Source: a virus | Strand: one strand, 5' to 3' | DNA: 64,000 nucleotides | IMG/VR virus record: IMGVR_UViG_3300023171_000008 | Location: 38,558-102,557 of that record | Part shown: piece after piece, positions 1 to 64,000 of the stretch | Numbering within the stretch: the stretch's first letter is position 1 | Layout: every line of letters begins with the position of its first letter | The notes under the pieces: generated by a model | Databases searched by the model: none | Told to the model about the DNA's origin: nothing | Seen by the model: only the letters and a program-made list of their open reading frames with translations | Position numbers and translations under genes: made by a program

Positions 1-552
1 ATCTAATTTAACTGCTGGATCAAATTTAGTTAAATCTTTAGTAGATGATAATTGTAATCCTGCATTTAAACTAAATACTCTTTCTTTAGGTTTAGGTATA
101 TTTACTGGTACAATTAAAGTTTTAGATTTAATTGTATAATCAGGTTTAATATCTAATAGTTTACCTTGTGTTTTAGCTTTAATAACTATCTTAACATTGT
201 CATCTTCAAATGGAGTTTCATAATCATTAATAGTAATAGCATCACTATATAACTTTAATTGACTATTTTCTTTCTTAACTAAATCAGTTTCATTCTGTAA
301 AGCTAAATACTTTTCCATTAATTCTTGATTAACTTGTGGAATAGTTATAACTGTATCTCTCCATTTAATAACTGTTTTTAAAGTAGTACTTTGAGGAGTT
401 AATACTTGTGGTGAGTCAAAATGACCTTTGACTTCAGGAGTTGTTACTGTAACTGTAGTAGGAACTACTTCACATGTTTTAGTACATCTTCCTATACTAA
501 ATGAAGTTATTAATAATATAATTAGTCCTAATATATATAAATTTCTATTCAT
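1..552 (-). CDS. Membrane-anchored lysis-module protein (spanin-like), 3' end beyond window
   Basis: ATG at 552, open to position 1: MNRNLYILGLIILLITSFSIGRCTKTCEVVPTT...; N-terminal TM segment; directly downstream of the endolysin. Absent from the ORF track because it is partial. Confidence 0.6.
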   Translation of the reverse strand, partial: MNRNLYILGLIILLITSFSIGRCTKTCEVVPTTVTVTTPEVKGHFDSPQVLTPQSTTLKTVIKWRDTVITIPQVNQELMEKYLALQNETDLVKKENSQLKLYSDAITINDYETPFEDDNVKIVIKAKTQGKLLDIKPDYTIKSKTLIVPVNIPKPKERVFSLNAGLQLSSTKDLTKFDPAVKLD

Positions 553-554
553 AA

Positions 555-977
555 TTATAATTTTAATTCAAAATGTGGTTTGTCAATTATGCTTTTCCAT
601 GACCCACCCCACTCTACTTTTATTCCTAAACATTTAGCAGTTGCTAATATATGAGCAGCTATTACTTTAAGATTATCTCCTTTATCATTTAAATCTAAAG
701 ATCCATTTACAAAAGGATATAAATCTACTGCATATCCATAACCATCTGCTTTAACTTGATGATTTGATTTATTTTTAATTCCATCAGCTTTTGTAACTAT
801 TGGACCTTTAGTAGTTCTACCTTTAGCATATAATTCCTGCTGTTCTTTAGTAGTACGTACTCCATTAGTTAATGTAAAGTCTACAGGTGTATTTTTAATA
901 GCTTCAGTTAAAACTTTAACTAAACTAGGATGTATTCCTTTTAAAGTATCTAAACTTCTTTGACTAAATTTTGACAT
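555..977 (-). CDS. Endolysin, M15 family L-Ala-D-Glu peptidase
   Basis: Motifs GVRTTKEQQELY, SNHQ, AVDL, WGGSW, DKPHFEL typical of peptidase M15 phage lysins. Confidence 0.9.
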   Translation of the reverse strand: MSKFSQRSLDTLKGIHPSLVKVLTEAIKNTPVDFTLTNGVRTTKEQQELYAKGRTTKGPIVTKADGIKNKSNHQVKADGYGYAVDLYPFVNGSLDLNDKGDNLKVIAAHILATAKCLGIKVEWGGSWKSIIDKPHFELKL

Positions 978-984
978 AATTTTA

Positions 985-1200
985 TTATCTAATTCCTAAT
1001 TCTTTTTGAAGATTAATTAATTCCATTTTCTCACTTTCATAATGATTAATCTTTTGAGATAATACTTGGTTTAAACTGTCAATCTTACAAGTATCTTCAT
1101 AAGTTGCATTATATAATTGTAATTCTACTACTTTACTTCTTGGAGTAAAAGTAAATAAAGCAACTGTTACTATTGATATTATATATCCTATTGTCTTCAT
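985..1200 (-). CDS. Small membrane protein, lysis module
   Basis: N-terminal TM plus coiled coil; adjacent to the endolysin. Confidence 0.5.
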   Translation of the reverse strand: MKTIGYIISIVTVALFTFTPRSKVVELQLYNATYEDTCKIDSLNQVLSQKINHYESEKMELINLQKELGIR

Positions 1201-1550
1201 TGTTTTACTTTTTTATACTTTTTAGTGTAAAATAAAATATCTCTAACTTGTTCTTCATTTTTTTCAACGTATTTAATATGTGCTTCTGTAGTTGCTCTGA
1301 TGATAGAATCTTTGGAATTATTAAGATACTCAAGTCTGCTAATACGGCCATTATAAGATATGATAAGTTCATTCTTTTCTTTAGTAAATTCATTTTTTTG
1401 ATCAATTAATTGATTTTCGTAACTTTTACGACCAAAAAATATTATAAGTCCTGCTATTAATCCCAAAGCTCCAGTTATATAAGCTAACTTTTTTTTATCT
1501 GTTAAACTAATCCATTTATCTAATAAATCAGTAATCCATTTTATTTCCAT
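1197..1550 (-). CDS. Single-TM coiled-coil protein (holin/antiholin candidate)
   Basis: One TM segment followed by coiled coil; ATGA overlap with the next gene. Confidence 0.45.
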   Translation of the reverse strand: MEIKWITDLLDKWISLTDKKKLAYITGALGLIAGLIIFFGRKSYENQLIDQKNEFTKEKNELIISYNGRISRLEYLNNSKDSIIRATTEAHIKYVEKNEEQVRDILFYTKKYKKVKQ

Positions 1551-1915
1551 TTTTTAATAGTATATAATTTATAACTTACTTCAATAATAGCTGCGATAGT
1601 ACTTGAATACAAAATTGCAACTAAAGGTGTTACATACCAGTGATAATAAGCTACAGGATCTAATCCAAATAATTTAGAATATGTATTTAATAGTAATATA
1701 AATATTAAACCATATAATAATCTTTTACTAATCCAATACCAAGTATTACTATTAAGTAACATAAAAATTAATAACATTAGAAGAATTACATTATCTATAA
1801 TGGGTTGCCAAAATAAATATAAATTCCAATTTTTACATGAAAATTTAAATGAAAATATTAATATTAACGTTATTATATAAGGAAATAATTCTCCTAATGT
1901 TATTGTTTTATTCAT
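1541..1915 (-). CDS. Multi-TM membrane protein (holin candidate)
   Basis: About four hydrophobic segments; lysis-module position. Confidence 0.45.
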   Translation of the reverse strand: MNKTITLGELFPYIITLILIFSFKFSCKNWNLYLFWQPIIDNVILLMLLIFMLLNSNTWYWISKRLLYGLIFILLLNTYSKLFGLDPVAYYHWYVTPLVAILYSSTIAAIIEVSYKLYTIKKWK

Positions 1916-1918
1916 ATA

Positions 1919-2137
1919 CTATTTCTTAGGAAACATTGGTTTGTTTGGATTAATTGGTGTTAAACCATCCATTTGCAAATTAGATAAACTAACTATATTA
2001 GGTAAATCTGTTGTAGTATATATTTCTTTAAATATATAATGTTGATCTAAATCATTACTATACGAAGAAGTATATACTTCATTGTTATCATTTGCAAAAT
2101 AAAGTGCTGTATGTTCTGATACTTTTTTAAAATCCAT
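1919..2137 (-). CDS. Hypothetical protein
   Basis: ORF tightly packed within the operon. Confidence 0.5.
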   Translation of the reverse strand: MDFKKVSEHTALYFANDNNEVYTSSYSNDLDQHYIFKEIYTTTDLPNIVSLSNLQMDGLTPINPNKPMFPKK

Positions 2138-2140
2138 TAT

Positions 2141-2566
2141 TTAAATTTGTTTTTTAATTTTTTTAATTAATGATGGTAATCCCCAATATCCAAACGCTAT
2201 TACGAATATAGCTAATCCAGATAATGATACAATACCATAAAGCTTTTCAGGTATTTTCACAAATATAGAAGATAACGAAAACAATCCACTTGTAATTATA
2301 GATGCAATAACTGCACCTTTAATTGTTCTTTCTTCTTCTTGATTAGCTGAATCTCCTGATTGATGATTTTGTCCCTGTAATATATTTATACCTACAGAAG
2401 CACCATATCCAAGTCCTATAGCTACAGCAGAAATTACAAACCATATTGTTATTTTATCTCCTGTAGAACCACCTATACCTATATAGCCTGCACCTGCAAT
2501 AATAAAAATTGCTACCGATACACCTACTAAGTAGTTAACTAAATCTGTTCTTTTAATTGTACTCAT
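2141..2566 (-). CDS. 4-TM membrane protein
   Basis: Four hydrophobic helices and a basic C-terminus. Confidence 0.55.
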   Translation of the reverse strand: MSTIKRTDLVNYLVGVSVAIFIIAGAGYIGIGGSTGDKITIWFVISAVAIGLGYGASVGINILQGQNHQSGDSANQEEERTIKGAVIASIITSGLFSLSSIFVKIPEKLYGIVSLSGLAIFVIAFGYWGLPSLIKKIKKQI

Positions 2567-2575
2567 ATTATAATT

Positions 2576-2905
2576 TTAAGAAATTAAAGTAGGTAAATAA
2601 AATGGTGCTATACTTGTGTATGCTCCACCATAACCTACTGCTTCAAAAGTAATTTGTAAATAAACTGGTTGTAAACTTAAGAGATTTCCTACATTAAAAG
2701 TTGCTACATCTGTACCCACTAAAGTTAAAGTTTGAATTATTGTATTATTTATATCTCTAATTATAAATCTTCGAGCATAGAAATCACTACGAGTAATTAC
2801 TGGATCGCTTATATCATAGTTAGAGGTATCTGTAAGTGTTAATACACTTGATGTAAGAATGCTACCTGAGATAGCTTTTGAAAAAGAAGCATTGAATTGT
2901 GCCAT
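2576..2905 (-). CDS. Putative virion protein
   Basis: Beta-rich; LTLTDTSNYD motif; in the tail gene cluster. Confidence 0.45.
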   Translation of the reverse strand: MAQFNASFSKAISGSILTSSVLTLTDTSNYDISDPVITRSDFYARRFIIRDINNTIIQTLTLVGTDVATFNVGNLLSLQPVYLQITFEAVGYGGAYTSIAPFYLPTLIS

Positions 2906-2926
2906 TTGTATAAAAAGAATTATTGG

Positions 2927-3385
2927 TTAACGTATTGCTGTGTAAAAATATGTGGCTAAACCTGCCAAAGGCAAACTTCTATAATTAACGGTAAATGTTG
3001 TAGCGTTTATATTACTTATCCATCTATCGCCTATTGCTCCTTGTTGTGATAATGCCTCTAATAATATTCCTGAAGGTATATAAGGTAATCCGTGAGAAAC
3101 AGTATAAGTTAAAGTTAGTAAAGCTACAGTAATACTAAAAGTTCCAGTTGAGTAATTATTATTTCTCATTCTTGTCCATCTACCTACGCTCATACCAGAT
3201 ACTTGAATGTAGTTAATTCCATCTGCTGTATTGACAGCCGTAGAAGACCATCTATAATTTCCTCCACCTCTATCGTCTGGATTTACACCATACGCAACAT
3301 AGACTACCACTCCTTCTGTACCTGCTTGTAAAGCTAAATCTGCAAGGCTATCAAAAGCCTGTCCTGTCATTGTAATATAAGCCAT
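2927..3385 (-). CDS. Small tail fibre/tailspike-related protein
   Basis: Tailspike-N-like segment (DRGGGNYRW...ADG...GRWTR) plus C-terminal HGL.YIP domain resembling the end of 3389..7132. Confidence 0.6.
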   Translation of the reverse strand: MAYITMTGQAFDSLADLALQAGTEGVVVYVAYGVNPDDRGGGNYRWSSTAVNTADGINYIQVSGMSVGRWTRMRNNNYSTGTFSITVALLTLTYTVSHGLPYIPSGILLEALSQQGAIGDRWISNINATTFTVNYRSLPLAGLATYFYTAIR

Positions 3386-3388
3386 ATT

Positions 3389-6300
3389 TTATTTAAAAGC
3401 TATCCAACCCCAAGATAGATTATTAGTTCCAGATGCAGGGGCTACGCTATAAGTTATTATAATGTTTGTTGCATCCCATGTTACAAATTGAATTCCTGCT
3501 GAAGCAGCATTTTTTGCATCTGCTCTTGCGTAAGTTGGTGTTACTCCTAATCCATGAGGAATATTATATGTAATAGTACTTCCTCCAACTCCACTTTGAG
3601 TATTTGTTCCTTTTGTATTTAAACCATCTACATAACCTTTATTTGCAGCTTGTGTTGCTGTTGTAGGAGTTGGTACTATAGGACTAAAAGTAAATGTTCC
3701 TACACCTGTAGTCCTGTCAAAAGATAACCAAGTAGCTGAAAGGTCATAACTTTGTATAGCTAAATTACTTGTTGTATTAGAAGGCCTTAAGCTGTTAAAA
3801 TAACCACTTGTAGCAAAAATACGCATTGCTCTGTTTGTTACTCCCCCTATACTTATTGTATTATCCCCACTAAATACTAAAGTACTACCAATTGTAAAAC
3901 CACTACTAAAAGTGTTCATTGCAGTCCACGTATTAGTAGAAGCTAAAGTACCCTTTAAATTTAAAGCAGTTAGAATATTACCACTACTTAGTAAATTAGT
4001 GCTTGATGCAGTAGGTACACTATCCGTTAACACAGAAATTACAGAACCTGTTACATCTATAGGAGTAGTTCCTGTATAAGTAGTTCCTCCTCCACCTCCT
4101 GAAATTGTACCTAAATCCGCATAACCATCTACACCTGTATTAAATGTAGAACCATTAACTTTAACTCCTATAGTTAAGTTACCTGGACTTGTAGGTATAC
4201 TTAATGCAGGAGATGTACTATTTAAAACTGTTTGTAAAGTAGTGCTTTTATAATCATAATCGTAACGCCTGTCAGGAGAACCGCCTGAGTAATAATAACC
4301 CCCGTTACCTGTAGGTGTTACGGCTTGAAAATTAGTAAAATCATTGTATTTAACAATATACAATTTACCATTAACCGAGTTTAATTCTTCATTTAAATAA
4401 ATAAAACCCTCTTTAGAAATACTATTGTTGTCAGTAATTCTCGTTGTTGTTGAGCCTGAAAAATTACTAATAGGTACACTTTCTTTTACAGTTAAATCAG
4501 ATGTATCTATGCGTATTAACAAATGATTTGTTGTCGTGCCTGCTGTTGCTGTATGTATAATTAATTGACCTTGAAACAAACCTATCCAGTGAGGGTAAAT
4601 AGTCATTCCTGACGTTGCTCCGGTGCTTACCCTTGTACTTGGCATGTTTCTAACTAACTTACCACTTATAGCGTTATAAACATCTAAACCTATAAAGTTA
4701 TTTAATATATCAGTAGTCCCTGTGGTATATGTGGGGATATAAATATCTCCTTTGTATAAACAAAACGGTACACTTGATAAAAGTCTTTTAGTTGATCCTG
4801 TGCTTAAAGTTGACGATAATATAGTTAAATTATCAAGATTTAAATCAGTTCTAACTAATGAACCACCTGTAGTTGATGACGTAGATAAAACTGAAAATAC
4901 ACCATCATCTGAAACTTGTATATCTCCTGTACTTCCAGCAATTCCTGTTAACTCAATAACTTTAAAATCGTTTAAATTATAAGGATTTATTTTTATTAGT
5001 TGCGTTTTAGCTAATGCCGCATCTACTCCAAGTCTTGTATTCATATACAAATACTCTTTGTAAAACCTGCAACCATGAACTGCATACATATTGTTGCCTG
5101 AATCTCTGTAAACTAAATCTGTATATTCTTTGTAGTCGAAATCAATAATTTTTATAACTCCATCCTGCATGTCTGCTTTTAAAATAAGCACATACAAATT
5201 AGCACCTGTAGTATAACTGGTAGTACCATGTATAATTATATCATTACCATTTACATAAACCCAATTAGTTAATAGTCTTGGATATGTAGCGCGACTTGGA
5301 ACGTAAGGGGTAATATCTAAATATCTTTCTACTCCATCGCTGCCAATATAATACATACTACGCCCATCAAATAAATTGTTAGGCACGTCATATTTAAATA
5401 AACTGTTTGCGATAAATAAATCATCTGATAACCCTGTGTGTCCTGTGATATCTTCAAGTAAAGCTATCTCTCCGTCTTTATCAGGTAAATAATAATCATG
5501 CGATTCAGTCATTAAAGATCTGCTTAAACCTACAGCAATTCCAGTTTTATCACCAAAAAGAAATCTTGTTCCGTTGTCAGATAAAGAAGATAAATAATCT
5601 GTGCCATCTGTAAAATTAATAGTAGCCCCTGAAGCTCCATAATCAATATTTACATCCCCAGTAACAGGATTGTCTTCTGTAGTACCTGTAATTGGTATAA
5701 ACTGACTGCCTAATTGAGTATCTAAATCAATATTACCGTTTAAATCTGCTTCTACACCATTTACGGTTAAAGCATTATATTTCCCGTTTACCTTAAAATC
5801 AGGCTGTGATATATCTAAATTAAATTCGTCGTTGAAACTAAAAATAGCCTGGTCAGCAGGATTGCCTCCTTTAAATATAGCAGCTCTTTCATTATCGAAT
5901 ATTATGTCATTATTATTACCTGTATGATTTCCGTTGCTTAAAACGCTCTCAAGGTTTTGTGATACTCCACTCCCAGATATTGTTAAAGGTATTACACCAT
6001 TAGTCCCTGCTCTTACAGCAATGGCACCATTTACAGAAATACCTAAAGCTAAAGTATTATTAACAATTTCTGAGTTAGGTAGTTCATAAAACTTAGCTGT
6101 TCCTGTTAAGTTGTTAGAACCTATTTTACCCTGTACTCCTGTAGGACTTGTTTTTAAAGTTAGTCCTGAAGTATCTAACGTACCTGAAACTGTATTTGCT
6201 CCTCCTGTATACGATACATTAACTGCTCCTGTAGTTATTATTGTTTTACCTGAAGGTGCAATTAGATTTATAGAATTATTAGCAGTATTACCTAAAGCAA

Positions 6301-7132
6301 GAACACTTGCTAAATCCTGCCCTGGACTAACTTCACTATTTGTACTTGTTGCAAAATCTTCTGTAACTAATTGTTCTCCTGACCCTCCATATATACCATT
6401 TTCTCCTATAAACTGAACTAAATATAATACCCCTTCTTGTGTATAGCTGAAGTAATATATTAATTCATCATTAGATAAATCTCTTGAAACACTATTTGCT
6501 GCTGTTACATAATCTCCATCAGCTAATTCTCCTAAAGATATAGTACGAGTATTAGGGTCATTCGTAACATCTTCTACAGTAGTTGCATTAGAACTAAGTA
6601 ATTTAAACATTGATGCACTTGTAGCTGTTCCTGTAGGGTTTATACCTGTACTATTTCCCCATACCCCCGTACCACCTATAAACGCATATACTAAACGATT
6701 ACTATTACCATTAGCTAAATTTTCAGTAACTTGTATATATACAGGTTTAGTAGTTTCTGTAACTGTAAATGAACCATTAGGTATTCTATTATTTTGATTT
6801 ATAAAAGTTTGGATATTATTACCAACAGTAGTATTAAATTGAGCGGTATAATTTACAAATAAACCAGTATGATTAATAATAGGTTTTTTTGCTACTAAAT
6901 TAATATCTTCTATTCCATTTTCAAACCAATATTCAACTACATGACCCCCTATAAAATATAATCCAGAAGAATCATAAATAGGATTCTCTACAATAAGAAC
7001 AGTTCTACCTACCTCTCTTAAATTAGCTGTTGCTGTTAATGCATCTTGTATAGTTGCATAAGGACCTTTTTGTTTATCAGCACTTGCATTAGGATTTACT
7101 ACTTTTAATTTTTCTGTTATTTCAAAAGCCAT
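3389..7132 (-). CDS. Large tail fibre / receptor-binding protein (1247 aa)
   Basis: G/T/S/N-rich; repeated Q.L.SVL..GN and VNG...G.I.L fibre motifs; AANKGYVD motif; central beta-propeller-like region. Confidence 0.75.
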   Translation of the reverse strand: MAFEITEKLKVVNPNASADKQKGPYATIQDALTATANLREVGRTVLIVENPIYDSSGLYFIGGHVVEYWFENGIEDINLVAKKPIINHTGLFVNYTAQFNTTVGNNIQTFINQNNRIPNGSFTVTETTKPVYIQVTENLANGNSNRLVYAFIGGTGVWGNSTGINPTGTATSASMFKLLSSNATTVEDVTNDPNTRTISLGELADGDYVTAANSVSRDLSNDELIYYFSYTQEGVLYLVQFIGENGIYGGSGEQLVTEDFATSTNSEVSPGQDLASVLALGNTANNSINLIAPSGKTIITTGAVNVSYTGGANTVSGTLDTSGLTLKTSPTGVQGKIGSNNLTGTAKFYELPNSEIVNNTLALGISVNGAIAVRAGTNGVIPLTISGSGVSQNLESVLSNGNHTGNNNDIIFDNERAAIFKGGNPADQAIFSFNDEFNLDISQPDFKVNGKYNALTVNGVEADLNGNIDLDTQLGSQFIPITGTTEDNPVTGDVNIDYGASGATINFTDGTDYLSSLSDNGTRFLFGDKTGIAVGLSRSLMTESHDYYLPDKDGEIALLEDITGHTGLSDDLFIANSLFKYDVPNNLFDGRSMYYIGSDGVERYLDITPYVPSRATYPRLLTNWVYVNGNDIIIHGTTSYTTGANLYVLILKADMQDGVIKIIDFDYKEYTDLVYRDSGNNMYAVHGCRFYKEYLYMNTRLGVDAALAKTQLIKINPYNLNDFKVIELTGIAGSTGDIQVSDDGVFSVLSTSSTTGGSLVRTDLNLDNLTILSSTLSTGSTKRLLSSVPFCLYKGDIYIPTYTTGTTDILNNFIGLDVYNAISGKLVRNMPSTRVSTGATSGMTIYPHWIGLFQGQLIIHTATAGTTTNHLLIRIDTSDLTVKESVPISNFSGSTTTRITDNNSISKEGFIYLNEELNSVNGKLYIVKYNDFTNFQAVTPTGNGGYYYSGGSPDRRYDYDYKSTTLQTVLNSTSPALSIPTSPGNLTIGVKVNGSTFNTGVDGYADLGTISGGGGGTTYTGTTPIDVTGSVISVLTDSVPTASSTNLLSSGNILTALNLKGTLASTNTWTAMNTFSSGFTIGSTLVFSGDNTISIGGVTNRAMRIFATSGYFNSLRPSNTTSNLAIQSYDLSATWLSFDRTTGVGTFTFSPIVPTPTTATQAANKGYVDGLNTKGTNTQSGVGGSTITYNIPHGLGVTPTYARADAKNAASAGIQFVTWDATNIIITYSVAPASGTNNLSWGWIAFK

Positions 7133-7133
7133 A

Positions 7134-8756
7134 TTAAGATATTGTTACATTGATTGTATAATTGTTACTAAACGGTACAGCATTCTGTAAAGTATAATAT
7201 TTATATGATACTGAAGTGTTAGCAGCATCTGGTACAGTAGTAACTGAATTATCTAATGTAAAAGTTAAAAATTCATTAGTACCTGTATTCTGAGCTGAAA
7301 CTAGTGTTTTAGTAGAAGGTATTGCAATTACAAATCTTCTATTAGTTGTTCCTGTAGTAAAACTAAATGTATTACTTGAATTTACTACAGAAGAAGATAA
7401 TAATGCAGTTCTTAAATTAGTTCCATTAGTAGGGAAAGCACTTACGCTTCCACCATATTTTCTATATAATCCCATAATTGTTTGTTCTGGAGAATTAGTT
7501 GAACCTGAAGGTATTCTTCCTGTACAGTTTTGTTGACCTAAGTTATCATTTAAACAACTACCTTGTGCATAAAATACTTTACCTGAATATATAGTCGTTC
7601 CATTAGGAACTGTAAGTGTTTCAGTAAATGTACTTGCTGTAGATACAGTATTAGCATTTTTATATATTATTTGGCTAGTTGGATTACCACCATTATTTTG
7701 AGTATAAAATTGACTAATATTAACTCCTACAGAAGTACCTACTTCATAACTATTAAATACATTAGGATTTGATTGAATATAAGATACTGGAGTTACATAT
7801 GTAGGATTTTGTCTTAATAAATCATATATATTACCTATATCATCGTTAGCTACTATATCTGTTAGATAAGTATGTTCTGCTTCTTGTAAATGCCATTGCC
7901 CTCCTAAAGGGTTTAATATTTGAGCATGAGTAGTAGCGTGTGGATTTGCACCAGTTATTTGAGAATGAGTATATGCTGTTTGTGTATAATCTCCTCTACC
8001 TGCTGTAGAAGAAGTTGTACCTAATACTAAACCGCTTCCTATTTGTACATAAGTTGTACCACTCCATCTATAAGCTGTACTTGTATCTGCAGCTACATAT
8101 ATAATATCGGGTTGTCCTGTAGCAGGAAAGTTAGGTCTAGTAGGATATTCTTGAACTTGATCTATATAACTTGGTAATTGAGCTTCAGGAACTTTACCGT
8201 TAACTAAATCTGCTTTAGTTGATAGTTTTGCATCAAGATGTATCTTTTGAACGTAATCTAAGCTCTGTATTCCACTGGAATGGTCTATAGTAGAACTAAT
8301 ACCTCTTGTAGTACTATCTATTGTTATAGCTCCTATATTAGCTTTACCAGCTCCTGTAATAGTTGATTTAGAAGTACCTGTTGCATCTTTTATATTAAGT
8401 GTCCAAATTCCAGATGTTTTAATTAATTCTAAAGATTGTGGTTCTGATCCAGCTTTAAATATTACATTTCCTGTTACTGGTTGTGATTGAGTAGTACCTG
8501 TTAAAGGAATATAATCTGCATTAATATCATTAACATCTATTGTTTTAAGAACTAAATCAGCATCTGCAATACCATCTTTAAACCAGTATTCTACAGCACT
8601 TCCATTTTCCATTATTACTACAGTTCTACCTTCTTTACGTAAGTTTGCTGTAGCTACTAAAGCTTCTGATATTGAGTTATAAGGACCTTTTAAAGCATCT
8701 ACATCTGTAGAGGGATTTACTATTTTTACCTGTGTGGTTAAATCAAATGTTGGCAT
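7134..8756 (-). CDS. Tail fibre protein
   Basis: KADLVNGKVPEAQLPSYID...FPATG...IYVAADT...YRWSG fibre module; N-terminus paralogous to 3389..7132. Confidence 0.75.
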   Translation of the reverse strand: MPTFDLTTQVKIVNPSTDVDALKGPYNSISEALVATANLRKEGRTVVIMENGSAVEYWFKDGIADADLVLKTIDVNDINADYIPLTGTTQSQPVTGNVIFKAGSEPQSLELIKTSGIWTLNIKDATGTSKSTITGAGKANIGAITIDSTTRGISSTIDHSSGIQSLDYVQKIHLDAKLSTKADLVNGKVPEAQLPSYIDQVQEYPTRPNFPATGQPDIIYVAADTSTAYRWSGTTYVQIGSGLVLGTTSSTAGRGDYTQTAYTHSQITGANPHATTHAQILNPLGGQWHLQEAEHTYLTDIVANDDIGNIYDLLRQNPTYVTPVSYIQSNPNVFNSYEVGTSVGVNISQFYTQNNGGNPTSQIIYKNANTVSTASTFTETLTVPNGTTIYSGKVFYAQGSCLNDNLGQQNCTGRIPSGSTNSPEQTIMGLYRKYGGSVSAFPTNGTNLRTALLSSSVVNSSNTFSFTTGTTNRRFVIAIPSTKTLVSAQNTGTNEFLTFTLDNSVTTVPDAANTSVSYKYYTLQNAVPFSNNYTINVTIS

Positions 8757-8757
8757 A

Positions 8758-9597
8758 TTATATTATTGTTACGTTTAAAGTATAGTTTGAACTGAATGGA
8801 ACTGCATTTTCTAAAACATAAACTTTATAAGCCTGATTTGTACCACTTGCATCTGGAATAAAGCTAATAGTATTATATGTTATAAAATTTAAAAATTCGT
8901 TTGTTCCTGTATTCTGTACTGATATTAATGTTTTATTACCAGGTATAGCTATTAAAAATCTTTTATTGGTAGTACCAGTATTAAATGTAAAATTATTAGC
9001 TGTATTTAAAACTGAACTCGATAATAATTTATTTCTTAATTCTGTTCCACTTATAGGAAAATTATCTATTGATCCACTATATCTTCTTAAGGCTCCTGAT
9101 ATTGTTTTAATTGGAGATATTACAGTTCCTGCTGGTATTTGATTAGTACAATCTATATTACCTAGGTTATTAGTTTTATTACATAATCCCTGACTATAAT
9201 TTACATAACCTCCATATACTACATTTGATGAAGTTATAAATAAATTTTCTGTAAAGGTATTTGTGTTAGTTACAATTGTACCGTTTTTAGTTATAAATTC
9301 AGATGTTTTATTACCTGCATCATTTTTATTAAATGTCTGAGTTATATTAATTACTTGAGTAGACCCTATTTCAAAAGTATTAGAATTAATATTTAAACTA
9401 GAACTTGGTTGTGTATATGAAGGATGTATGATGGAAGCTTGTATTACAGCATCTAATAAATCATATTGACTTTTCTTTAAATGATAAAACTCGTCTGGCT
9501 GTAATCCACCTTGTAATCCTGACAGATCATTATGATCTGTTATACCACCTCCACTACCCGAACCACTATTGGGATATACTATTTTTACATAAGCCAT
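8758..9597 (-). CDS. Tail fibre-related protein
   Basis: DHNDLSGLQGG motif; C-terminal ~220 aa paralogous to the C-terminus of 7134..8756. Confidence 0.7.
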   Translation of the reverse strand: MAYVKIVYPNSGSGSGGGITDHNDLSGLQGGLQPDEFYHLKKSQYDLLDAVIQASIIHPSYTQPSSSLNINSNTFEIGSTQVINITQTFNKNDAGNKTSEFITKNGTIVTNTNTFTENLFITSSNVVYGGYVNYSQGLCNKTNNLGNIDCTNQIPAGTVISPIKTISGALRRYSGSIDNFPISGTELRNKLLSSSVLNTANNFTFNTGTTNKRFLIAIPGNKTLISVQNTGTNEFLNFITYNTISFIPDASGTNQAYKVYVLENAVPFSSNYTLNVTII

Positions 9598-9598
9598 A

Positions 9599-9991
9599 TT
9601 AAGTAGTTTGTATTATATAATTTACAAGAGCTTTACTTCCTAAAGGAACAATAAAGTCTAATTCAAATTGATTTAAATTGGTAAATTCAAGATTGATAGA
9701 AGCACCTTGAGGTATTTCTACATTATCATAAACAATATTACCTCTAACAGCTACTATAGTTATTGCATGAAAAGTATTGGCTGCATAATTAATATTTAAA
9801 TCTTCAGTAATAGCATCATGTGATTCACTAACTAATGTATTATAAGCAATTCCTCCATTATTACAGTTATTTACAGTAGCTATTAATTCTACTAATTTCT
9901 GCATATCTTCTGCTTTTAACTTAGTACAGTCTTGAAAAGCATTTAGTAAATAATTTACTGTATTTGATATTTGATTACATTCTATTGGCAT
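9599..9991 (-). CDS. Putative virion protein
   Basis: Helical N-terminus plus beta-rich C-terminus; structural operon. Confidence 0.45.
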   Translation of the reverse strand: MPIECNQISNTVNYLLNAFQDCTKLKAEDMQKLVELIATVNNCNNGGIAYNTLVSESHDAITEDLNINYAANTFHAITIVAVRGNIVYDNVEIPQGASINLEFTNLNQFELDFIVPLGSKALVNYIIQTT

Positions 9992-10000
9992 AATTAATAT

Positions 10001-10525
10001 TTATTTAGGAATTATAGGTATTGTTGGTTGAGGACATATTATTCTTCTTAATTTCCAACCCGTTGATTCTCTTACACCAGTAATTACTACTGTAAAGGTA
10101 GCTGGAAAAGCTTCTGTTTTATTAAAATAAAGTATACCTCTTCCTGCAGTAGGTTCTTCTGGACTTCTATCAGCTACATCAGATTGAGTAACAATTACTC
10201 TTGCTGTTTCTCCAGTATTTTCAAAAACTGTATTATTATATTGATATATAGGTATAGTTATATCTGTACCTACTAAACCAAAATAATCAGGAGGATTACC
10301 GCGTATACCATCTCCTACATATTTACTATCTTTTATTAATAATCCATTATAATATATTTGAAATCTATCTGGTAAATCATTAGCATCATATTCTACACCT
10401 GTATAACCTGTTCCTGTTCCTATAGTGATGTCTACTTGATATATACCTTTTGATCCATTAAAATCTAAAGATCCACCACAAGCTATTGTAGTGTCTTTTA
10501 ATTTTGTTATTGTCATTGTCGCCAT
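10001..10525 (-). CDS. Putative virion protein (beta-sandwich, PDRFQI motif)
   Basis: YDANDLPDRFQIYYNG...DSKYVG motif; structural operon. Confidence 0.45.
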   Translation of the reverse strand: MATMTITKLKDTTIACGGSLDFNGSKGIYQVDITIGTGTGYTGVEYDANDLPDRFQIYYNGLLIKDSKYVGDGIRGNPPDYFGLVGTDITIPIYQYNNTVFENTGETARVIVTQSDVADRSPEEPTAGRGILYFNKTEAFPATFTVVITGVRESTGWKLRRIICPQPTIPIIPK

Positions 10526-11508
10526 TATTCTGAGTATTGCATTGAACCTATATCTGATACTACATAATTAAATGTAACTATGTATTCATCTTTAATACTA
10601 GATAAAGGATAATATTTTAGTAATTGTGTTTCTAATGTAGCTAATAATATTTCTTGACCTATGAATGCAGGAATATCATTATAAGTTAAATTACCTAATG
10701 CTGGTAAACTTAATATTTTTAAAGCATATGGTTCATCTAATTCAGGATCGTGATAAGTAGGATTAGTATTAATTGTAAAATCTTCTTTAACAAAAGTTAT
10801 AATTTCATCATGTATAATAACTTTATTATTATCTCCAACTGAATCAGGTGGTAAATTCAATATTTCATTATAAACTAAAGTTATATTTTTGTCAATACTA
10901 AATAAAGTATTAAAATTATTATCACTTATTTTAAATGTAATAACTTCTGTAATAAGATCTTCAGTATTCCTTTGATAACTTAAATTAATTACATTAGTAA
11001 TATTAAATATAAAATTTAAAGTTACAGGTTCATTATTATAATATAAAGTTCCATATAAAGGTAATGCTGTAATCATTATGTCTTTAGCTAAATCACTTTC
11101 TTTATCAAAATAATCTTTAGTAAACATTGATCTTGTAAAATAAAATGATTGTCCTATTTCTAAATCAATATTTTCTACTATCACATTATCTACAACAGGT
11201 GGTGTATTTATAACTATTAAATTACTATTATTAGGATTACAATCTTTACATCCAACTAAATTAGTATATATACTTCTCTGTTCTCTATATTTACAAATAT
11301 CTTTATCAGTATTTTCAAAATAGATTAATAAATTTTTAAGTTTATTTAAAGTTATATTATTATAACAAGATGGACAATCGTATATAAATTCATTAATTAT
11401 ATCTACTAATAATAAAGTTTTAAAATCTAATGTACCATAAGAACTAGCTCTATTTAACTTTTTATATAAAGAACCTATTAATGTTTTAAAACTAGTTATC
11501 TCATTCAT
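10525..11508 (-). CDS. Tail hub-like N-terminal domain fused to two cadherin/Ig-like repeats
   Basis: Two repeats F....Y.D.E.D....I.I.(A/S)LP..G.L.YN; helical Cys-containing N-terminus; position matches crAss-like tail hub genes. Confidence 0.55.
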   Translation of the reverse strand: MNEITSFKTLIGSLYKKLNRASSYGTLDFKTLLLVDIINEFIYDCPSCYNNITLNKLKNLLIYFENTDKDICKYREQRSIYTNLVGCKDCNPNNSNLIVINTPPVVDNVIVENIDLEIGQSFYFTRSMFTKDYFDKESDLAKDIMITALPLYGTLYYNNEPVTLNFIFNITNVINLSYQRNTEDLITEVITFKISDNNFNTLFSIDKNITLVYNEILNLPPDSVGDNNKVIIHDEIITFVKEDFTINTNPTYHDPELDEPYALKILSLPALGNLTYNDIPAFIGQEILLATLETQLLKYYPLSSIKDEYIVTFNYVVSDIGSMQYSE

Positions 11509-12110
11509 TATACTAAAATTAAATTATTATCTAATATTCCAAAATTTAAATTACTATTATAAATTGGATCTCTAAGTTTTCTACAACTAATACAATCTAC
11601 ATTTGATATTAATTTCTTAAGTTTCTTATATAAATAAATAGCTTCTTCATAATATCCTAATTGCAAAGATGTACATATACCCTTATTAATTAAATATAAG
11701 TTAGTTATATTGTCAATATTGTCATGATTATTTCTACAACCAACACAATCTTCTAATTCTAATATTCTATCTAATATATAAGATTTAACATTATTTAAAT
11801 TAGCAGCAATTCCTATAACAGCATTTTGACATGATACACAGTCACTATCTTCTACATAATTAGAAGTTATTTCTAAAAACCATATACCATTAAAAGAATT
11901 AATATTTATATCATTAGTTGTAATAATAAAAACTTCATTATTACTAGTTTGTTCCAATTTAAAACTTACATCAATTGCAGTACTATAATCTTTAAATGTA
12001 TTTTCATTCCATAATAACACTTTAGTAATTATAGAATTTACATTTGTAGTAATGTCTACATTTATATTAGTAGCGTCATTATTTATTGATAAATTGTTAA
12101 TATATATCAT
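11508..12110 (-). CDS. crAss-like tail hub/connector protein
   Basis: Follows the auxiliary capsid gene; three CxxC motifs; helical C-terminus LGYYEEAIYLYKKL. Confidence 0.5.
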   Translation of the reverse strand: MIYINNLSINNDATNINVDITTNVNSIITKVLLWNENTFKDYSTAIDVSFKLEQTSNNEVFIITTNDININSFNGIWFLEITSNYVEDSDCVSCQNAVIGIAANLNNVKSYILDRILELEDCVGCRNNHDNIDNITNLYLINKGICTSLQLGYYEEAIYLYKKLKKLISNVDCISCRKLRDPIYNSNLNFGILDNNLILV

Positions 12111-12120
12111 ATGATTGCAT

Positions 12121-12157
12121 AAAAAAAGAGGAGCAAGTTAATTACTCTACTCCTCTT
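12121..12157 (-). terminator. Intrinsic terminator after the auxiliary capsid gene
   Basis: Stem AGAGGAG/CTCCTCT with an A7 run (U-tract on the minus strand). Confidence 0.75.
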
Positions 12158-12176
12158 ATTATTTTAAGATTAATTA

Positions 12177-13175
12177 TTAAACTACTGCAAGATTTGCAGG
12201 TACTTCAGCATATGTTCCAATTGCAGTACGAAGATCTGCAAGTACTGCGTTAGTAGCAGCATTTTGTGCTAGCGTGTCAGCAGATTTTTGCACTAATATA
12301 TGTAGTACTTTGTACTGACGTTCTACAATAGTAGATTTACGTGGCTCATAGTATTTAAGTGCAATTACATTATATATACCGTCTTTAGCGGTATAAAATG
12401 GAGCACGACTAAATAGATCTGCAGGAATACCCATACCATGATCTGCATCATAGTCAAATCCTTTAACAAACCATTCGTAATTAGTTGCCCATTTACCAGT
12501 ACCATTTCCAACTACACCTTGAGTTGTAACTGTTGAAGTAAGTAGACCTAAGTTACTGTTATAACCAGCAAAAGCATTTTCATATACTTTACCAACTACT
12601 TCAAAACCTAGTTTACGACCATCGTCTCTACCTGGGTTGTTAACTTGAATTACTTCAGCTACTTGAATGCCTGTACCATTAGCAGTTGCAACGAATTCAC
12701 GATTACCTCTACGACCCAAATTTCCATTTAGTGAAGCAAGTAGTCCATCACGAATTACAGTTGCAGTAGGAGCTACAGCACCAGTTACATAATAACCTTG
12801 AATTACTTCAAAGTTTTCAGATGAAAGTTGGTCAAATAGACGTACTTCAATTTCGTAAGTACGATTAGCAGCAGCTACTCCACCAGTTGCAAAACCATCT
12901 ACTTTAACTACTTTAGCAACTTCAGCCTGATAAGGTCTAACTGTTACTTTATCAACATAACGAGGATTGATTTTATCACTAAATTCATAACCTCCTAATG
13001 CAGCAGAAGCTTTTTGTAAAACCTTGAATGGTTTACCTACTCCTACGTTCGTACCATCTGCCGATAGTACTTTAATTTCTTTATCTGTTGCAGATGCAAC
13101 AAATGTATCAATAGTAGTTTCTGTTGCTACAGCGTTACCTACTATAATTCGATTTACCTGGTCGGTGCTAAACAT
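12177..13175 (-). CDS. crAss-like auxiliary capsid/stabilisation protein
   Basis: MFSTDQVNRI N-terminus, GNGTGK motif, high-expression codon bias, three genes downstream of MCP. Confidence 0.7.
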   Translation of the reverse strand: MFSTDQVNRIIVGNAVATETTIDTFVASATDKEIKVLSADGTNVGVGKPFKVLQKASAALGGYEFSDKINPRYVDKVTVRPYQAEVAKVVKVDGFATGGVAAANRTYEIEVRLFDQLSSENFEVIQGYYVTGAVAPTATVIRDGLLASLNGNLGRRGNREFVATANGTGIQVAEVIQVNNPGRDDGRKLGFEVVGKVYENAFAGYNSNLGLLTSTVTTQGVVGNGTGKWATNYEWFVKGFDYDADHGMGIPADLFSRAPFYTAKDGIYNVIALKYYEPRKSTIVERQYKVLHILVQKSADTLAQNAATNAVLADLRTAIGTYAEVPANLAVV

Positions 13176-13214
13176 TGATTAAAATGTATTTAATTAATAA
13201 TATATAATTGATTT

Positions 13215-13961
13215 TTATTCATTACGAACATCTAATTGAACTTTGGACTGTAAGTCATTTACCTTATAGTCTCTAATTGCAAGTTCAATAGCTCTATCTA
13301 ATATTTCTCGATGGATAGAATCATCTAATTCTGAAGTTAAAGGTAAAGATTCTCCATCTATAGTTAAACTTTCCAATGGATAAAGAATAGTTAAATCTCC
13401 TAATATAATAGGTTTAGGATTTTTTAAATATCTTAATCTATATTCTAAACTTCCAGTTATATTAAATGGTGATATAATTTCAACAACTTGATTAGAGTTA
13501 ACATTTGAAATATCTAATCTCCAAGCTTTACTTGTATCAGGACGTTTAAAAGGATTATTTATTTGAGTATTATATTCATCATATGAAGTAGGTTTAACTT
13601 CTATAATTGAATTATTATGACAATCATTAGAAGTTATTTTAACTTGCTCATTTACAATTAAAAATAAATCTGTAGGTAATACAAAGTATTTAGCTTGATT
13701 ACTTATATTAGAAGAATCTGTAATTGAATTAGTTGTTTTATAATCTTTAATTAATTGTCTTAAATCATTACGCCTTTTCTCAGAAGCTTCAAAACCTTTT
13801 CCTTTACGATTACTTAATGGATCATAATAATTTTTAACAAGTTGTTGTTGGGCAGTCGTGAGATAAACAGACTTCTCATATACATCTATAGGTGGAGCAG
13901 AAGCTCCTGCAATACTATTATATCCAATATCAAATTCTAATCCAAATTCTTCTACTGTCAT
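13215..13961 (-). CDS. crAss-like tail ring/tubular protein
   Basis: EKSVYLTTAQ, GFE.SEKRR.DL, NPFKRP, Y.K.PKPIIL, H.EIL.RAIELA motifs. Confidence 0.75.
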   Translation of the reverse strand: MTVEEFGLEFDIGYNSIAGASAPPIDVYEKSVYLTTAQQQLVKNYYDPLSNRKGKGFEASEKRRNDLRQLIKDYKTTNSITDSSNISNQAKYFVLPTDLFLIVNEQVKITSNDCHNNSIIEVKPTSYDEYNTQINNPFKRPDTSKAWRLDISNVNSNQVVEIISPFNITGSLEYRLRYLKNPKPIILGDLTILYPLESLTIDGESLPLTSELDDSIHREILDRAIELAIRDYKVNDLQSKVQLDVRNE

Positions 13962-14818
13962 TATTTATTAATTTTAGCTTCTAAAAGCATTCTAACTTCT
14001 TGATTCTTATTATTATCTAAATATAATACAGCATTTTCAAATGTAGATATTTGTCCAGATTCAGCTAAATCAAGTCCATCGGATGTTGAATATCTATTAG
14101 ATTTTTTAACTATAACACCTTTATCTACACCTATATTAATTAATAGTTTAGTATAAAAAGCTTTATCACTAACAACATTTACAAATGCAGTAGGATTAGT
14201 ATCAATAAATTCTTCAACTTTATGCTGTAACCAATCTAGTTTAGAATCTGAAGATAAAGCTTTATTAGTAAGTAATTTAAGTACTCCTAATAGTTTTTCT
14301 CTATCATCCTCTATTTTACCATATAGTTTAAATGCTTCTTTCTTAGAATCGTATTTACCTTTAGTTTCAAGCATTTCTTCATTCTCCCTAGTAATAACAA
14401 ATTGATAAGTAAGATTTTTATTACGATCTGCCCAAGATGGTGCAATTTCATATTTATCTAAACTTTCAAGTATTTTAATAGAGATATAACTCATTGGGTC
14501 ACTTAGATCAAATCTATTTGCACCTTCTTCTTTATAAAGAGCTACATTATATTTAGTCCAAAAGTCTCCATATACTGAAAGATTTAATCCAGTAACTTGT
14601 TCTAAATATTCTTTCTCTTCATCATTTAAAACATTCTTTATGCTGCCGTTACGTTGTAGTGGTGCATAAAACTTACGTACAGCTCCTGATAACATACCAC
14701 CTGCAATTACGTGATCTTTAGCTACATTAGCAGCCATACCTTTATTTCTATGAATGTATTTTACAATTACTATTTCATTTGGTAATGTAAAATTACTCTT
14801 AACTTCTTGTGTTTTCAT
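13961..14818 (-). CDS. Conserved crAss-like structural-module protein downstream of MCP
   Basis: FW...DLSDP..YI...IAPSW pattern; synteny. Confidence 0.65.
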   Translation of the reverse strand: MKTQEVKSNFTLPNEIVIVKYIHRNKGMAANVAKDHVIAGGMLSGAVRKFYAPLQRNGSIKNVLNDEEKEYLEQVTGLNLSVYGDFWTKYNVALYKEEGANRFDLSDPMSYISIKILESLDKYEIAPSWADRNKNLTYQFVITRENEEMLETKGKYDSKKEAFKLYGKIEDDREKLLGVLKLLTNKALSSDSKLDWLQHKVEEFIDTNPTAFVNVVSDKAFYTKLLINIGVDKGVIVKKSNRYSTSDGLDLAESGQISTFENAVLYLDNNKNQEVRMLLEAKINK

Positions 14819-14843
14819 CTTCTTCCTTAAGATTTAATATTAT

Positions 14844-14873
14844 AAAAAAGAGGTGTTTATAGGTACACCTCTT
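14844..14873 (-). terminator. Intrinsic terminator after MCP
   Basis: AAGAGGTGT/ACACCTCTT stem with an A-run. Confidence 0.75.
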
Positions 14874-14893
14874 AATAAAACCTTTAATATAAT

Positions 14894-16408
14894 TTAGTAT
14901 AATATACTTGGTATAAGTGATAGTGTACGACCTGGATCTTTCACTAATGCACCTGTACCTTCAATAAATGCAGTCATTGTAGCACTATCTTCCATTGTAG
15001 TCATTATACCACCACGTTGTCCTGTAAATGGATTACGGAAACCTGCTTGATAACCACGTATTTCTGGAGTGTTAGATACTTTAATTCTTTGAATATTAGG
15101 ATCAGCTTGCGAACCTATATAAAGAATATCATAACGATATGATTCAGCTACACCACCATCAGGGTGTATAATTTTATTACGAACCCTGTCATCATACATT
15201 GGATCTACTTCTAGTACAACATGAATGTTGTTAGGAGCGCGATATTCTGTAAATTGGAATCCTAAGCTAAATGCATTATCATGGAATTTAGATTGAACTT
15301 GTTTGATTGCATTTTGATTAGTATTATCAAAACCAATACCTGTCCAACCACTAGCTAATTGTGTAATAGCTCTGTGGAATTGAGCAGCTCCACGTTCACC
15401 TGTACGAAGGATAAATTTCCTTTCATCCCAATCTAGTTTACCTTCAGATAGTTCAGATAAGGCATCTTCTAGTAAAGCTAATGAAAATCTATTATAGAAG
15501 ATTGTATTAGAAACTTCCATTTGTTCCCTAATACCTGAACCAGCTTTAATAGTAATACCTGAAGCAGCGATATTCAAATAACGACCAGCTTCATCACGAT
15601 TGGTTTTACCAAACATCATTGTCCTAGACTTAAGTTTAGAAATCTGACGTTCAAATTGCCACATTACTTCTTGCATCCAATATTCCGATGTATGTACTTT
15701 ACCAGTTTTAGGATCTCTTGTTTCAAGACCAGTAGTATAAACTGGTTGAACTTTCATATCAATCATTGCACCAGATACTTTATGTTCTACCCTTATTGCA
15801 GTAACTGAATTACGCATTAAGAATGGGGAAGTAAATTGTATACCAGCACCTTGGATTGAAAGTTCGTCTTCAACTGGAGCACCTTCAATACTAAATCTGT
15901 TTCCAGGCAAGAATTCATCTCCAGGAATACCTGCTAATGATTCTGAACCACCCCATACTTCACAAGTATAAACATAATTTTGTCCTTCTTCATAAGGATC
16001 TTCTAGAATACGCATTTGATAAACATCTGGTCTATGTCCTGCAATCAAATGCATTTTAGTAAACCAACGTTCTGCAAATACTAGTTCAAAAGTAGTACGA
16101 GCTTGTCCTACATTAGTAGTACTTGACGTAACTACTGCACCTTCATAACGTGCTTCTACTAGTGGAATATTCCTTTCATCACTACCAATTACTTTCCATA
16201 CAAAATCTGTAGCACCTGCTTCAAGAGTTTTTTCAGGGAACATAGATAAAGTTGTATCTAGGTTTTTCATACCTGAATTTTGTAATAGAATTGTTGTAAT
16301 AGGAGATATTAGTTCTGGTTTATGTCCAAATAAAGCACCTATGTGGTTTTTAAGCGTTAGACCCGACCATGAGGTCGATTTTGTCATTTGAAAGCGACTT
16401 GTAGCCAT
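14894..16408 (-). CDS. Major capsid protein (crAss-like)
   Basis: WSGLT..NH.GA, GSGIREQME, TGERGA..FH, GFQFTEY.APN, HPDGGVAESYRYDI motifs; 504 aa. Confidence 0.9.
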   Translation of the reverse strand: MATSRFQMTKSTSWSGLTLKNHIGALFGHKPELISPITTILLQNSGMKNLDTTLSMFPEKTLEAGATDFVWKVIGSDERNIPLVEARYEGAVVTSSTTNVGQARTTFELVFAERWFTKMHLIAGHRPDVYQMRILEDPYEEGQNYVYTCEVWGGSESLAGIPGDEFLPGNRFSIEGAPVEDELSIQGAGIQFTSPFLMRNSVTAIRVEHKVSGAMIDMKVQPVYTTGLETRDPKTGKVHTSEYWMQEVMWQFERQISKLKSRTMMFGKTNRDEAGRYLNIAASGITIKAGSGIREQMEVSNTIFYNRFSLALLEDALSELSEGKLDWDERKFILRTGERGAAQFHRAITQLASGWTGIGFDNTNQNAIKQVQSKFHDNAFSLGFQFTEYRAPNNIHVVLEVDPMYDDRVRNKIIHPDGGVAESYRYDILYIGSQADPNIQRIKVSNTPEIRGYQAGFRNPFTGQRGGIMTTMEDSATMTAFIEGTGALVKDPGRTLSLIPSILY

Positions 16409-16431
16409 TATTTATTTAAGTTGTTAAAATT

Positions 16432-17490
16432 TTATAAGTCAAATACGAAGTTACTTCCGTAACTATTGGGATCTTGTGACCAACTTGGTGATCCATTATC
16501 CTGTATTTTAGTTGTTCGTGCAATCTTTTCTAAATCTTTAACAGCATTAGACTTACCTGCTGTAGCTATTTTAGAATAATCTTTAAAACCATTAGTTAAT
16601 TCATACATATAATACATTCTGGCTTCAAATTCAATAGGATTTTCTCTACGTTCCTTCATGAATTTATTTTCAAATGTACCATCTGGTGCTTTACCAACAA
16701 TTTCAGTTATAGCTTTATATACTTTATCTTGAATAGGTTTAGTAGCTTTAAAACCTTTAAGAGGTTCCTTATTATCATATACTACTTTTTTAATATCTTC
16801 TTCAAGTTTAGCTTGAGCTATTTTATCAGCTTCAATTTGTTTAATAGAATTGTCTCTTTCTAATTGTATTTGTCTAGATTGAAATTCTTTTAAACTTGTA
16901 AGTGATTCAGTAGCATCTTCTAATATAGCATCTTCACCTAAATCAATTATGCGTTTAAGTAAATTAGATGCTCTCTTTTCACCAAGACCTTGATTTATAT
17001 AATCTTCATAAATAAGTTTCTTAGCTAAATCTAAATCATCTTTTAATACATCTTCTGTAATTGAAGCAAGTGATTGTAGTTCTTGTTTACTTTGAGCAAT
17101 CTTACTAACATCTAAATTAGCAATATAATCATCTAAGATTGCTTTAGCTTGAATATCCTGCTCTCTTTTAAACACTGTAACTAAATCATCTATAGATTCG
17201 ATCTTTTCAGTTGTGATGTCAAATGAAGGTAGTAGACCTTGTTCGTGAACAACGCTAGCTAAAGAAGAATATAAGTTGGAAGAAGAATCGCTATCATCGT
17301 CATCATCTCCACCTTCATTTTGAGCATCTTCTTCAGCACCTACTTCCTCTGAACTTTTATCGTCCTCAGTGCCATTAATATTTTCATCTACATCTTCTGT
17401 AGATTCATCATCTTCGTAATTAGGTATTTCATCAATATTTAAATTAAATTCTTGATCAAATAAACCCATTTTTAATTCGTCTTCTTCCAT
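16432..17490 (-). CDS. Putative capsid scaffolding protein
   Basis: Very acidic N-terminus, helical remainder; lies between portal and MCP. Confidence 0.65.
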   Translation of the reverse strand: MEEDELKMGLFDQEFNLNIDEIPNYEDDESTEDVDENINGTEDDKSSEEVGAEEDAQNEGGDDDDDSDSSSNLYSSLASVVHEQGLLPSFDITTEKIESIDDLVTVFKREQDIQAKAILDDYIANLDVSKIAQSKQELQSLASITEDVLKDDLDLAKKLIYEDYINQGLGEKRASNLLKRIIDLGEDAILEDATESLTSLKEFQSRQIQLERDNSIKQIEADKIAQAKLEEDIKKVVYDNKEPLKGFKATKPIQDKVYKAITEIVGKAPDGTFENKFMKERRENPIEFEARMYYMYELTNGFKDYSKIATAGKSNAVKDLEKIARTTKIQDNGSPSWSQDPNSYGSNFVFDL

Positions 17491-17519
17491 GACAATTATT
17501 ATGTTTTATTTAAAGTTTA

Positions 17520-17550
17520 CAAATATAATACAATTCATAAAAAAATCCAA
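17520..17550 (-). promoter_or_regulatory. Bacteroidota sigmaA-type promoter for scaffold/MCP
   Basis: Minus strand TTGG-N19-TATATTTG, matching the TTTG..TAnnTTTG consensus. Confidence 0.7.
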
Positions 17551-17580
17551 GAGTTAAGTATAAAATTGTTAACTCTTGGA
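17539..17580 (-). terminator. Intrinsic terminator after portal
   Basis: 12-bp stem TCCAAGAGTTAA/TTAACTCTTGGA plus A-run; overlaps the -33 element of the next promoter. Confidence 0.75.
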
Positions 17581-17598
17581 CAAATTCCTAATAGCTTT

Positions 17599-19992
17599 TT
17601 ATGCAGTTGTTTTCTTCTTAATACGAGCTATTTGATTAGACTCTTTCTTAAGTTCAACGTTATCTTTATGTTTTAACATATCCTGATCTAACGCTTTAAT
17701 TTTAGTAACATAATCATTTCTAACTTTTTCAGCATCTAATTCAAGCTTTTGTTCTGCAGTAGGATCTACAATACCATCATTATTTTCATCTTCATCAGAC
17801 ATACTATGACTTAATTCAGCAACATAACGTTTAGTTTCATTATCTCGTTGATTTTTCATATCTTCTAATTGAAGTTTTTGTTGTTCTAATTGAGATTGAG
17901 CTTGTATCTGTTCTCTAGCAATTTTATTCTGTTCTGAAGCTTGTTCAGACTGACGTTGTTGCATAGTTTCTTCAGCAGTTTCTAACTTACGTCTCATATC
18001 CATTAATGAAGGACTAAAGTAAATATCCATTATAGTAGATAGTGAACCACCATTTTGAATAAAAGCTTGAGCATATTGTTTAATAGCTTGCTCTAATTCA
18101 ATAGATTTAGGTGTGCTAGATACTAATAATCCATAATCAGATTCTGCAAAATCTTCACCTTCCATATTAAGTACTTCTATAGTTTGATCATCAAGTATAT
18201 ATTGTACTTTCTTATTTTCAGTATCCTTTAATGCTATCTTAGCAGCTTCTAAAAATGCGGTTAAACATCTAATTTTAACAGATTCGTGTTTTTGAAACCA
18301 CCATTCAGTAATATGTGAACTTTGATTTACAGCTCTTTCAACACCACCTACAGTTTCTCTGTTAGATATTTGACCTTCACGTTGTTGAGATACACCACAT
18401 ATTTCACCCATCTCCATTTTAATGAATTCAAGTAATTGTATATGTTGTTGAATATAATTACCAGTTTCCATATCAATAACACGTCCACCAATATTATTCA
18501 TATTACCTGCTAATTTACCAGTTGATTGACCATGATTACCCTCTTTAAATGAATCTACTACAGCAATTTTATTTACTACAGCAAAGTGTAACCATTTATC
18601 CATTTCCCAGTTAGCAGGTACTTTAGCTAAATCCAGTTCCATTATTCTACCATAATTAGTAGCAATAGCTTTATTTAACCTATCCCATATAGCATCATAC
18701 ATATATTGGTAATTCTTAGCTCTATCCATTAATGATACAGCCTTACCTTGATTAGTATTATATATTTGACCTATAATACCTAAATGTCCTTTAGATGGAT
18801 TATTGGCTTTAATATATTGTACAGGTAAAGGACGCATCTTTAAGAATATATCTCTACCTAACATTGTACCTTCCCACCCTTCATTAATCCAAAATATAGT
18901 TTCTTCTTCTCCTAATGTTTCATTAGTTTTATATTCTTCAGATTCAAATCTAAATTGAGTTTCACCATATTCATCATAGTACTTAATTTTCTTAACTTTA
19001 CGTAAAGACTTCCAACGTACTTTTAGTTCTCTAACATTTCCAAATTGATCTGTATAATTAGAACCAAATTTATGTCCATTGATTTCAGCTAATGTAAATA
19101 CTGAATCATATAATCCAAGTAATTCTTTATTATTAGCAAATAAACTACCTCTATTATGATCATCAGAATAACTACCTTTAGAATTAGAAGTTGCAAAGTC
19201 CATCATAAAATCAATGTCTTCAACTTTTAATTCATCGAAGTAATCATCTATTAATTGAGCAGGTGATTTATAATCTTCTATAATTATAATAGAAGCATCT
19301 TCAAACCTATCTGAATTACCACTTCTTATTGCACTAACTTTTAAAGGATTTAACTTTTCAAACACAGGTTCATTATGAAGCACATCTATTAAATATACTT
19401 CTTCTGCCATTATTAAAGCATCTTTAAATCCGTTACTAAACTTTTCTTGAAATTCTAATTCTTGCCAATAATGTCTAAGTATTTGACTAGCCATTTTTTC
19501 ACGTAGATCTTGCCAAGAATATTTCATATATTTATCAAGTTCAGCCATTTTAGCTTTTAATTCATCATCTTGATAATTAGCTTCTAATATTTCAGTTAAC
19601 TTTTGAGTTAGATGTTTTTTCTTATCCTCTTCTTTACGTGTTATAGCATCAGGATTAGTAACAATTACTGACCAATCAAATCTACGTTTTATTTCTTCAC
19701 CAACCAGTAAATCAATTTTAGGTACAACAATAGGATGATGTGGTATATTTTCAGTTACAAAACTAGCATCTAAATGATGTGGATTAACTATACCTGTTAA
19801 ATCCTCTATATCAACAATACCATTATAAAGATTTAAATTAGTGAATTTAGTTTTTAAACTCTTTCTAACTTCTTCATTATAGTAAAATGAATATTGATTA
19901 GCATGTTTTATATTGTCAATTCTCCAATCCTTATTCTTTTGACTATAAGGTAATCGTTGACGAGGTAAAGGAATATTTGTAAAGTTCTCCAT
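17599..19992 (-). CDS. Portal protein (crAss-like)
   Basis: LPRQRLP, PKIDLLVGEE, W.NE.WEG, GVSQQREGQI, C-terminal coiled coil; between TerL and scaffold. Confidence 0.88.
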   Translation of the reverse strand: MENFTNIPLPRQRLPYSQKNKDWRIDNIKHANQYSFYYNEEVRKSLKTKFTNLNLYNGIVDIEDLTGIVNPHHLDASFVTENIPHHPIVVPKIDLLVGEEIKRRFDWSVIVTNPDAITRKEEDKKKHLTQKLTEILEANYQDDELKAKMAELDKYMKYSWQDLREKMASQILRHYWQELEFQEKFSNGFKDALIMAEEVYLIDVLHNEPVFEKLNPLKVSAIRSGNSDRFEDASIIIIEDYKSPAQLIDDYFDELKVEDIDFMMDFATSNSKGSYSDDHNRGSLFANNKELLGLYDSVFTLAEINGHKFGSNYTDQFGNVRELKVRWKSLRKVKKIKYYDEYGETQFRFESEEYKTNETLGEEETIFWINEGWEGTMLGRDIFLKMRPLPVQYIKANNPSKGHLGIIGQIYNTNQGKAVSLMDRAKNYQYMYDAIWDRLNKAIATNYGRIMELDLAKVPANWEMDKWLHFAVVNKIAVVDSFKEGNHGQSTGKLAGNMNNIGGRVIDMETGNYIQQHIQLLEFIKMEMGEICGVSQQREGQISNRETVGGVERAVNQSSHITEWWFQKHESVKIRCLTAFLEAAKIALKDTENKKVQYILDDQTIEVLNMEGEDFAESDYGLLVSSTPKSIELEQAIKQYAQAFIQNGGSLSTIMDIYFSPSLMDMRRKLETAEETMQQRQSEQASEQNKIAREQIQAQSQLEQQKLQLEDMKNQRDNETKRYVAELSHSMSDEDENNDGIVDPTAEQKLELDAEKVRNDYVTKIKALDQDMLKHKDNVELKKESNQIARIKKKTTA

Positions 19993-20011
19993 TTTTAATT
20001 AATTAAACTAC

Positions 20012-20042
20012 GCAATATACAAAATTAATATTCATATTCAAA
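20012..20042 (-). promoter_or_regulatory. Bacteroidota-type promoter for portal
   Basis: Minus strand TTTG-N19-TATATTGC. Confidence 0.55.
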
Positions 20043-20078
20043 ATAAATATTTAGTTATTAATAATAATTTGATTTTCC

Positions 20079-30193: not shown

Positions 30194-30229
30194 ACCACGA
30201 CATCCTATCATAGGCTCTGTCGTGGTTTT
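30194..30229 (+). terminator. Intrinsic terminator
   Basis: ACCACGACA/TGTCGTGGT stem followed by Ts. Confidence 0.7.
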
Positions 30230-30240
30230 AATCATCTTTA

Positions 30241-30942
30241 AATCTATTAATACAATATATTATGAATACTACAATTAACATTGGTGATTATTATTATAAT
30301 CCTAAAGCAATTCATTTAGGTATTAGAATTGCAACTGAACAAACTCTTAAAAATATTGCATTCTCTAAAGCTATTGCTTATGGTCAATGTTATTATGTAA
30401 AAATTCAATTATAACCTATTAATACTAATATTATGAAACTAACACTAATGAGTAACGACTCTAACGTTACTGAATACGGTACAGTTAAAATTGCACATAT
30501 GACTAATTTTAGTGATAATGAGTGTAAATTTCATTGTCATCTACAAGATGAACTAATTAAACTTACTACATTACTAATTGTTAACATGATACCTTTTAGT
30601 GTTAAATTTAGTAATGTAATTATTGACCTTACAAGAGTATCTATTAGATTAGACTCTTGATTAACCTATTAATACTATAATATGAGTGAACTATTATTTA
30701 GTTCTGTACCTTTACTCAATCTTATATTATAGTATTAATTTTATATTAACATTTAATAGTAATATGTAATTAATAATTTATTTACCATTAAGTTATGGAA
30801 TAATTATTTTGTATATTGCTATTTATAAATGTTTATTTTATAAGTCTATAATATATATTCATCATTGTGAAGTGATTCATTGTAACTTTGGTGAATAGGT
30901 TATAGCATTCTTTATATTAACATTTAATACTAATACATTATG
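30241..30942 (+). repeat. Repeated gene-leader motifs
   Basis: TAACCTATTAATACTA at 30412 and 30662 (variant at 30241); TTTATATTAACATTTAATA at 30740 and 30911; each lies just upstream of an ATG. Confidence 0.65.
30433..30660 (+). CDS. Hypothetical early protein
   Basis: ORF with the repeated leader. Confidence 0.55.
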   Translation: MKLTLMSNDSNVTEYGTVKIAHMTNFSDNECKFHCHLQDELIKLTTLLIVNMIPFSVKFSNVIIDLTRVSIRLDS

Positions 30943-31549
30943 AAACATTCAATTGAACAACTAAAGATGTGGTTCGATACTAAAGGTGATAAACCTGTAT
31001 CTGTTACTACATATTAATTATTAACAGATGTAAAGTTATAATAAGAGTATTATATTCTATTATAATACTTGGGAATATTATTTTAAATAATTATAATATC
31101 TCTTATTAAACTTTACTATTACTCCTTAATATATATACTAAATGTTTTACTTATTTCTAACACTATATTTACTACTAGTAATAGTAGTTATTATTAACCT
31201 TATTAAAACTTTAAATAACTTATGAAAACTATTTATTTATTACCTTCAGGTACAATTCAAACCAATGATATTATTAAATTTGGTGAAATAACTATTTCAT
31301 TTAAAGATTTAGATAGTATTCTTATTACATTACATACTAAAAATATATCTCATATTGATTAAACTTTTACTAACAACTTAACTTATGAATAATCATATTA
31401 AAACAATTGGTGTGATATTACTATTTGTAATTAATACTTAACTATAAATCTAGTTCATCTTCTGCATTTGTAGAACTATTCATTTTTCACCTATAATATC
31501 TATTACTATAGCTTTTACAACACATTAACAATTAACTAAACTAATCATT

Positions 31550-31860
31550 ATGAACAATTATTTAATAACAATTATAACATTAATTATAAATATTATTTTA
31601 TTATTAATCATATTTTCACCTAATATATATATTTAATACACAAACATCATTTTAATTGGGTAAATAATAACATAAATGTTCAATATAGAGATAATAATTA
31701 TTTTAATATTACAGATTATTATTTAATATATGATGATAGATTTAGAATATACATATCAACTCAATTAATTAAAGATAAAGATAATTATTATGCTAAAAAT
31801 GGATTATCTTTTAAAATGACTTCTGTTTTATGTATCAATTGTAATGAACTTAATAACTAA
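31550..31860 (+). pseudogene. Membrane protein gene frameshifted in an (AT)5 tract
   Basis: Removing one AT at 31623-31632 gives a 102-aa ORF MNNYLITIIT...SPNIYLIHKHHFNWV...CINCNELNN. Confidence 0.55.
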
Positions 31861-32632
31861 TCAATTAGCTAATCATATTATCATGACAACACAAGATCTT
31901 TATAACTATTTATCTAAAATAATAGATAATAATATTACAGAAATACCTTATGAAGGTAAAGAAATTGACAAGAATGGTTTAATTACTGATATAATAGATT
32001 TAATTTCAGAACTATAATAACTATTTTAAACATTAACTAACTACTAAACTAATAAATTATGATAAAAGTAACTATTTCTAAAGAGTATTATTTTGATGAG
32101 ATAGAACTTATTAAAAATAATATTGCTCCTGAATTAATTGATGAAATAGAATATGCTAAAATGCATGTTATTTCTATAATTAATAAACAAATATGTGAAG
32201 GAGTATTTTTTACAGACGAACTAACAGTAGAGATAAATCAATTATAAATAAAAATTATGCTACCATCGATTATACTAAGTATATCTATCTTTTTTTCAAT
32301 AATCTTTGTATGTGATTTCATATCAGTTGAAATATTGGATAAATCAATTTATGAAAGAAAAATATTATATGTCCCATTAATATGTATACTATGGGGATAT
32401 TTTTATTATCTTGTTAATTAAACTAAATTATGAATAAACTATTAATAATACTATTTTATACAGCAATTGTAATTACAAGTATAACAATATTAACATTCTT
32501 AGTATTACTATATATACTAATATGGTGGGATGTGACATATATAAATGAAATACTTATGACATTATTTTTAACATCTTGTGTCTCATTTCTTATAATACCT
32601 ATTACAGGGGAACTTTTAAATAAACTGTAATT

Positions 32633-32935
32633 ATGATAACAATTGGAATAATCTTAATAATATTAGCTGTTTTAATAATTTTAGCAGCTATAATTATAGT
32701 ATATGACGAAAGTGTAGAAACAGGTATTGGAAGTATTTTACTTGCTTTATTTTTAGGATTTATTGGTATAATGATGATAAATTCTTATATTATTAATCTT
32801 GAAAATAAATGTAAACCTAAAGTATATAAAATAGATTTACCTGAAGAAATATCTTTAGCTAAAACTAATGATATTTTATACATTAACAAAATAACTAAAG
32901 ATAGTATATATCTTGGTTTTAAACCTAATAAATAA
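32633..32935 (+). CDS. 2-TM membrane protein
   Basis: Two hydrophobic helices and a DLPEEI C-terminal domain. Confidence 0.6.
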   Translation: MITIGIILIILAVLIILAAIIIVYDESVETGIGSILLALFLGFIGIMMINSYIINLENKCKPKVYKIDLPEEISLAKTNDILYINKITKDSIYLGFKPNK

Positions 32936-33071
32936 ATAATTAATTCAACTAATTACTAAAACTTACTAAAATGTTAAACGATCTATCAAATATTTATTAT
33001 TCTAAACAGTATAATGAATTAAATAATAAACAACAATGTTTTATAAATAAACAATTAAATAAATTTAAATT

Positions 33072-33356
33072 ATGATAACTTTTATATTTATAATAGTAAT
33101 AATAGTTTTAATAATAGGTATTAATAAATTATATCTTAAAGATGAAGTTTTGACTATATTTTTAATGATGTTAATAGCAATATCTGTAGTTGCTATTATA
33201 GGTATTAATACACAACCGCCACAAACTAAACTATTTAAACCTGAATATCAAATAGAATTACTAAATTAAAATGATGTTAGAATATATAATGGTAAAACTT
33301 ATAAAACTATTCAATTTGATAGTATTCAGGATTATATAATAAACGATAACGAATAA
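33072..33356 (+). pseudogene. Membrane protein with an in-frame TAA
   Basis: Frame continues after TAA 33267-33269 as NDVRIYNGKTYKTIQFDSIQDYIINDNE, with no start codon of its own. Confidence 0.55.
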
Positions 33357-33449
33357 ATTATGGGAGATATTTTATTTTGTGTAATATGCTTTATAATAGG
33401 GTGGTTTTTAGCTGCTTTAACAAATAATAATTAACTAAATAATTAAACA

Positions 33450-33918
33450 ATGAAAAAACTTTTAACAATATTAATATGTATTTTAAGTCTAAGTACATAT
33501 GCACAAAAAGATACTATAACTAATAACTTTACTAAAACTGATGAAGTATTGTCAGAAGTAGTTAAGAAAGCTGTAGTATTAGCTGAAAAGACTGGTAATT
33601 TTATAATTGAACAAGCTCCTGATATATTACAAGAGTTTTATAATTGGAAGATTATTAGTTATATAATGGGTATACTATTATCTATTATAATATTTTTAAT
33701 AGGTAGATATATACCTTATTTATGGTTAACTAAAGAAGAATCATTATTATAGCGATAGATTTTTTAATCGATATGGTTCTGATGGTGTTATTGGAGCATA
33801 TATTACATTTGCTATAACAACTATTACTTTTAGTATCTTATTTATTACTAATTTATATAATTTAATATTTATAATTACAGCACCAAAATTATTTCTAATT
33901 GAATACTTTTTAAATTAA
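33450..33918 (+). pseudogene. Secreted/membrane protein with a frameshift near 33745
   Basis: Shifted frame gives YYSDRFFNRYGSDGVIGAY...APKLFLIEYFLN, a plausible TM C-terminus with no start of its own. Confidence 0.6.
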
Positions 33919-33922
33919 TATT

Positions 33923-34243
33923 ATGAAAAAACTTATTTTATGTATAATGATATTATTATCATATACAATTAATGCACAACTAATAAATGAACCATCTATA
34001 GATCCAGGTAATAATAATTTACCTAATACTACTAATACTATCACAGTTAATATAACATCAGGTATAGTAAAAGTAAGAATTAAATGTGAAGAATGTTCTG
34101 GATTTGATTGTGTATCATATGGTAAAGGTAGTGATAATAAACTCTATAAAATAGAGAAATGGTCTACTATAGATTTAGAAACTAAGAAATTAGTTAAATA
34201 TACTAAAGTAACAGTTGTTACATCATATCCTGTAGGATGTTAA
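33923..34243 (+). CDS. Secreted protein with signal peptide
   Basis: MKKLILCIMILLSYTINAQ Bacteroidota-type signal peptide. Confidence 0.6.
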   Translation: MKKLILCIMILLSYTINAQLINEPSIDPGNNNLPNTTNTITVNITSGIVKVRIKCEECSGFDCVSYGKGSDNKLYKIEKWSTIDLETKKLVKYTKVTVVTSYPVGC

Positions 34244-34249
34244 AATAAT

Positions 34250-34354
34250 AAAGTCTTGTCCAATTGTAGGAGAACAGGTATAGTTCACTTAATCCATATA
34301 GCTTTATACGATACCTTAGCACTGGATATTCAAGGCACAACCTTGCAAGACTTT
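34250..34354 (+). ncRNA. Candidate structured RNA A (105 nt)
   Basis: Closing stem AAAGTCTTG/CAAGACTTT; CAAGG/CCTTG hairpin; crossing AGGTAT/ATACCT and ATCCA/TGGAT. Confidence 0.55.
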
Positions 34355-34363
34355 TAATAATAT

Positions 34364-34564
34364 AAACCTTTCTAACTTGAAGATAAATAGTAATAATAAG
34401 TCAAGTAGATGGAATCCTGACTATGGTATGGTTCTGCCATTATTACAAGCTGATCCAACAGCTGTTATTTATTACTACAAGGTAGTTATACTAGTTAACT
34501 AATGTACTATCTGGATGAAAGTCAGATTATAACTATTCCTTTGGAAATGGGATTAGAAAGGTTT
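34364..34564 (+). ncRNA. Candidate structured RNA B (201 nt)
   Basis: 12-bp closing stem AAACCTTTCTAA/TTAGAAAGGTTT; several internal helices. Confidence 0.6.
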
Positions 34565-34573
34565 TAATAATAA

Positions 34574-34631
34574 ATTGTGTACAAATCTAATATTAATCAT
34601 TAGATAGTTATGGGGGTAACAAGTACACAAT
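34574..34631 (+). ncRNA. Candidate structured RNA C (58 nt, three-way junction)
   Basis: Closing stem ATTGTGTAC/GTACACAAT; hairpins ATCTAAT/ATTAGAT and GTTAT/GTAAC. Confidence 0.55.
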
Positions 34632-34886
34632 AATATGTAATTTGATAAATAATTAATAACATTTAAATAACATGATCAGAGGTTCTCCTATTGTGATGTA
34701 AAATAGTCACCTTAAACAAAAATATAAGTGAATAATAGTAGCTTGTACCATATAAATAAAAAAATATAATAAAATAACGAAATTAAATAACTTAACTAAA
34801 ACAATATCATTATGAAGAAAATGTAATAATATTAATTGTGAAATTCAAACTAGATTTATCTAACTGTTATAGTCAGTATTTTAAAT

Positions 34887-34972
34887 GCAGCTATGGTGTA
34901 ACTGGTAGCCACGCAAGACTTAAAATTTTGTGAACAGTAATGTTCGTAAGGGTTCGACTCCCTTTAGCTGTA
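34887..34972 (+). tRNA. trnL: tRNA-Leu(UAA)
   Basis: Acceptor GCAGCTA/TAGCTGT, anticodon loop CTTAAAA, long variable arm GAACA..TGTTC, T-loop GGTTCGACTCC. Confidence 0.92.
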
Positions 34973-35000
34973 CAAATAACAATATAAACTAATAATAACT

Positions 35001-35351
35001 ATGAATCAATTACAAAACTTACAACAAGGTTATAGTAAAGAAACTATTGCAGATATGCTTAAAGCTTTACTTAAAGAACCACAAAGATCTAAATTAAGAT
35101 TAGTACAAGTAGATGAACTGAAAATATTAGAATCATCTACTAAGAAACTTAATGAAACTGAACGTAATTATATTAAAACATTGTATCAAAACTTTGTTTT
35201 AAATAAATTTGAATTTGATGATAAATCAAATAAACCTATTGTTAAACCAATTGTTATTAAAGAACATGTTGGTATAACTATGTTAAGAGAATTGAATGAT
35301 GCTGCAGCAATGTTGTTTTATTCAGATAAATCATTTAAATTAACTGAATAA
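35001..35351 (+). CDS. Hypothetical protein
   Basis: ORF after the tRNA. Confidence 0.6.
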   Translation: MNQLQNLQQGYSKETIADMLKALLKEPQRSKLRLVQVDELKILESSTKKLNETERNYIKTLYQNFVLNKFEFDDKSNKPIVKPIVIKEHVGITMLRELNDAAAMLFYSDKSFKLTE

Positions 35352-35368
35352 CTACTAATAATAAAATT

Positions 35369-36823
35369 ATGAATATTAACGAATTAAAAGAAGGTGGGAT
35401 ATATATTGCATATAGAGATGATATAGATGATGGAATTATATTTAATCATATACATATTAAAAATATATTTACATATTCTAAAATTGGTAAAACAAATGTT
35501 ATATGTAGAAATTTTAGTTATGATCCAAGATATAAATATGTAGAACCCACGTTAGAACAAAAACATTGGTTTAATATGTGTGTAATTGAAGATAAATTTA
35601 TATCTTATGATGATGCTATGAAATCATTTGTTAAAGAATTTGTATTACCTGAAAAATGGTGTATTAAAGGTACTATATGTAAAACTGTACAAAAATATTT
35701 TTTAACATATAAAAATAATAAATTAGATGATTTAGTTATAGATCCAAGTTATGAAACTTGGTATTTTCATTCTAATCCAGTTGTATATGAAATGTATGCA
35801 AGTTCTTATAAACATAATAATTATACTGAAATAACTTTTGATCAATTTAAGCAATATGTTTTGAAAGAAGTTGTAATAGAAGAAGTTAAACTACCTTATG
35901 AAATATTAGTGAAACATAATGAAGATATTATTGAAGTAGCTAATGAAGAAGGTAATGTATTTAAGATTGGTGATAGAGTTAAATCACTTAAACGTCAATA
36001 TCCAAGTACAATTACTAGATTTATAAAAGGTAATACTGCTATAAATGCTATTACTAGTAACTTTATAAAAGGTATATCTATTGATAAAATAGAACATTAT
36101 ATCGAACCTAAAGTTAAACACTTAGTTATAACTAACAGTCATATAGATCAATTAAAATTACATAATCAAGGTATTGATGCTGTAGTAATACAACCTGAAG
36201 AATCATTATTAGATAAAGCTAAACGATTATATCCTATTGGTACTAAGTTTATTCCAACTAATACTAATAATGAACGTATTATTATTACTGGTTTATTTAA
36301 AAATAATGGTTCTGGTGGAATAAATGAATATAGTGACTATGGTATATTAGTTAAAACTAAAAATGATTATCACTGTGTTTACACAAATGGTCAATGGGCT
36401 GAAATAATTAGTAAACCTGAAGTTGATAATTCTAAATATGAGATATTAAGTTTAAGTTATTATTTTGAAAACGAACCAATAGAAATCTATAATATAACTG
36501 AAAAACTTACAAATAATGGTTATTATAAGTTTTATAATAATAAAAACGGTTATGTAGATTTAAGTTCTATTTTTTATCCTAAAGATAAATACGATAAAAA
36601 AGTTCAAATTCATTCAGTTAAACAATTATCTACAGGTGATATATTTACAGTAGGTGATAAAGCTAAAACTATTGACTCTAAAAATAATCATATTATAAAG
36701 TCAATTAAAATTAATCAAAAGTCTATTGATTATAATACTAAAGACGGTATTGATAGAATATGGTTAACTTGGAGTAATAATGAAGGGGGTAATTGGTTAG
36801 AATCTTCTGAATTAATTAAATAA
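35369..36823 (+). CDS. Mosaic multi-module hypothetical protein
   Basis: Short modules LPEKWCIK, AKRLYPIGTKF..WAEII, IHSVKQLSTGDIFTVGDK. Confidence 0.65.
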   Translation: MNINELKEGGIYIAYRDDIDDGIIFNHIHIKNIFTYSKIGKTNVICRNFSYDPRYKYVEPTLEQKHWFNMCVIEDKFISYDDAMKSFVKEFVLPEKWCIKGTICKTVQKYFLTYKNNKLDDLVIDPSYETWYFHSNPVVYEMYASSYKHNNYTEITFDQFKQYVLKEVVIEEVKLPYEILVKHNEDIIEVANEEGNVFKIGDRVKSLKRQYPSTITRFIKGNTAINAITSNFIKGISIDKIEHYIEPKVKHLVITNSHIDQLKLHNQGIDAVVIQPEESLLDKAKRLYPIGTKFIPTNTNNERIIITGLFKNNGSGGINEYSDYGILVKTKNDYHCVYTNGQWAEIISKPEVDNSKYEILSLSYYFENEPIEIYNITEKLTNNGYYKFYNNKNGYVDLSSIFYPKDKYDKKVQIHSVKQLSTGDIFTVGDKAKTIDSKNNHIIKSIKINQKSIDYNTKDGIDRIWLTWSNNEGGNWLESSELIK

Positions 36824-37273
36824 CATATAATAGATATAGGTTGAGATTAATAATAATTAAAATCTATATCTATTTATAATTAAATAACAAAATAAATGAA
36901 AAATAAAGAAATATTAAATAATATATTATCTAAAGAAATAGATGATTTATTAAATGATCAGATTTCTGATTTAATAGACGAAGAATCATTTGAACAGGCT
37001 GAATGCAGAATGTCTTATCAAAATGATGATTGGGGAGATTATGAAAATAACAAAGGTAATTATGAGAACAATATTTAAAATAATAGCAGTATTATGGTTA
37101 TTAGATGTATTTGTATTCATAGCATCATTAGTCTTTATGGTATTACTTGCTATTGGTGTAGATCTTAATCTAATTACATTAATACAATTGTTTATATTTA
37201 CATTAGTAATGGTACTACCATTATCTTTATTGTTAATATATTTAATATCATCACCACATAAACCAATTAAAAT

Positions 37274-37993
37274 ATGGAAACTAAGTTTAAAGTAGGAGAT
37301 AAGATAGTTGTATGTAATAATTGTCATCATAAAGATACTATTACATATAAAAGAGATTGTCAAATTGGTTATATTAAAGATTTAAAAATTGGACATGATA
37401 CAATATTGATAGATTTTGAGGATAATGGTAATTGGTTAAATAGTACGGTTTATAAAGATAGTATACAACATTATATAGAAACAAAAGAACAAAATATGAA
37501 AACAGTAGTATTACCAATAGAAATCGCAAGAAAGATGTATCTTCATAGTAAAGATGAATCTGTTAGAGAGTTCGCTTTAAGTAATTATAGTAAAGAGGAA
37601 TTAGAAGCTAAAGAATTACCTAAAAGTTGGGAAGAATTGAAAGAAGTTAAAGGATGTACTATTGATATAAATTCTGACATGTATGTTTGTAATAATAAAA
37701 CAGTATATAAAACTCTTTCTGCAAATCGTAATATATTTCCAACTAAATCATTAGCTGAAGCAGCATTGGCTTTAAGTCAATTATTACAACTTAGAGAAGT
37801 TTATAGAAATGGTTGGATTCCTGATTATACTAAAGATGATATAAAATATTGTATTATGTTTAATAAAAATAATTTAAATTTATATCAAACGGTGTATTAT
37901 AGTAGATTATTTAGCTTTCAATCTAAAGAAATTGCACAACAATTCTTAAGTAATTTTGAAGAATTATTAGAAACTTGTAAAGAACTTATATGA
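37274..37993 (+). CDS. Hypothetical protein (KOW/SH3-like N-terminus)
   Basis: FKVGDK N-terminus; LPKSWEEL...ALSQLLQLR..Y..GW.PD domain. Confidence 0.6.
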   Translation: METKFKVGDKIVVCNNCHHKDTITYKRDCQIGYIKDLKIGHDTILIDFEDNGNWLNSTVYKDSIQHYIETKEQNMKTVVLPIEIARKMYLHSKDESVREFALSNYSKEELEAKELPKSWEELKEVKGCTIDINSDMYVCNNKTVYKTLSANRNIFPTKSLAEAALALSQLLQLREVYRNGWIPDYTKDDIKYCIMFNKNNLNLYQTVYYSRLFSFQSKEIAQQFLSNFEELLETCKELI

Positions 37994-38221
37994 TATTTAT
38001 AATAATATATATAGTGTCAGTAATAATATCTTATTATACATCAAGATATTTATTGAAAAAATCAACTAATAGTTGGAATTACGATGACGTATTTGCAATA
38101 ATATTTTTTTCATTGTTAATACCAATAATTATAATAATATTAGCTTTTATTTTTAATTGTCCAATAAATAATAATAGAAAACCACCAAAATGGTTATAAA
38201 ATAACTTAATAAATAATAATT

Positions 38222-38614
38222 ATGAAAACTAAGGAATTAGAAGAGATTACATCAGTAACATATAGTTTTGCTGATGGTACTAAAGTTGTACAACCAATCA
38301 ATAGAGAAGTATTTGTTGATTATAAAGGTAGAAAGAAGTCTATTAATGAAGTATTACAAGTATTTCATACAACAGCTTTAGATAAGAAAGCTACATCATT
38401 TACATTAGATGGTGATGTAGAAGATGTTATAGCAGTTAATGAACAACATTTTACTACTAAAGAACGCAAGAATGCTAAGAGAGATTATGCTGAATTTAAA
38501 GCAATGAATCCTCAAGGTTTCTTTACTGAACAACAGAAGTTTAGATCTGAACTAATAGATAAACTATCTAAACGTGTTAGATTTAATTTAACTAAGTTAA
38601 GTAATTTAAACTAA
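38222..38614 (+). CDS. Hypothetical protein
   Basis: ORF with high-expression codon bias. Confidence 0.6.
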   Translation: MKTKELEEITSVTYSFADGTKVVQPINREVFVDYKGRKKSINEVLQVFHTTALDKKATSFTLDGDVEDVIAVNEQHFTTKERKNAKRDYAEFKAMNPQGFFTEQQKFRSELIDKLSKRVRFNLTKLSNLN

Positions 38615-39184
38615 TGATTATATTTATATTAATCTGGTGTTTAATAGGTTTAGTATCATTATGGAGAGTATATCATGGATTTTTAAAAGATTGGTATATT
38701 AGATTTAATGAAAGTTATTGGTCATATGATGCTAAAACATTTAAATTATTATTTATAGCAAGTCCTGTATTTATAATGGGAGGACTTTTTACATTATTGT
38801 ATTGGGAAATTAATGTAAATACTACTAACTGGTATTTTACAACTAAAAATAAAATAACTAATGAATCTTAAACAAGCTTTAGTTGTGTTATTAGCTATAT
38901 TGTTAATGGGAGTAATTGCTACAGTATTATATAACTATTTTGTATGGTTTGTAGCTGCAGCAATATCCTCAACTATCAACTTAGTTATTATGTTTAAAGC
39001 AATTAATATAATGGTTGATTATGACGATTAATGCAATATTAACACAACCAATAAATAGACCAGAGTCTATACAGGAACGTAGAAATCATTTTCAACAATG
39101 GTTGTCTAATTTAAAGAACTATAATTACAAGCAAATACAACGAGAGTTAGATGCTTGTGATATTATTAAATAATTAATAGTGAC

Positions 39185-39257
39185 TATTGAGATGGAAAAA
39201 TGGGAAGAAAAGGGATTAATAACCTCAAGATTGTGAGTTCGATTCTCACTTCAATAG
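39185..39257 (+). tRNA. tRNA-like element / pseudo-tRNA
   Basis: 73 nt; acceptor TATTGAG/TTCAATA and T-arm GTGAG-TTCGATT-CTCAC intact; D-arm and anticodon stem degenerate. Confidence 0.5.
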
Positions 39258-39303
39258 CTAAACAAAGTTCATAATTTTTGTTTTATTAGTTAGTTATTAG
39301 TTG

Positions 39304-39338
39304 AACTGTCAGTGAATAAAGTAGCTGACAGTTTTTTT
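39304..39338 (+). terminator. Intrinsic terminator
   Basis: AACTGTCAG/CTGACAGTT stem plus T7. Confidence 0.8.
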
Positions 39339-39360
39339 ATTAAAATTTAAAATATACGTT

Positions 39361-40044
39361 ATGAATAATATAAAAAAAAGATCTAAAAAAATATTAAATT
39401 TAAAACAATATAATAAAAATAATTATCCCGAATTTGTATCAGATATTAACGATATCTGTCCATATAATAAACAATATATTTTAAGATGTTTAATTAAAAA
39501 AGGATTTGATGATTTTAAAATACCTGATGAATTATTATGGTTGAAAAATATTATTGAAAAATCATATAATTATCAAAAAAATATAATAAAAATTGAACAT
39601 TCTTTTTGTTATGTTACAGTAAGGCATGGTTTAATAGAATCTACAACTGATGATGAATGGCATGTAGATGGATTTAGTATGAGAATTAATCATATACCTG
39701 AACAAAATTACATATACTCTAATATTTTACCAACAGAATACTTAGTTAAAAAATTAAATTTAAATAACTTTAATCCTTTTGAAGAAAATATACATAAGAT
39801 TATACAGAAAAATATAAATAATAATTCTAAAATTAATAAATTAGTAATTAATAAATTATATTGTTTAGATCCTTATGTAATACATAGAAGACCTGTTATT
39901 AAAGATAATAATTTAAATAGAACTTTTGTAAGAATATCTTTTACTCCAATTGAAATACAAGATACAAATAATACATTAAACCCTTTAATTCCTACTAATT
40001 TTAATTATGATGGAGTTTTACAATTTAGAAATAATTTAAAATAA
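39361..40044 (+). CDS. 2OG-Fe(II) dioxygenase-like protein
   Basis: WHVDG (HxD), distal HRRP, RTFVRISF. Confidence 0.65.
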   Translation: MNNIKKRSKKILNLKQYNKNNYPEFVSDINDICPYNKQYILRCLIKKGFDDFKIPDELLWLKNIIEKSYNYQKNIIKIEHSFCYVTVRHGLIESTTDDEWHVDGFSMRINHIPEQNYIYSNILPTEYLVKKLNLNNFNPFEENIHKIIQKNINNNSKINKLVINKLYCLDPYVIHRRPVIKDNNLNRTFVRISFTPIEIQDTNNTLNPLIPTNFNYDGVLQFRNNLK

Positions 40045-40106
40045 AAAAAATAAAATGACATACTTATTTATAGCACTTTTGGTATTACTCTTAATGGGAT
40101 TAGGAG

Positions 40107-40403
40107 ATGATTAAATATAGTTTAATAATAATATTTATAATAAGTCTTATTAGTTGTGATTATTTACCATCTAATAGAGATAAAAAGACGGATAATATTT
40201 ATAAACCTGGAGATACCTTATATATAGATACAACTAAAGTAGTAGTTGCTAAAATGGATGATTTTAAGGAATATAAAGCAAATAGATATTATTACTGGGT
40301 TAGAGTAATTGATACAGTAAGTAATAGATATGAAGTGAATGCTTTTCAGGCAGTAGAATATGAATTAACTAAAGAAATAAATTATGAAAGAAATATTGAT
40401 TGA
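40107..40403 (+). CDS. Putative lipoprotein
   Basis: Signal peptide with LISC lipobox. Confidence 0.55.
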   Translation: MIKYSLIIIFIISLISCDYLPSNRDKKTDNIYKPGDTLYIDTTKVVVAKMDDFKEYKANRYYYWVRVIDTVSNRYEVNAFQAVEYELTKEINYERNID

Positions 40404-40672
40404 GTTGATAGATGATTGTATTTATGTTAAAAAAATAATGTTAGTTCAAGAACAAAAAGTTAATGCTGTTAGAGAACAAAATTATAAATTAGCTTCTAAA
40501 TTCAGAACTAAAGAAACTGATTTATATTCTAAATTATTATCCATAGAACAGTTAGAAGAAATGAAAGTTAAACTATCTAAAGATTAAATTATGAAAAAGA
40601 ATGAAGAAGTGCATTACCTTGATGTAATGGATAATGACGGTTGGATGTCTAATGATGTAATTTGTAGTTGAT

Positions 40673-41470
40673 ATGAAACAGTATAAATTAATTAGAACTT
40701 TTAAAGATAGTCCACCATTAAATGCTTATACTAATATTAATACAAATAAGAATAATTGTATTATATATAAACCTAATGGTGAAATATTTTCAGATTCTTA
40801 TGGTTGGAGATGGGTTGAAGACTATCCTGAATTTTGGGAAGAAATAATTTCTAAAAATTATGAAATATTATTATTTATTGATAGTAAAGGAATATTAAGA
40901 AATGTTACAGGATTTGGTCAAAATTGGTATGATAGTAAATTCGATAAAATACATTCTGTTAAACGCCTAAGTGACGGTGAAATATTTTCTATTGGTGATA
41001 AAACAGGACTTACTAACGGTAATGGTTATAAATGTCCTATATTAAAATTTGAATTATCATATAATGAAAGTAGAGGTCATACAGAAAAATATCGTAATAG
41101 AGAAACTTTAAAATTTACTTTAGGTACAGGTTATGATAATAAAAATGAATGGGGTCCTTTTGAATTAGAATTATTAAGACCAATTCCTAAAAAGTTATTT
41201 ACTACTGAAGATAGTGTTAATATATTTGAAAATGATAAATATTATACAGTTAATGGTTTTTATAATATGTTTTCTTTTATATGTAAATCATCAGAAATTT
41301 CAGCATTAAATCCTAATGTAAAAAGATTTTCAACTAAAGAAGCTGCTGAAGATTATGTAATTATGAATAAACCTTGTTTAAGTGTTAATGACATAACGGA
41401 ATTATATAATACTTTTGTTAATGATTTTTATGTTAATCGTTTAAAGAAACTTGTAAAATCTAAATTATGA
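40673..41470 (+). CDS. Hypothetical protein sharing a module with 35369..36823
   Basis: YEIL...IHSVKRLSDGEIFSIGDK. Confidence 0.6.
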   Translation: MKQYKLIRTFKDSPPLNAYTNINTNKNNCIIYKPNGEIFSDSYGWRWVEDYPEFWEEIISKNYEILLFIDSKGILRNVTGFGQNWYDSKFDKIHSVKRLSDGEIFSIGDKTGLTNGNGYKCPILKFELSYNESRGHTEKYRNRETLKFTLGTGYDNKNEWGPFELELLRPIPKKLFTTEDSVNIFENDKYYTVNGFYNMFSFICKSSEISALNPNVKRFSTKEAAEDYVIMNKPCLSVNDITELYNTFVNDFYVNRLKKLVKSKL

Positions 41471-41590
41471 TATTATATTCAATAGGTTTTATATTTATAG
41501 TAATAATAATTGCTATATTTAAAACACACAGTAAGTTAGACAAAGAGGATAAAAAATACAGAAATAAAAATAACACAATGATATTTTAAT

Positions 41591-42229
41591 ATGGCAAATA
41601 GTTGTTCATATATAATAAACGGTAAAGAAACTATTGATACAATATGTTTTGCTACGTTTAGACAGAATCATAATGAAATGAAGATTATTATAGAGAAATC
41701 TAAATTTTCTGTAGATAAAGATTTAGTTAATGAATATCTTAAAGATTTAAGTAAAATATTTAATTTTACATTTATATTTGATGAACTTAAAGAACGATTT
41801 GAATTAGATTTATCTAATATTCCATATAGTTATTTTCAACAGAGAATATTGTTATCAATGTTTGTAAGATTTATATGGGAAGGTAATTATAATGTAAATC
41901 CTGATAAATATGAAGGTCCAGATTATGATAATTATTATAAAATATTACCAATATATTTTAACTTTAAGAAATATTATCCTAAGACTAATAGATTTAAACT
42001 ATTGTTAATATCATGTAATTGGTATTTATTAACTAAACCTAAGTTTAATTCAAATCATTTTTTGACTTATAGTTCTTATATGTGTAAATTAGATTTAGAT
42101 GTAAATAGTTTAAAACAACAAAGTATTAATGAATATTGTAAGGGAAATAAATTAGATTTTAACATAAGTAGTAATTTAGTTACAGAAGAAGATTATAGAA
42201 AATTTTATAAATTAATAATTAAACAATAA
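41591..42229 (+). CDS. Hypothetical protein
   Basis: ORF; distant similarity to 50239..50850. Confidence 0.55.
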   Translation: MANSCSYIINGKETIDTICFATFRQNHNEMKIIIEKSKFSVDKDLVNEYLKDLSKIFNFTFIFDELKERFELDLSNIPYSYFQQRILLSMFVRFIWEGNYNVNPDKYEGPDYDNYYKILPIYFNFKKYYPKTNRFKLLLISCNWYLLTKPKFNSNHFLTYSSYMCKLDLDVNSLKQQSINEYCKGNKLDFNISSNLVTEEDYRKFYKLIIKQ

Positions 42230-42806
42230 TAAATTATGAGAACAAGTAGTAACAACGTTAAATGGTTTTATAATAATGATGAAACACATTGTGTAATACA
42301 GGATAATAAAGGTAATGATTTAGCAACTGGTGTAACAACTAAATATGCTAAAGATAAACCTAATAAGATTTTAGGTAGAGATACATCATTCAGAAGAGCT
42401 ATGAATCAAGCTGCTGATCAAGAGATTGTATCTAAGAAAGATCGTAAAGAGATCTGGGAAACTTATAGAACAACTATTAAACAACCTGAATAATTGAAAG
42501 CAGTTGAAGCAAGGAATCTAGCGATACAAAATGGTGATGATATTTTAAAACCTATATTTATTAAAATTAAAGAAGCAGCTAGTTTAGGTAAATTATTTTT
42601 ATCTTTTGATAAAGATGAAATGACTGATGATATTTTATTACAGCTAATAAATAGAGATTATAATGTATCTCCAAGATTTCATACAGGTAGTAAAGCTAAA
42701 AATGTTACTGTAAGTTGGGAATAATAATAATTAATAGTATATCTTTACGAGAGTATTAAGAAAGGTCCAAGTCCTTTAGATGTACTATTAATTTTAATAA
42801 AATTAG

Positions 42807-42905
42807 ATGAATTACAATTGTCTTGAATGTAGTAAAGAAATAGATAGAATTCAATATTCAATAGGATATGGATTTTGTTTAGAATGTATAGAAAAAGATG
42901 TTTAA
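42807..42905 (+). CDS. 32-aa C4 zinc-finger microprotein
   Basis: MNYNCLECSKEIDRIQYSIGYGFCLECIEKDV; overlaps the next start codon. Confidence 0.55.
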   Translation: MNYNCLECSKEIDRIQYSIGYGFCLECIEKDV

Positions 42906-43260
42906 AAAAATATTTGTATTTGGTAGTAATACTCAAGGTAAACATGGTAAAGGTGCCGCATTATATGCTAAACAACATTATGGAGCTATTTATGGTCAAT
43001 CTAAGGGATTACAAGGTAATAGTTATGCTATTATAACTAAGGATTTAAGTAAAGGTCTTAGATCGATTGATTTAGATTATATTAAAGAACAAGTTGATGA
43101 ATTTATAGAATTTGCTAACAATTCAAATAAGAAATTCTTTGTATCAGCAATAGCATGTGGTTTAGCAGGTTATAGGGTATCTGAAATTGCACCAATGTTT
43201 AATAATATTCCTGATAATGTAGAATTATGTGATGATTTTAAATGGTATTTGAATGGATAA
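42898..43260 (+). CDS. Macro-domain-like phage protein
   Basis: IFVFGSN..G.HG.GAA, GLQGNSYAI.T, IACGLAG..V.EIAPMF. Confidence 0.7.
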   Translation: MFKKIFVFGSNTQGKHGKGAALYAKQHYGAIYGQSKGLQGNSYAIITKDLSKGLRSIDLDYIKEQVDEFIEFANNSNKKFFVSAIACGLAGYRVSEIAPMFNNIPDNVELCDDFKWYLNG

Positions 43261-45190
43261 ACAATTGTATGATATTGAAGTATTTTGGAACTATTCATGT
43301 TGGGGATTAAAAGAATTAAATGTTGATAATAGATTATTCTTTGAAATATCAGAAGAACGTAATGATATTGATTTAGTATATAATTACTTTATTAATTTTA
43401 AAGGTTTTCTTATTAGTTTTAATGGAATTGCTTATGATAATATGGTTACTAAATATTTAATAATTAATTATAATAAATTAAGATATTTAAATTATTTAGA
43501 AATTAATAAACAGTTAAAACAATTTTCAGATAAACTTATTAATGGAGATTTTGATGATGAAATTAAAAGAATTAAATATTTTAAAATAGGTTGGACAGAT
43601 TTAGATATTTATTTATATTGGAGTAAAGGTTTAAGAATATCTAAACAGTTGTCTTTAAAAGCTTTGGGGATACAATTAGGTTATCATACTATTCAAGAAT
43701 TACCATATAAACCAGATACTATTTTAACTATTGATGATTTACCTAAACTTAGACATTATAATCAGGTTCATGATTTAGGAATTTTAGAATTATTAATTAA
43801 TAAAATGGATGAAGATATAAGATTAAGAGCTTATATTAAATCTGAATATGGTTTAGATTCATGGAGTTTAGATGCACCTAAAATTGCTTCTGAATATTTA
43901 TTAGAATATTATTGTAGTAATACCTATGATGGTAATTTACCATATTGGGAATATAAAAGTAATACTCGTAAAAATAGATATGTTCCTGAAGTATGGAGAA
44001 TAGGTAATTATTTACCTGAAGTTAAATTTAAAACTAAATTCTTTAATGATATTTATAATAAAATATCTAATGCTAATAGTAATGATAACTTTTTAGAAAA
44101 AATACCATTTTATCAAGGTGACCATGCAGTAATGTTATCTATTAGTCAAGGAGGGATTCATTCTGTTAATAATAACCAAATTTATGAAGAAGATAAGGAT
44201 TATTACATAATTGACGCAGATGTAGCGGGACTTTATCCAACGTTATTTAGACAATATAAATTTCTTAGAAAAGATTTACATATTATATTGAATAAATATA
44301 TACAAATGATTGATGATAGAACTGATGCTAAACGTAAAGGTGATAAAAAGAAAGATACTTTTCTAAAATTATGCAATAATGCATTTTCAGGATTAGTTGA
44401 TTCTGATGTAACATGGTTATATAGTCCTGAACATATATTAGCTTTAAGAGTTTTTGGTCAATTAATTCAATTACGTTTTATGGAAGAATTAAATTTCCAT
44501 GGAATTTATATTCTTTTTACGAATACGGATGGAACTTTATGTAAAGTACCTAAAAATAAGTTAAATGAATATCATCAAGTAGCTAAACAAATTTCTGAAG
44601 AATTTAAAATTGAATGGGAATTTGCCATTATAAAAGGTATATATTTTCAAAATACTAATTTTTATTTATCTAATATTATTGAAGAATACATGTTAAATGA
44701 TAATTTAGATAAGATTAATGTTAAAACTTCTGGTAAAATTAAACGTAAAGGTAAATCTTTTAGATATGGTAATGATATACCATTAGGTGATTCTACTGAT
44801 GAATTAGTAATTGCTAAAGCATTAGAAGCTTATTTTATTAATAAAGTTGAACCAAAAGATTTTATAACTAATCCTGATAAATATAATTTACATATATATG
44901 ATTATTGTAAATCTAATAAGGTATCTAAACAATATACAGTTTATTGGAACAATCAAATCCAACAAAACTTAAATAGATATTACTTTAGTAAACAAGCACC
45001 ATATCTTTATAAGAAAAAGAATACTAAACAAACATTAGATTCGATGAATGTTGGAGAAGGTGTTATATTATTTAATAATTATGAAGAAAAGCCTTGGAAA
45101 GATTATAAAATTAATTATAATTATTATATAAGTAAAACACAAGAAATTATAGATAAAATGAAGAATTTAAATCAATTAAAATTATTTTAA
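43253..45190 (+). CDS. polB: DNA polymerase, family B
   Basis: Exo YDIE, FNG..YD, YNQVHD; polymerase DVAGLYP, KLCNN, NTDG. Confidence 0.9.
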   Translation: MDKQLYDIEVFWNYSCWGLKELNVDNRLFFEISEERNDIDLVYNYFINFKGFLISFNGIAYDNMVTKYLIINYNKLRYLNYLEINKQLKQFSDKLINGDFDDEIKRIKYFKIGWTDLDIYLYWSKGLRISKQLSLKALGIQLGYHTIQELPYKPDTILTIDDLPKLRHYNQVHDLGILELLINKMDEDIRLRAYIKSEYGLDSWSLDAPKIASEYLLEYYCSNTYDGNLPYWEYKSNTRKNRYVPEVWRIGNYLPEVKFKTKFFNDIYNKISNANSNDNFLEKIPFYQGDHAVMLSISQGGIHSVNNNQIYEEDKDYYIIDADVAGLYPTLFRQYKFLRKDLHIILNKYIQMIDDRTDAKRKGDKKKDTFLKLCNNAFSGLVDSDVTWLYSPEHILALRVFGQLIQLRFMEELNFHGIYILFTNTDGTLCKVPKNKLNEYHQVAKQISEEFKIEWEFAIIKGIYFQNTNFYLSNIIEEYMLNDNLDKINVKTSGKIKRKGKSFRYGNDIPLGDSTDELVIAKALEAYFINKVEPKDFITNPDKYNLHIYDYCKSNKVSKQYTVYWNNQIQQNLNRYYFSKQAPYLYKKKNTKQTLDSMNVGEGVILFNNYEEKPWKDYKINYNYYISKTQEIIDKMKNLNQLKLF

Positions 45191-45343
45191 ATGGAAGATA
45201 GAGATACATTAAAACCAACTAACTGTGTTATTTGTGGTAAAGTAACATTTATTAGTTTAAATGATATTGGAAAATACGGTAGAAAATGTCCTAATTGTAG
45301 AAATAAAGAAAATACTAATTCTTATGGATTATTATTTGGATAA
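45191..45343 (+). CDS. 50-aa zinc-ribbon microprotein
   Basis: CVIC...CPNC; starts immediately after the polB stop. Confidence 0.55.
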   Translation: MEDRDTLKPTNCVICGKVTFISLNDIGKYGRKCPNCRNKENTNSYGLLFG

Positions 45344-46142
45344 ATACATAAATTATGAGTAAAATATTAACTGCAGAAGAATTTATAAATACAGAAAGTT
45401 TCTTCGAGTATGAAGAACTCTTGATTAAATTTGCTAAACTCCACATAGAAGCTTGTAAAAAAGAAATGTGTAAAAAGTTTGCAGATCAAATTGGTGGTAG
45501 AGAAGGTTGGGGTAATGAAATAATAATGTCAGTATATTCATTAGATAATATAAAATAATGAAAGAAATATGTGGATATAAAGGATTAGATGGTGAATTCT
45601 ATGAAAAGAAAGTAGATTGTGAAAAAGCTGATTTGAAGTATAGAATTGAAATTCTTGAAAGAAAATTAAATAATTTTAAAGTAATATTATCTGATTATTT
45701 ATTTAAAGATTATGACACTTACAAATTTCATAGATATGATGTGACTAGTGTATCTAAATATGTATTAGATAATATTGCTCAACTTGTATTAAGAGATTCT
45801 GAAATGTTTATATCTATTATTAAACAAAAAGACAAACTTAAAGATGATTTAGATGCTTTAAATAAGACTTTTAAAGAGGAATACGATAAACCTTGGTGGC
45901 TTAAGATAATTTGGTGGAAATAATTAAATAAACTATTATGAATATTAATGTAACTTCAGAATTACCTGTTTGTTTAGATTTGATAATTGACTGTTATAAA
46001 ACATATAATCCTATTATAATTAGTGAAAAGTTAGAAGAAGAATTTGACATACATTTAACTATAGATCAAGTTATAGATTACATGGAATTACATCAAAATA
46101 ATTATAAACTAATAAAAGAAGAAATGATTAAACAACAATATT

Positions 46143-46343
46143 ATGAATATTATTAATAATAAGATAGAATGTCCACATTGCTTGGCTGTCGGTACTATTA
46201 TGGAAGGTAAATCTACAGGTAGAGGATTTGAGTACATTACTTGTAAACTATGTCATGGAATTGGTACAGTAGATTCTATTATCAATGATGATTATATACT
46301 TTCGTTAGATGAAGATAACTTTATAGAAGATGAACAAATTTGA
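46143..46343 (+). CDS. DnaJ-type zinc-finger protein
   Basis: CPHCLAVG...CKLCHGIG. Confidence 0.65.
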   Translation: MNIINNKIECPHCLAVGTIMEGKSTGRGFEYITCKLCHGIGTVDSIINDDYILSLDEDNFIEDEQI

Positions 46344-46959
46344 AATTGATTTAGAATTACTTAAATCTAATAATGTAAGTTTAGTTCAATTTGTAACTTT
46401 AATTAATATTTATAATAATGAAACAGATTTTGGAGGTATTGATTATAACTTGGTTTTGTTACCACTCCAAGATAGATCATTTATTAAGATAGTTAAAGAT
46501 GATAAACTTAAACAGTTATATATTCTTAGAGAGAAAGGTAAATTATTTATTGAGAAATTTATAGTCGAACAAACTTATATTGATAAAAAGTTAATTGAAT
46601 TTAATGATAAATATTTAAAATCTGTACCTAATATATTATATAATACTTATCAATCATTTGATGACTTTGTAAACGAATATAGAGGTTTATTTAAGGGATT
46701 AAAACCTGGTAGTCAAGGTAATCTTCAATCTATTAAAGAAAAGTTGACTAAATGGCTTAAAAGTAATCCTGATAAGACTAAGGAAGACATAATTAGAGCT
46801 ACTAAATTGTATATTCATTCTGTAGATAATTTAAAGTATTTACAACAAGCTGATTATTTTATTTATAAGAAAGATGCTAACGGAATACGATCTAGATTAA
46901 GTGATTTTATTGATGAACAAGAACAACCTGAAAATGGCTGGACATCAACACTTCGCTGA
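46330..46959 (+). CDS. Replication initiator/organiser-like protein
   Basis: wHTH-like N-terminus plus II.ATK.YI...YLQQADYFIYK C-terminal domain; replication module. Confidence 0.5.
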   Translation: MNKFEIDLELLKSNNVSLVQFVTLINIYNNETDFGGIDYNLVLLPLQDRSFIKIVKDDKLKQLYILREKGKLFIEKFIVEQTYIDKKLIEFNDKYLKSVPNILYNTYQSFDDFVNEYRGLFKGLKPGSQGNLQSIKEKLTKWLKSNPDKTKEDIIRATKLYIHSVDNLKYLQQADYFIYKKDANGIRSRLSDFIDEQEQPENGWTSTLR

Positions 46960-47136
46960 TATGACAGATTTTAACACATTTTATAAGACTATCTATTATG
47001 TAAAAGATTATATTAAAGTACCATTATTAAATATGATGTTAGAGAATAAAGATTATATGAAATATGGTAAATTAAACCATGATAAAATTAAAAGTAAAAT
47101 GATGGAATTATATGAAGAAAATATAAGTAAATTTCA

Positions 47137-47592
47137 ATGAAGAAGATTTATATCGATGTAAAAGGTAAAAAGAAATTAATAGATTTTATTGAAGAATGTT
47201 TTAATACTAATAATGTTTATGGTGTAAAATATTTTAAACAAACTTATAAAGATATAAATCTGATTAATAAAGAATTTAAATCTGGTAGAAGAAGTTTTGA
47301 AGATATTAGAGATATAATTAAAACTAATTTTAGAAAAAATATTAGTGATAAAACTATTGCTAAAACTTTATATCAACTATATTTAGATGGTAAAATGTGT
47401 AGTTTATATTGTCCTGATGCAAGTAAATTAGTATTTTTTAATTGTAAATATGAACCTAATAAATACAAAATGATTTATAATACATTACTACCACCAAATG
47501 AAGATATAAGTGAGAAAGGTAAATCAGAATATTCATTGAAAGATATATTAGATTTAGCAGGATTTAAAGATAGATATAAAGTTAATGAGTGA
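47137..47592 (+). CDS. Hypothetical protein, tandem paralogue 1
   Basis: GRRSFEDI...LYCPD..K.VF. Confidence 0.6.
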   Translation: MKKIYIDVKGKKKLIDFIEECFNTNNVYGVKYFKQTYKDINLINKEFKSGRRSFEDIRDIIKTNFRKNISDKTIAKTLYQLYLDGKMCSLYCPDASKLVFFNCKYEPNKYKMIYNTLLPPNEDISEKGKSEYSLKDILDLAGFKDRYKVNE

Positions 47593-48154
47593 TTTAATAA
47601 TAGGTAAAGGACGTAGAAATAATTATATTTTTTATGGTAGTTTAGAAACTAAATTATTATTTGAAAGTACTCTTAATCACTATTATAATAATCAATTACT
47701 ATTTGGAAAAGTTGAAGAAAATAACAAAATAAATAATGAAATGACAGAAGTTTTATATGTAAAATTAACTGATGTACCTAAAACAGATACACGTAAGGAT
47801 TTTATTAGAAAGTTTATAAGAGGTAAGTTTGCTTCTTATAGTAATGAAGATTGTACTAAATTACAATGTGATAGCGGTAGATTTAGAAGTATTACTGAAC
47901 TACATCAAATAGTATTAAGTAGATTTCCTAAAACATCGTTTGAAGCTATTATTAGAATAGTTAGAGACTTGATTAATGAAGAAAATCCTTTTACAATGGT
48001 ATATTGCACTATAGTTGAGAAAGTAGTATTAAAGTATTTAGGTAAGGCTACTTCTAGTTATATATCTGATTATAGTCGTAATAATTATTATATTGTTAAA
48101 GGAACTGATGGATATTCGTTATGTGATTATGAACAATTAATTAATAAAATATAA
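47585..48154 (+). CDS. Hypothetical protein, tandem paralogue 2
   Basis: QCDSGRFRSITEL...VYCTIVEKVV. Confidence 0.6.
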   Translation: MSDLIIGKGRRNNYIFYGSLETKLLFESTLNHYYNNQLLFGKVEENNKINNEMTEVLYVKLTDVPKTDTRKDFIRKFIRGKFASYSNEDCTKLQCDSGRFRSITELHQIVLSRFPKTSFEAIIRIVRDLINEENPFTMVYCTIVEKVVLKYLGKATSSYISDYSRNNYYIVKGTDGYSLCDYEQLINKI

Positions 48155-48519
48155 TGTTAAACTATAGTAAAAAAGCTTTAGATAATAAAGAAATTTATTA
48201 TAAAAATCATAGATTAATTAAGTTTAAAGATGATAAGTATGAAGTAAAAAACTTAAATGATTTATTTCGTAAACTATTTAATAACAGTACTTCTAATGCT
48301 ACAATATATGTAGATAATGGATTTCACCATTGTGGAATTAATAGAGGTAGAAGTTATATAGACTGTTGGTTATTATGTAAATATTATTTACCTAATGTAA
48401 GTTATTATGAAATGTATCATGAACTTAGAGATTTAGTTCAATTAAGTAATTATGCACATTTTAGTGTATGTCCTACTATAGGTAGAAACAGGTTTAACGG
48501 ATTATTAAATATAAAATAA
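48154..48519 (+). CDS. Hypothetical protein, tandem paralogue 3
   Basis: HCGINRGRSYIDC...SVCPTIGR. Confidence 0.6.
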   Translation: MLNYSKKALDNKEIYYKNHRLIKFKDDKYEVKNLNDLFRKLFNNSTSNATIYVDNGFHHCGINRGRSYIDCWLLCKYYLPNVSYYEMYHELRDLVQLSNYAHFSVCPTIGRNRFNGLLNIK

Positions 48520-48527
48520 ATAAACAA

Positions 48528-49127
48528 ATGAAAGAAATTAAATGTGTTAAAACTAATGGTTATAAATTAACTGTTGATAATGTATATGAAGTTATTAAAT
48601 CTGAAGATGATTATTACTTCTTAATAAATGATAATGGTAAAACTGTTAGATATGGTAAATCGTTATTTGAAGAAGTTGAAGATGAAGTATTGGTAGTTGC
48701 TGAACCAATTAAACGTACTGAACAAGATATGATTGATAGTATTGTTTATATTGGCGATAATATTACATACAGAGATCTTAATGATAATGAAGTAGTTATT
48801 GATAACGTAATGAGTAATAGTGATACGGAAATATCATGTGGTATTAGTCAAATATATAATATCGATAATCAAATTGAAGAAATAACTGATAATTTACCTG
48901 AAGATGATGATTATCTTAATCTTCGTAAAGCATTAATAACTGCTGTAATTAAAGGTTTTGCTATTGATGATAAACATAAAACAATGTGGTTAATGAGTAC
49001 TGCGATTGAAAAACATACTGAAGAAGATTTAGCTACTTTTGATGAATTAGCAGGTACAGTTAGTCAAGATAAAGTTAATCCTAATAGTCATAATGTTATT
49101 AGGATGTGGGTATTTTATACTAATTAA
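48528..49127 (+). CDS. Hypothetical protein (SH3-like N-terminus; SCG/NPNS domain)
   Basis: LT...VYEV...NDNG N-terminus; ISCG and NPNSHNVI.MW. Confidence 0.55.
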   Translation: MKEIKCVKTNGYKLTVDNVYEVIKSEDDYYFLINDNGKTVRYGKSLFEEVEDEVLVVAEPIKRTEQDMIDSIVYIGDNITYRDLNDNEVVIDNVMSNSDTEISCGISQIYNIDNQIEEITDNLPEDDDYLNLRKALITAVIKGFAIDDKHKTMWLMSTAIEKHTEEDLATFDELAGTVSQDKVNPNSHNVIRMWVFYTN

Positions 49128-49136
49128 ATAATTTAA

Positions 49137-50234
49137 ATGAGTTTATTTGAAAGAACATTAAATTTTGTAAAAGAAAGACGTGATAGAATATTATCTGGTA
49201 AAATAAACTGTATTCCTTGGGGATTTCCTAGATTTGAAAAAGAATCTCCTGGAATTGAACAAGGTAAATATTATCTCATAACTGCCTCTTCAAAATCAGC
49301 TAAAACACAGCTTACAGACTGGTTATTTCTTTATAATGTAGTTCAACAAGTATTAGATAATAATTTAAATATTAGAATTAAGATTTTTTATTTTAGTCTT
49401 GAGATGTCTAAGGAAGAGAAGATGTTAGCATGTTTTTCAAATATACTTTATGTCAAAGAAAATATTAGAATTGCACCAAAAGATTTAAAATCAACTAGTT
49501 CTGAAAATCCTTTATCAGAAGATGTATTAAAAATATTAGATAAGTATAAACCTTATTTTGATAAGATTGAAGAAATAGTTGAATTTATTGATGATACACG
49601 GAATCCAACTGGTATTTATGACATAGTAAGGAAATATGCTTTAGCAAATGGTACTTTACATTATAGAAATATAGTGATAAAAGATGAAATTACTAAAGTT
49701 GAAGATTACTATGAACCTAATGATCCAGACGAATATGTAATGATTATAATTGATCATATTAGTCTTATTTCAACAGAACGTAGAAATGGTCAAATATTAT
49801 CATTACATGAAAGTATATCTGTATTATCATCAGATTATTTAATTAAACTTAGAAATAGATTTAAATATATTCCAGTAGTAATTCAACAACAAGCTTTAGC
49901 TGGAGAAAATCTTGAACATAAGAAATTAGGTAGTCTTAAACCATCTGCTGCTAACTTATCAGAAAATAAAACTACAATTAGAGATTGTAATATGGCAATA
50001 TCTATATTTAGTCCATTTAAACATGAAATTCCTGATTATTATGGATATGATATTACTAAATTACAGGATAATTCTAGATTTATTGAGATAATGGCATCTA
50101 GAGATGGTGGTGCAAATAGTGTATTTCCTTTATATTTTGATGGAGCTGTAAATTATTTTAGTGAATTACCACTCCCTAAAGATAAAGAAGGTATACTTAA
50201 AGTATATAATTATATAGACAAAATAAGAAAATAA
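49137..50234 (+). CDS. dnaB: DnaB-like replicative helicase
   Basis: Variant Walker A ASSKSAKT, YFSLEM, IIDHI, QQQ, RDG. Confidence 0.85.
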   Translation: MSLFERTLNFVKERRDRILSGKINCIPWGFPRFEKESPGIEQGKYYLITASSKSAKTQLTDWLFLYNVVQQVLDNNLNIRIKIFYFSLEMSKEEKMLACFSNILYVKENIRIAPKDLKSTSSENPLSEDVLKILDKYKPYFDKIEEIVEFIDDTRNPTGIYDIVRKYALANGTLHYRNIVIKDEITKVEDYYEPNDPDEYVMIIIDHISLISTERRNGQILSLHESISVLSSDYLIKLRNRFKYIPVVIQQQALAGENLEHKKLGSLKPSAANLSENKTTIRDCNMAISIFSPFKHEIPDYYGYDITKLQDNSRFIEIMASRDGGANSVFPLYFDGAVNYFSELPLPKDKEGILKVYNYIDKIRK

Positions 50235-50238
50235 CAAA

Positions 50239-50850
50239 ATGAGAAATTATAGATGTTACTTCTATTACAGAAGTAAAGATAATTTAATATTGTATCCTAG
50301 TAGTAATGAAGCTTGTTGGGCAGGAATTCGTGACAGAACTATTTATGAACCAAATGCTGATAAGTATGATTATTATAAAGAGACACTTTCTAAAGATTTA
50401 TATGATATTAATTACATTTATATCAAAGATTATATACAACCAGAAATTTCAGAAATAGATAGAAATAGAGTTATATATTTGATTAATAAAATTGTAGAAT
50501 GTAGTTATATTGTTATAGATAATGTTAAATATATTAAAGTTAAATTATTAGATAATTATGACTCAAATCTAATAATACTTAATATAATTAGAATGTTTTG
50601 GTATCATCCAGGTTATTTTAATATTACTCAATATTATAAAGATATACATAAACGTAGAACTAAAAATGAGGATTCTCTAAGTTTTATATTAAAATGTATT
50701 AAAGATAATGTTAGTGATACTAAAAATAAATTAACTGGTTATGAATCATATGGAGATCATTCTATAATAAGAAAAGGTATATTACTTAAAACTAGACAAG
50801 ATTTATTAAATTACAAAGGTACAAGTACAATAGAGTTTTTAACAACTTAA
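50239..50850 (+). CDS. Hypothetical protein
   Basis: ORF in the replication module. Confidence 0.55.
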   Translation: MRNYRCYFYYRSKDNLILYPSSNEACWAGIRDRTIYEPNADKYDYYKETLSKDLYDINYIYIKDYIQPEISEIDRNRVIYLINKIVECSYIVIDNVKYIKVKLLDNYDSNLIILNIIRMFWYHPGYFNITQYYKDIHKRRTKNEDSLSFILKCIKDNVSDTKNKLTGYESYGDHSIIRKGILLKTRQDLLNYKGTSTIEFLTT

Positions 50851-50880
50851 ATAGTGGTATATGGTGGTCGGATTGAATGA

Positions 50881-51651
50881 ATGATAGAATTACCAACAAA
50901 AAAAGTTAAAGCTACAAGAATTAATCCTAAAAAGATTGTTATATTTTCAAAACCTAAAATTGGTAAAAGTACTGCAATAAGTATGTTACCTAATTGTTTA
51001 TTAATTGACTTAGAAGATGGTTCAAACTTTGTTGATGCTGTAAAAATTAGTGTAATGGATATTGCTCGTGAACAAGATGTAACTCCTATAAATGCTTTAA
51101 AACAAGTTATAGAACAAATTAAAGAAGCTAATAAAGCTAAAGGAGATTTTGTTTATAAATATGGTGCTATAGATACAGTATCTTCATTAGAAGAGATGGT
51201 GATGCCAATTGCATTAAATTTGTATAAACAAACTAGTATGGGGCGTAACTTTCAAGGAGATGATGTGAGGAAACTTCCCAATGGAGCAGGTTATCAATAT
51301 ACTAGAGAAGCTTTATGGATCGTACTTGAAGAATTAGAAGAATGTTTTAATACATTAATAATACTTGGACACACTCGTGATCGTATTATTGAAAAGAATG
51401 GTAAAGAAATGAATGAGAGGGGCCTTTCGTTGATGGGGCTATCTGCAACTATTCTATGTGGTCAAGTTGATGCTGTAGGTTATATGTATCGAGAAGAAGG
51501 TAAAGAGAATAAAACTATGGTTAATTTCAAACCTTCAGAATCATTAGCATCAGGTAGTCGTAGTGAACATCTTAAGAATAAGATAATTACATTACTTGAG
51601 TCAAATGATGAAGGAGTAATAACAGATCATTGGGATCAAATTTTTATTTAA
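50881..51651 (+). CDS. AAA_24/Sak4-like ATPase
   Basis: SKPKIGKS, IDLE.GS, IDTV, LPNGAGY, ILGH, DAVGY. Confidence 0.85.
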   Translation: MIELPTKKVKATRINPKKIVIFSKPKIGKSTAISMLPNCLLIDLEDGSNFVDAVKISVMDIAREQDVTPINALKQVIEQIKEANKAKGDFVYKYGAIDTVSSLEEMVMPIALNLYKQTSMGRNFQGDDVRKLPNGAGYQYTREALWIVLEELEECFNTLIILGHTRDRIIEKNGKEMNERGLSLMGLSATILCGQVDAVGYMYREEGKENKTMVNFKPSESLASGSRSEHLKNKIITLLESNDEGVITDHWDQIFI

Positions 51652-51812
51652 GATAATAGCTGTAGACGTACAGATCGTAACTATAACATAATATATTACA
51701 ATAAATCTTCGGAAAGTAATAAGACAGTTATCCAAATCGTAAGTTGGCTAAGTAAGAGGTCTTAGTTATAAAACCTCATTTTTAATTTTAATATAAGCCA
51801 AAATAAATATAT

Positions 51813-52424
51813 ATGAGCAAATTTAATTTCAACGAAAGAAGTATGATGAGTAATTCAGTATCACCAGTATTTAATGCAGGTGTAGCTGGAAAAGTGGAAG
51901 AAGTGAAAGTTGAAGTGAATAAACGTAGAGCAGATGAACCAGATAGTTATCCTGCATATAAATTAACATTTACTGATAATACTGGTAATTCAGTAAATCA
52001 AGGATTTTATTACTTTACTCCTAAACAAGGTTATTCAGATGAACAAAATGACAAATTATCAGGTTATCTAATTGATAGAGTACTTGAAACTGCAAATGCA
52101 GTAATACCTGAAGGATTTGTTTATCCTGAAATACCTGAAACTGGAGATAATGTAAAAGATACTAATGTTGCATTAGATACACTATTTAAAGTAATTAAAG
52201 ATAATTCAGATGATACTAAAGTAAATGTATTTGTTACATATGGTACTAAACAAAAACCATCTAAGTATTTATCTTTAAGGTATTTTAATTATGTTGAAAA
52301 GGCTGGTAAAACAGGTTATTCTCCATTAAAAGAGAAAGGTGACGATTTAATGCAACGAGTTGTTGAAGATAGTCCACGAGAGGAACAATCTACTACAACT
52401 ACTACATCAGGTCCAGCTTGGTAA
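51813..52424 (+). CDS. Putative ssDNA-binding protein
   Basis: Between AAA ATPase and primase as in crAss-like phages; flexible tail ending in W. Confidence 0.5.
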   Translation: MSKFNFNERSMMSNSVSPVFNAGVAGKVEEVKVEVNKRRADEPDSYPAYKLTFTDNTGNSVNQGFYYFTPKQGYSDEQNDKLSGYLIDRVLETANAVIPEGFVYPEIPETGDNVKDTNVALDTLFKVIKDNSDDTKVNVFVTYGTKQKPSKYLSLRYFNYVEKAGKTGYSPLKEKGDDLMQRVVEDSPREEQSTTTTTSGPAW

Positions 52425-52509
52425 TTAACAATTAAATTTTATTATATGAAAACAGATATTATCTGGAAAGATCTTATTCTCTATGGCGGAATAGGAGTTT
52501 AATTGATTT

Positions 52510-52540
52510 AAGGGGTAGTAAATTAATACTACCCCTTTTT
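52510..52540 (+). terminator. Intrinsic terminator
   Basis: AAGGGGTAGTA/TACTACCCCTT plus T-run. Confidence 0.85.
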
Positions 52541-52745
52541 ATTTAACTAATAACAAAATTATGGAAAAATTTAAAGCTATAAAAAATTTTAGTACTGTCG
52601 ATAAAAATCTTTTAATTATAGAAGATGAAATAATTTACGGACAAAAAACTGTTAGATATGACGGAATGTTATTATATGATCCAAAAACAAGGGAATATTT
52701 AGGTGAGATTATACATCCAAATGATTTTATGATTAAAGTTAAATA

Positions 52746-53777
52746 ATGATAATAGACTTAAATAAGAATAAACAACTTATTACTAAACAAGCTATTTTAC
52801 AACATATTCAAGATATTGATATATATAGAAAGTATTTAAATCAAGAAATTAATCTTAAACAACCAATGTTATCTCCATTAATGAAAGATAATAAACCATC
52901 ATTAGGTTTCTTTATTGGTGAAAATAATGAAATATGTTTTAATGACTTTAGAATTGGTAAAGGAGATGCAATTCGTTTTGTTCAATTATTAGAAGGTATA
53001 TCTTATTTTGACGCATTAAGTAAAATAGCTGTAGATTTTAATTTAGATAAAGATTATATTTGTAAAAATATTACTAAATCTGATATTAAATCTAATACTA
53101 ATAATTATTTATCAAGAGAAGAAATATTATCTAAAGTAGGTTCATTATATCTTAATAAAAAGAAAAGAGATTGGCAAATACATGATATAGTTTATTGGTC
53201 AGATTATGGAATATCTATTGAAACATTGAAGTTTTACAATGTAGAACCATTAGATTATATATTTATCAATGATAAAATAATTAAAGCTGATAAACATTGT
53301 TATTGTTTTACTGAATATAAAGATAACAAAGAAACTTATAAGATTTATCAACCTTTTAATATTAAATACAAATGGTTAAACAGTCATAATGATTCTGTAT
53401 GGCAAGGTTGGGAACAATTACCTAATAAAGGTGATGATTTAATTATTACCAAGTCATTAAAGGATGTTATGGCTTTATATGAAGTTACAGGCTATTCTGC
53501 TGTATCTTTACAGTCAGAAGGTATATTACCTAAACATCATGTATTTAGTCAATTAGATGAACGATTTCAAACTATCTATTCATTATATGATAATGATTTT
53601 GATAAAGATGAAAACTGGGGAAAGATATTTGGAGATAAAATAGCTAGAGAATTTGGATTAATAGAAAGTTATATTCCAGATAAATATAAATGTAAAGATT
53701 TTAGTGATTTAGTAAAACAATATGGTAAAGACAAAGCTAAATATATATTAAATAGTAATGTGTTATTACCATTTTAA
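52746..53777 (+). CDS. DNA primase (TOPRIM)
   Basis: SPL.KD.KPS, ITKS.KDVM, YDND, KDFSD. Confidence 0.85.
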   Translation: MIIDLNKNKQLITKQAILQHIQDIDIYRKYLNQEINLKQPMLSPLMKDNKPSLGFFIGENNEICFNDFRIGKGDAIRFVQLLEGISYFDALSKIAVDFNLDKDYICKNITKSDIKSNTNNYLSREEILSKVGSLYLNKKKRDWQIHDIVYWSDYGISIETLKFYNVEPLDYIFINDKIIKADKHCYCFTEYKDNKETYKIYQPFNIKYKWLNSHNDSVWQGWEQLPNKGDDLIITKSLKDVMALYEVTGYSAVSLQSEGILPKHHVFSQLDERFQTIYSLYDNDFDKDENWGKIFGDKIAREFGLIESYIPDKYKCKDFSDLVKQYGKDKAKYILNSNVLLPF

Positions 53778-54001
53778 TAAATAAAATAAATGATTATAAA
53801 AAATATCACGTTTTTAACAACTTGTCATGAAAGTTTAGCAGGATGTCTTAATAAAAGAAATGAACATAAATTATTAGAAATTAAAGTTAAAATTCCTTTA
53901 GATAAAAGAGATTTGTTAAGTAATAATTATTATGATTTAACTAAATATCTTGAAATATTAACAGGATTTTTTGTTATTAAATTTTTAAAAATAAATAATA
54001 A

Positions 54002-54406
54002 ATGCATAAAAGATTAATTTCAGTATACGGAACACTCCGTTTAGGTGGTAGCAATAACTATTTACTTAAAGATAGTAAGTTTATAGGAGAATTTAAAACA
54101 GAACCTATATTTGATTTATATAGTTTAGGAGGATTTCCTGGACTTAAATTAAATGGAGATACTTCAGTTACTATGGAAGTATATGAAGTAGATGAACAAA
54201 CTGCTAAAAGAGTAGATCAATTAGAAGGTTATAAAGAAGGAGTTGAACCATATTTTTATGATAAAATTAAATTAGAAACTCCTTATGGTGAAAGTTCTGT
54301 TTATATTTACATAAATGGAGTTCAATATCATAACAAAATAAAATCAGGAGACTGGATAGATTATGTCAAGAAGTCGAAAAAGGAAACATCAGAAGTTTAC
54401 AATTAA
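54002..54406 (+). CDS. Gamma-glutamylcyclotransferase (AIG2/GGCT-like)
   Basis: VYGTLR.G..N, EVYEV, D.LEG. Confidence 0.88.
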   Translation: MHKRLISVYGTLRLGGSNNYLLKDSKFIGEFKTEPIFDLYSLGGFPGLKLNGDTSVTMEVYEVDEQTAKRVDQLEGYKEGVEPYFYDKIKLETPYGESSVYIYINGVQYHNKIKSGDWIDYVKKSKKETSEVYN

Positions 54407-55175
54407 TCATGTAAATAAAGTAGTAAAAGAAGATAAAAGAATTAACGAAAATTATAAAGAATATAAAAAAATGAATAAAGTCAAGAAAATTGGAATTGTA
54501 GGTAATTGGACAGGAGCAAATAGTTTTGGTATAACTAAACCCTATATGTTCTTTTGGAGTCATTTTGGTGAAGTATCTATTATATCTCCAATGGAAAAAC
54601 ATGTTAGAGATTTAGATTTATTAGTAATTCCAGGTGGTCCTGATGTTGATGTATTTAGATATTTACGTGAAGAAGATGATATTGATTTAAATACTGGTGC
54701 ACCATGTTATCAACGTGAACGATTTGATAAAATGTTGTTACCTAAATATATTGCTAAAGGTACTCCTATATTTGGTACTTGTAGAGGTTTGCAAACTATT
54801 GCAGTTACACTAGGTGCTAGACTTAAGCAACATATGCATCATGAAACCAATGGTGATAATAGACATGCTTTAGTACATGGCATTACATTTGACAATGTAG
54901 AAGTTGTGCCAGGATTAGAAGAAATGATTAATCATCCTGATAATAAAGATTATAAAGTTAATAGTTTACATCATCAAACTGTATTAGAAGAAACTTTACC
55001 TTTAGAAGCTACAGTATTAGCTAGACATAGTAAAGATAATGAAGTTGAAGCTATCACATATTGGCCTCATTATCCTATACATACACAACAATATCATTGT
55101 GAAGAGATTTACGATCCTTTCTCATACACATTAATTTCACATTTATTATCATTATCAGATGAAAAAGAAATATAA
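54363..55175 (+). CDS. Class I glutamine amidotransferase / C26 gamma-glutamyl hydrolase (likely start 54471)
   Basis: PGGPDV, GTCRGLQ, VNSLHHQ, QYHCE. Confidence 0.85.
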   Translation: MSRSRKRKHQKFTINHVNKVVKEDKRINENYKEYKKMNKVKKIGIVGNWTGANSFGITKPYMFFWSHFGEVSIISPMEKHVRDLDLLVIPGGPDVDVFRYLREEDDIDLNTGAPCYQRERFDKMLLPKYIAKGTPIFGTCRGLQTIAVTLGARLKQHMHHETNGDNRHALVHGITFDNVEVVPGLEEMINHPDNKDYKVNSLHHQTVLEETLPLEATVLARHSKDNEVEAITYWPHYPIHTQQYHCEEIYDPFSYTLISHLLSLSDEKEI

Positions 55176-56001
55176 TTTATTTAGACCATTTATCCTTAGT
55201 AGACATCCAAGCCATTCAATATTAAGAGCTGTTAATAAGACTTTACCATTATTACCATTTAAATCTGTAGTTAGATTAGGTTCAACCACAGTATTAGCAG
55301 ATGATAATGAAAGAGTTCAAATTAATACACCCCAATCAGTTAAAAATTCAGCATCCAAATTATTGATGAAACAATGTTTTACTAATGCTGGAGTTAAAAC
55401 TGCAAAATGGTGGACTTGGGGAGAAGGTAATATATTTTCATTAAATGGTGATGATAATATAGATATGACTTTAATTAATCATTTACCATATCCATTAGTA
55501 GCTAAATCTCTCTATGGATCAAGAGGAATTGGAAATACTAAATTTAATAATCAAGGTGAGTTAGAGAAGTGGTTAATTGGTAAAAACTTGAATAACTATA
55601 TATTTGAAGAGTTTGTAAAAATGACTCGTGAATATAGACTTCATGTAACTGACGATGGTTGTTTCTATACTTGTAGAAAGTTAGTTAAAAATGACGCACC
55701 AGAAGATACTTGGCAAAAACATGATGATGTATGTAATTGGATATTAGAAGATAATCCTTCGTTTAAAAAACCTAATAATTGGAATGATATAGTAGCTGAT
55801 TGTATTAAAGCTAAAAATGCTTTAGGATTAGATATATGTGCATTTGATGTGGCAATACAAGGTAGTAAAAATGGTGTTGAACGTGAAAATCCAGAATGGA
55901 ACATATTCGAGTCATGTTCAGCTCCTAGTTTCGGTAAGATTACTGGAGAAAAATATATTCAAGAATTAACAAAATTAATAATTAAAAAAGCAAATAATTA
56001 A
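55159..56001 (+). CDS. ATP-grasp peptide ligase
   Basis: PLVAK..GSRG.G, FEEF, EYRLHV, LD..AFDV, ESCSAPS. Confidence 0.82.
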   Translation: MKKKYNLFRPFILSRHPSHSILRAVNKTLPLLPFKSVVRLGSTTVLADDNERVQINTPQSVKNSASKLLMKQCFTNAGVKTAKWWTWGEGNIFSLNGDDNIDMTLINHLPYPLVAKSLYGSRGIGNTKFNNQGELEKWLIGKNLNNYIFEEFVKMTREYRLHVTDDGCFYTCRKLVKNDAPEDTWQKHDDVCNWILEDNPSFKKPNNWNDIVADCIKAKNALGLDICAFDVAIQGSKNGVERENPEWNIFESCSAPSFGKITGEKYIQELTKLIIKKANN

Positions 56002-56002
56002 T

Positions 56003-57214
56003 ATGTATTACGAAGATTGGTTAGATAAATTAGCAGTACAAGGATTTACAACAATAGATGAAATAGTTCATTATATAGAAGATCCAGATAAAACACCTGA
56101 AGAAATATATGAAACTATTCCTAATGAAAGTATAGATGAAAAAGCAGATTATTTATTAAGTTATTTTAGAGATAGTGAAATGCAATGGCCTGTAGAAGAA
56201 TCTAAAGTTGTTGAAAAACAAAAATTAAGACTTGTTATTGCAGATAATAGTAGTTCTAAAGAATATGTAAACTTTTTATCTGAAATATACGATGTAACTG
56301 TGGTTAAACATGGTGATGAAGCAGATTTAGTATTATTTACTGGTGGAGAAGATGTATATCCTAAATATTATGCTGAAAATACTGGTAAATTTACTTCATA
56401 TAATGAACGTAGAGATAAGTTAGAACAAAACGTTTATAGTATGTATCGATATACACCTAAGCTTGGAATATGTCGTGGAAATCAATTCTTAGCAGTAATG
56501 AAAGGTGGTAAATTAATACAACATGTTAGTGGTCATGGTCAATCACATTATATTACTACTAATAGTGGTATGAACATCGAAGTAACTTCTACACATCATC
56601 AGATGGTTTATCCTTTTGATTTACCTCAAGATAGATACGAATTAATTGGTTGGTCTAAAAACTTTAGAAGTGGTACATATCTTAATGGAAATAATGAAGA
56701 AATTGATTTACATCGAGATTTCTTAGAAGTTGAAATTATTAAATGGGGTAATGATGCATTAGGTATTCAAGGACATCCAGAATATAGTTCAGCTTCACCA
56801 CAGTTTAAGAAATACGCTTTACAACTTATTCAAAAGTTAATTGGAGAATATGGTGAAAAGTCTCTTTCAAGTAAGTATACTACTAGATCAATCCAAGCAC
56901 CAAAATCTTTAGGTTGGTATGATAATATGGGTGTTCAGATTAAAGACAGTGGTTTACGTTTTATTGATACTCCAACATACGGACAAGATTTCTATTCAAC
57001 TAAAGGTAGTATAGAAGCCTTATCTGGCAAACAACCCAATATTCAAATGAAAGAAGAAGTTGGATTTGATGTAAATCAATTTAATAACTTCTATAAACAA
57101 GAATTAGAAAAACAAATCATTGAATCAAAAGAAAATTCTCTTCCCACTTATAATGCTTTTAATATAGAAAATTTGGAAAATGTATTAAATGATTTATCAA
57201 AAAATAAAAAATAA
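56003..57214 (+). CDS. Second class I GATase/C26 domain protein with N- and C-terminal extensions
   Basis: FTGGEDV, GICRG.Q, STHHQ, QGHPE. Confidence 0.85.
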   Translation: MYYEDWLDKLAVQGFTTIDEIVHYIEDPDKTPEEIYETIPNESIDEKADYLLSYFRDSEMQWPVEESKVVEKQKLRLVIADNSSSKEYVNFLSEIYDVTVVKHGDEADLVLFTGGEDVYPKYYAENTGKFTSYNERRDKLEQNVYSMYRYTPKLGICRGNQFLAVMKGGKLIQHVSGHGQSHYITTNSGMNIEVTSTHHQMVYPFDLPQDRYELIGWSKNFRSGTYLNGNNEEIDLHRDFLEVEIIKWGNDALGIQGHPEYSSASPQFKKYALQLIQKLIGEYGEKSLSSKYTTRSIQAPKSLGWYDNMGVQIKDSGLRFIDTPTYGQDFYSTKGSIEALSGKQPNIQMKEEVGFDVNQFNNFYKQELEKQIIESKENSLPTYNAFNIENLENVLNDLSKNKK

Positions 57215-57222
57215 TCAAATAA

Positions 57223-59049
57223 ATGAATAAATATAAAATAACAATAGGTTCTGATCCAGAAGTATTTATAGAAAATGAACAAGGTCAAGTAGTATCGGCA
57301 ATAGGATTAGTTCCAGGTACTAAACATGAACCACATCCAATAGACGATAAAGGTCATTTTATACAAACTGATAATATTGCATTAGAATATAATATTCCAC
57401 CATGTGATAATGAAGATGATTTTGTACATCATATACAGTTTGTTAAAGATTATTTAGAAGTTATTGCTGTTGCTAATGGTTATAAATTATCTACTAAAGC
57501 ATCTGAAGAAGTTGATTCTGTTTATTTACAAGATGATCAAGCTCGTATTTTTGGTTGTGAACCCTCACTTAATCCTTACACAAGATCAGTTAACGAGTCA
57601 CCAAATGCAAATACAAATTTAAGATGTGTTGGTAGAATATCTGCCTAGATATATAGAAATATATATCTGTAATTGGACAAAAACGGTGAATAAAAATTCA
57701 TAATTATTAGGAAATGTCATAAATTTTTCATATATTTGTATATATAAAATATAATTTATGATTGACAATTATTTTGATAAAATTGATTCTGATATTAAAG
57801 CTTATTTATTAGGCTTTTTTATTGCAGATGGTTGTATTAGCAAAAATAGTAGATGTACTAATAGTTATCGTTTTTCAATTAATATTTCTGATATAGATAG
57901 AGAAATTTTAGAAATTTATAAAAGTGAATTAATGACAAATAATAAAATTGTTACTTCACATTATAAAAAAGGAGCTATAAATAGAAAACCAGTATCATGT
58001 TTAAGATGGACTTCTGGTTATATGTTTGAAATGTTTAAAGTAAAATATAATATTAATCCTAATAAAACAAAGGATTTTAACTTTACTTTTAATTTTGAAT
58101 TAATAGATGAAGAATATTATTTTTCTTTTATAAGAGGATTTTTTGATGGAGATGGTCATATATCATATACTGACACTAATCAATTTACTTTCGCATTTTA
58201 TGCAACTTCTAAACCTTTTTTAGAACAAATTGGTAAAATATTTGAAAAAGAGTTTGATATAGAATATTTAATTAAGGGAACTATTAAAACAAATATAGAA
58301 TTATTTTGTTTAAGATTTAATTGTAACCAGAAAAGAAAATATTTTATAAAAAAATTATATGATAAATTTTACAGTAATTCTAAATTTTCTTTATTAAGAA
58401 AAAAATTAAAATTTGAAAAATATTTAAATACCGTGCTAAATTCTAATGGTAAAAAATTAGAATCAGTGTAACGCATAGGAGTTGATCCATAATTTAAGAG
58501 TCTTAGTGACTCTTTTTTTATGACTAAAATATTCCCACGAGTGTCCGACATCTGACTGTCTGCGAGATAAAAGATGAAAATATATGCTGAACTATAATGA
58601 ATGAATATAATTATAGAATCTAGGGATAAAAAGCCTTAGAGATAACAAAATTGGGACACATACATATCGGATATCCAGAAGCTAATCAAGAAACTTCTGA
58701 GAAAATTGTAAAAATGTTTGATATATTTGTAACACTTCCTGCTTTATTAATAGATAAAGATGATAGAAGACGTGAACTTTATGGAAAAGCAGGTGAATTT
58801 CGCTTCAAAGAACCTTGGGGATGTGAAGCAAGAGCTTTAAGTAACTTTTGGATACATTCTGAAGAAAATATTCGTTGGGTTTATAAACAAACTATAAAAG
58901 CTGTAGAATGTGTATTAGATGGTAATGCTGATGCATTATTTGATAAATATTCAGAACAAGTAGTTGAAGCAATTAATACTAATAATAAAGTATTAACTGA
59001 ATCATTATTATCTGAAATATTTGCTGGAGAAGAAGTATTAATAAACTAA
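57223..59049 (+). CDS. phiEco32-like COOH-NH2 ligase type 2, spliced (57223-57633 + 58654-59049; 268 aa)
   Basis: GSDPE, DN..LEYNIPP, FGCEP; splicing restores LRCVG|GHIHIG; RRELYGKAGEFR, EARALSNFW. Confidence 0.88.
57731..57738 (+). promoter_or_regulatory. Intron-internal Bacteroidota -7 promoter element
   Basis: TATATTTG about 20 nt before the endonuclease ATG; TTAG 20 nt upstream. Confidence 0.55.
57758..58471 (+). CDS. LAGLIDADG homing endonuclease (double motif)
   Basis: AYLLGFFIADG and FIRGFFDGDG. Confidence 0.9.
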   Translation: MIDNYFDKIDSDIKAYLLGFFIADGCISKNSRCTNSYRFSINISDIDREILEIYKSELMTNNKIVTSHYKKGAINRKPVSCLRWTSGYMFEMFKVKYNINPNKTKDFNFTFNFELIDEEYYFSFIRGFFDGDGHISYTDTNQFTFAFYATSKPFLEQIGKIFEKEFDIEYLIKGTIKTNIELFCLRFNCNQKRKYFIKKLYDKFYSNSKFSLLRKKLKFEKYLNTVLNSNGKKLESV

Positions 59050-59060
59050 AAAATAAATAA

Positions 59061-61001
59061 ATGATAATACTGATAGTATTAATCCTAGGTATATTACAAA
59101 TTCTATTAAATTTAATATTTAAACCTAATTATAATACATTAAATTGTGGTATATGGGGTCAAGCGAGTAATTCCACTAAAAAGATTAATGAATCTAATAT
59201 AAAAATATTAGGTTTGTTTAATGAATCTAGAGGTAAGAATTCTTGTGGTATAACTATAGATGGAGAGATTTATTATGGTTTAGATAAGGAAGCTTTATTT
59301 ACTAATTTTGCTAAGGGTAGGTCTATAAAGCCTACATTATATCCTACAGTAATTGGTCATACAAGACAGTCTAGTATAGGTGTGATTAATTCTTATAATG
59401 CACATCCATTTGGATTTGGAGAGAATAAAGATGGAGGTTATAAAATGTGTATCGTACATAATGGTACTTTATTAAATCATAAAGAATTAGCTGATAAATA
59501 TGAAGTATCTAAAGATATAGATTCTCCAAGTTTACATGTAGAGAATTTTAATGTTGTACGTACTAAAATTGATAGTGAAATACTAGGAGAAATTATATAT
59601 AAGACTGGTAATATCAAAGTATTAAGTGATTATAATGGTGCTGCCGCATTAGTATGGACTGATACAGATCATCCTAATGTAATTTATTTATGGAGTGGTA
59701 AAAGTCGTGCATGGTCAGATGATGCTGAAGATAAACAAGTTGAAGAACGTCCAATGTTTGTTTATATTGAAAGTAAGAATAATTTCTATTTTTCATCATT
59801 AGCAGAACCTTTACATGTTATTAGAAATAATAATGGTGAAATATTTCAAATAGATTATAATACTGTTTATACTGTTAAAGATGGTAATTTTAAAGAAGCT
59901 AAAAAGTTATTAGTTAGTAGAAAAGATAATTACCAAAGAGAAATTGTTAAATATACATCTTATACTGGAGGTTATAATTATGGTGATGATTGGGAAGATA
60001 GTCGGTGGCTTCAGAAGCCTAAAACTTCTGGTCAAACGGTTATTAATCTTCCTGCAGCTAAAGAAGAAGTAATTAATATATTTGACGATACTACTTTAAA
60101 AACTCAAAATGAGTATAAAGGTAAAGTTGTTAATAAAAAATTACGTTATTATAGAAATAATCATTTAATTAATGGTGTTTATACTAACATTATTAACTTT
60201 GATTTCTTTTATCTTGGAGATATTATTAAAGAAGCTAAAGCTCATTTTGGTACATTAGTTAATAAACCTTTTAATTATAGTACTGGAGAATTTGGTGATA
60301 TTGAAGATAAAGATTTATTTGAAACTCCATTTAAACATGACGCTCCTACATTATTTTATTTTGTAGAAGGTATAATGTTAAGAACAGAGCTTGATTATTT
60401 AACGGCATTAGCACCATTTAATATATTTAAAAATGGAGATAAATGGGATTATGAAAAGTTATCTCATGCATCAATGTTGCCAGTAGTAGATTTGACTTCT
60501 AAACCTTCAGATAGTAAACAAATGATATTAAAACATGGTGTAGAGTATAACGGTATTGTAACTGGATTAAACTTTGAGAAAAGATATGAAATTAGTAAAG
60601 GTAACTTAATTAAAATACTTCCATTAACGGCTGTAAACACTAATAGTGTAGTTAAATTAGCTAATAATGTTCATAGACCTATTATACTTAAAGAGTGTAT
60701 TAATTTTATCACTAATCTTGAGGAAAATATTGAAATTGAAGAAGTTGAAGAAGGTACTATTAAACAATTAGAACAAGACGATAAAGAATTCTTAGATAGT
60801 TTAAATGATAATATTGATAATATTGATTATGTAGCTGATGCAGTTGACGGTATATTAAATGATTGCTTAACTGGACCTTTAATTAAATTTCAAGATTATA
60901 AAGTTAAATTGAGTTATTATTTACCTCATGTAGAAGCTGTTAAAGCTCTTAAAGTTCTTGAAGATATGGAAAATGTAGTTGGTGAATTTATAAAAAACTA
61001 A
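59061..61001 (+). CDS. Class II (Ntn) glutamine amidotransferase with hydrophobic leader
   Basis: CGIWG at residue 29, RG..SCG, IGHTRQ, NAHPF, HNGTL, DSE. Confidence 0.85.
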   Translation: MIILIVLILGILQILLNLIFKPNYNTLNCGIWGQASNSTKKINESNIKILGLFNESRGKNSCGITIDGEIYYGLDKEALFTNFAKGRSIKPTLYPTVIGHTRQSSIGVINSYNAHPFGFGENKDGGYKMCIVHNGTLLNHKELADKYEVSKDIDSPSLHVENFNVVRTKIDSEILGEIIYKTGNIKVLSDYNGAAALVWTDTDHPNVIYLWSGKSRAWSDDAEDKQVEERPMFVYIESKNNFYFSSLAEPLHVIRNNNGEIFQIDYNTVYTVKDGNFKEAKKLLVSRKDNYQREIVKYTSYTGGYNYGDDWEDSRWLQKPKTSGQTVINLPAAKEEVINIFDDTTLKTQNEYKGKVVNKKLRYYRNNHLINGVYTNIINFDFFYLGDIIKEAKAHFGTLVNKPFNYSTGEFGDIEDKDLFETPFKHDAPTLFYFVEGIMLRTELDYLTALAPFNIFKNGDKWDYEKLSHASMLPVVDLTSKPSDSKQMILKHGVEYNGIVTGLNFEKRYEISKGNLIKILPLTAVNTNSVVKLANNVHRPIILKECINFITNLEENIEIEEVEEGTIKQLEQDDKEFLDSLNDNIDNIDYVADAVDGILNDCLTGPLIKFQDYKVKLSYYLPHVEAVKALKVLEDMENVVGEFIKN

Positions 61002-61002
61002 A

Positions 61003-63578
61003 ATGAGTAAAGAAAAAATAGTAACAACAATAAACAATGAGGAATTACCTATTACACAATGTAGAAGATTTGAAACTCTATATTATAAAATAGGTGATAT
61101 AAATGTTGAAAATTCAGGAGAATGTTATTTTGTAAGTAATAAATATTATAGATTTGAAACAGGTCAAATAGTATGGGATTATGAAAAACAACAATATGTT
61201 TTAAAAAACGATAATTTAATTAATGGTATTGTTAAACTTAATGAAAGCGATATTCAATTAGGTTACTTTACTAAAAGTGAAGATAATATACCTACTATAA
61301 CTCCTAATGGTACATATATGTCTTTAAATGAAGAAGTGTTTAAAGATAGTAAACTTTATCGTGAAAGATTATCTAATGGTCAATATTATCATATTGATTT
61401 ATTATCAGCTAAGGAATTTAATAGACTTAAAATTACAGATCAAGGATATAAACAGTCGTTACCTTATGACTCAAAGGGAATATTAGGACAATATCTTGAG
61501 AAATATAATAAGTTAGAAGTTGAACCTGGATATTATATTAATAATTATTCTAAGTTAATTGATAACTTATCATTTGGTCTTGAATTTGAAACATCTTCAG
61601 GTTTTATACCTAATAGATTATTAAATAAAGTAGGATTAATTCCACTTAGAGATGGTAGTATAACAGGTATAGAATACGTTACTGTACCTATGCAAGGTAG
61701 TAAAGGATTACAGACAGTTATTAATGCAGTAGATCTTCTTAAAAAGAGAACTGAGTATAATGATTCATGTAGTTTACATTTGCATATTGGTAATGTGCCT
61801 AGAACTAAAGAATTTATATTAGCATTTTTTAAAGTTACATGTGCATTACAAGATGAAATATTTAATATGTTTCCAATCTATAAGAAGTATAATTTTGGTG
61901 TTAAGAATAAAAACTATTCTAGACCTTATCCTACTTATGAGTTGTTATCTCAAATGGATCCTATAATTACTAGAAATAATTTAGATAGTAATTTTGATGT
62001 ATTATTTAAATACTTATCTATGGATTTAATGAACTTAAATTCTATTGGGAATGATTTAGATAATATCGAAGGACATCCTGCAGATTTACAAGGTAATCAG
62101 AAATGGAATATTAAAACACGTTGAGTAAAAATAGCGTAGCTATAAAGTAATTTATAGTAAAAAATATTGGGTGAATTCAAAGAAAGTCTTAATAAAATTT
62201 GTTTTTGTTGTAAAAATTTATTATATTTGTATATAATAATATTTATATGAAACAAGAAAAAGAATACTTAGAAGCAAATAAAAAACAATCAGTTAATTTA
62301 GTAGATTATCCTTATAAAAAAGGAGATAAAGTAGGTAATTTTATAGTAAATTCTGATAATTATGTTTATCATCATAAAAGATATCAAGTTGAATTAACTT
62401 GTGAATGTGGTAAAATAGTTTACAGAAGATTAAATAATATACTAAAATTAAAAAATATTTGGTGTTCAAAATGTAAAGGATATAATTTATATCCAGAAAG
62501 AAGAAAGTCTAGTGCATGGTTTACTAACGGTATTCACATACTTTGGTATAACGAAATAACTAGCAACTTACATAGAGGAAACAGAATAATAGATTGTAAA
62601 ATCAATATAGAAGATCTAAAAACTTTATATGACGATCAAAAAGGAATTTGTCCATATACAGGTATTTATTTAAATGTTTTAGATTTATTAAAAAAAGAAT
62701 CTAATGCTTCTATTGATAGAACAGATTCTTCAAAAGGTTATACTATGGATAATATTAAATGGGTTTATAAGCCTTTAAATATTATGAAAAATAGATATTC
62801 ATTAGAGGAATTTTTATTTGTTTGTAAAAAAGTTACAAATTTTACAGATAACTTTGAGCCAAGCTAACTAGGGATAGTTAGAAGGTGCAACGACTAGTAC
62901 ATGGAGTCTAGAACAGACAGTAAAGTACCACGAGCGCCCAACATCCTTGCGAAGGATGATGACATAGTCTGAACTATATAGAAATATATAGAAGATAGGA
63001 TAAAGAGCCTATCGATAACAAAATTGTATTATCATAATAACTTAATTCCGTTAATCTTTTGTAATAAAGCAACTATTGAATTCAGAGTACATACTTCTAC
63101 ATTTGATGTTAATAAGATTATTCCGTTTATATTTCTTAATTCATTTTTAATTAACTATACTATTCACAATCAAGAAGAAATATTAGCTAATCCTAAATTC
63201 TTAATTAAAAAAACTTTACAACATGTTATTGGTCATTGTACTAATGTAAATGATAACATTAAAGATCTAGGCTTATTAAGAGATTGTTTAAATATGTATG
63301 TTAACGAAAGAACTGTTTTTACTAGAAGTCAAAATGCTAATGGTAAGATAATGGGTGAAGAACATTTAATACCCTCATGTAGTTCTTACATTAACTGGAA
63401 TACTAAAGATCTTAAACCTAAAGCTTATGGTTTAGACGCTGATTTACAAGCTTATATTCAGAGAACAAAAGCTCAAATGAATTATGATCCCACAGTTAAT
63501 GTTAAAAAACCTGCAATGAAAGCTAAACCACAACCTAAACAACAGAATATTAATGCTGAAGATCATTTACCATGGTAA
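61003..63578 (+). CDS. Amidoligase (COOH-NH2 ligase superfamily), spliced (61003-62121 + 63027-63578; 556 aa)
   Basis: FGLEFE, DGSI, EYVT, SCSLHLHIG; splicing restores R|YYHNN...TIEFR.H. Confidence 0.85.
62198..62229 (+). promoter_or_regulatory. Intron-internal Bacteroidota promoter
   Basis: TTTG-N20-TATATTTG upstream of the HNH ORF. Confidence 0.65.
62247..62867 (+). CDS. HNH-type homing endonuclease
   Basis: CECG/CSKC N-terminus; CPYTG, SIDRTDSSKGY..DNI.WV...N.MK. Confidence 0.85.
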   Translation: MKQEKEYLEANKKQSVNLVDYPYKKGDKVGNFIVNSDNYVYHHKRYQVELTCECGKIVYRRLNNILKLKNIWCSKCKGYNLYPERRKSSAWFTNGIHILWYNEITSNLHRGNRIIDCKINIEDLKTLYDDQKGICPYTGIYLNVLDLLKKESNASIDRTDSSKGYTMDNIKWVYKPLNIMKNRYSLEEFLFVCKKVTNFTDNFEPS

Positions 63579-64000
63579 TTAAACATAAAGTAGAAGTTCA
63601 AACATTTGAAGATGAATTAAGTTGTAATTATGAAGACTTATTAGGTGAAAGCTGGTGTAAAGTTGACGATATAAAAACTTTACTTAAAAGTGATTATATG
63701 ACTCATTTAATGCATTATATAAATCAGCGTAGATTAAAGGATACTTGTACATATCCTAAAGAGCGTAGAGATATGTTTGCTGCATTTAGAGAAATAGAAT
63801 TTGATAAAGTTAAAGTAGTCATATTTAATGACTTTCCTAATGATGGTCATACAGCTAATGGTATAGGATTTGGTGAATATAAAAAACCAACTGCTTACAA
63901 TAGTATGTTAAAGACTGTTGAAGGATTAATTAATCAAATGCCTATTAGTGAAAGAAATGAGGAATTCGATTATACATTAAGTAGTTGGTGAACAAGGTGT
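63572..64000 (+). CDS. Uracil-DNA glycosylase-like protein, apparently frameshifted near 63989 and truncated by the window end
   Basis: LGESW, YP....F.AF, VKVVIFNDFP, ANGIGFG, DYTLSSW; EQGV continues in a shifted frame. Confidence 0.7.

Follow-up and report, generated by a model that had tools for sequence, protein, structure and literature searches.

The window analysed here, a stretch of 64,000 nucleotides with a GC content of ~25%, makes up the right-hand 64 kb of a phage genome of 102.5 kb from IMG/VR. The source is a divergent crAss-like phage; its terminase large subunit shares 43% identity with crAss-like phage counterparts, and the capsid and portal proteins of the genome match phage head families. 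Downstream of a strand switch near 31–32 kb the genes run on the + strand, and between the end of a 106-aa ORF at 34243 and the start of a tRNA-Leu(UAA) at 34887 there is no credible ORF, those overlapping 34250–34631 being no longer than 41 aa. On its + strand this gap carries genes for two, probably three, distinct non-coding RNAs, here called A, B, and C, with the following features:

34250–34354, + strand: RNA A, a conserved phage RNA family with 31 aligned copies
34250–34258 with 34346–34354, + strand: helix P1 of A, compensatory changes in 9 of 9 pairs
34259–34270, + strand: conserved 5' strand of A, TCCAATTGTAGG
34264–34268, + strand: strand UUGUA of A, predicted to pair with the hairpin loop CACAA (34336–34340) over 4 bp in the window; putative pseudoknot or elbow-like contact
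34271–34329, + strand: hypervariable body of A
34331–34335 with 34341–34345, + strand: 3' hairpin of A, abutting P1
34355–34363, + strand: AU-only spacer between A and B, part of TTTTAATAATA(TA); B of relatives is preceded by similar AU-rich spacers
34364–34564, + strand: RNA B, a second conserved family with 30 aligned copies
34364–34375 with 34553–34564, + strand: helix P1 of B
34376–34381, + strand: junction CTTGAA of B
34382–34388 with 34467–34473, + strand: helix P2 of B
34390–34397 with 34439–34446, + strand: helix P3 of B, closing variable insert 1
34448–34452 with 34459–34463, + strand: helix P4 of B
34454–34458, + strand: loop L4 of B, UCCAA, predicted to pair with loop L6, UUGGA (34541–34545), in a loop–loop (kissing) contact
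34483–34490 with 34528–34535, + strand: helix P5 of B, closing variable insert 2
34537–34540 with 34549–34552, + strand: helix P6 of B, abutting P1
34565–34573, + strand: AU-only spacer between B and C, TAATAATAA
34574–34631, + strand: RNA C, candidate third unit, a small three-way junction
34574–34582 with 34623–34631, + strand: helix P1 of C
34585–34605 and 34607–34620, + strand: hairpins of C
34632–34886, + strand: AU-rich unstructured spacer of 255 nt before the tRNA (fold z +0.78)
34887–34973, + strand: tRNA-Leu(UAA), called by ARAGORN and by Rfam RF00005 (50.7 bits)

A preliminary description of this DNA had proposed three stem-closed units in tandem upstream of tRNA-Leu, and all three lie where it placed them, closed by stems of 9 bp (A, 34250–34354), 12 bp (B, 34364/34366–34564), and 9 bp (C, 34574–34631). 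The tRNA, which is the only one in the 102.5-kb genome, is indeed downstream on the array's own strand; A and B likewise occur once each in that genome. The junction sequence said to be shared is found exactly, TTTTAATAATA starting at 34352 and again at 34562, and these two junctions account for half of the four exact copies in the 64 kb. Every helix named in that description is also present in the sequence, with fates that differ as shown below.

Terminal stems of this kind are not unusual in themselves. Perfect inverted repeats of at least 9 bp with loops of 30–220 nt number 202 in the window against 195 ± 16 in shuffles, giving no enrichment. In single-sequence folding, C is far better than shuffled controls (z −4.25; minimum free energy −15 kcal/mol, 0 of 200 shuffles as good), whereas A (z −1.76) and B (z −1.05) are unremarkable, and the expectation that the units fold better than shuffles thus stands for C and is weak for A and B. 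As the terminal stems occur at chance frequency and the folding of A and B is ordinary, it is solely covariation in relatives that lifts A and B above chance.

Relatives of A were found mainly with search patterns. The A pattern was derived from two copies, that of the window and that of locus L008, a distant relative that has the same array, a neighbour protein of 484 aa with 49% identity, and A and B copies that nhmmer aligned to those of the window. It identified 26 viral contigs, some with 2–4 copies; a second pattern and loci retrieved for other purposes contributed further ones, bringing the family to at least 31. An exact 23-mer of A had no match among viral contigs. The common layout consists of P1, most often AAACUCUCA/UGAGAGUUU, a single strand UCCAAUUGCAGG, a hypervariable body of 45–75 nt, and a 5-bp hairpin, CAAGG-UGCAA-CCUUG, that continues directly into the 3' strand of P1. 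The elements that define the family (P1, UCCAAUUGNAGG, variable body, 5-bp hairpin with loop UNCAA, and the returning P1 strand) are all found in the window copy, which scores 73 bits (E 1.5e-12) against model R1, whose seed alignment includes it.

Across the 31 aligned copies of A, 95% of the P1 cells are paired, each of the nine pairs shows compensatory changes, with versions such as UGUUCCCG/CGGGAACA and AAAUCCCUA/UAGGGAUUU, and none of 500 shuffles was as good. The hairpin loop is in addition complementary to UUGCA of the 5' strand (UUGNA with UNCAA), the central pair being C–G in 25 copies, U–A in two (the window and L064), A–U in one (L159), and U·G in one. The invariance of the A core is largely imposed by the search patterns. 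A pattern in which the pseudoknot positions were left free gave few new variants, among them L154 with a broken register, and two copies, L064 and L025:1120, retain the long-range pairing without having the hairpin. Given the pattern-imposed core, the L154 register, and the two hairpin-less copies, we regard the predicted loop-to-strand contact as supported, short of proof. The pseudoknot initially proposed for A, AGGTAT/ATACCT crossing ATCCA/TGGAT, falls within the hypervariable part. With seven G·U against seven A·C, wobble pairs leave the strand of A undecided.

Some A loci have further features. Positions 560–2000 of L025 form a non-coding island of more than 1.4 kb with higher GC and three copies of A (782–892, 1120–1245, and 1490–1588). 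A segment of ~60 nt is repeated ahead of every copy, and further stem-closed units are interspersed among them. In L152, the Flavobacterium phage Fpv20, an unannotated ORF for a small membrane protein (MKLILLSITLF..., 1636–1832) starts ~12 nt past the RNA.

The evidence for B is richer. A seed motif common to the window and L008, CUUGAAGAUAAA, gave ~35 clear members by pattern and, with nhmmer, ~45 non-redundant ones, of which 30 were aligned. The order of elements is P1 (10 bp), CUUGAAG, P2 enclosing P3 and P4 with loop L4, UGUAGAG, P5, and P6 with loop L6. P2 is AUAAAC/GUUUAU with an invariant G·U, P3 closes variable insert 1 and P5 variable insert 2, and P6 abuts the 3' strand of P1; the GAA facing GUA may resemble a loop-E/S-turn motif. 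Compensatory changes are present in 21 of 35 pairs, a number that 0 of 500 shuffles equalled, one pair of P3 alone being A–U in 19 copies, G–C in 8, and G·U in 2. RNAalifold independently recovered P1 and P4, the minimum free energy fold of a minimal member of 134 nt reproduces the whole model, and in most members a P5 stem extends as far as P6. The two loops are complementary in every member and occur in eight versions (CUAG/CUAG, UCCAA/UUGGA, UCCAG/CUGGA, UACAG/CUGUA, UUCAG/CUGAA, AUCAG/CUGAU, UAUCAG/CUGAUA, and UAUCA/UGAUA), the window having UCCAA/UUGGA with a 5-bp kissing pair. Complementarity averages 4.5 nt between the loops of one RNA and 2.6 nt between loops taken from different sequences. 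The excess of G·U over A·C pairs, 64 to 21, places B on the + strand.

The window copy shows what defines this family, namely P1, CUUGAAG, P2 enclosing P3 and P4, a UGUAGAG-like junction, P5, P6, and the L4–L6 complementarity; nhmmer finds it in its own genome with E 5e-18, the window copy being part of the seed, and all helices are present. Of the helices suggested beforehand for B, AGCTG/CAGCT is P4 and has the backing of covariation, and TAGTTATA/TATAACTA occupies the position of P5, where most relatives fold a closing stem. The pairing TAGTAATA/TATTACTA gives way to P2 and P3, which covariation supports. Overall, the closing helices of both A and B covary among relatives, and the comparative alignments show A and B to be conserved RNA folds with predicted tertiary contacts.

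The same data bear on a reading at the level of DNA, in which the units would be origin-proximal unwinding elements, recombination sites, or miniature inverted-repeat mobile elements, or would have arisen by chance, the last applying to C only. A GC-skew minimum, a likely origin, lies ~2.5 kb upstream, terminal inverted repeats are present, and inverted repeats of 9 bp are common by chance. Against this, the conserved cores are asymmetric, the loop–loop pairs covary and are non-palindromic, B has an invariant G·U, a one-strand excess of G·U, and a place in tRNA arrays, and the orientation always follows transcription. We consider such an explanation highly improbable, and for A and B it is disfavoured.

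C stands apart from the two families. It folds well and has the compact three-way-junction form attributed to it, but nhmmer found no relatives in ~160 loci. Between A and B in L008 and L027 there are units of the size of C with a similar small three-way-junction shape, that of L027 folding better than shuffles (z −2.4) and that of L008 not (z +0.3). C is a plausible third unit, a candidate only.

None of the three RNAs belongs to a class that we could recognise, as the preliminary description had held: A, B, and C have no match in Rfam 15 or in the tRNA and tmRNA models. Rfam searches at the gathering threshold and at E up to 10, run on the window and on consensus-like copies of A and B from other loci, returned only tRNA and tmRNA, and the tRNA, intron, and mitochondrial modes of ARAGORN gave nothing credible for A, B, or C in 34200–35000. 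An assignment of the stretch to AdoCbl was rejected as noise (best Rfam score 14.7 bits against a gathering threshold of 50, E 8.6, no B12 box), and so were RNase P RNA, 6S RNA, and the cobalamin riboswitch as identities for B, whose sequence has neither their conserved motifs nor matches to their models. An antisense or guide role was likewise dismissed, the variable parts of A, B, and C having complementarity of 10–13 nt to the phage genome and shuffles 12–13 nt. A scan for sigma-70 promoters gave sites no more numerous than in shuffles. The neighbour proteins have no Pfam or PADLOC match and hit only PHROGs of unknown function. In the papers searched neither family was found described; automated catalogues of viral structured RNAs also exist (PMC10690425).

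We conclude that A and B are two new RNA families. Stable phage RNAs that are tRNA-associated and tRNA-shaped already have precedents, among which are T4 RNAs C and D, tmRNA, YrlA, and GOLLD/ROOL.

At least nine distinct contigs carry A and B together, often with a phage tmRNA; the RNA islands of L006, L008, L017, L027, and the phage phi14:2 contain one. A lies unannotated in the Flavobacterium psychrophilum phages Fpv20 (at about 88311–88400 of NC_031912), FpV21, and FPSV; B lies beneath a "hypothetical protein" annotation in the Cellulophaga phages phi4:1 and phi17:2 and, in the crAss-like phi14:2 (L163, NC_021806), at 1285–1567 in the spacer between g002 and g003. Among 185,579 species genomes, the A pattern occurs in three MAG contigs only, one of which, at 104 kb, is as long as a crAss-like phage genome. 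B was absent by BLAST, a search of limited sensitivity, from 401 genomes sampled in the phylum of a Chitinophagales MAG. A and B are families of Bacteroidota phages, and neither looks like a host RNA.

In phi4:1 (NC_021788) the gene gp168, a "hypothetical protein" of 52 aa, overlies a complete B RNA (1424–1617 of locus L160, about 129598–129791 of NC_021788) and is probably a mis-annotation; a gene for an OmpA-domain membrane protein precedes B both there and in phi14:2. A conserved non-coding block with 79% identity over 107 nt is found in L018 (107 nt directly downstream of A, below 9853, − strand) and in L034 (9507–9612), following A directly in one contig and B in the other. In L034, the ~40 nt leading up to each of the two B copies (9337 and 9776) end in the manner of a tRNA 3' half (GGTTCGAATCC and then an acceptor strand); ARAGORN does not call these sequences, and they may be unusual or degenerate tRNAs.

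In 7 of 30 copies, B adjoins a tRNA at 1–13 nt on the same strand inside a tRNA array, and the spacers of such arrays in other phages measure 3–15 nt. In L113 the order is tRNA-Gln, 3 nt, B, 7 nt, tRNA-His, and in L087 it is tRNA-Glu, 10 nt, B, 13 nt, tRNA-Ala, within an array of 23 tRNAs in 6 kb. The array of L135 has, next to B, a sub-threshold match to YrlA (378–501; 35 bits, E 1.5e-4). Placed between tRNAs with such short spacers, B has no room for a promoter or terminator of its own, and so it must be co-transcribed with the tRNAs, from which cuts within the short AU-rich spacers would release it. The idea of a tRNA-style polycistron, originally raised for the array as a whole, is thereby upheld for B by the tRNA arrays of other phages; A lies within 500 nt of a tRNA in only 1 of 24 cases.

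A copies are always intergenic and co-oriented with the small ORFs that flank them, often starting 0–20 nt past a stop codon and ending 20–110 nt before the next start. A position just past a stop codon also fits a cis-acting role, and the RNAs, mainly A, could be intercistronic mRNA elements serving as 3'-end protectors, processing "punctuation", or terminators. In keeping with this, P1 of A is flanked by an A-run and a U-run in the manner of a terminator stem, and one genome may have several copies of A at different intergenic sites. B fits such a role badly: its position between tRNAs offers no mRNA that could be punctuated, and termination there would shut off the tRNAs downstream. Near-invariant junctions and tertiary contacts also exceed what a stabiliser needs, and a scan for intrinsic terminators flagged the inner P4 hairpin of B alone. 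We judge a cis-acting function unlikely, if the least unlikely of the rival readings weighed here.

RNA-seq of phi14:2 gives an indication of what becomes of such islands. Two long intergenic regions of its early arm are transcribed more strongly than most genes, and the non-coding RNAs of the early region, unlike early mRNAs, persist through infection, their function having been left open (10.1101/2020.03.07.982082). The g002–g003 spacer that holds B goes unmentioned in that study (10.1101/2020.03.07.982082). We find that one of the abundant regions (g005–g006; L163 4031–4500) contains a tmRNA, for which ARAGORN predicts the tag GSSVQKLAMVA and Rfam gives 46 bits against a gathering threshold of 47. 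The other (g004–g005) shares homology with non-coding DNA found after B or A in several loci. With abundant, persistent RNAs from regions of this identity, islands of such a kind do yield abundant stable RNAs. The second region belongs to a further conserved non-coding family of ~350 nt, usually situated just downstream of B or A and absent from the window; it comprises L163 at ~3018–3370, L143:5725–5866, L123:5334–5579, L101:1230–1486, L028:3490–3745, L018:8657–8838, and L016:12622–12822.

A and B have a similar anatomy. Each is a self-contained domain with a terminal helix P1, a 3' hairpin that abuts the 3' strand of P1, and a hypervariable remainder, and in each the loop of the 3' hairpin is complementary to an upstream element, UUGNA with UNCAA in A and L4 with L6 in B. 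In both, the terminal helix is continuous with the 3' hairpin, as the acceptor and T arm are stacked in the top half of a tRNA and in top-half mimics such as the tRNA-like domain of tmRNA, YrlA, and mascRNA. The corresponding loops have 5 nt in A (UGCAA) and 7–14 variable nt in B, neither with the T-loop consensus, and the likeness to tRNA is topological only, the tRNA models giving no match. Judging from this anatomy, the layout would copy that of a tRNA, with P1 as an acceptor-like helix, a T-arm-like hairpin, and a loop contact at the place of the elbow; the four helices of B would follow one another as in a cloverleaf, the hypervariable P5 standing where a tRNA has its anticodon arm.

The window has another tRNA-like "top half" at 39178–39258 on the + strand, where a 7-bp terminal helix, CUAUUGA/UCAAUAG, lies beside a true T-arm, GUGAG-UUCGAUU-CUCAC. 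Its body is not tRNA-like, and ARAGORN and Rfam do not call it; about 40 nt downstream a hairpin is followed by a T-run (about 39302–39337).

The reading that we favour, and think rather probable, is that A and B are stable RNAs from an early polycistronic transcript, as the adjacent tRNAs are, and act through their junction nucleotides on a factor related to tRNA or translation. From their context, A and B would be co-transcribed with their neighbours in an early "RNA island", which are a tRNA here and tRNAs and tmRNA in relatives. The nucleases that process the neighbouring tRNAs (RNase P, RNase Z, or similar) would also cut the short AU-rich spacers, and the products would be stable RNAs. 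In the last step, which is the weakest, A and B would act in trans, their invariant junction nucleotides binding some component, of host or phage, of the tRNA or translation apparatus, and the variable inserts would be peripheral.

Cores that are compact and highly conserved, that make pseudoknot or kissing contacts, and whose peripheral stems vary are also what one would expect of new self-cleaving or catalytic RNAs that process early or tRNA transcripts, by analogy with the HDV-like theta ribozymes and the clustered hammerhead and twister ribozymes. B can directly follow tRNAs, and different RNA families cluster together in these islands; ribozymes, too, cluster, and theta ribozymes flank phage tRNAs. 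The models for hammerhead, twister, twister-sister, pistol, hatchet, and HDV-like ribozymes in Rfam, at E up to 10, have no match in the stretch, however, and no catalytic motif is recognisable. We give catalysis only a slim chance.

A and B could instead be decoys against host defence, tRNA-shaped RNAs that soak up tRNA-targeting nucleases or other RNA-sensing immunity. The early region, the tRNA-like layout, the location in tRNA arrays, and the occurrence in phages only would suit this, and tRNA arrays of other phages counter tRNA-cleaving defences. Yet there is no mimic of an anticodon loop, the body that would bear one being hypervariable, and no link to a defence system was found; 34250–34631 contains no tandem repeats, whereas ToxI-type (type III) antitoxin RNAs have repeats of ~36 nt beside an endoribonuclease toxin gene. 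With neither such repeats, nor toxin- or defence-type genes in the neighbourhood, nor a ribozyme-model match, the roles as decoy, antitoxin mimic, or ribozyme that had been suggested at the outset find no backing, and we hold a decoy function to be as improbable as a catalytic one.

Returning to stable RNAs that act on a tRNA- or translation-related factor, a bolder and more doubtful version, which we put forward tentatively, is that A and B are new tRNA-shaped RNA classes with which Bacteroidota phages manipulate the host tRNA or translation machinery or tRNA-directed immunity. Under it, they might be ligands or decoys of a tRNA-binding enzyme or of the ribosome, or ribozymes that process the phage RNA island. 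If true, crAss-like phages would typically possess an early "RNA take-over island" made up of A, B, tmRNA, tRNAs, and other families that have yet to be named.

Among the viruses that infect gut and aquatic Bacteroidota, these phages rank with the most abundant, and non-coding DNA without an explanation abounds in their early regions. At least two RNA families, conserved and intricately folded, are encoded in part of it. Being outside Rfam, not found in the host genomes searched, and sited with tRNAs and tmRNA, A and B point to an RNA-based layer of host take-over. Their occurrence in cultured phage–host pairs, Fpv20 on Flavobacterium psychrophilum for A and phi4:1 and phi14:2 on Cellulophaga baltica for B, makes their role directly testable, and RNA-seq of phi14:2 is already public (GEO GSE133609). 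The fold of B, with its putative cloverleaf order and Watson–Crick elbow, is an attractive target for RNA structure determination.

Among known systems, the long non-coding early RNAs of phi14:2 come from the same kind of early island, in a phage that carries B; the RNAs highlighted there are neither A nor B but a tmRNA and a further family. GOLLD and ROOL, structured RNAs that occur in phages and prophages and await explanation, are often neighbours of tRNA genes and have loop–loop contacts (PMC12286853). Unlike A and B, they are 3 to 8 times longer, and they have Rfam models of their own, which gave no match here. The phi29-type pRNA resembles our families in a helix that closes the 5' and 3' ends and in two loops whose complementarity of 4–5 nt covaries between phages; separate pRNA molecules join through these loops into a ring on the packaging motor, whereas the phages with A and B package with a terminase. 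HDV-like theta ribozymes are small structured RNAs that directly flank phage tRNAs, but A and B have neither the nested double pseudoknot of HDV nor a match to its model. The tRNA gene cluster of T4 encodes the stable RNAs C and D (species 1 and 2), which are small, unexplained, and matured from a tRNA precursor. Like A and B they are small RNAs encoded among phage tRNA genes, but T4 infects Enterobacteria, whereas A and B occur in Bacteroidota phages alone and possess conserved cores of their own. In the tRNA-like domain of tmRNA (RF00023) and in YrlA (RF02553), an acceptor-like helix on a T-arm bears a body that is not tRNA, and both occur in the same phage RNA islands as A and B (YrlA as the sub-threshold match of L135). 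A and B differ from them in having no model match, T-loop sequence, tag reading frame, or Ro-binding stem, and their elbow would instead be a Watson–Crick loop contact.

Follow-up and report, generated by a model that had tools for sequence, protein, structure and literature searches.

A crAss-like phage version of the amidoligase cassette with group I-like introns in both of its GS/GCS-type ligase genes

Gene content of the primase-UDG slot

A 102.6-kb crAss-like virus carries a single accessory module with a primase on one side and a UDG-like gene on the other (Table 1; positions are those of the window, the whole 64,000-nt stretch of DNA that was analysed). The MCP of this virus is 60% identical to that of its nearest isolate, Cellulophaga phage phi14:2, in agreement with the original prediction of a crAss-like Bacteroidota phage. 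Seven enzyme genes, contiguous or overlapping, were all found on the + strand at 54002-63578, and coordinates and family profile matches bear out both the families that had been named for them and their place in the slot. The genes had been described as a contiguous set of seven, which they are, but the span holds 11 ORFs because introns with homing-endonuclease ORFs interrupt two of them. The cassette genes are real, and are intact after removal of the two introns.

Table 1. Features of the cassette and its flanks (window positions)
Feature	Position	Strand	Evidence or remarks
Intrinsic-terminator-like hairpin ahead of primase operon	52510..52537	+	
DnaG-type primase, left flank of slot	52746..53777	+	phrog_12622 E 1.6e-66
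Orphan 75-aa ORF	53790..54017	+	position where relatives hold a second, degenerate GGCT paralogue
Gamma-glutamyl(amine) cyclotransferase, GGACT/AIG2-like	54002..54406	+	PF06094 E 2e-16; phrog_2520 E 4e-26
Peptidase_C26 / class I GATase paralogue a	54363..55175	+	PF07722 E 3e-24; GATase E 4e-11
RimK-like ATP-grasp ligase	55159..56001	+	phrog_2599 E 2.5e-23; TIGR00768 RimK family E 2e-9, under its cut-off
Peptidase_C26 / class I GATase paralogue b	56003..57214	+	PF07722 E 8.5e-16; phrog_7218 E 9e-30
COOH-NH2 ligase type 2, ORF pair	57223-57648 + 58651-59049	+	phrog_3815 positions 1-138 and 139-261, E 1e-34 each; PF14395 E 1.7e-7
COOH-NH2 ligase type 2, exon 1	57223..57633	+	137 codons, ending ...RCVG; phrog_3815 positions 1-138
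Group I-like intron 1	57634..58653	+	1020 nt; 5' exon ends U, intron ends G
LAGLIDADG homing endonuclease ORF in intron 1	57758..58471	+	PF14528 E 1.5e-16; phrog_4645 E 5e-32
COOH-NH2 ligase type 2, exon 2	58654..59049	+	starts GHIHIG; PF14395 E 1.7e-7; phrog_3815 positions 139-261
Ntn (class II) glutamine amidotransferase-like protein	59061..61001	+	GATase_6 PF13522 E 6.5e-10
Amidoligase_2, ORF pair	61003-62124; tail 63024-63578	+	PF12224 23.8 bits (cut-off 22); phrog_2443 E 1.5e-28
Amidoligase_2, exon 1	61003..62121	+	373 codons, ending KWNIKTR
Group I-like intron 2	62122..63026	+	905 nt; 3' end GATAACAAAATTG shared with intron 1
HNH homing endonuclease ORF in intron 2	62247..62867	+	phrog_3322 E 1.8e-17; phrog_3118 E 8e-11
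Amidoligase_2, exon 2	63027..63578	+	starts YYHNNLIPLIF; aligned with phi14:2 g041 and cr108_1 homologue; tblastn
UDG-like gene, right flank of slot	63572..63991	+	truncated by virus record end (= window end)

The primase is 44-58% identical to the cassette-adjoining primases of relatives. No further terminator-like site was found on the + strand between the hairpin ahead of the primase operon and the interior of intron 1, so the cassette is probably co-transcribed with the primase as one transcription unit. The orphan ORF has no family match and gave zero tblastn matches against the related loci. The UDG call comes from synteny with the UDG of phi14:2 and cr108_1, together with a weak tblastn match to the cr108_1 UDG (E 3e-6).

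In the motif alignment, the GGACT protein retains its YGTLR and LEGY (Glu75) motifs. In both of the genes originally called class I GATases the top score belongs to Peptidase_C26, which suggests that they encode gamma-glutamyl hydrolases rather than amidotransferases. Their nearest named relatives are small-molecule gamma-glutamyl hydrolases (gamma-glutamyl-CDP-amidate hydrolase and PuuD, with a SpuA-like PDB match), every one of these matches lying under the family cut-offs. Paralogue a, which may start at Met37 instead, has a triad of Cys140 (GTCRG), His245 and Glu247 (HCE) that is kept in 10 relatives. The HCE that had been singled out in place of HPE is present, but is not notable, as the middle residue of this motif simply varies between P, V and C in relatives (HPE, HVE, HCE). 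The triad of paralogue b is Cys157 (GICRG), His258 and Glu260 (HPE), and the conservation profile shows its N- and C-terminal extensions to be unconserved among relatives.

The ATP-grasp gene had no match in the Pfam scan. Its ExN metal-binding motif is replaced by E251-S-C253 (ESCSAP; Asn to Cys), a variant noted in the original prediction that is fixed across a 10-member subclade, nine close relatives sharing the Cys and remoter relatives retaining Asn. A Cys at the expected metal-binding Asn makes the activity of the ATP-grasp protein in this subclade uncertain.

The class II GATase consists of a 28-aa hydrophobic leader, an Ntn domain (residues 29-295), a beta-rich domain (approximately 340-525) and a helical hairpin (540-645). 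Cys29, Arg102, Asn134, Gly135 and Asp171 are invariant columns across 60 homologues. Structure comparison of the predicted model (pLDDT 83.5) showed that the Ntn fold resembles PurF, GlmS, TsnB9 and EgtC (Z 20-23; EgtC Z 20.2), while no clear fold match was found for the C-terminal half and no acceptor-synthase domain (PRTase, SIS or AsnB-like) was recognised downstream of the Ntn domain. In contrast to this protein, most homologues have the catalytic Cys as residue 2 and lack the leader, profile position 2 aligning to residue 29 here. The leader could reflect membrane association instead of a propeptide.

Interrupted ligase genes and their introns

A group I-like intron with an endonuclease ORF interrupts each of the two GS/GCS-type ligase genes, and the two introns are related to each other; the earlier remark that the operon would need splicing had anticipated this. 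The exon junctions of both are fixed to the codon because homologues without introns run uninterrupted. In the COOH-NH2 ligase, homologues that lack the intron (e.g. L003-L006, L011-L014 and L016 among the related loci) pass directly from residue 137 of exon 1 to the first residue of exon 2, and the Amidoligase_2 junction is uninterrupted in L001-L004, L011, L012 and L015-L018. Sequence comparison detected no solved relative of either GS-type ligase from which specificity might be read.

Sequence features of both introns point to splicing. Intron 1 has a P2 at 57647-57668 with a GAAA loop, a P3 at 57673-57679 paired with 58542-58548 and a P7 at 58473-58477 paired with 58583-58587; an ORF-less homologue occupies the identical site in L017, and the LAGLIDADG ORF has a 57% identical copy within the L015 intron. 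In intron 2, an R-like element GACTA (62892-62896) pairs with an S-like element TAGTC (62965-62969). Group I introns are on record in crAss-like phages. The cassette introns are like those of phages (e.g. T4 td, nrdB and sunY, subgroup IA2) in the U that ends the 5' exon and the G that ends the intron, in the R/S-like P7 with compensatory changes, the P3/P7 pseudoknot layout and the GNRA-capped P2, and they likewise host LAGLIDADG or HNH ORFs, occupy the most conserved codons and have intron-less alleles among relatives. However, the Rfam search (RF00028) did not recognise them as group I introns, the ORF-less copy included, and the predicted layout extends to P2, P3 and P7.

Distribution, closest systems and other occupants of the slot

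The cassette almost certainly belongs to the phiEco32/LUZ24/RIO-1 type of phage amidoligase cassettes (Iyer et al. 2009 Mol Biosyst; Hardies et al. 2013), as its crAss-like (Crassvirales, Asinivirinae-like) form. The type has been known since 2009 and is present in hundreds of phages, and the original reference to phiEco32-type clusters as prior art had recognised it. With this 'peptidoglycan modification' cassette (PF14395, PF12224) it shares the COOH-NH2 ligase type 2, Amidoligase_2, class II GATase and ATP-grasp genes, and in that type GGCT is usual and class I GATase frequent; both are co-directional and lie in an early or replication region. Unlike this phage, the phiEco32/LUZ24/RIO-1-type phages are unrelated podoviruses with Proteobacteria hosts, and their cassettes have another gene order with interspersed extra unknown genes.

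In phi14:2 (NC_021806; Crassvirales, Steigviridae, Asinivirinae), genes g037-g041 occupy the same slot in the same order (GGCT, ATP-grasp, COOH-NH2 ligase, class II GATase with an N-terminal leader, amidoligase), their products being 28-49% identical to those of this phage. However, phi14:2 has neither C26/class I GATase genes nor introns and its ATP-grasp retains the canonical ExN, leaving two C26 paralogues, two intron-borne endonucleases and the Asn-to-Cys change as the extras of the present phage. As these five phi14:2 genes were already annotated in this slot, and at least 307 phage records hold the cassette, detected as COOH-NH2 ligase homologues, the novelty and interest originally claimed were overstated.

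The gene set is inherited together in the primase-UDG slot in 13 related IMG/VR contigs (40-73% identity per protein), the cassette is also present in phi14:2 and cr108_1, and the core set recurs in Kuravirus IMEP8, Pseudomonas phage O4 and Leptolyngbya phage Lbo-JY46, which belong to unrelated phage families. The IMEP8 and O4 records hold the cassette without introns. A literature search found no paper demonstrating the product of any phage copy, consistent with what had been stated at the outset.

In PhiCrAss001 and cr111_1, the primase-UDG slot is occupied by an E1-like ThiF + JAB cassette, which in Fpv3 lies just past UDG; in a sample of six genomes plus loci, none of the genomes with the amidoligase cassette has it. 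This distribution counts in favour of protein tagging, in which the ligases would couple glutamate or a short peptide to a protein of the host or the phage, in the style of RimK on ribosomal protein S6. The C26, GGACT and Ntn proteins would be the erasers, so that the modification could act as a reversible post-translational switch while the phage takes over the cell or replicates. The RimK-family matches of the ATP-grasp protein and the fit of three ligases plus hydrolases to a writer/eraser layout agree with tagging, and peptide tagging has been proposed for linked ligases of this kind by Aravind and co-workers (PMC4431377). However, the shared slot may mark a mere accessory-gene hot spot in so small a sample, the JAB match is weak (E 5e-4, under the cut-off), and neither a candidate target nor a tag gene nor a docking domain was found. 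Small molecules are the substrates of the named proteins closest to the C26 and Ntn proteins, and also of GGACT enzymes, and we consider protein tagging unlikely.

A putative pathway and competing explanations

The function originally proposed, reversible modification of proteins, peptidoglycan, nucleotides or a signal with glutamate or a peptide, is a very broad one. Enzyme families, intact catalytic residues, exon junctions, co-inheritance and synteny are established here. From them we infer a cytoplasmic pathway that would assemble an amide-linked small molecule or short peptide, with glutamate as a gamma-linked building block or a removable handle, a reading that we regard as plausible although it falls a little short of an even balance. 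Splicing out of the two group I-like introns would restore the COOH-NH2 ligase (268 aa) and Amidoligase_2 (556 aa). These two GS/GCS-superfamily ligases would use ATP to activate a carboxylate, most likely the Glu gamma-carboxyl, for coupling to an amine, and the RimK-like ATP-grasp ligase would extend a free carboxylate by another amino acid. Loss of its leader would expose Cys29 of the class II GATase, which could either supply glutamine-derived ammonia to the adjacent amidoligase or, in the manner of EgtC, cleave a gamma-glutamyl amide. The two C26 hydrolases and GGACT would then strip gamma-glutamyl groups (GGACT as 5-oxoproline), so that the product is matured or recycled. A small-molecule substrate is favoured because of the nearest named relatives of the C26 proteins and because no acceptor-synthase domain was recognised after the Ntn domain. 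The RimK ATP-grasp family also includes protein-modifying enzymes, which counts against a small-molecule pathway, and so does the negative search for solved relatives of the two GS-type ligases.

Ligase/remover pairs working with a gamma-glutamyl handle are known for ergothioneine (EgtA/EgtC), butirosin (BtrJ/BtrG), putrescine (PuuA/PuuD) and Campylobacter MeOPN (Cj1418-Cj1417). The cassette shares with them the pairing of a Glu-attaching GS/GCS-like or ATP-grasp ligase with an Ntn, C26 or GGCT-type remover; EgtC resembles the phage Ntn domain in fold, and the PuuD and gamma-glutamyl-CDP-amidate hydrolase models resemble the C26 proteins, weakly. However, the phage proteins are not members of those specific families, because all scores are far under the equivalog cut-offs, and the remaining enzymes of those pathways are absent from the cassette.

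PuuD-like C26 proteins, GS-like ligases and GGACT are also enzyme types of polyamine and glutathione turnover, and several marine phage papers call the cassette AMGs. The genes might accordingly do no more than redirect the host's pools of glutamine, glutamate, glutathione or polyamines in support of replication, and make no new product of their own. Such auxiliary nitrogen/glutamine metabolism appears quite improbable: the three different ligases are kept together across unrelated phage families, which argues for an ordered multi-step synthesis, and all of the proteins are remote from the housekeeping enzymes of hosts, their NCBIfam scores all falling well under the cut-offs.

Hardies 2013 and Duhaime 2017 hypothesised cell-wall remodelling, in which the stem peptides of peptidoglycan precursors would be altered (gamma-glutamyl linkage, amidation, extra residues) for a superinfection block or lysis tuning. 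The chemistry of the enzyme families agrees with that of stem peptides (PMC5498523), and the conserved hydrophobic N-terminal helix predicted for the class II GATase could be a membrane tether. However, family scans of the cassette genes recognised no export signal and no Mur-ligase, transpeptidase or flippase-like gene, and the cassette is located in the replication operon, away from the lysis genes. Poseidoniales hosts are not known to have peptidoglycan. Viruses of these archaea have nonetheless been reported with amidoligase and GATase genes (PMC11706807), and we rate cell-wall remodelling as improbable.

The position within the replication module, adjoining UDG, could also suggest nucleotide or DNA hypermodification, with the ligases putting an amino acid or amine on a base or nucleotide precursor; the Lbo-JY46 cassette adjoins a PRPP synthetase, and the tail of C26 paralogue b weakly matches the 5-hmdU DNA kinase helical domain (E 0.016, under the cut-off). 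However, that tail is unconserved in relatives and its match sub-threshold, and family scans of the largest and the cassette-adjacent ORFs in the window found no hydroxymethylase, DNA kinase or base-transferase, which makes hypermodification very improbable indeed.

The best explanation overall joins the identity of the cassette with the small-molecule or short-peptide pathway, and we hold this combined reading with evenly balanced confidence. Within a cassette type already known from many phages, what is new here is the duplication of the C26 gene, the two introns, the Cys variant and the E1-like/JAB cassette in the same slot of PhiCrAss001.

Anatomy of the cassette and its interrupted ligase genes

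Across positions 54002-63578 of the window, contiguous or overlapping ORFs on the + strand make up a phage amidoligase gene set of the phiEco32/LUZ24/RIO-1 type, placed in the interval between a primase and a UDG-like gene. Profile searches assign all seven families, and the gene families, coordinates and flanks named in the original prediction are correct. The RimK-like ATP-grasp ORF was recognised by its PHROG profile, with no match in a Pfam profile search. The two halves of the COOH-NH2 ligase match phrog_3815 with E-values of 4e-34 and 5e-35 and jointly cover positions 1-261 of the 268 in the profile, and exon 2 also passes PF14395 (E 1.7e-7, 31.2 bits, cut-off 25). The Amidoligase_2 protein is homologous to g041 of Cellulophaga phage phi14:2, the nearest isolate, which is annotated as 'amidoligase enzyme'. 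A terminator-like hairpin lies 5' of the primase operon, and since the + strand has no other ahead of the introns, primase and cassette are probably co-transcribed. The virus record (102,557 bp) ends with the window, inside the UDG-like ORF; the genome is probably circularly permuted, with the cut falling in this gene.

Features of the cassette and its flanks, with positions in the window
Feature	Position	Strand	Best family evidence or location
DnaG-type primase			upstream flank
GGACT/AIG2-like gamma-glutamyl cyclotransferase	54002-54406	+	PF06094 E 2e-16
C26a, Peptidase_C26/class I GATase	54363-55175	+	PF07722 E 3e-24
RimK-like ATP-grasp ligase	55159-56001	+	phrog_2599 E 2.5e-23
C26b, second Peptidase_C26/GATase	56003-57214	+	E 8.5e-16
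COOH-NH2 ligase type 2, two halves	57223-57648 and 58651-59049	+	phrog_3815 positions 1-138 and 139-261
LAGLIDADG ORF	57758-58471		between COOH-NH2 ligase halves
Class II (Ntn) GATase	59061-61001	+	PF13522 E 6.5e-10
Amidoligase_2	61003-62124, tail 63024-63578	+	PF12224 23.8 bits (cut-off 22); phrog_2443 E 1.5e-28
HNH ORF	62247-62867		between Amidoligase_2 parts
UDG-like ORF	63572-64000		downstream flank; runs off record end

The exon junctions of both interrupted genes were placed exactly by alignment with the uninterrupted genes of phi14:2 and of the crAss-like genome cr108_1 and by tblastn against 13 related viral contigs. In the COOH-NH2 ligase gene exon 1 ends at 57633 (...RCVG) and exon 2 begins at 58654 (GHIHIG...); in the Amidoligase_2 gene the corresponding positions are 62121 (...KWNIKTR) and 63027 (YYHNNLIPLIF...). 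In intron-less homologues the halves abut with no codon missing or extra, and the reading frame continues across both joins. Both insertions are preceded by U and have G as their last nucleotide (57633/57634, 58653/58654, 62121/62122, 63026/63027), and the two share a common 3' end, GATAACAAAATTG, as well as several core blocks. An ORF-less intron copy of 438 nt sits at the window's own COOH-NH2 ligase site in a related locus (L017:5294-5731).

RNAalifold applied to four introns predicts P2 (GNRA-capped), P3, P8 and P9, and inspection points to a P7 formed from R-like and S-like elements that crosses P3, the arrangement known from group I introns. This candidate P7 differs between intron 1 (GCAUA/UAUGC) and intron 2 (GACUA/UAGUC) by two compensatory pairs. 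P4-P6 was not recovered, and the core analysis covered four to six sequences. The Rfam model Intron_gpI (RF00028) found nothing in the whole window, its sub-regions or the ORF-less L017 copy, either at the gathering score or with the threshold relaxed to E 10. Since the introns are very AT-rich with long inserts, this miss weakens group I membership and not the intron reading; because of it and the unrecovered P4-P6, both insertions are described here as group I-like introns with putative splicing. The locus is best described as a real, lineage-expanded copy of a well-known phage cassette, intact after this putative splicing.

Related introns interrupt other conserved positions in relatives. 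In the C26a gene of L014 the tblastn match breaks at around residues 138-140, beside the catalytic Cys (L014:8562-9598); a second intron follows GICRG of C26b in L018 (L018:11340-12343) and a third separates FGC from EP in the COOH-NH2 ligase of L015 (L015:12163-13224). Blocks common to the family are CCCACGAGyGyCC, GTCTGAACT, TAGGATAAAGAGCC and GATAACA..., and we interpret the insertions as members of one group I-like intron family that has spread to various conserved sites in the cassette.

A common TTATATTTGTATATA block lies 5' of both intron endonuclease ORFs (57718-57757 and 62208-62246) and holds a TAnnTTTG motif resembling the Bacteroidota -7 promoter box, which suggests that the endonucleases are served by a promoter of their own. 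In its full form, TTTG-N17-21-TAnnTTTG, the pattern has a single occurrence in the window (62198-62229), no more than chance would give. In another relative a fragment of an HNH endonuclease-like ORF lies between the two GGCT genes (L011:8668-8835); it shares 43% identity with the intron-borne HNH of the window and is apparently free-standing.

Co-inheritance and catalytic residues

The major capsid protein shares 60% identity with its phi14:2 counterpart and about 47% with those of gut crAss-like phages, and the replication genes are syntenic with phi14:2 and cr108_1. In phi14:2 the GGCT, ATP-grasp, COOH-NH2 ligase, class II GATase and amidoligase genes are already annotated between primase and UDG, while the same slot of cr108_1 holds ATP-grasp, C26 GATase, COOH-NH2 ligase, GATase II and amidoligase. 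The full seven-family set fills the slot in 13 IMG/VR contigs, where the order of C26a and ATP-grasp is sometimes swapped and identity per protein is lowest for GATase II and the COOH-NH2 ligase, at about 40%, and reaches 73% for the ATP-grasp. Kuravirus IMEP8, Pseudomonas phage O4 and Leptolyngbya phage Lbo-JY46, which lie outside Crassvirales, also have the core set. For GATase II alone there are 352 near-length homologues, many of them on contigs of about 100 kb. The genes are thus co-inherited, contrary to the outcome that the original prediction had named as a refutation, and within Crassvirales the cassette travels as one unit. The cyanophage Lbo-JY46 (L009:654-9467) carries a version of eight genes, encoding PRPP synthetase, SNO-type GATase, GGCT, COOH-NH2 ligase, C26, a long ATP-grasp, GATase II and amidoligase, and a crAss-type primase (26% identical) lies elsewhere in its genome. 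Away from the cassette, a GroEL-like chaperonin gene (22313-23818, - strand; phrog_5725 E 3e-112) adjoins the large terminase gene.

The Cys-His-Glu triad is kept in both C26 paralogues. The HCE previously reported in place of HPE in the first of them is a real variant, but it affects only the variable middle residue, and relatives carry HPE, HVE or HCE. The two C26 proteins score 30.7 and 36.2 bits against NF045546 (cut-off 250) and 29.3 and 17.3 bits against NF008471 (cut-off 266), and their kinship to the PuuD and gamma-glutamyl-CDP-amidate hydrolase equivalogs is placed at superfamily level only. The other reported variant, ESCSAP in the ATP-grasp ligase, was confirmed: the metal-site Asn of ExN is Cys here and in each of the nine relatives that are about 70% identical (9/9), and is kept as Asn in phi14:2, cr108_1, O4, IMEP8, Lbo-JY46 and the related loci L003-L006. 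The presence of the Cys in a whole subclade marks it, on the alignment, as a fixed lineage-specific change and not an error. The GGACT protein retains both YGTLR and the catalytic-Glu motif LEGY.

Several relatives carry a second GGCT paralogue lacking the YGxL motif and the catalytic Glu (L010:8022-8399, L013:8334-8732, L016:8038-8430), and the single GGCT copy of L017 (L017:1737-2117) is likewise degenerate. The window holds no second paralogue; an orphan ORF of 75 aa (53790-54017) occupies its position and was ruled out as a remnant of it, as there is no similarity.

In the class II GATase, Cys29, Arg102, Asn134, Gly135 and Asp171 are invariant among 60 homologues; one GATase, P0002, is 86% identical to the window's. 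In the AlphaFold model the Ntn domain aligns with PurF, GlmS, TsnB9 and EgtC (Z 20-23; Foldseek, VIA-align), and no other part of the model found structural matches. A hydrophobic helix of 28 aa (59061-59144), conserved in crAss-type homologues in the consensus of 60 sequences, precedes Cys29, whereas most other phage homologues begin with Met-Cys; this leader may be either a propeptide or a membrane anchor. The C-terminal half (60066-60998) has a domain rich in beta-hairpins followed by a long helical hairpin, both conserved in relatives. Folded alone (pLDDT 69), it found no convincing PDB relative, with Foldseek E > 0.1 to choline-binding/CROP repeats, and its helices matched only generic helical hairpins in the PDB (VIA Z < 8). 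Beyond the Ntn domain, no acceptor domain of the PRTase, SIS or AsnB type was recognised.

Candidate pathways and a different cassette in the same slot

In several established pathways a Glu-attaching ligase of the GS/GCS-like or ATP-grasp type is paired with removers of the C26, GGACT or Ntn type. Relatives of known chemistry, namely the C26 enzymes PuuD, gamma-glutamyl-CDP-amidate hydrolase and SpuA, GGACT, and EgtC-like Ntn amidohydrolases, act on small molecules. Because of these relatives and pathway precedents, we favour a cytoplasmic pathway that would build an amide-linked small molecule or short peptide. Glutamate would be a building block or a removable handle of the product, and the Ntn enzyme would feed ammonia to the adjacent amidoligase or serve as a further gamma-glutamyl hydrolase.

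All cassette proteins score far below the cut-offs of specific characterised families, and PDB sequence and profile searches detected no solved relative of either GS-type ligase. For the other cassette proteins, PDB sequence searches returned weak superfamily matches only. The unassigned extensions, searched against Pfam with a limit of E 10, gave nothing beyond one HMUDK_hel match, which was sub-threshold, lay on a non-conserved tail and was discarded. ESM Atlas scores for the N-terminal 190 aa of the amidoligase were all below 0.8 and uninformative, and PADLOC gave no match to a defence family.

Foremost among the rivals is protein tagging, on which the occupants of the same slot in other phages bear. 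In PhiCrAss001 (L019:7023-12245) and cr111_1 (L020:8954-13500) the primase-UDG slot is filled by a conserved cassette of five genes, including those for an E1-like ThiF protein (PF00899 E 8e-16) and for a JAB-like protein (PF14464 E 5e-4, weak and below cut-off). In Flavobacterium phage Fpv3 (L023:8761-13863) the primase abuts UDG and the ThiF/JAB cassette lies directly 3' of UDG. The amidoligase cassette is missing from all three phages. Neither the window's genome nor any locus with the amidoligase cassette has the ThiF cassette, and two Suoliviridae phages carry neither of the two. The two cassettes thus never occur together in the genomes and loci sampled, which are few. This alternation could mean that they are functional alternatives, or that the slot is merely a hot spot for accessory genes. 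Functional equivalence would favour a tagging function, although we consider it unlikely that the amidoligase cassette is a non-ubiquitin tag writer/eraser system interchangeable with ThiF/JAB. If it were, both would conjugate a small tag (Glu/peptide in one case, a Ub-like protein in the other) to host or replication targets of one class, and the subclade's Cys-for-Asn ATP-grasp and the leader-masked Ntn enzyme would be regulatory adaptations of the tag system.

Modification of peptidoglycan precursors ranks next. The gene set has been called a 'peptidoglycan modification cassette' in PSA-HP1, RIO-1, phiEco32, 7-11, PA11, tf, MR299-2, LUZ24, PaP3 and CW02 (PMC5498523), and its function 'remains to be explored' according to papers of 2023 and 2025. 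No experimentally shown product or target was found in the literature searched. The founding analysis of the cassette is reportedly that of Iyer et al. in 2009. Plain re-routing of nitrogen or polyamines is less probable again, and modification of nucleotides or DNA the least.

With tblastn matches to the COOH-NH2 ligase alone in at least 307 phage records, the cassette is among the most widespread phage enzyme modules without a known product, and hundreds of crAss-like metagenomic GATase homologues add to its spread. This locus is no more tractable than the culturable systems phiEco32/E. coli, LUZ24/Pseudomonas and phi14:2/Cellulophaga. What it adds is a cassette expanded with two gamma-glutamyl-hydrolase-like genes, whose most conserved codons appear to have been repeatedly colonised by one mobile intron family. 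The alternation with ThiF/JAB in the primase-UDG region offers a cheap comparative lead on function, and solving the cassette would reveal a new piece of phage-host biochemistry.

Follow-up and report, generated by a model that had tools for sequence, protein, structure and literature searches.

Two interrupted ligase genes in an amidoligase cassette

The genes described here belong to a 102.5-kb crAss-like phage of leaf litter origin, whose DNA was present in five sequencing runs, all of DNA, from leaf litter and soil, and in no RNA run. The window, i.e. the whole 64-kb stretch of DNA that was analyzed, contains a cassette encoding, in this order, an ATP-grasp protein, a class I GATase, a COOH-NH2 ligase, a class II GATase, an Amidoligase_2, and a UDG; the same genes in the same order are found in Cellulophaga phage phi14:2 and in cr108_1. 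An amidoligase cassette of the phiEco32 / LUZ24 / 7-11 / phi14:2 type is credited to Iyer et al. 2009 in PMC4431377. The reference cassettes are uninterrupted, whereas the one in the window carries an intron in each of its two ligase genes (Table 1). A single-protein search of viral contigs found no close relative of the class II GATase.

The COOH-NH2 ligase scored 31 bits with PF14395 (cut-off 25) in its second exon, and its first exon aligns with the N-terminal half of phi14:2 g039, with the cr108_1 ligase, and with 60 intron-less IMG/VR homologs. Amidoligase_2 scored 23.8 bits with PF12224 (cut-off 22), a profile that extends weakly into its second exon (profile positions 176-241), and is 38% identical to phi14:2 g041 across 99% of its length. 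Both genes are single copy in the phage genome, so both ligases depend on splicing to be whole, as a preliminary description of this DNA had stated.

When the introns are removed, the exons join as ...NLRCVG/GHIHIGY... and ...KWNIKTR/YYHNNLIPLIFCNKATIEFR (the slash marks the junction). Both joins align without indel to the uninterrupted genes of phi14:2 and cr108_1, about 70 intron-less IMG/VR relatives are colinear with the joined exons, and the gap is exactly 0 nt at both junctions in almost all of 78 IMG/VR loci; the intron boundaries and lengths proposed in the preliminary description are exact. Its reading of a U.G pair in P1 and a terminal G also holds for both introns, the last exon base being a T that pairs with a G of the internal guide. 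The exon-1 frames hit a stop 0-5 codons into the introns, and no start-type codon heads either exon-2 frame other than TTG, with which the conserved 3' tail of the intron closes. An intein was rejected on account of the stops that close the frames. A group II intron was also rejected, since a reverse transcriptase is lacking and the core is that of a group I intron.

The junction residues, G137/G138-H139 in the COOH-NH2 ligase and R373/Y374 in Amidoligase_2, show a conservation of 90% or more; intron 1 precedes the HxH motif by one codon and intron 2 precedes the ExR motif by 17 codons. Profile searches of the PDB found no solved relative of either ligase by sequence, and hhalign gave no significant link between their profiles, though it paired the two HxH motifs. 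The earlier statement that the introns split the active sites is supported only in part, by the conservation of the flanking residues; these may be catalytic by analogy with the glutamine-synthetase/gamma-GCS fold.

Table 1 Features of the two interrupted ligase genes (positions in the window).
Feature	Position	Strand	Remarks
COOH-NH2 ligase (PF14395 type) exon 1	57223..57633	+	137 codons, last residues ...NLRCVG
Intron 1, group I, 1020 nt	57634..58653	+	structure; model R1 138.9 bits
Intron 1 5' ribozyme part	57634-57688	+	
Intron 1 P1	57631-57636/57640-57645	+	U57633.G57643 wobble
Intron 1 P2	57647-57655/57660-57668	+	GAAA loop
Intron 1 P3 5' strand	57673-57679	+	P3' 58542-58548
Intron 1 P4	57683-57688/58429-58434	+	
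Intron 1 ORF, two-motif LAGLIDADG homing endonuclease, 237 aa	57758..58471	+	in P5 arm
Intron 1 3' ribozyme core	58429..58653	+	terminal G at 58653
Intron 1 P6	58441-58446/58457-58462	+	
Intron 1 J6/7	58468-58472	+	
Intron 1 P7	58473-58477/58583-58587	+	
Intron 1 P7.1	58479-58482/58531-58534	+	
Intron 1 P8	58549-58553/58572-58576	+	
Intron 1 P9 hairpin	within 58588-58618	+	
Intron 1 P9.1	58619-58625/58634-58640	+	
COOH-NH2 ligase exon 2	58654..59049	+	131 codons + stop, starts GHIHIGY
Amidoligase_2 (PF12224) exon 1	61003..62121	+	373 codons, last residues ...KWNIKTR
Intron 2, group I, 905 nt	62122..63026	+	structure; RF00028; model R1 97.2 bits
Intron 2 P1	62118-62121/62134-62137	+	U62121.G62134 wobble
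Intron 2 P10 guide	62130-62133 with 63027-63030	+	4 bp
Intron 2 P2	62140-62146/62151-62157	+	GTAA loop
Intron 2 P3	62167-62173/62935-62941	+	
Intron 2 P4	62177-62182/62852-62857	+	
Intron 2 P5, tentative	62186-62189/62846-62849	+	
Intron 2 ORF, 206 aa	62247..62867	+	N-terminal Cys4 zinc-finger/beta domain, C-terminal HNH-like domain (predicted)
Intron 2 3' ribozyme core	62852..63026	+	terminal G at 63026
Intron 2 P6	62864-62869/62877-62881	+	
Intron 2 J6/7	62887-62891	+	
Intron 2 P7	62892-62896/62965-62969	+	
Intron 2 P7.1	62898-62901/62924-62927	+	
Intron 2 P8	62942-62946/62954-62958	+	
Intron 2 P9 hairpin	within 62970-62993	+	
Intron 2 P9.1	62994-62999/63008-63013	+	
Amidoligase_2 exon 2	63027..63578	+	183 codons + stop, starts YYHNNLIPLIF...TIEFRVH

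Structure of the ribozyme cores

The helices were derived from alignment columns and coordinates. RNAalifold, run on 23 members of the intron family, found P6, P7, P7.1, P8, and P9.1 unaided, with compensatory changes in 25 of the 30 pairs. In the 3' half, 95.7% of the cells are paired, where shuffles reach 68% and slid controls 29-43%; the intron features are not a chance pattern. The P3' and P4' strands, located by alignment column, pair best with stretches 5' of the ORF in all 8 introns considered, with a constant geometry (P3 of 7 bp, a 3-nt J3/4, P4 of 5-6 bp) and compensatory changes. Exon position -4 covaries with its partner in the guide (A-T, G-C, T-A) among introns of the lig2-site lineage. 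Every helix of the core is intact in each intron, and P7 crosses P3. The exon part of P1 in intron 1 is only 3 bp and the intron side is also 3 bp, as is P10.

As described before, both endonuclease ORFs sit between the P4 strands and run into P4'. The last 14 codons of the LAGLIDADG ORF overlap P4', P6, and J6/7, and the stop codon of the HNH-like ORF falls in the 5' strand of P6; translation and folding could thus interfere with each other in both introns.

The covariance-model check that had been proposed gave a different outcome for each intron. RF00028 matched the intron 2 core (62790-62991) with 45.4 bits and an E-value of 1e-10, where the gathering score is 50 and the ORF splits the model; it matched neither intron 1 nor its ORF-less relatives L144 and phiCD211. 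Rfam at gathering score retrieved only a tRNA from the 64-kb window, and an E-value scan of 6.5 kb missed even intron 2. We built a covariance model, R1, only from intron-1-type cores, such that intron 2 was outside the seed. R1 scored 138.9 bits for intron 1 and 97.2 bits for intron 2, each over the full model, and it also detects the L075 intron (76 bits) and introns of Staphylococcus phages (46-49 bits). The L075 intron, which is ORF-less and lies at the same R/Y codon as intron 2, scored 88.3 bits with RF00028. A promoter-like box, TAnnTTTG, was not enriched in the window (110 found versus 114 expected).

The intron-encoded proteins

The intron 1 ORF matches PF14528 in two stretches (E 1.5e-16, 60.8 bits) and phrog_4645 (E 4.8e-32), in agreement with its earlier assignment as a LAGLIDADG endonuclease. 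Its homologs, with 36-57% identity, are found in introns of the same ligase gene in L075, L078, and L123. The intron 2 ORF is unrelated to it, as also proposed, and its assignment as an HNH endonuclease is retained in part. It matches PHROG families annotated as endonuclease, Endo VII, and HNH (phrog_3322, phrog_1035, and phrog_3118), and no profile matched it in Pfam or NCBIfam, nor did a phmmer search of the PDB return any hit. An AF2 model (mean pLDDT 77) gave PacI (Z 8.1), Gme HNH (Z 7.4), and Cas9 HNH domains as top structural matches; the scores are moderate, and the model has a beta-beta-alpha-metal (HNH-like) fold. Twelve homologs (P0002-P0013) are 57-67% identical to it. In an alignment of 18 members, D157-R158...N169...N178..K181 are invariant, and an Arg replaces the expected catalytic His. 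Because this canonical residue is absent, the activity of the HNH-like protein is uncertain.

Distribution of the introns

Either intron is present in only about 5% of related phages, and the closest relatives of the host genes lack introns. Relatives at the same site are found in L075, L078, and L144 for intron 1 and in L155, L078, and L075 for intron 2; among them, those of L144 and L075 (R/Y) are ORF-less introns at exactly the same codons. In L123, an intron lies at another position of the COOH-NH2 ligase gene (FG/CEP), encodes a LAGLIDADG protein 57% identical to that of intron 1, and is 83% alike over the last 175 nt. From phage to phage, the endonuclease genes resemble each other more closely than do the host genes (61% versus 39-44% for L155; 57% versus ~45% for L123). 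Both introns are members of one large phage intron family of IA type, with P7.1. Within it they represent different lineages, each bound to a particular insertion site and to a particular type of endonuclease.

Comparison with known phage introns

The P7'-P9-P9.1 tail of intron 2 is 87% identical over 67 nt to that of introns of Twort-like Staphylococcus phages (Herelleviridae; Silviavirus PV017447, tandem Intron_gpI), with which it shares P7 (GACTA/TAGTC), J6/7, and the terminal motif. These introns, detected by RF00028 (88-98 bits) as well as by R1, are ORF-less, about 230-290 nt long, and located in a virion-protein gene of a phage of a Gram-positive host; the introns of the window, in contrast, carry endonuclease genes in P5 and interrupt ligase genes of a crAss-like phage.

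Introns of the crAss-like phages cr6_1 and cr111_1 come from the same phage order, belong to the same intron family, and have the same 3' signature. In crAss-like phages, group I introns bearing LAGLIDADG or other endonuclease ORFs split conserved genes (Yutin et al. 2021, PMC7886860); the paper reports them chiefly from the Delta and Zeta groups, with MCP, PolB, primase, ATP_43b, and RNAP subunits as host genes, and makes no mention of ligases. In cr111_1 the ORF follows P7, whereas those of the window lie in P5.

The T4 td, nrdB, and sunY introns (I-TevI, I-TevII, and I-TevIII) are likewise of IA type with P7.1. They encode a free-standing endonuclease within a peripheral loop, apparently under a promoter of its own, adjoin conserved residues, and spread by homing; they differ from the introns of the window in their host genes, their endonuclease families (GIY-YIG; HNH with His), and the positions of the loops.

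Interpretation

The most probable reading, which we hold with high confidence, is that a mobile group I intron interrupts each amide-ligase gene and that the P5 arm of each intron houses a separate homing-endonuclease gene. Exon junctions, conservation of the RNA structure, family membership, and a patchy distribution among phages are observed, while splicing, endonuclease activity, and homing are inferred for both introns. After transcription, each intron would fold into a P1-P10 group I core, free guanosine would attack after U57633 or U62121, held in the U.G wobble with the internal guide, and the freed exon end would then attack after the terminal G (58653 or 63026). The resulting mRNAs would encode a COOH-NH2 ligase of 268 aa and an Amidoligase_2 of 556 aa. 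Homing would take place in co-infecting relatives: the LAGLIDADG protein and the HNH-like protein would cleave those alleles of the same genes that lack an intron, and repair after cleavage would copy the intron in.

The preliminary description called the introns sisters. If they were copies of one intron that was recently duplicated or transposed within the genome, followed by a swap of the endonuclease gene, their very similar 3' ends (74% over 84 nt, E 2e-6 in a comparison within the genome), identical helix order, identical ORF placement, and location 3.5 kb apart in one operon would be expected. The shared 3' motif, however, marks the whole family and occurs in over 110 viral contigs. Identity between the two introns is only 38% in the terminal 175 nt; they rank 82nd and 75th as each other's neighbors among 98 family members, and their nearest relatives (83%, 76%, 66%, and 59%) are all in other phages. 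At its own site, each also has relatives in distant phages that share its type of endonuclease. One distant phage, L078, has both introns although its exons are 34-38% identical to those of the window; therefore, the two lineages separated long ago. We consider a recent duplication highly improbable, and the term sister is not retained.

It is just as improbable that free-standing endonuclease genes broke each ligase gene into halves that are translated on their own and come together as proteins. Such splitting of phage genes by endonuclease genes is known, and a TTG codon precedes each second exon, but this TTG belongs to the family-wide RNA tail, the flanks of the ORFs carry a conserved and covarying ribozyme structure, and ORF-less versions exist at the same codons (L144; L075, with its 88 bits on Rfam). 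Somewhat less improbable, while still unlikely, is that one or both introns are real and no longer self-splicing, being decayed or dependent on a helper such as a LAGLIDADG maturase, with the ligase lost or produced only in the presence of that protein. LAGLIDADG maturases are known in organelle introns, the P1 of intron 1 is short, this intron lacks an Rfam match, and the ORFs overlap the core. Against it, the core helices are all intact in both introns, the exons are open and conserved, and R1 matches both introns over the full model. The reading as two mobile group I introns is preferred, and both introns are real but ordinary mobile elements.

A more speculative extension, which we regard as possible though doubtful, is that this intron family lands preferentially in the amide-ligase cassette of crAss-like phages, that the endonucleases re-target between conserved codons of one gene, and that the HNH-like family with Arg for His is active with a changed catalytic center. 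The introns at G/GHIH in the window and at FG/CEP in L123 would form a re-targeting pair in the same ligase gene; if this extension is true, such introns would offer a natural series for how homing endonucleases shift their targets. The ligase pathway may, as proposed earlier, be important enough to sustain homing.

The intron findings do not reveal the product of the ligase cassette; they do indicate that the four ORF pieces represent only two genes and that splicing is needed for an intact cassette. Counts of such introns in crAss-like and other phages are probably too low because gene callers and Rfam both miss the type of intron 1, which model R1 or the 3' signature detects. Auxiliary amide-ligase genes thereby join the phage genes invaded by group I introns, with two site-specific intron/endonuclease lineages recurring across phages whose ligase exons are only 34-45% identical.

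Intron boundaries and host genes

The window comprises bases 38558-102557 of a 102,557-bp IMG/VR virus record that is complete according to CheckV, and its DNA is present in leaf-litter metagenome runs; long ORFs extend all along it under the standard genetic code. The two interrupted genes belong to a cassette with the order ATP-grasp (RimK-like), class I GATase/C26, COOH-NH2 ligase, class II GATase, Amidoligase_2, and UDG. Gene content and order are the same in Cellulophaga phi14:2 and cr108_1 (crAss-like, Steigviridae), but both ligase genes are uninterrupted in these phages, whereas in the window each is split around another ORF. Exon joining at 57633/58654 (intron 1) and 62121/63027 (intron 2) restores proteins of 268 and 556 aa, which align without gaps across either joint with those of phi14:2 and cr108_1. 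We also surveyed 78 IMG/VR loci (L-numbers) having a relative of the second ligase, Amidoligase_2. The spacing between the exon 1 and exon 2 counterparts was 0 nt in nearly all of them for both genes, the exceptions being L123, L144, L178, and a few distant loci with 3-12-nt offsets for the first ligase, and L155 and L178 for the second. Because of these gap-free alignments and the 0-nt spacing, the coordinates, lengths (1020 and 905 nt), and junction residues (G/GHIHIG and R/Y) of the preliminary description proved exact. Ligase Pfam scores were computed per exon rather than on joined exons.

Coordinates of the features (window positions unless a locus is named).
Feature	Coordinates	Remarks
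COOH-NH2 ligase ORF pieces	57223-57648, 58651-59049	237-aa ORF between (ORF 1)
Amidoligase_2 ORF pieces	61003-62124, 63024-63578	206-aa ORF between (ORF 2)
Amidoligase_2 C-terminal tail	63400-63578	~40-60 residues, K/P/Q-rich; missing in phi14:2 and cr108_1
TATATTTG boxes	57731-57738, 62222-62229	Bacteroidota -7 type (TAnnTTTG); 18-20 nt upstream of each endonuclease ATG
tRNA, long variable arm	34887-34972	RF00005, 50.7 bits; sole gathering-level Rfam match of the window
RF00028 match, intron 2	62790-62991	45.4 bits, E 1e-10
L075 insert	L075:9019-9325	307 nt, ORF-less; RF00028 88.3 bits
L144 intron	L144:5294-5731	438 nt, ORF-less, at G/GH; AT-rich filler in ORF's place
phiCD211 (L006) introns	L006:2358-2916	two back to back before tape-measure gene
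Subtype missed by RF00028	58429-58653, L006:2358-2628	also L144
L123 intron	L123:4525-5586	IMGVR_UViG_3300012003_000002
Short R1 match	L118:4403-4474
Short R1 match	L131:1657-1740
Short R1 match	L147:4782-4858
Short R1 match	L125:3050-3133
Short R1 match	L192:4497-4590

The introns had been described as splitting the ligase active sites. Residues G137, H139, R373, and Y374 are at least 90% conserved among 56 and 66 aligned homologs. When windows of 8 residues are ranked by conservation, those centred on a junction come 34th of 261 and 197th of 549, outside the most conserved group. Intron 1 lies one codon upstream of the HxH motif and intron 2 lies 17 codons upstream of E391-F-R393; we presume that HxH and ExR would be catalytic, by analogy with the metal/phosphate ligands of gamma-glutamylcysteine ligase and glutamine synthetase. 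Sequence searches retrieved no solved relative of either ligase, profile-profile alignment of the two gave no significant match, and the introns occupy non-equivalent positions of the fold.

Group I identity

At the gathering score, Rfam recognized no intron in the window. On a short stretch, however, intron 2 matched the group I family RF00028 over J6/7, P7, P3', P8, P7', and P9, and over its last 67 nt it shares 87% identity with introns of Staphylococcus Silviavirus phages, which score 88-98 bits compared with 45.4 bits for intron 2. The L075 insert, exactly at the R/Y codon of intron 2, is also matched. Neither intron 1 nor its ORF-less relatives in L144 (same codon) and phiCD211 matched RF00028, and the structure was therefore tested directly.

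RNAalifold, applied unaided to aligned 3' halves from 23 introns of the family, predicted P6, P7, P7.1, P8, and P9.1. Double compensatory changes occur in 25 of the 30 pairs, and 95.7% of cells are paired, versus 68% in shuffles and 29-43% when the partners are slid. With the P3' and P4' strands set by alignment column, complements were sought within 95 nt of the 5' end in 8 introns; the best in all 8 were a P3 of 7 bp, a 3-nt J3/4 (AAA or AAT), and a P4 of 5-6 bp, with compensatory differences between the introns. All 8 have a U.G at the splice site in P1, P10 tracks the first bases of exon 2, and in the lineage at the Amidoligase_2 site exon base -4 covaries with its guide partner (A-T, G-C, T-A). 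The P7.1 hairpin between P7 and P3' in both introns, together with their likeness to Twort-type introns, suggests subgroup IA2.

A covariance model (R1) seeded with intron-1-type cores only was scored on non-seed sequences: it detected intron 2 (97 bits), the L075 intron (76 bits), and two Staphylococcus introns (46-49 bits). Searched against the complete genome, R1 picks out two copies and no more. Because R1 cross-detects verified group I introns, intron 1 shares its catalytic core with them. RF00028 is insensitive to the intron 1 subtype, which has P7 GCATA/TATGC and J6/7 GTAAC, scores 130-150 bits with R1, and is missed even when compact and ORF-less. Tandem or paired introns of the family are present in other phages too: besides the two in phiCD211, R1 has two matches each in L018 and L072.

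Endonucleases

By helix mapping, as proposed, both endonuclease ORFs lie between the P4 strands, i.e. in the P5 arm, and run into the core: ORF 1 passes through P4' and P6 to a TAA stop within J6/7, and ORF 2 ends within the P6 5' strand. ORF 1 is a two-motif LAGLIDADG protein (PF14528). ORF 2, previously called HNH, has no Pfam or NCBIfam match, nor does any of its 66 relatives in the protein collection carry a Pfam domain; its PHROG matches are to families labelled endonuclease, endonuclease VII, and HNH endonuclease. Four Cys (a Cys4 finger) are retained in the ORF 2 family of at least 66 proteins, as is the motif A-S-x-D-R-x-D-S-x-x-G-Y...N...N..K, with an invariant Arg (D-R for D-H) at the position of the catalytic His of HNH enzymes. 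The best Foldseek matches of its AlphaFold model (pLDDT 77) were Cas9 HNH, Gme HNH, and PacI (E 4e-3 to 0.1), with VIA-align Z values of 8.1 for PacI and 7.4 for Gme HNH. We therefore label ORF 2 HNH-like and not a canonical HNH. In its N-terminal part, the model is similar to Tudor/CarD-like beta barrels (Z about 4).

Boxes like TATATTTG also precede ORFs in L078 and L155, and the stretch with the box also matches genome 436-478; by itself, the 8-mer TAnnTTTG shows no enrichment across the window.

Relationship and probable mobility of the introns

The similar 3' ends had suggested sister introns. More than 110 IMG/VR contigs have this motif, in many different genes: P9.1 with an ATAAARAG loop and, behind it, a conserved 13-nt tail whose last base is the terminal G. 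Over the last 175 nt, introns 1 and 2 are 38% alike and rank each other 82nd and 75th of 98, whereas intron 1 is closer to L123 (83%) and L144 (76%), and intron 2 to L111 (66%) and to L020 and L155 (59%). By these comparisons the two are not sisters. Each lineage is bound to one site and one endonuclease type. At the G/xHxH site, L075 and L078 have LAGLIDADG introns and L144 has one lacking an ORF; at the R/Y site, L155 (905 nt, like intron 2) and L078 have HNH-like introns, and L075 has one lacking an ORF. Both ligase genes carry introns in L075 and L078, as in the window, with exons only 34-42% identical to those of the window.

The endonucleases are more similar to those of the window than the host genes are (L155, 61% versus 39-44%; L123, 57% versus about 45%). 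The closest host-gene relatives, L118-L121 (57-58% in the second ligase) and L130 (63-69% in the first), have no introns, and full cores in 1.2 Mb of ligase-cassette loci were found only in L178 (two), L123, L144, L155, L189, and L190. This patchy distribution fits homing. The L123 intron matches intron 1 at 83% identity across its last 175 nt, encodes a LAGLIDADG that is 57% identical, and interrupts the same ligase gene 26 codons farther upstream, splitting FGCEP between G and CEP instead of G/GHIH; TGGT ends the 5' exon at both sites. This looks like a target-site switch inside one gene. In ligase-cassette loci without introns, R1 also gave short matches (72-94 nt, 41-50 bits), which may represent remnants of introns or small elements related to them.

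Phages, crAss-like ones included, are well known to carry group I introns with endonuclease ORFs. The host genes reported for crAss-like phages are MCP, PolB, primase, ATP_43b, and RNAP genes; ligase genes, the hosts in the window, are unmentioned there (PMC7886860). In summary, phage intron counts based on Rfam are probably too low, and the blindness of Rfam to the intron 1 subtype and the Arg-for-His endonuclease family are of modest interest, as are the ligases as new host genes and an intron pair that recurs in distant phages.
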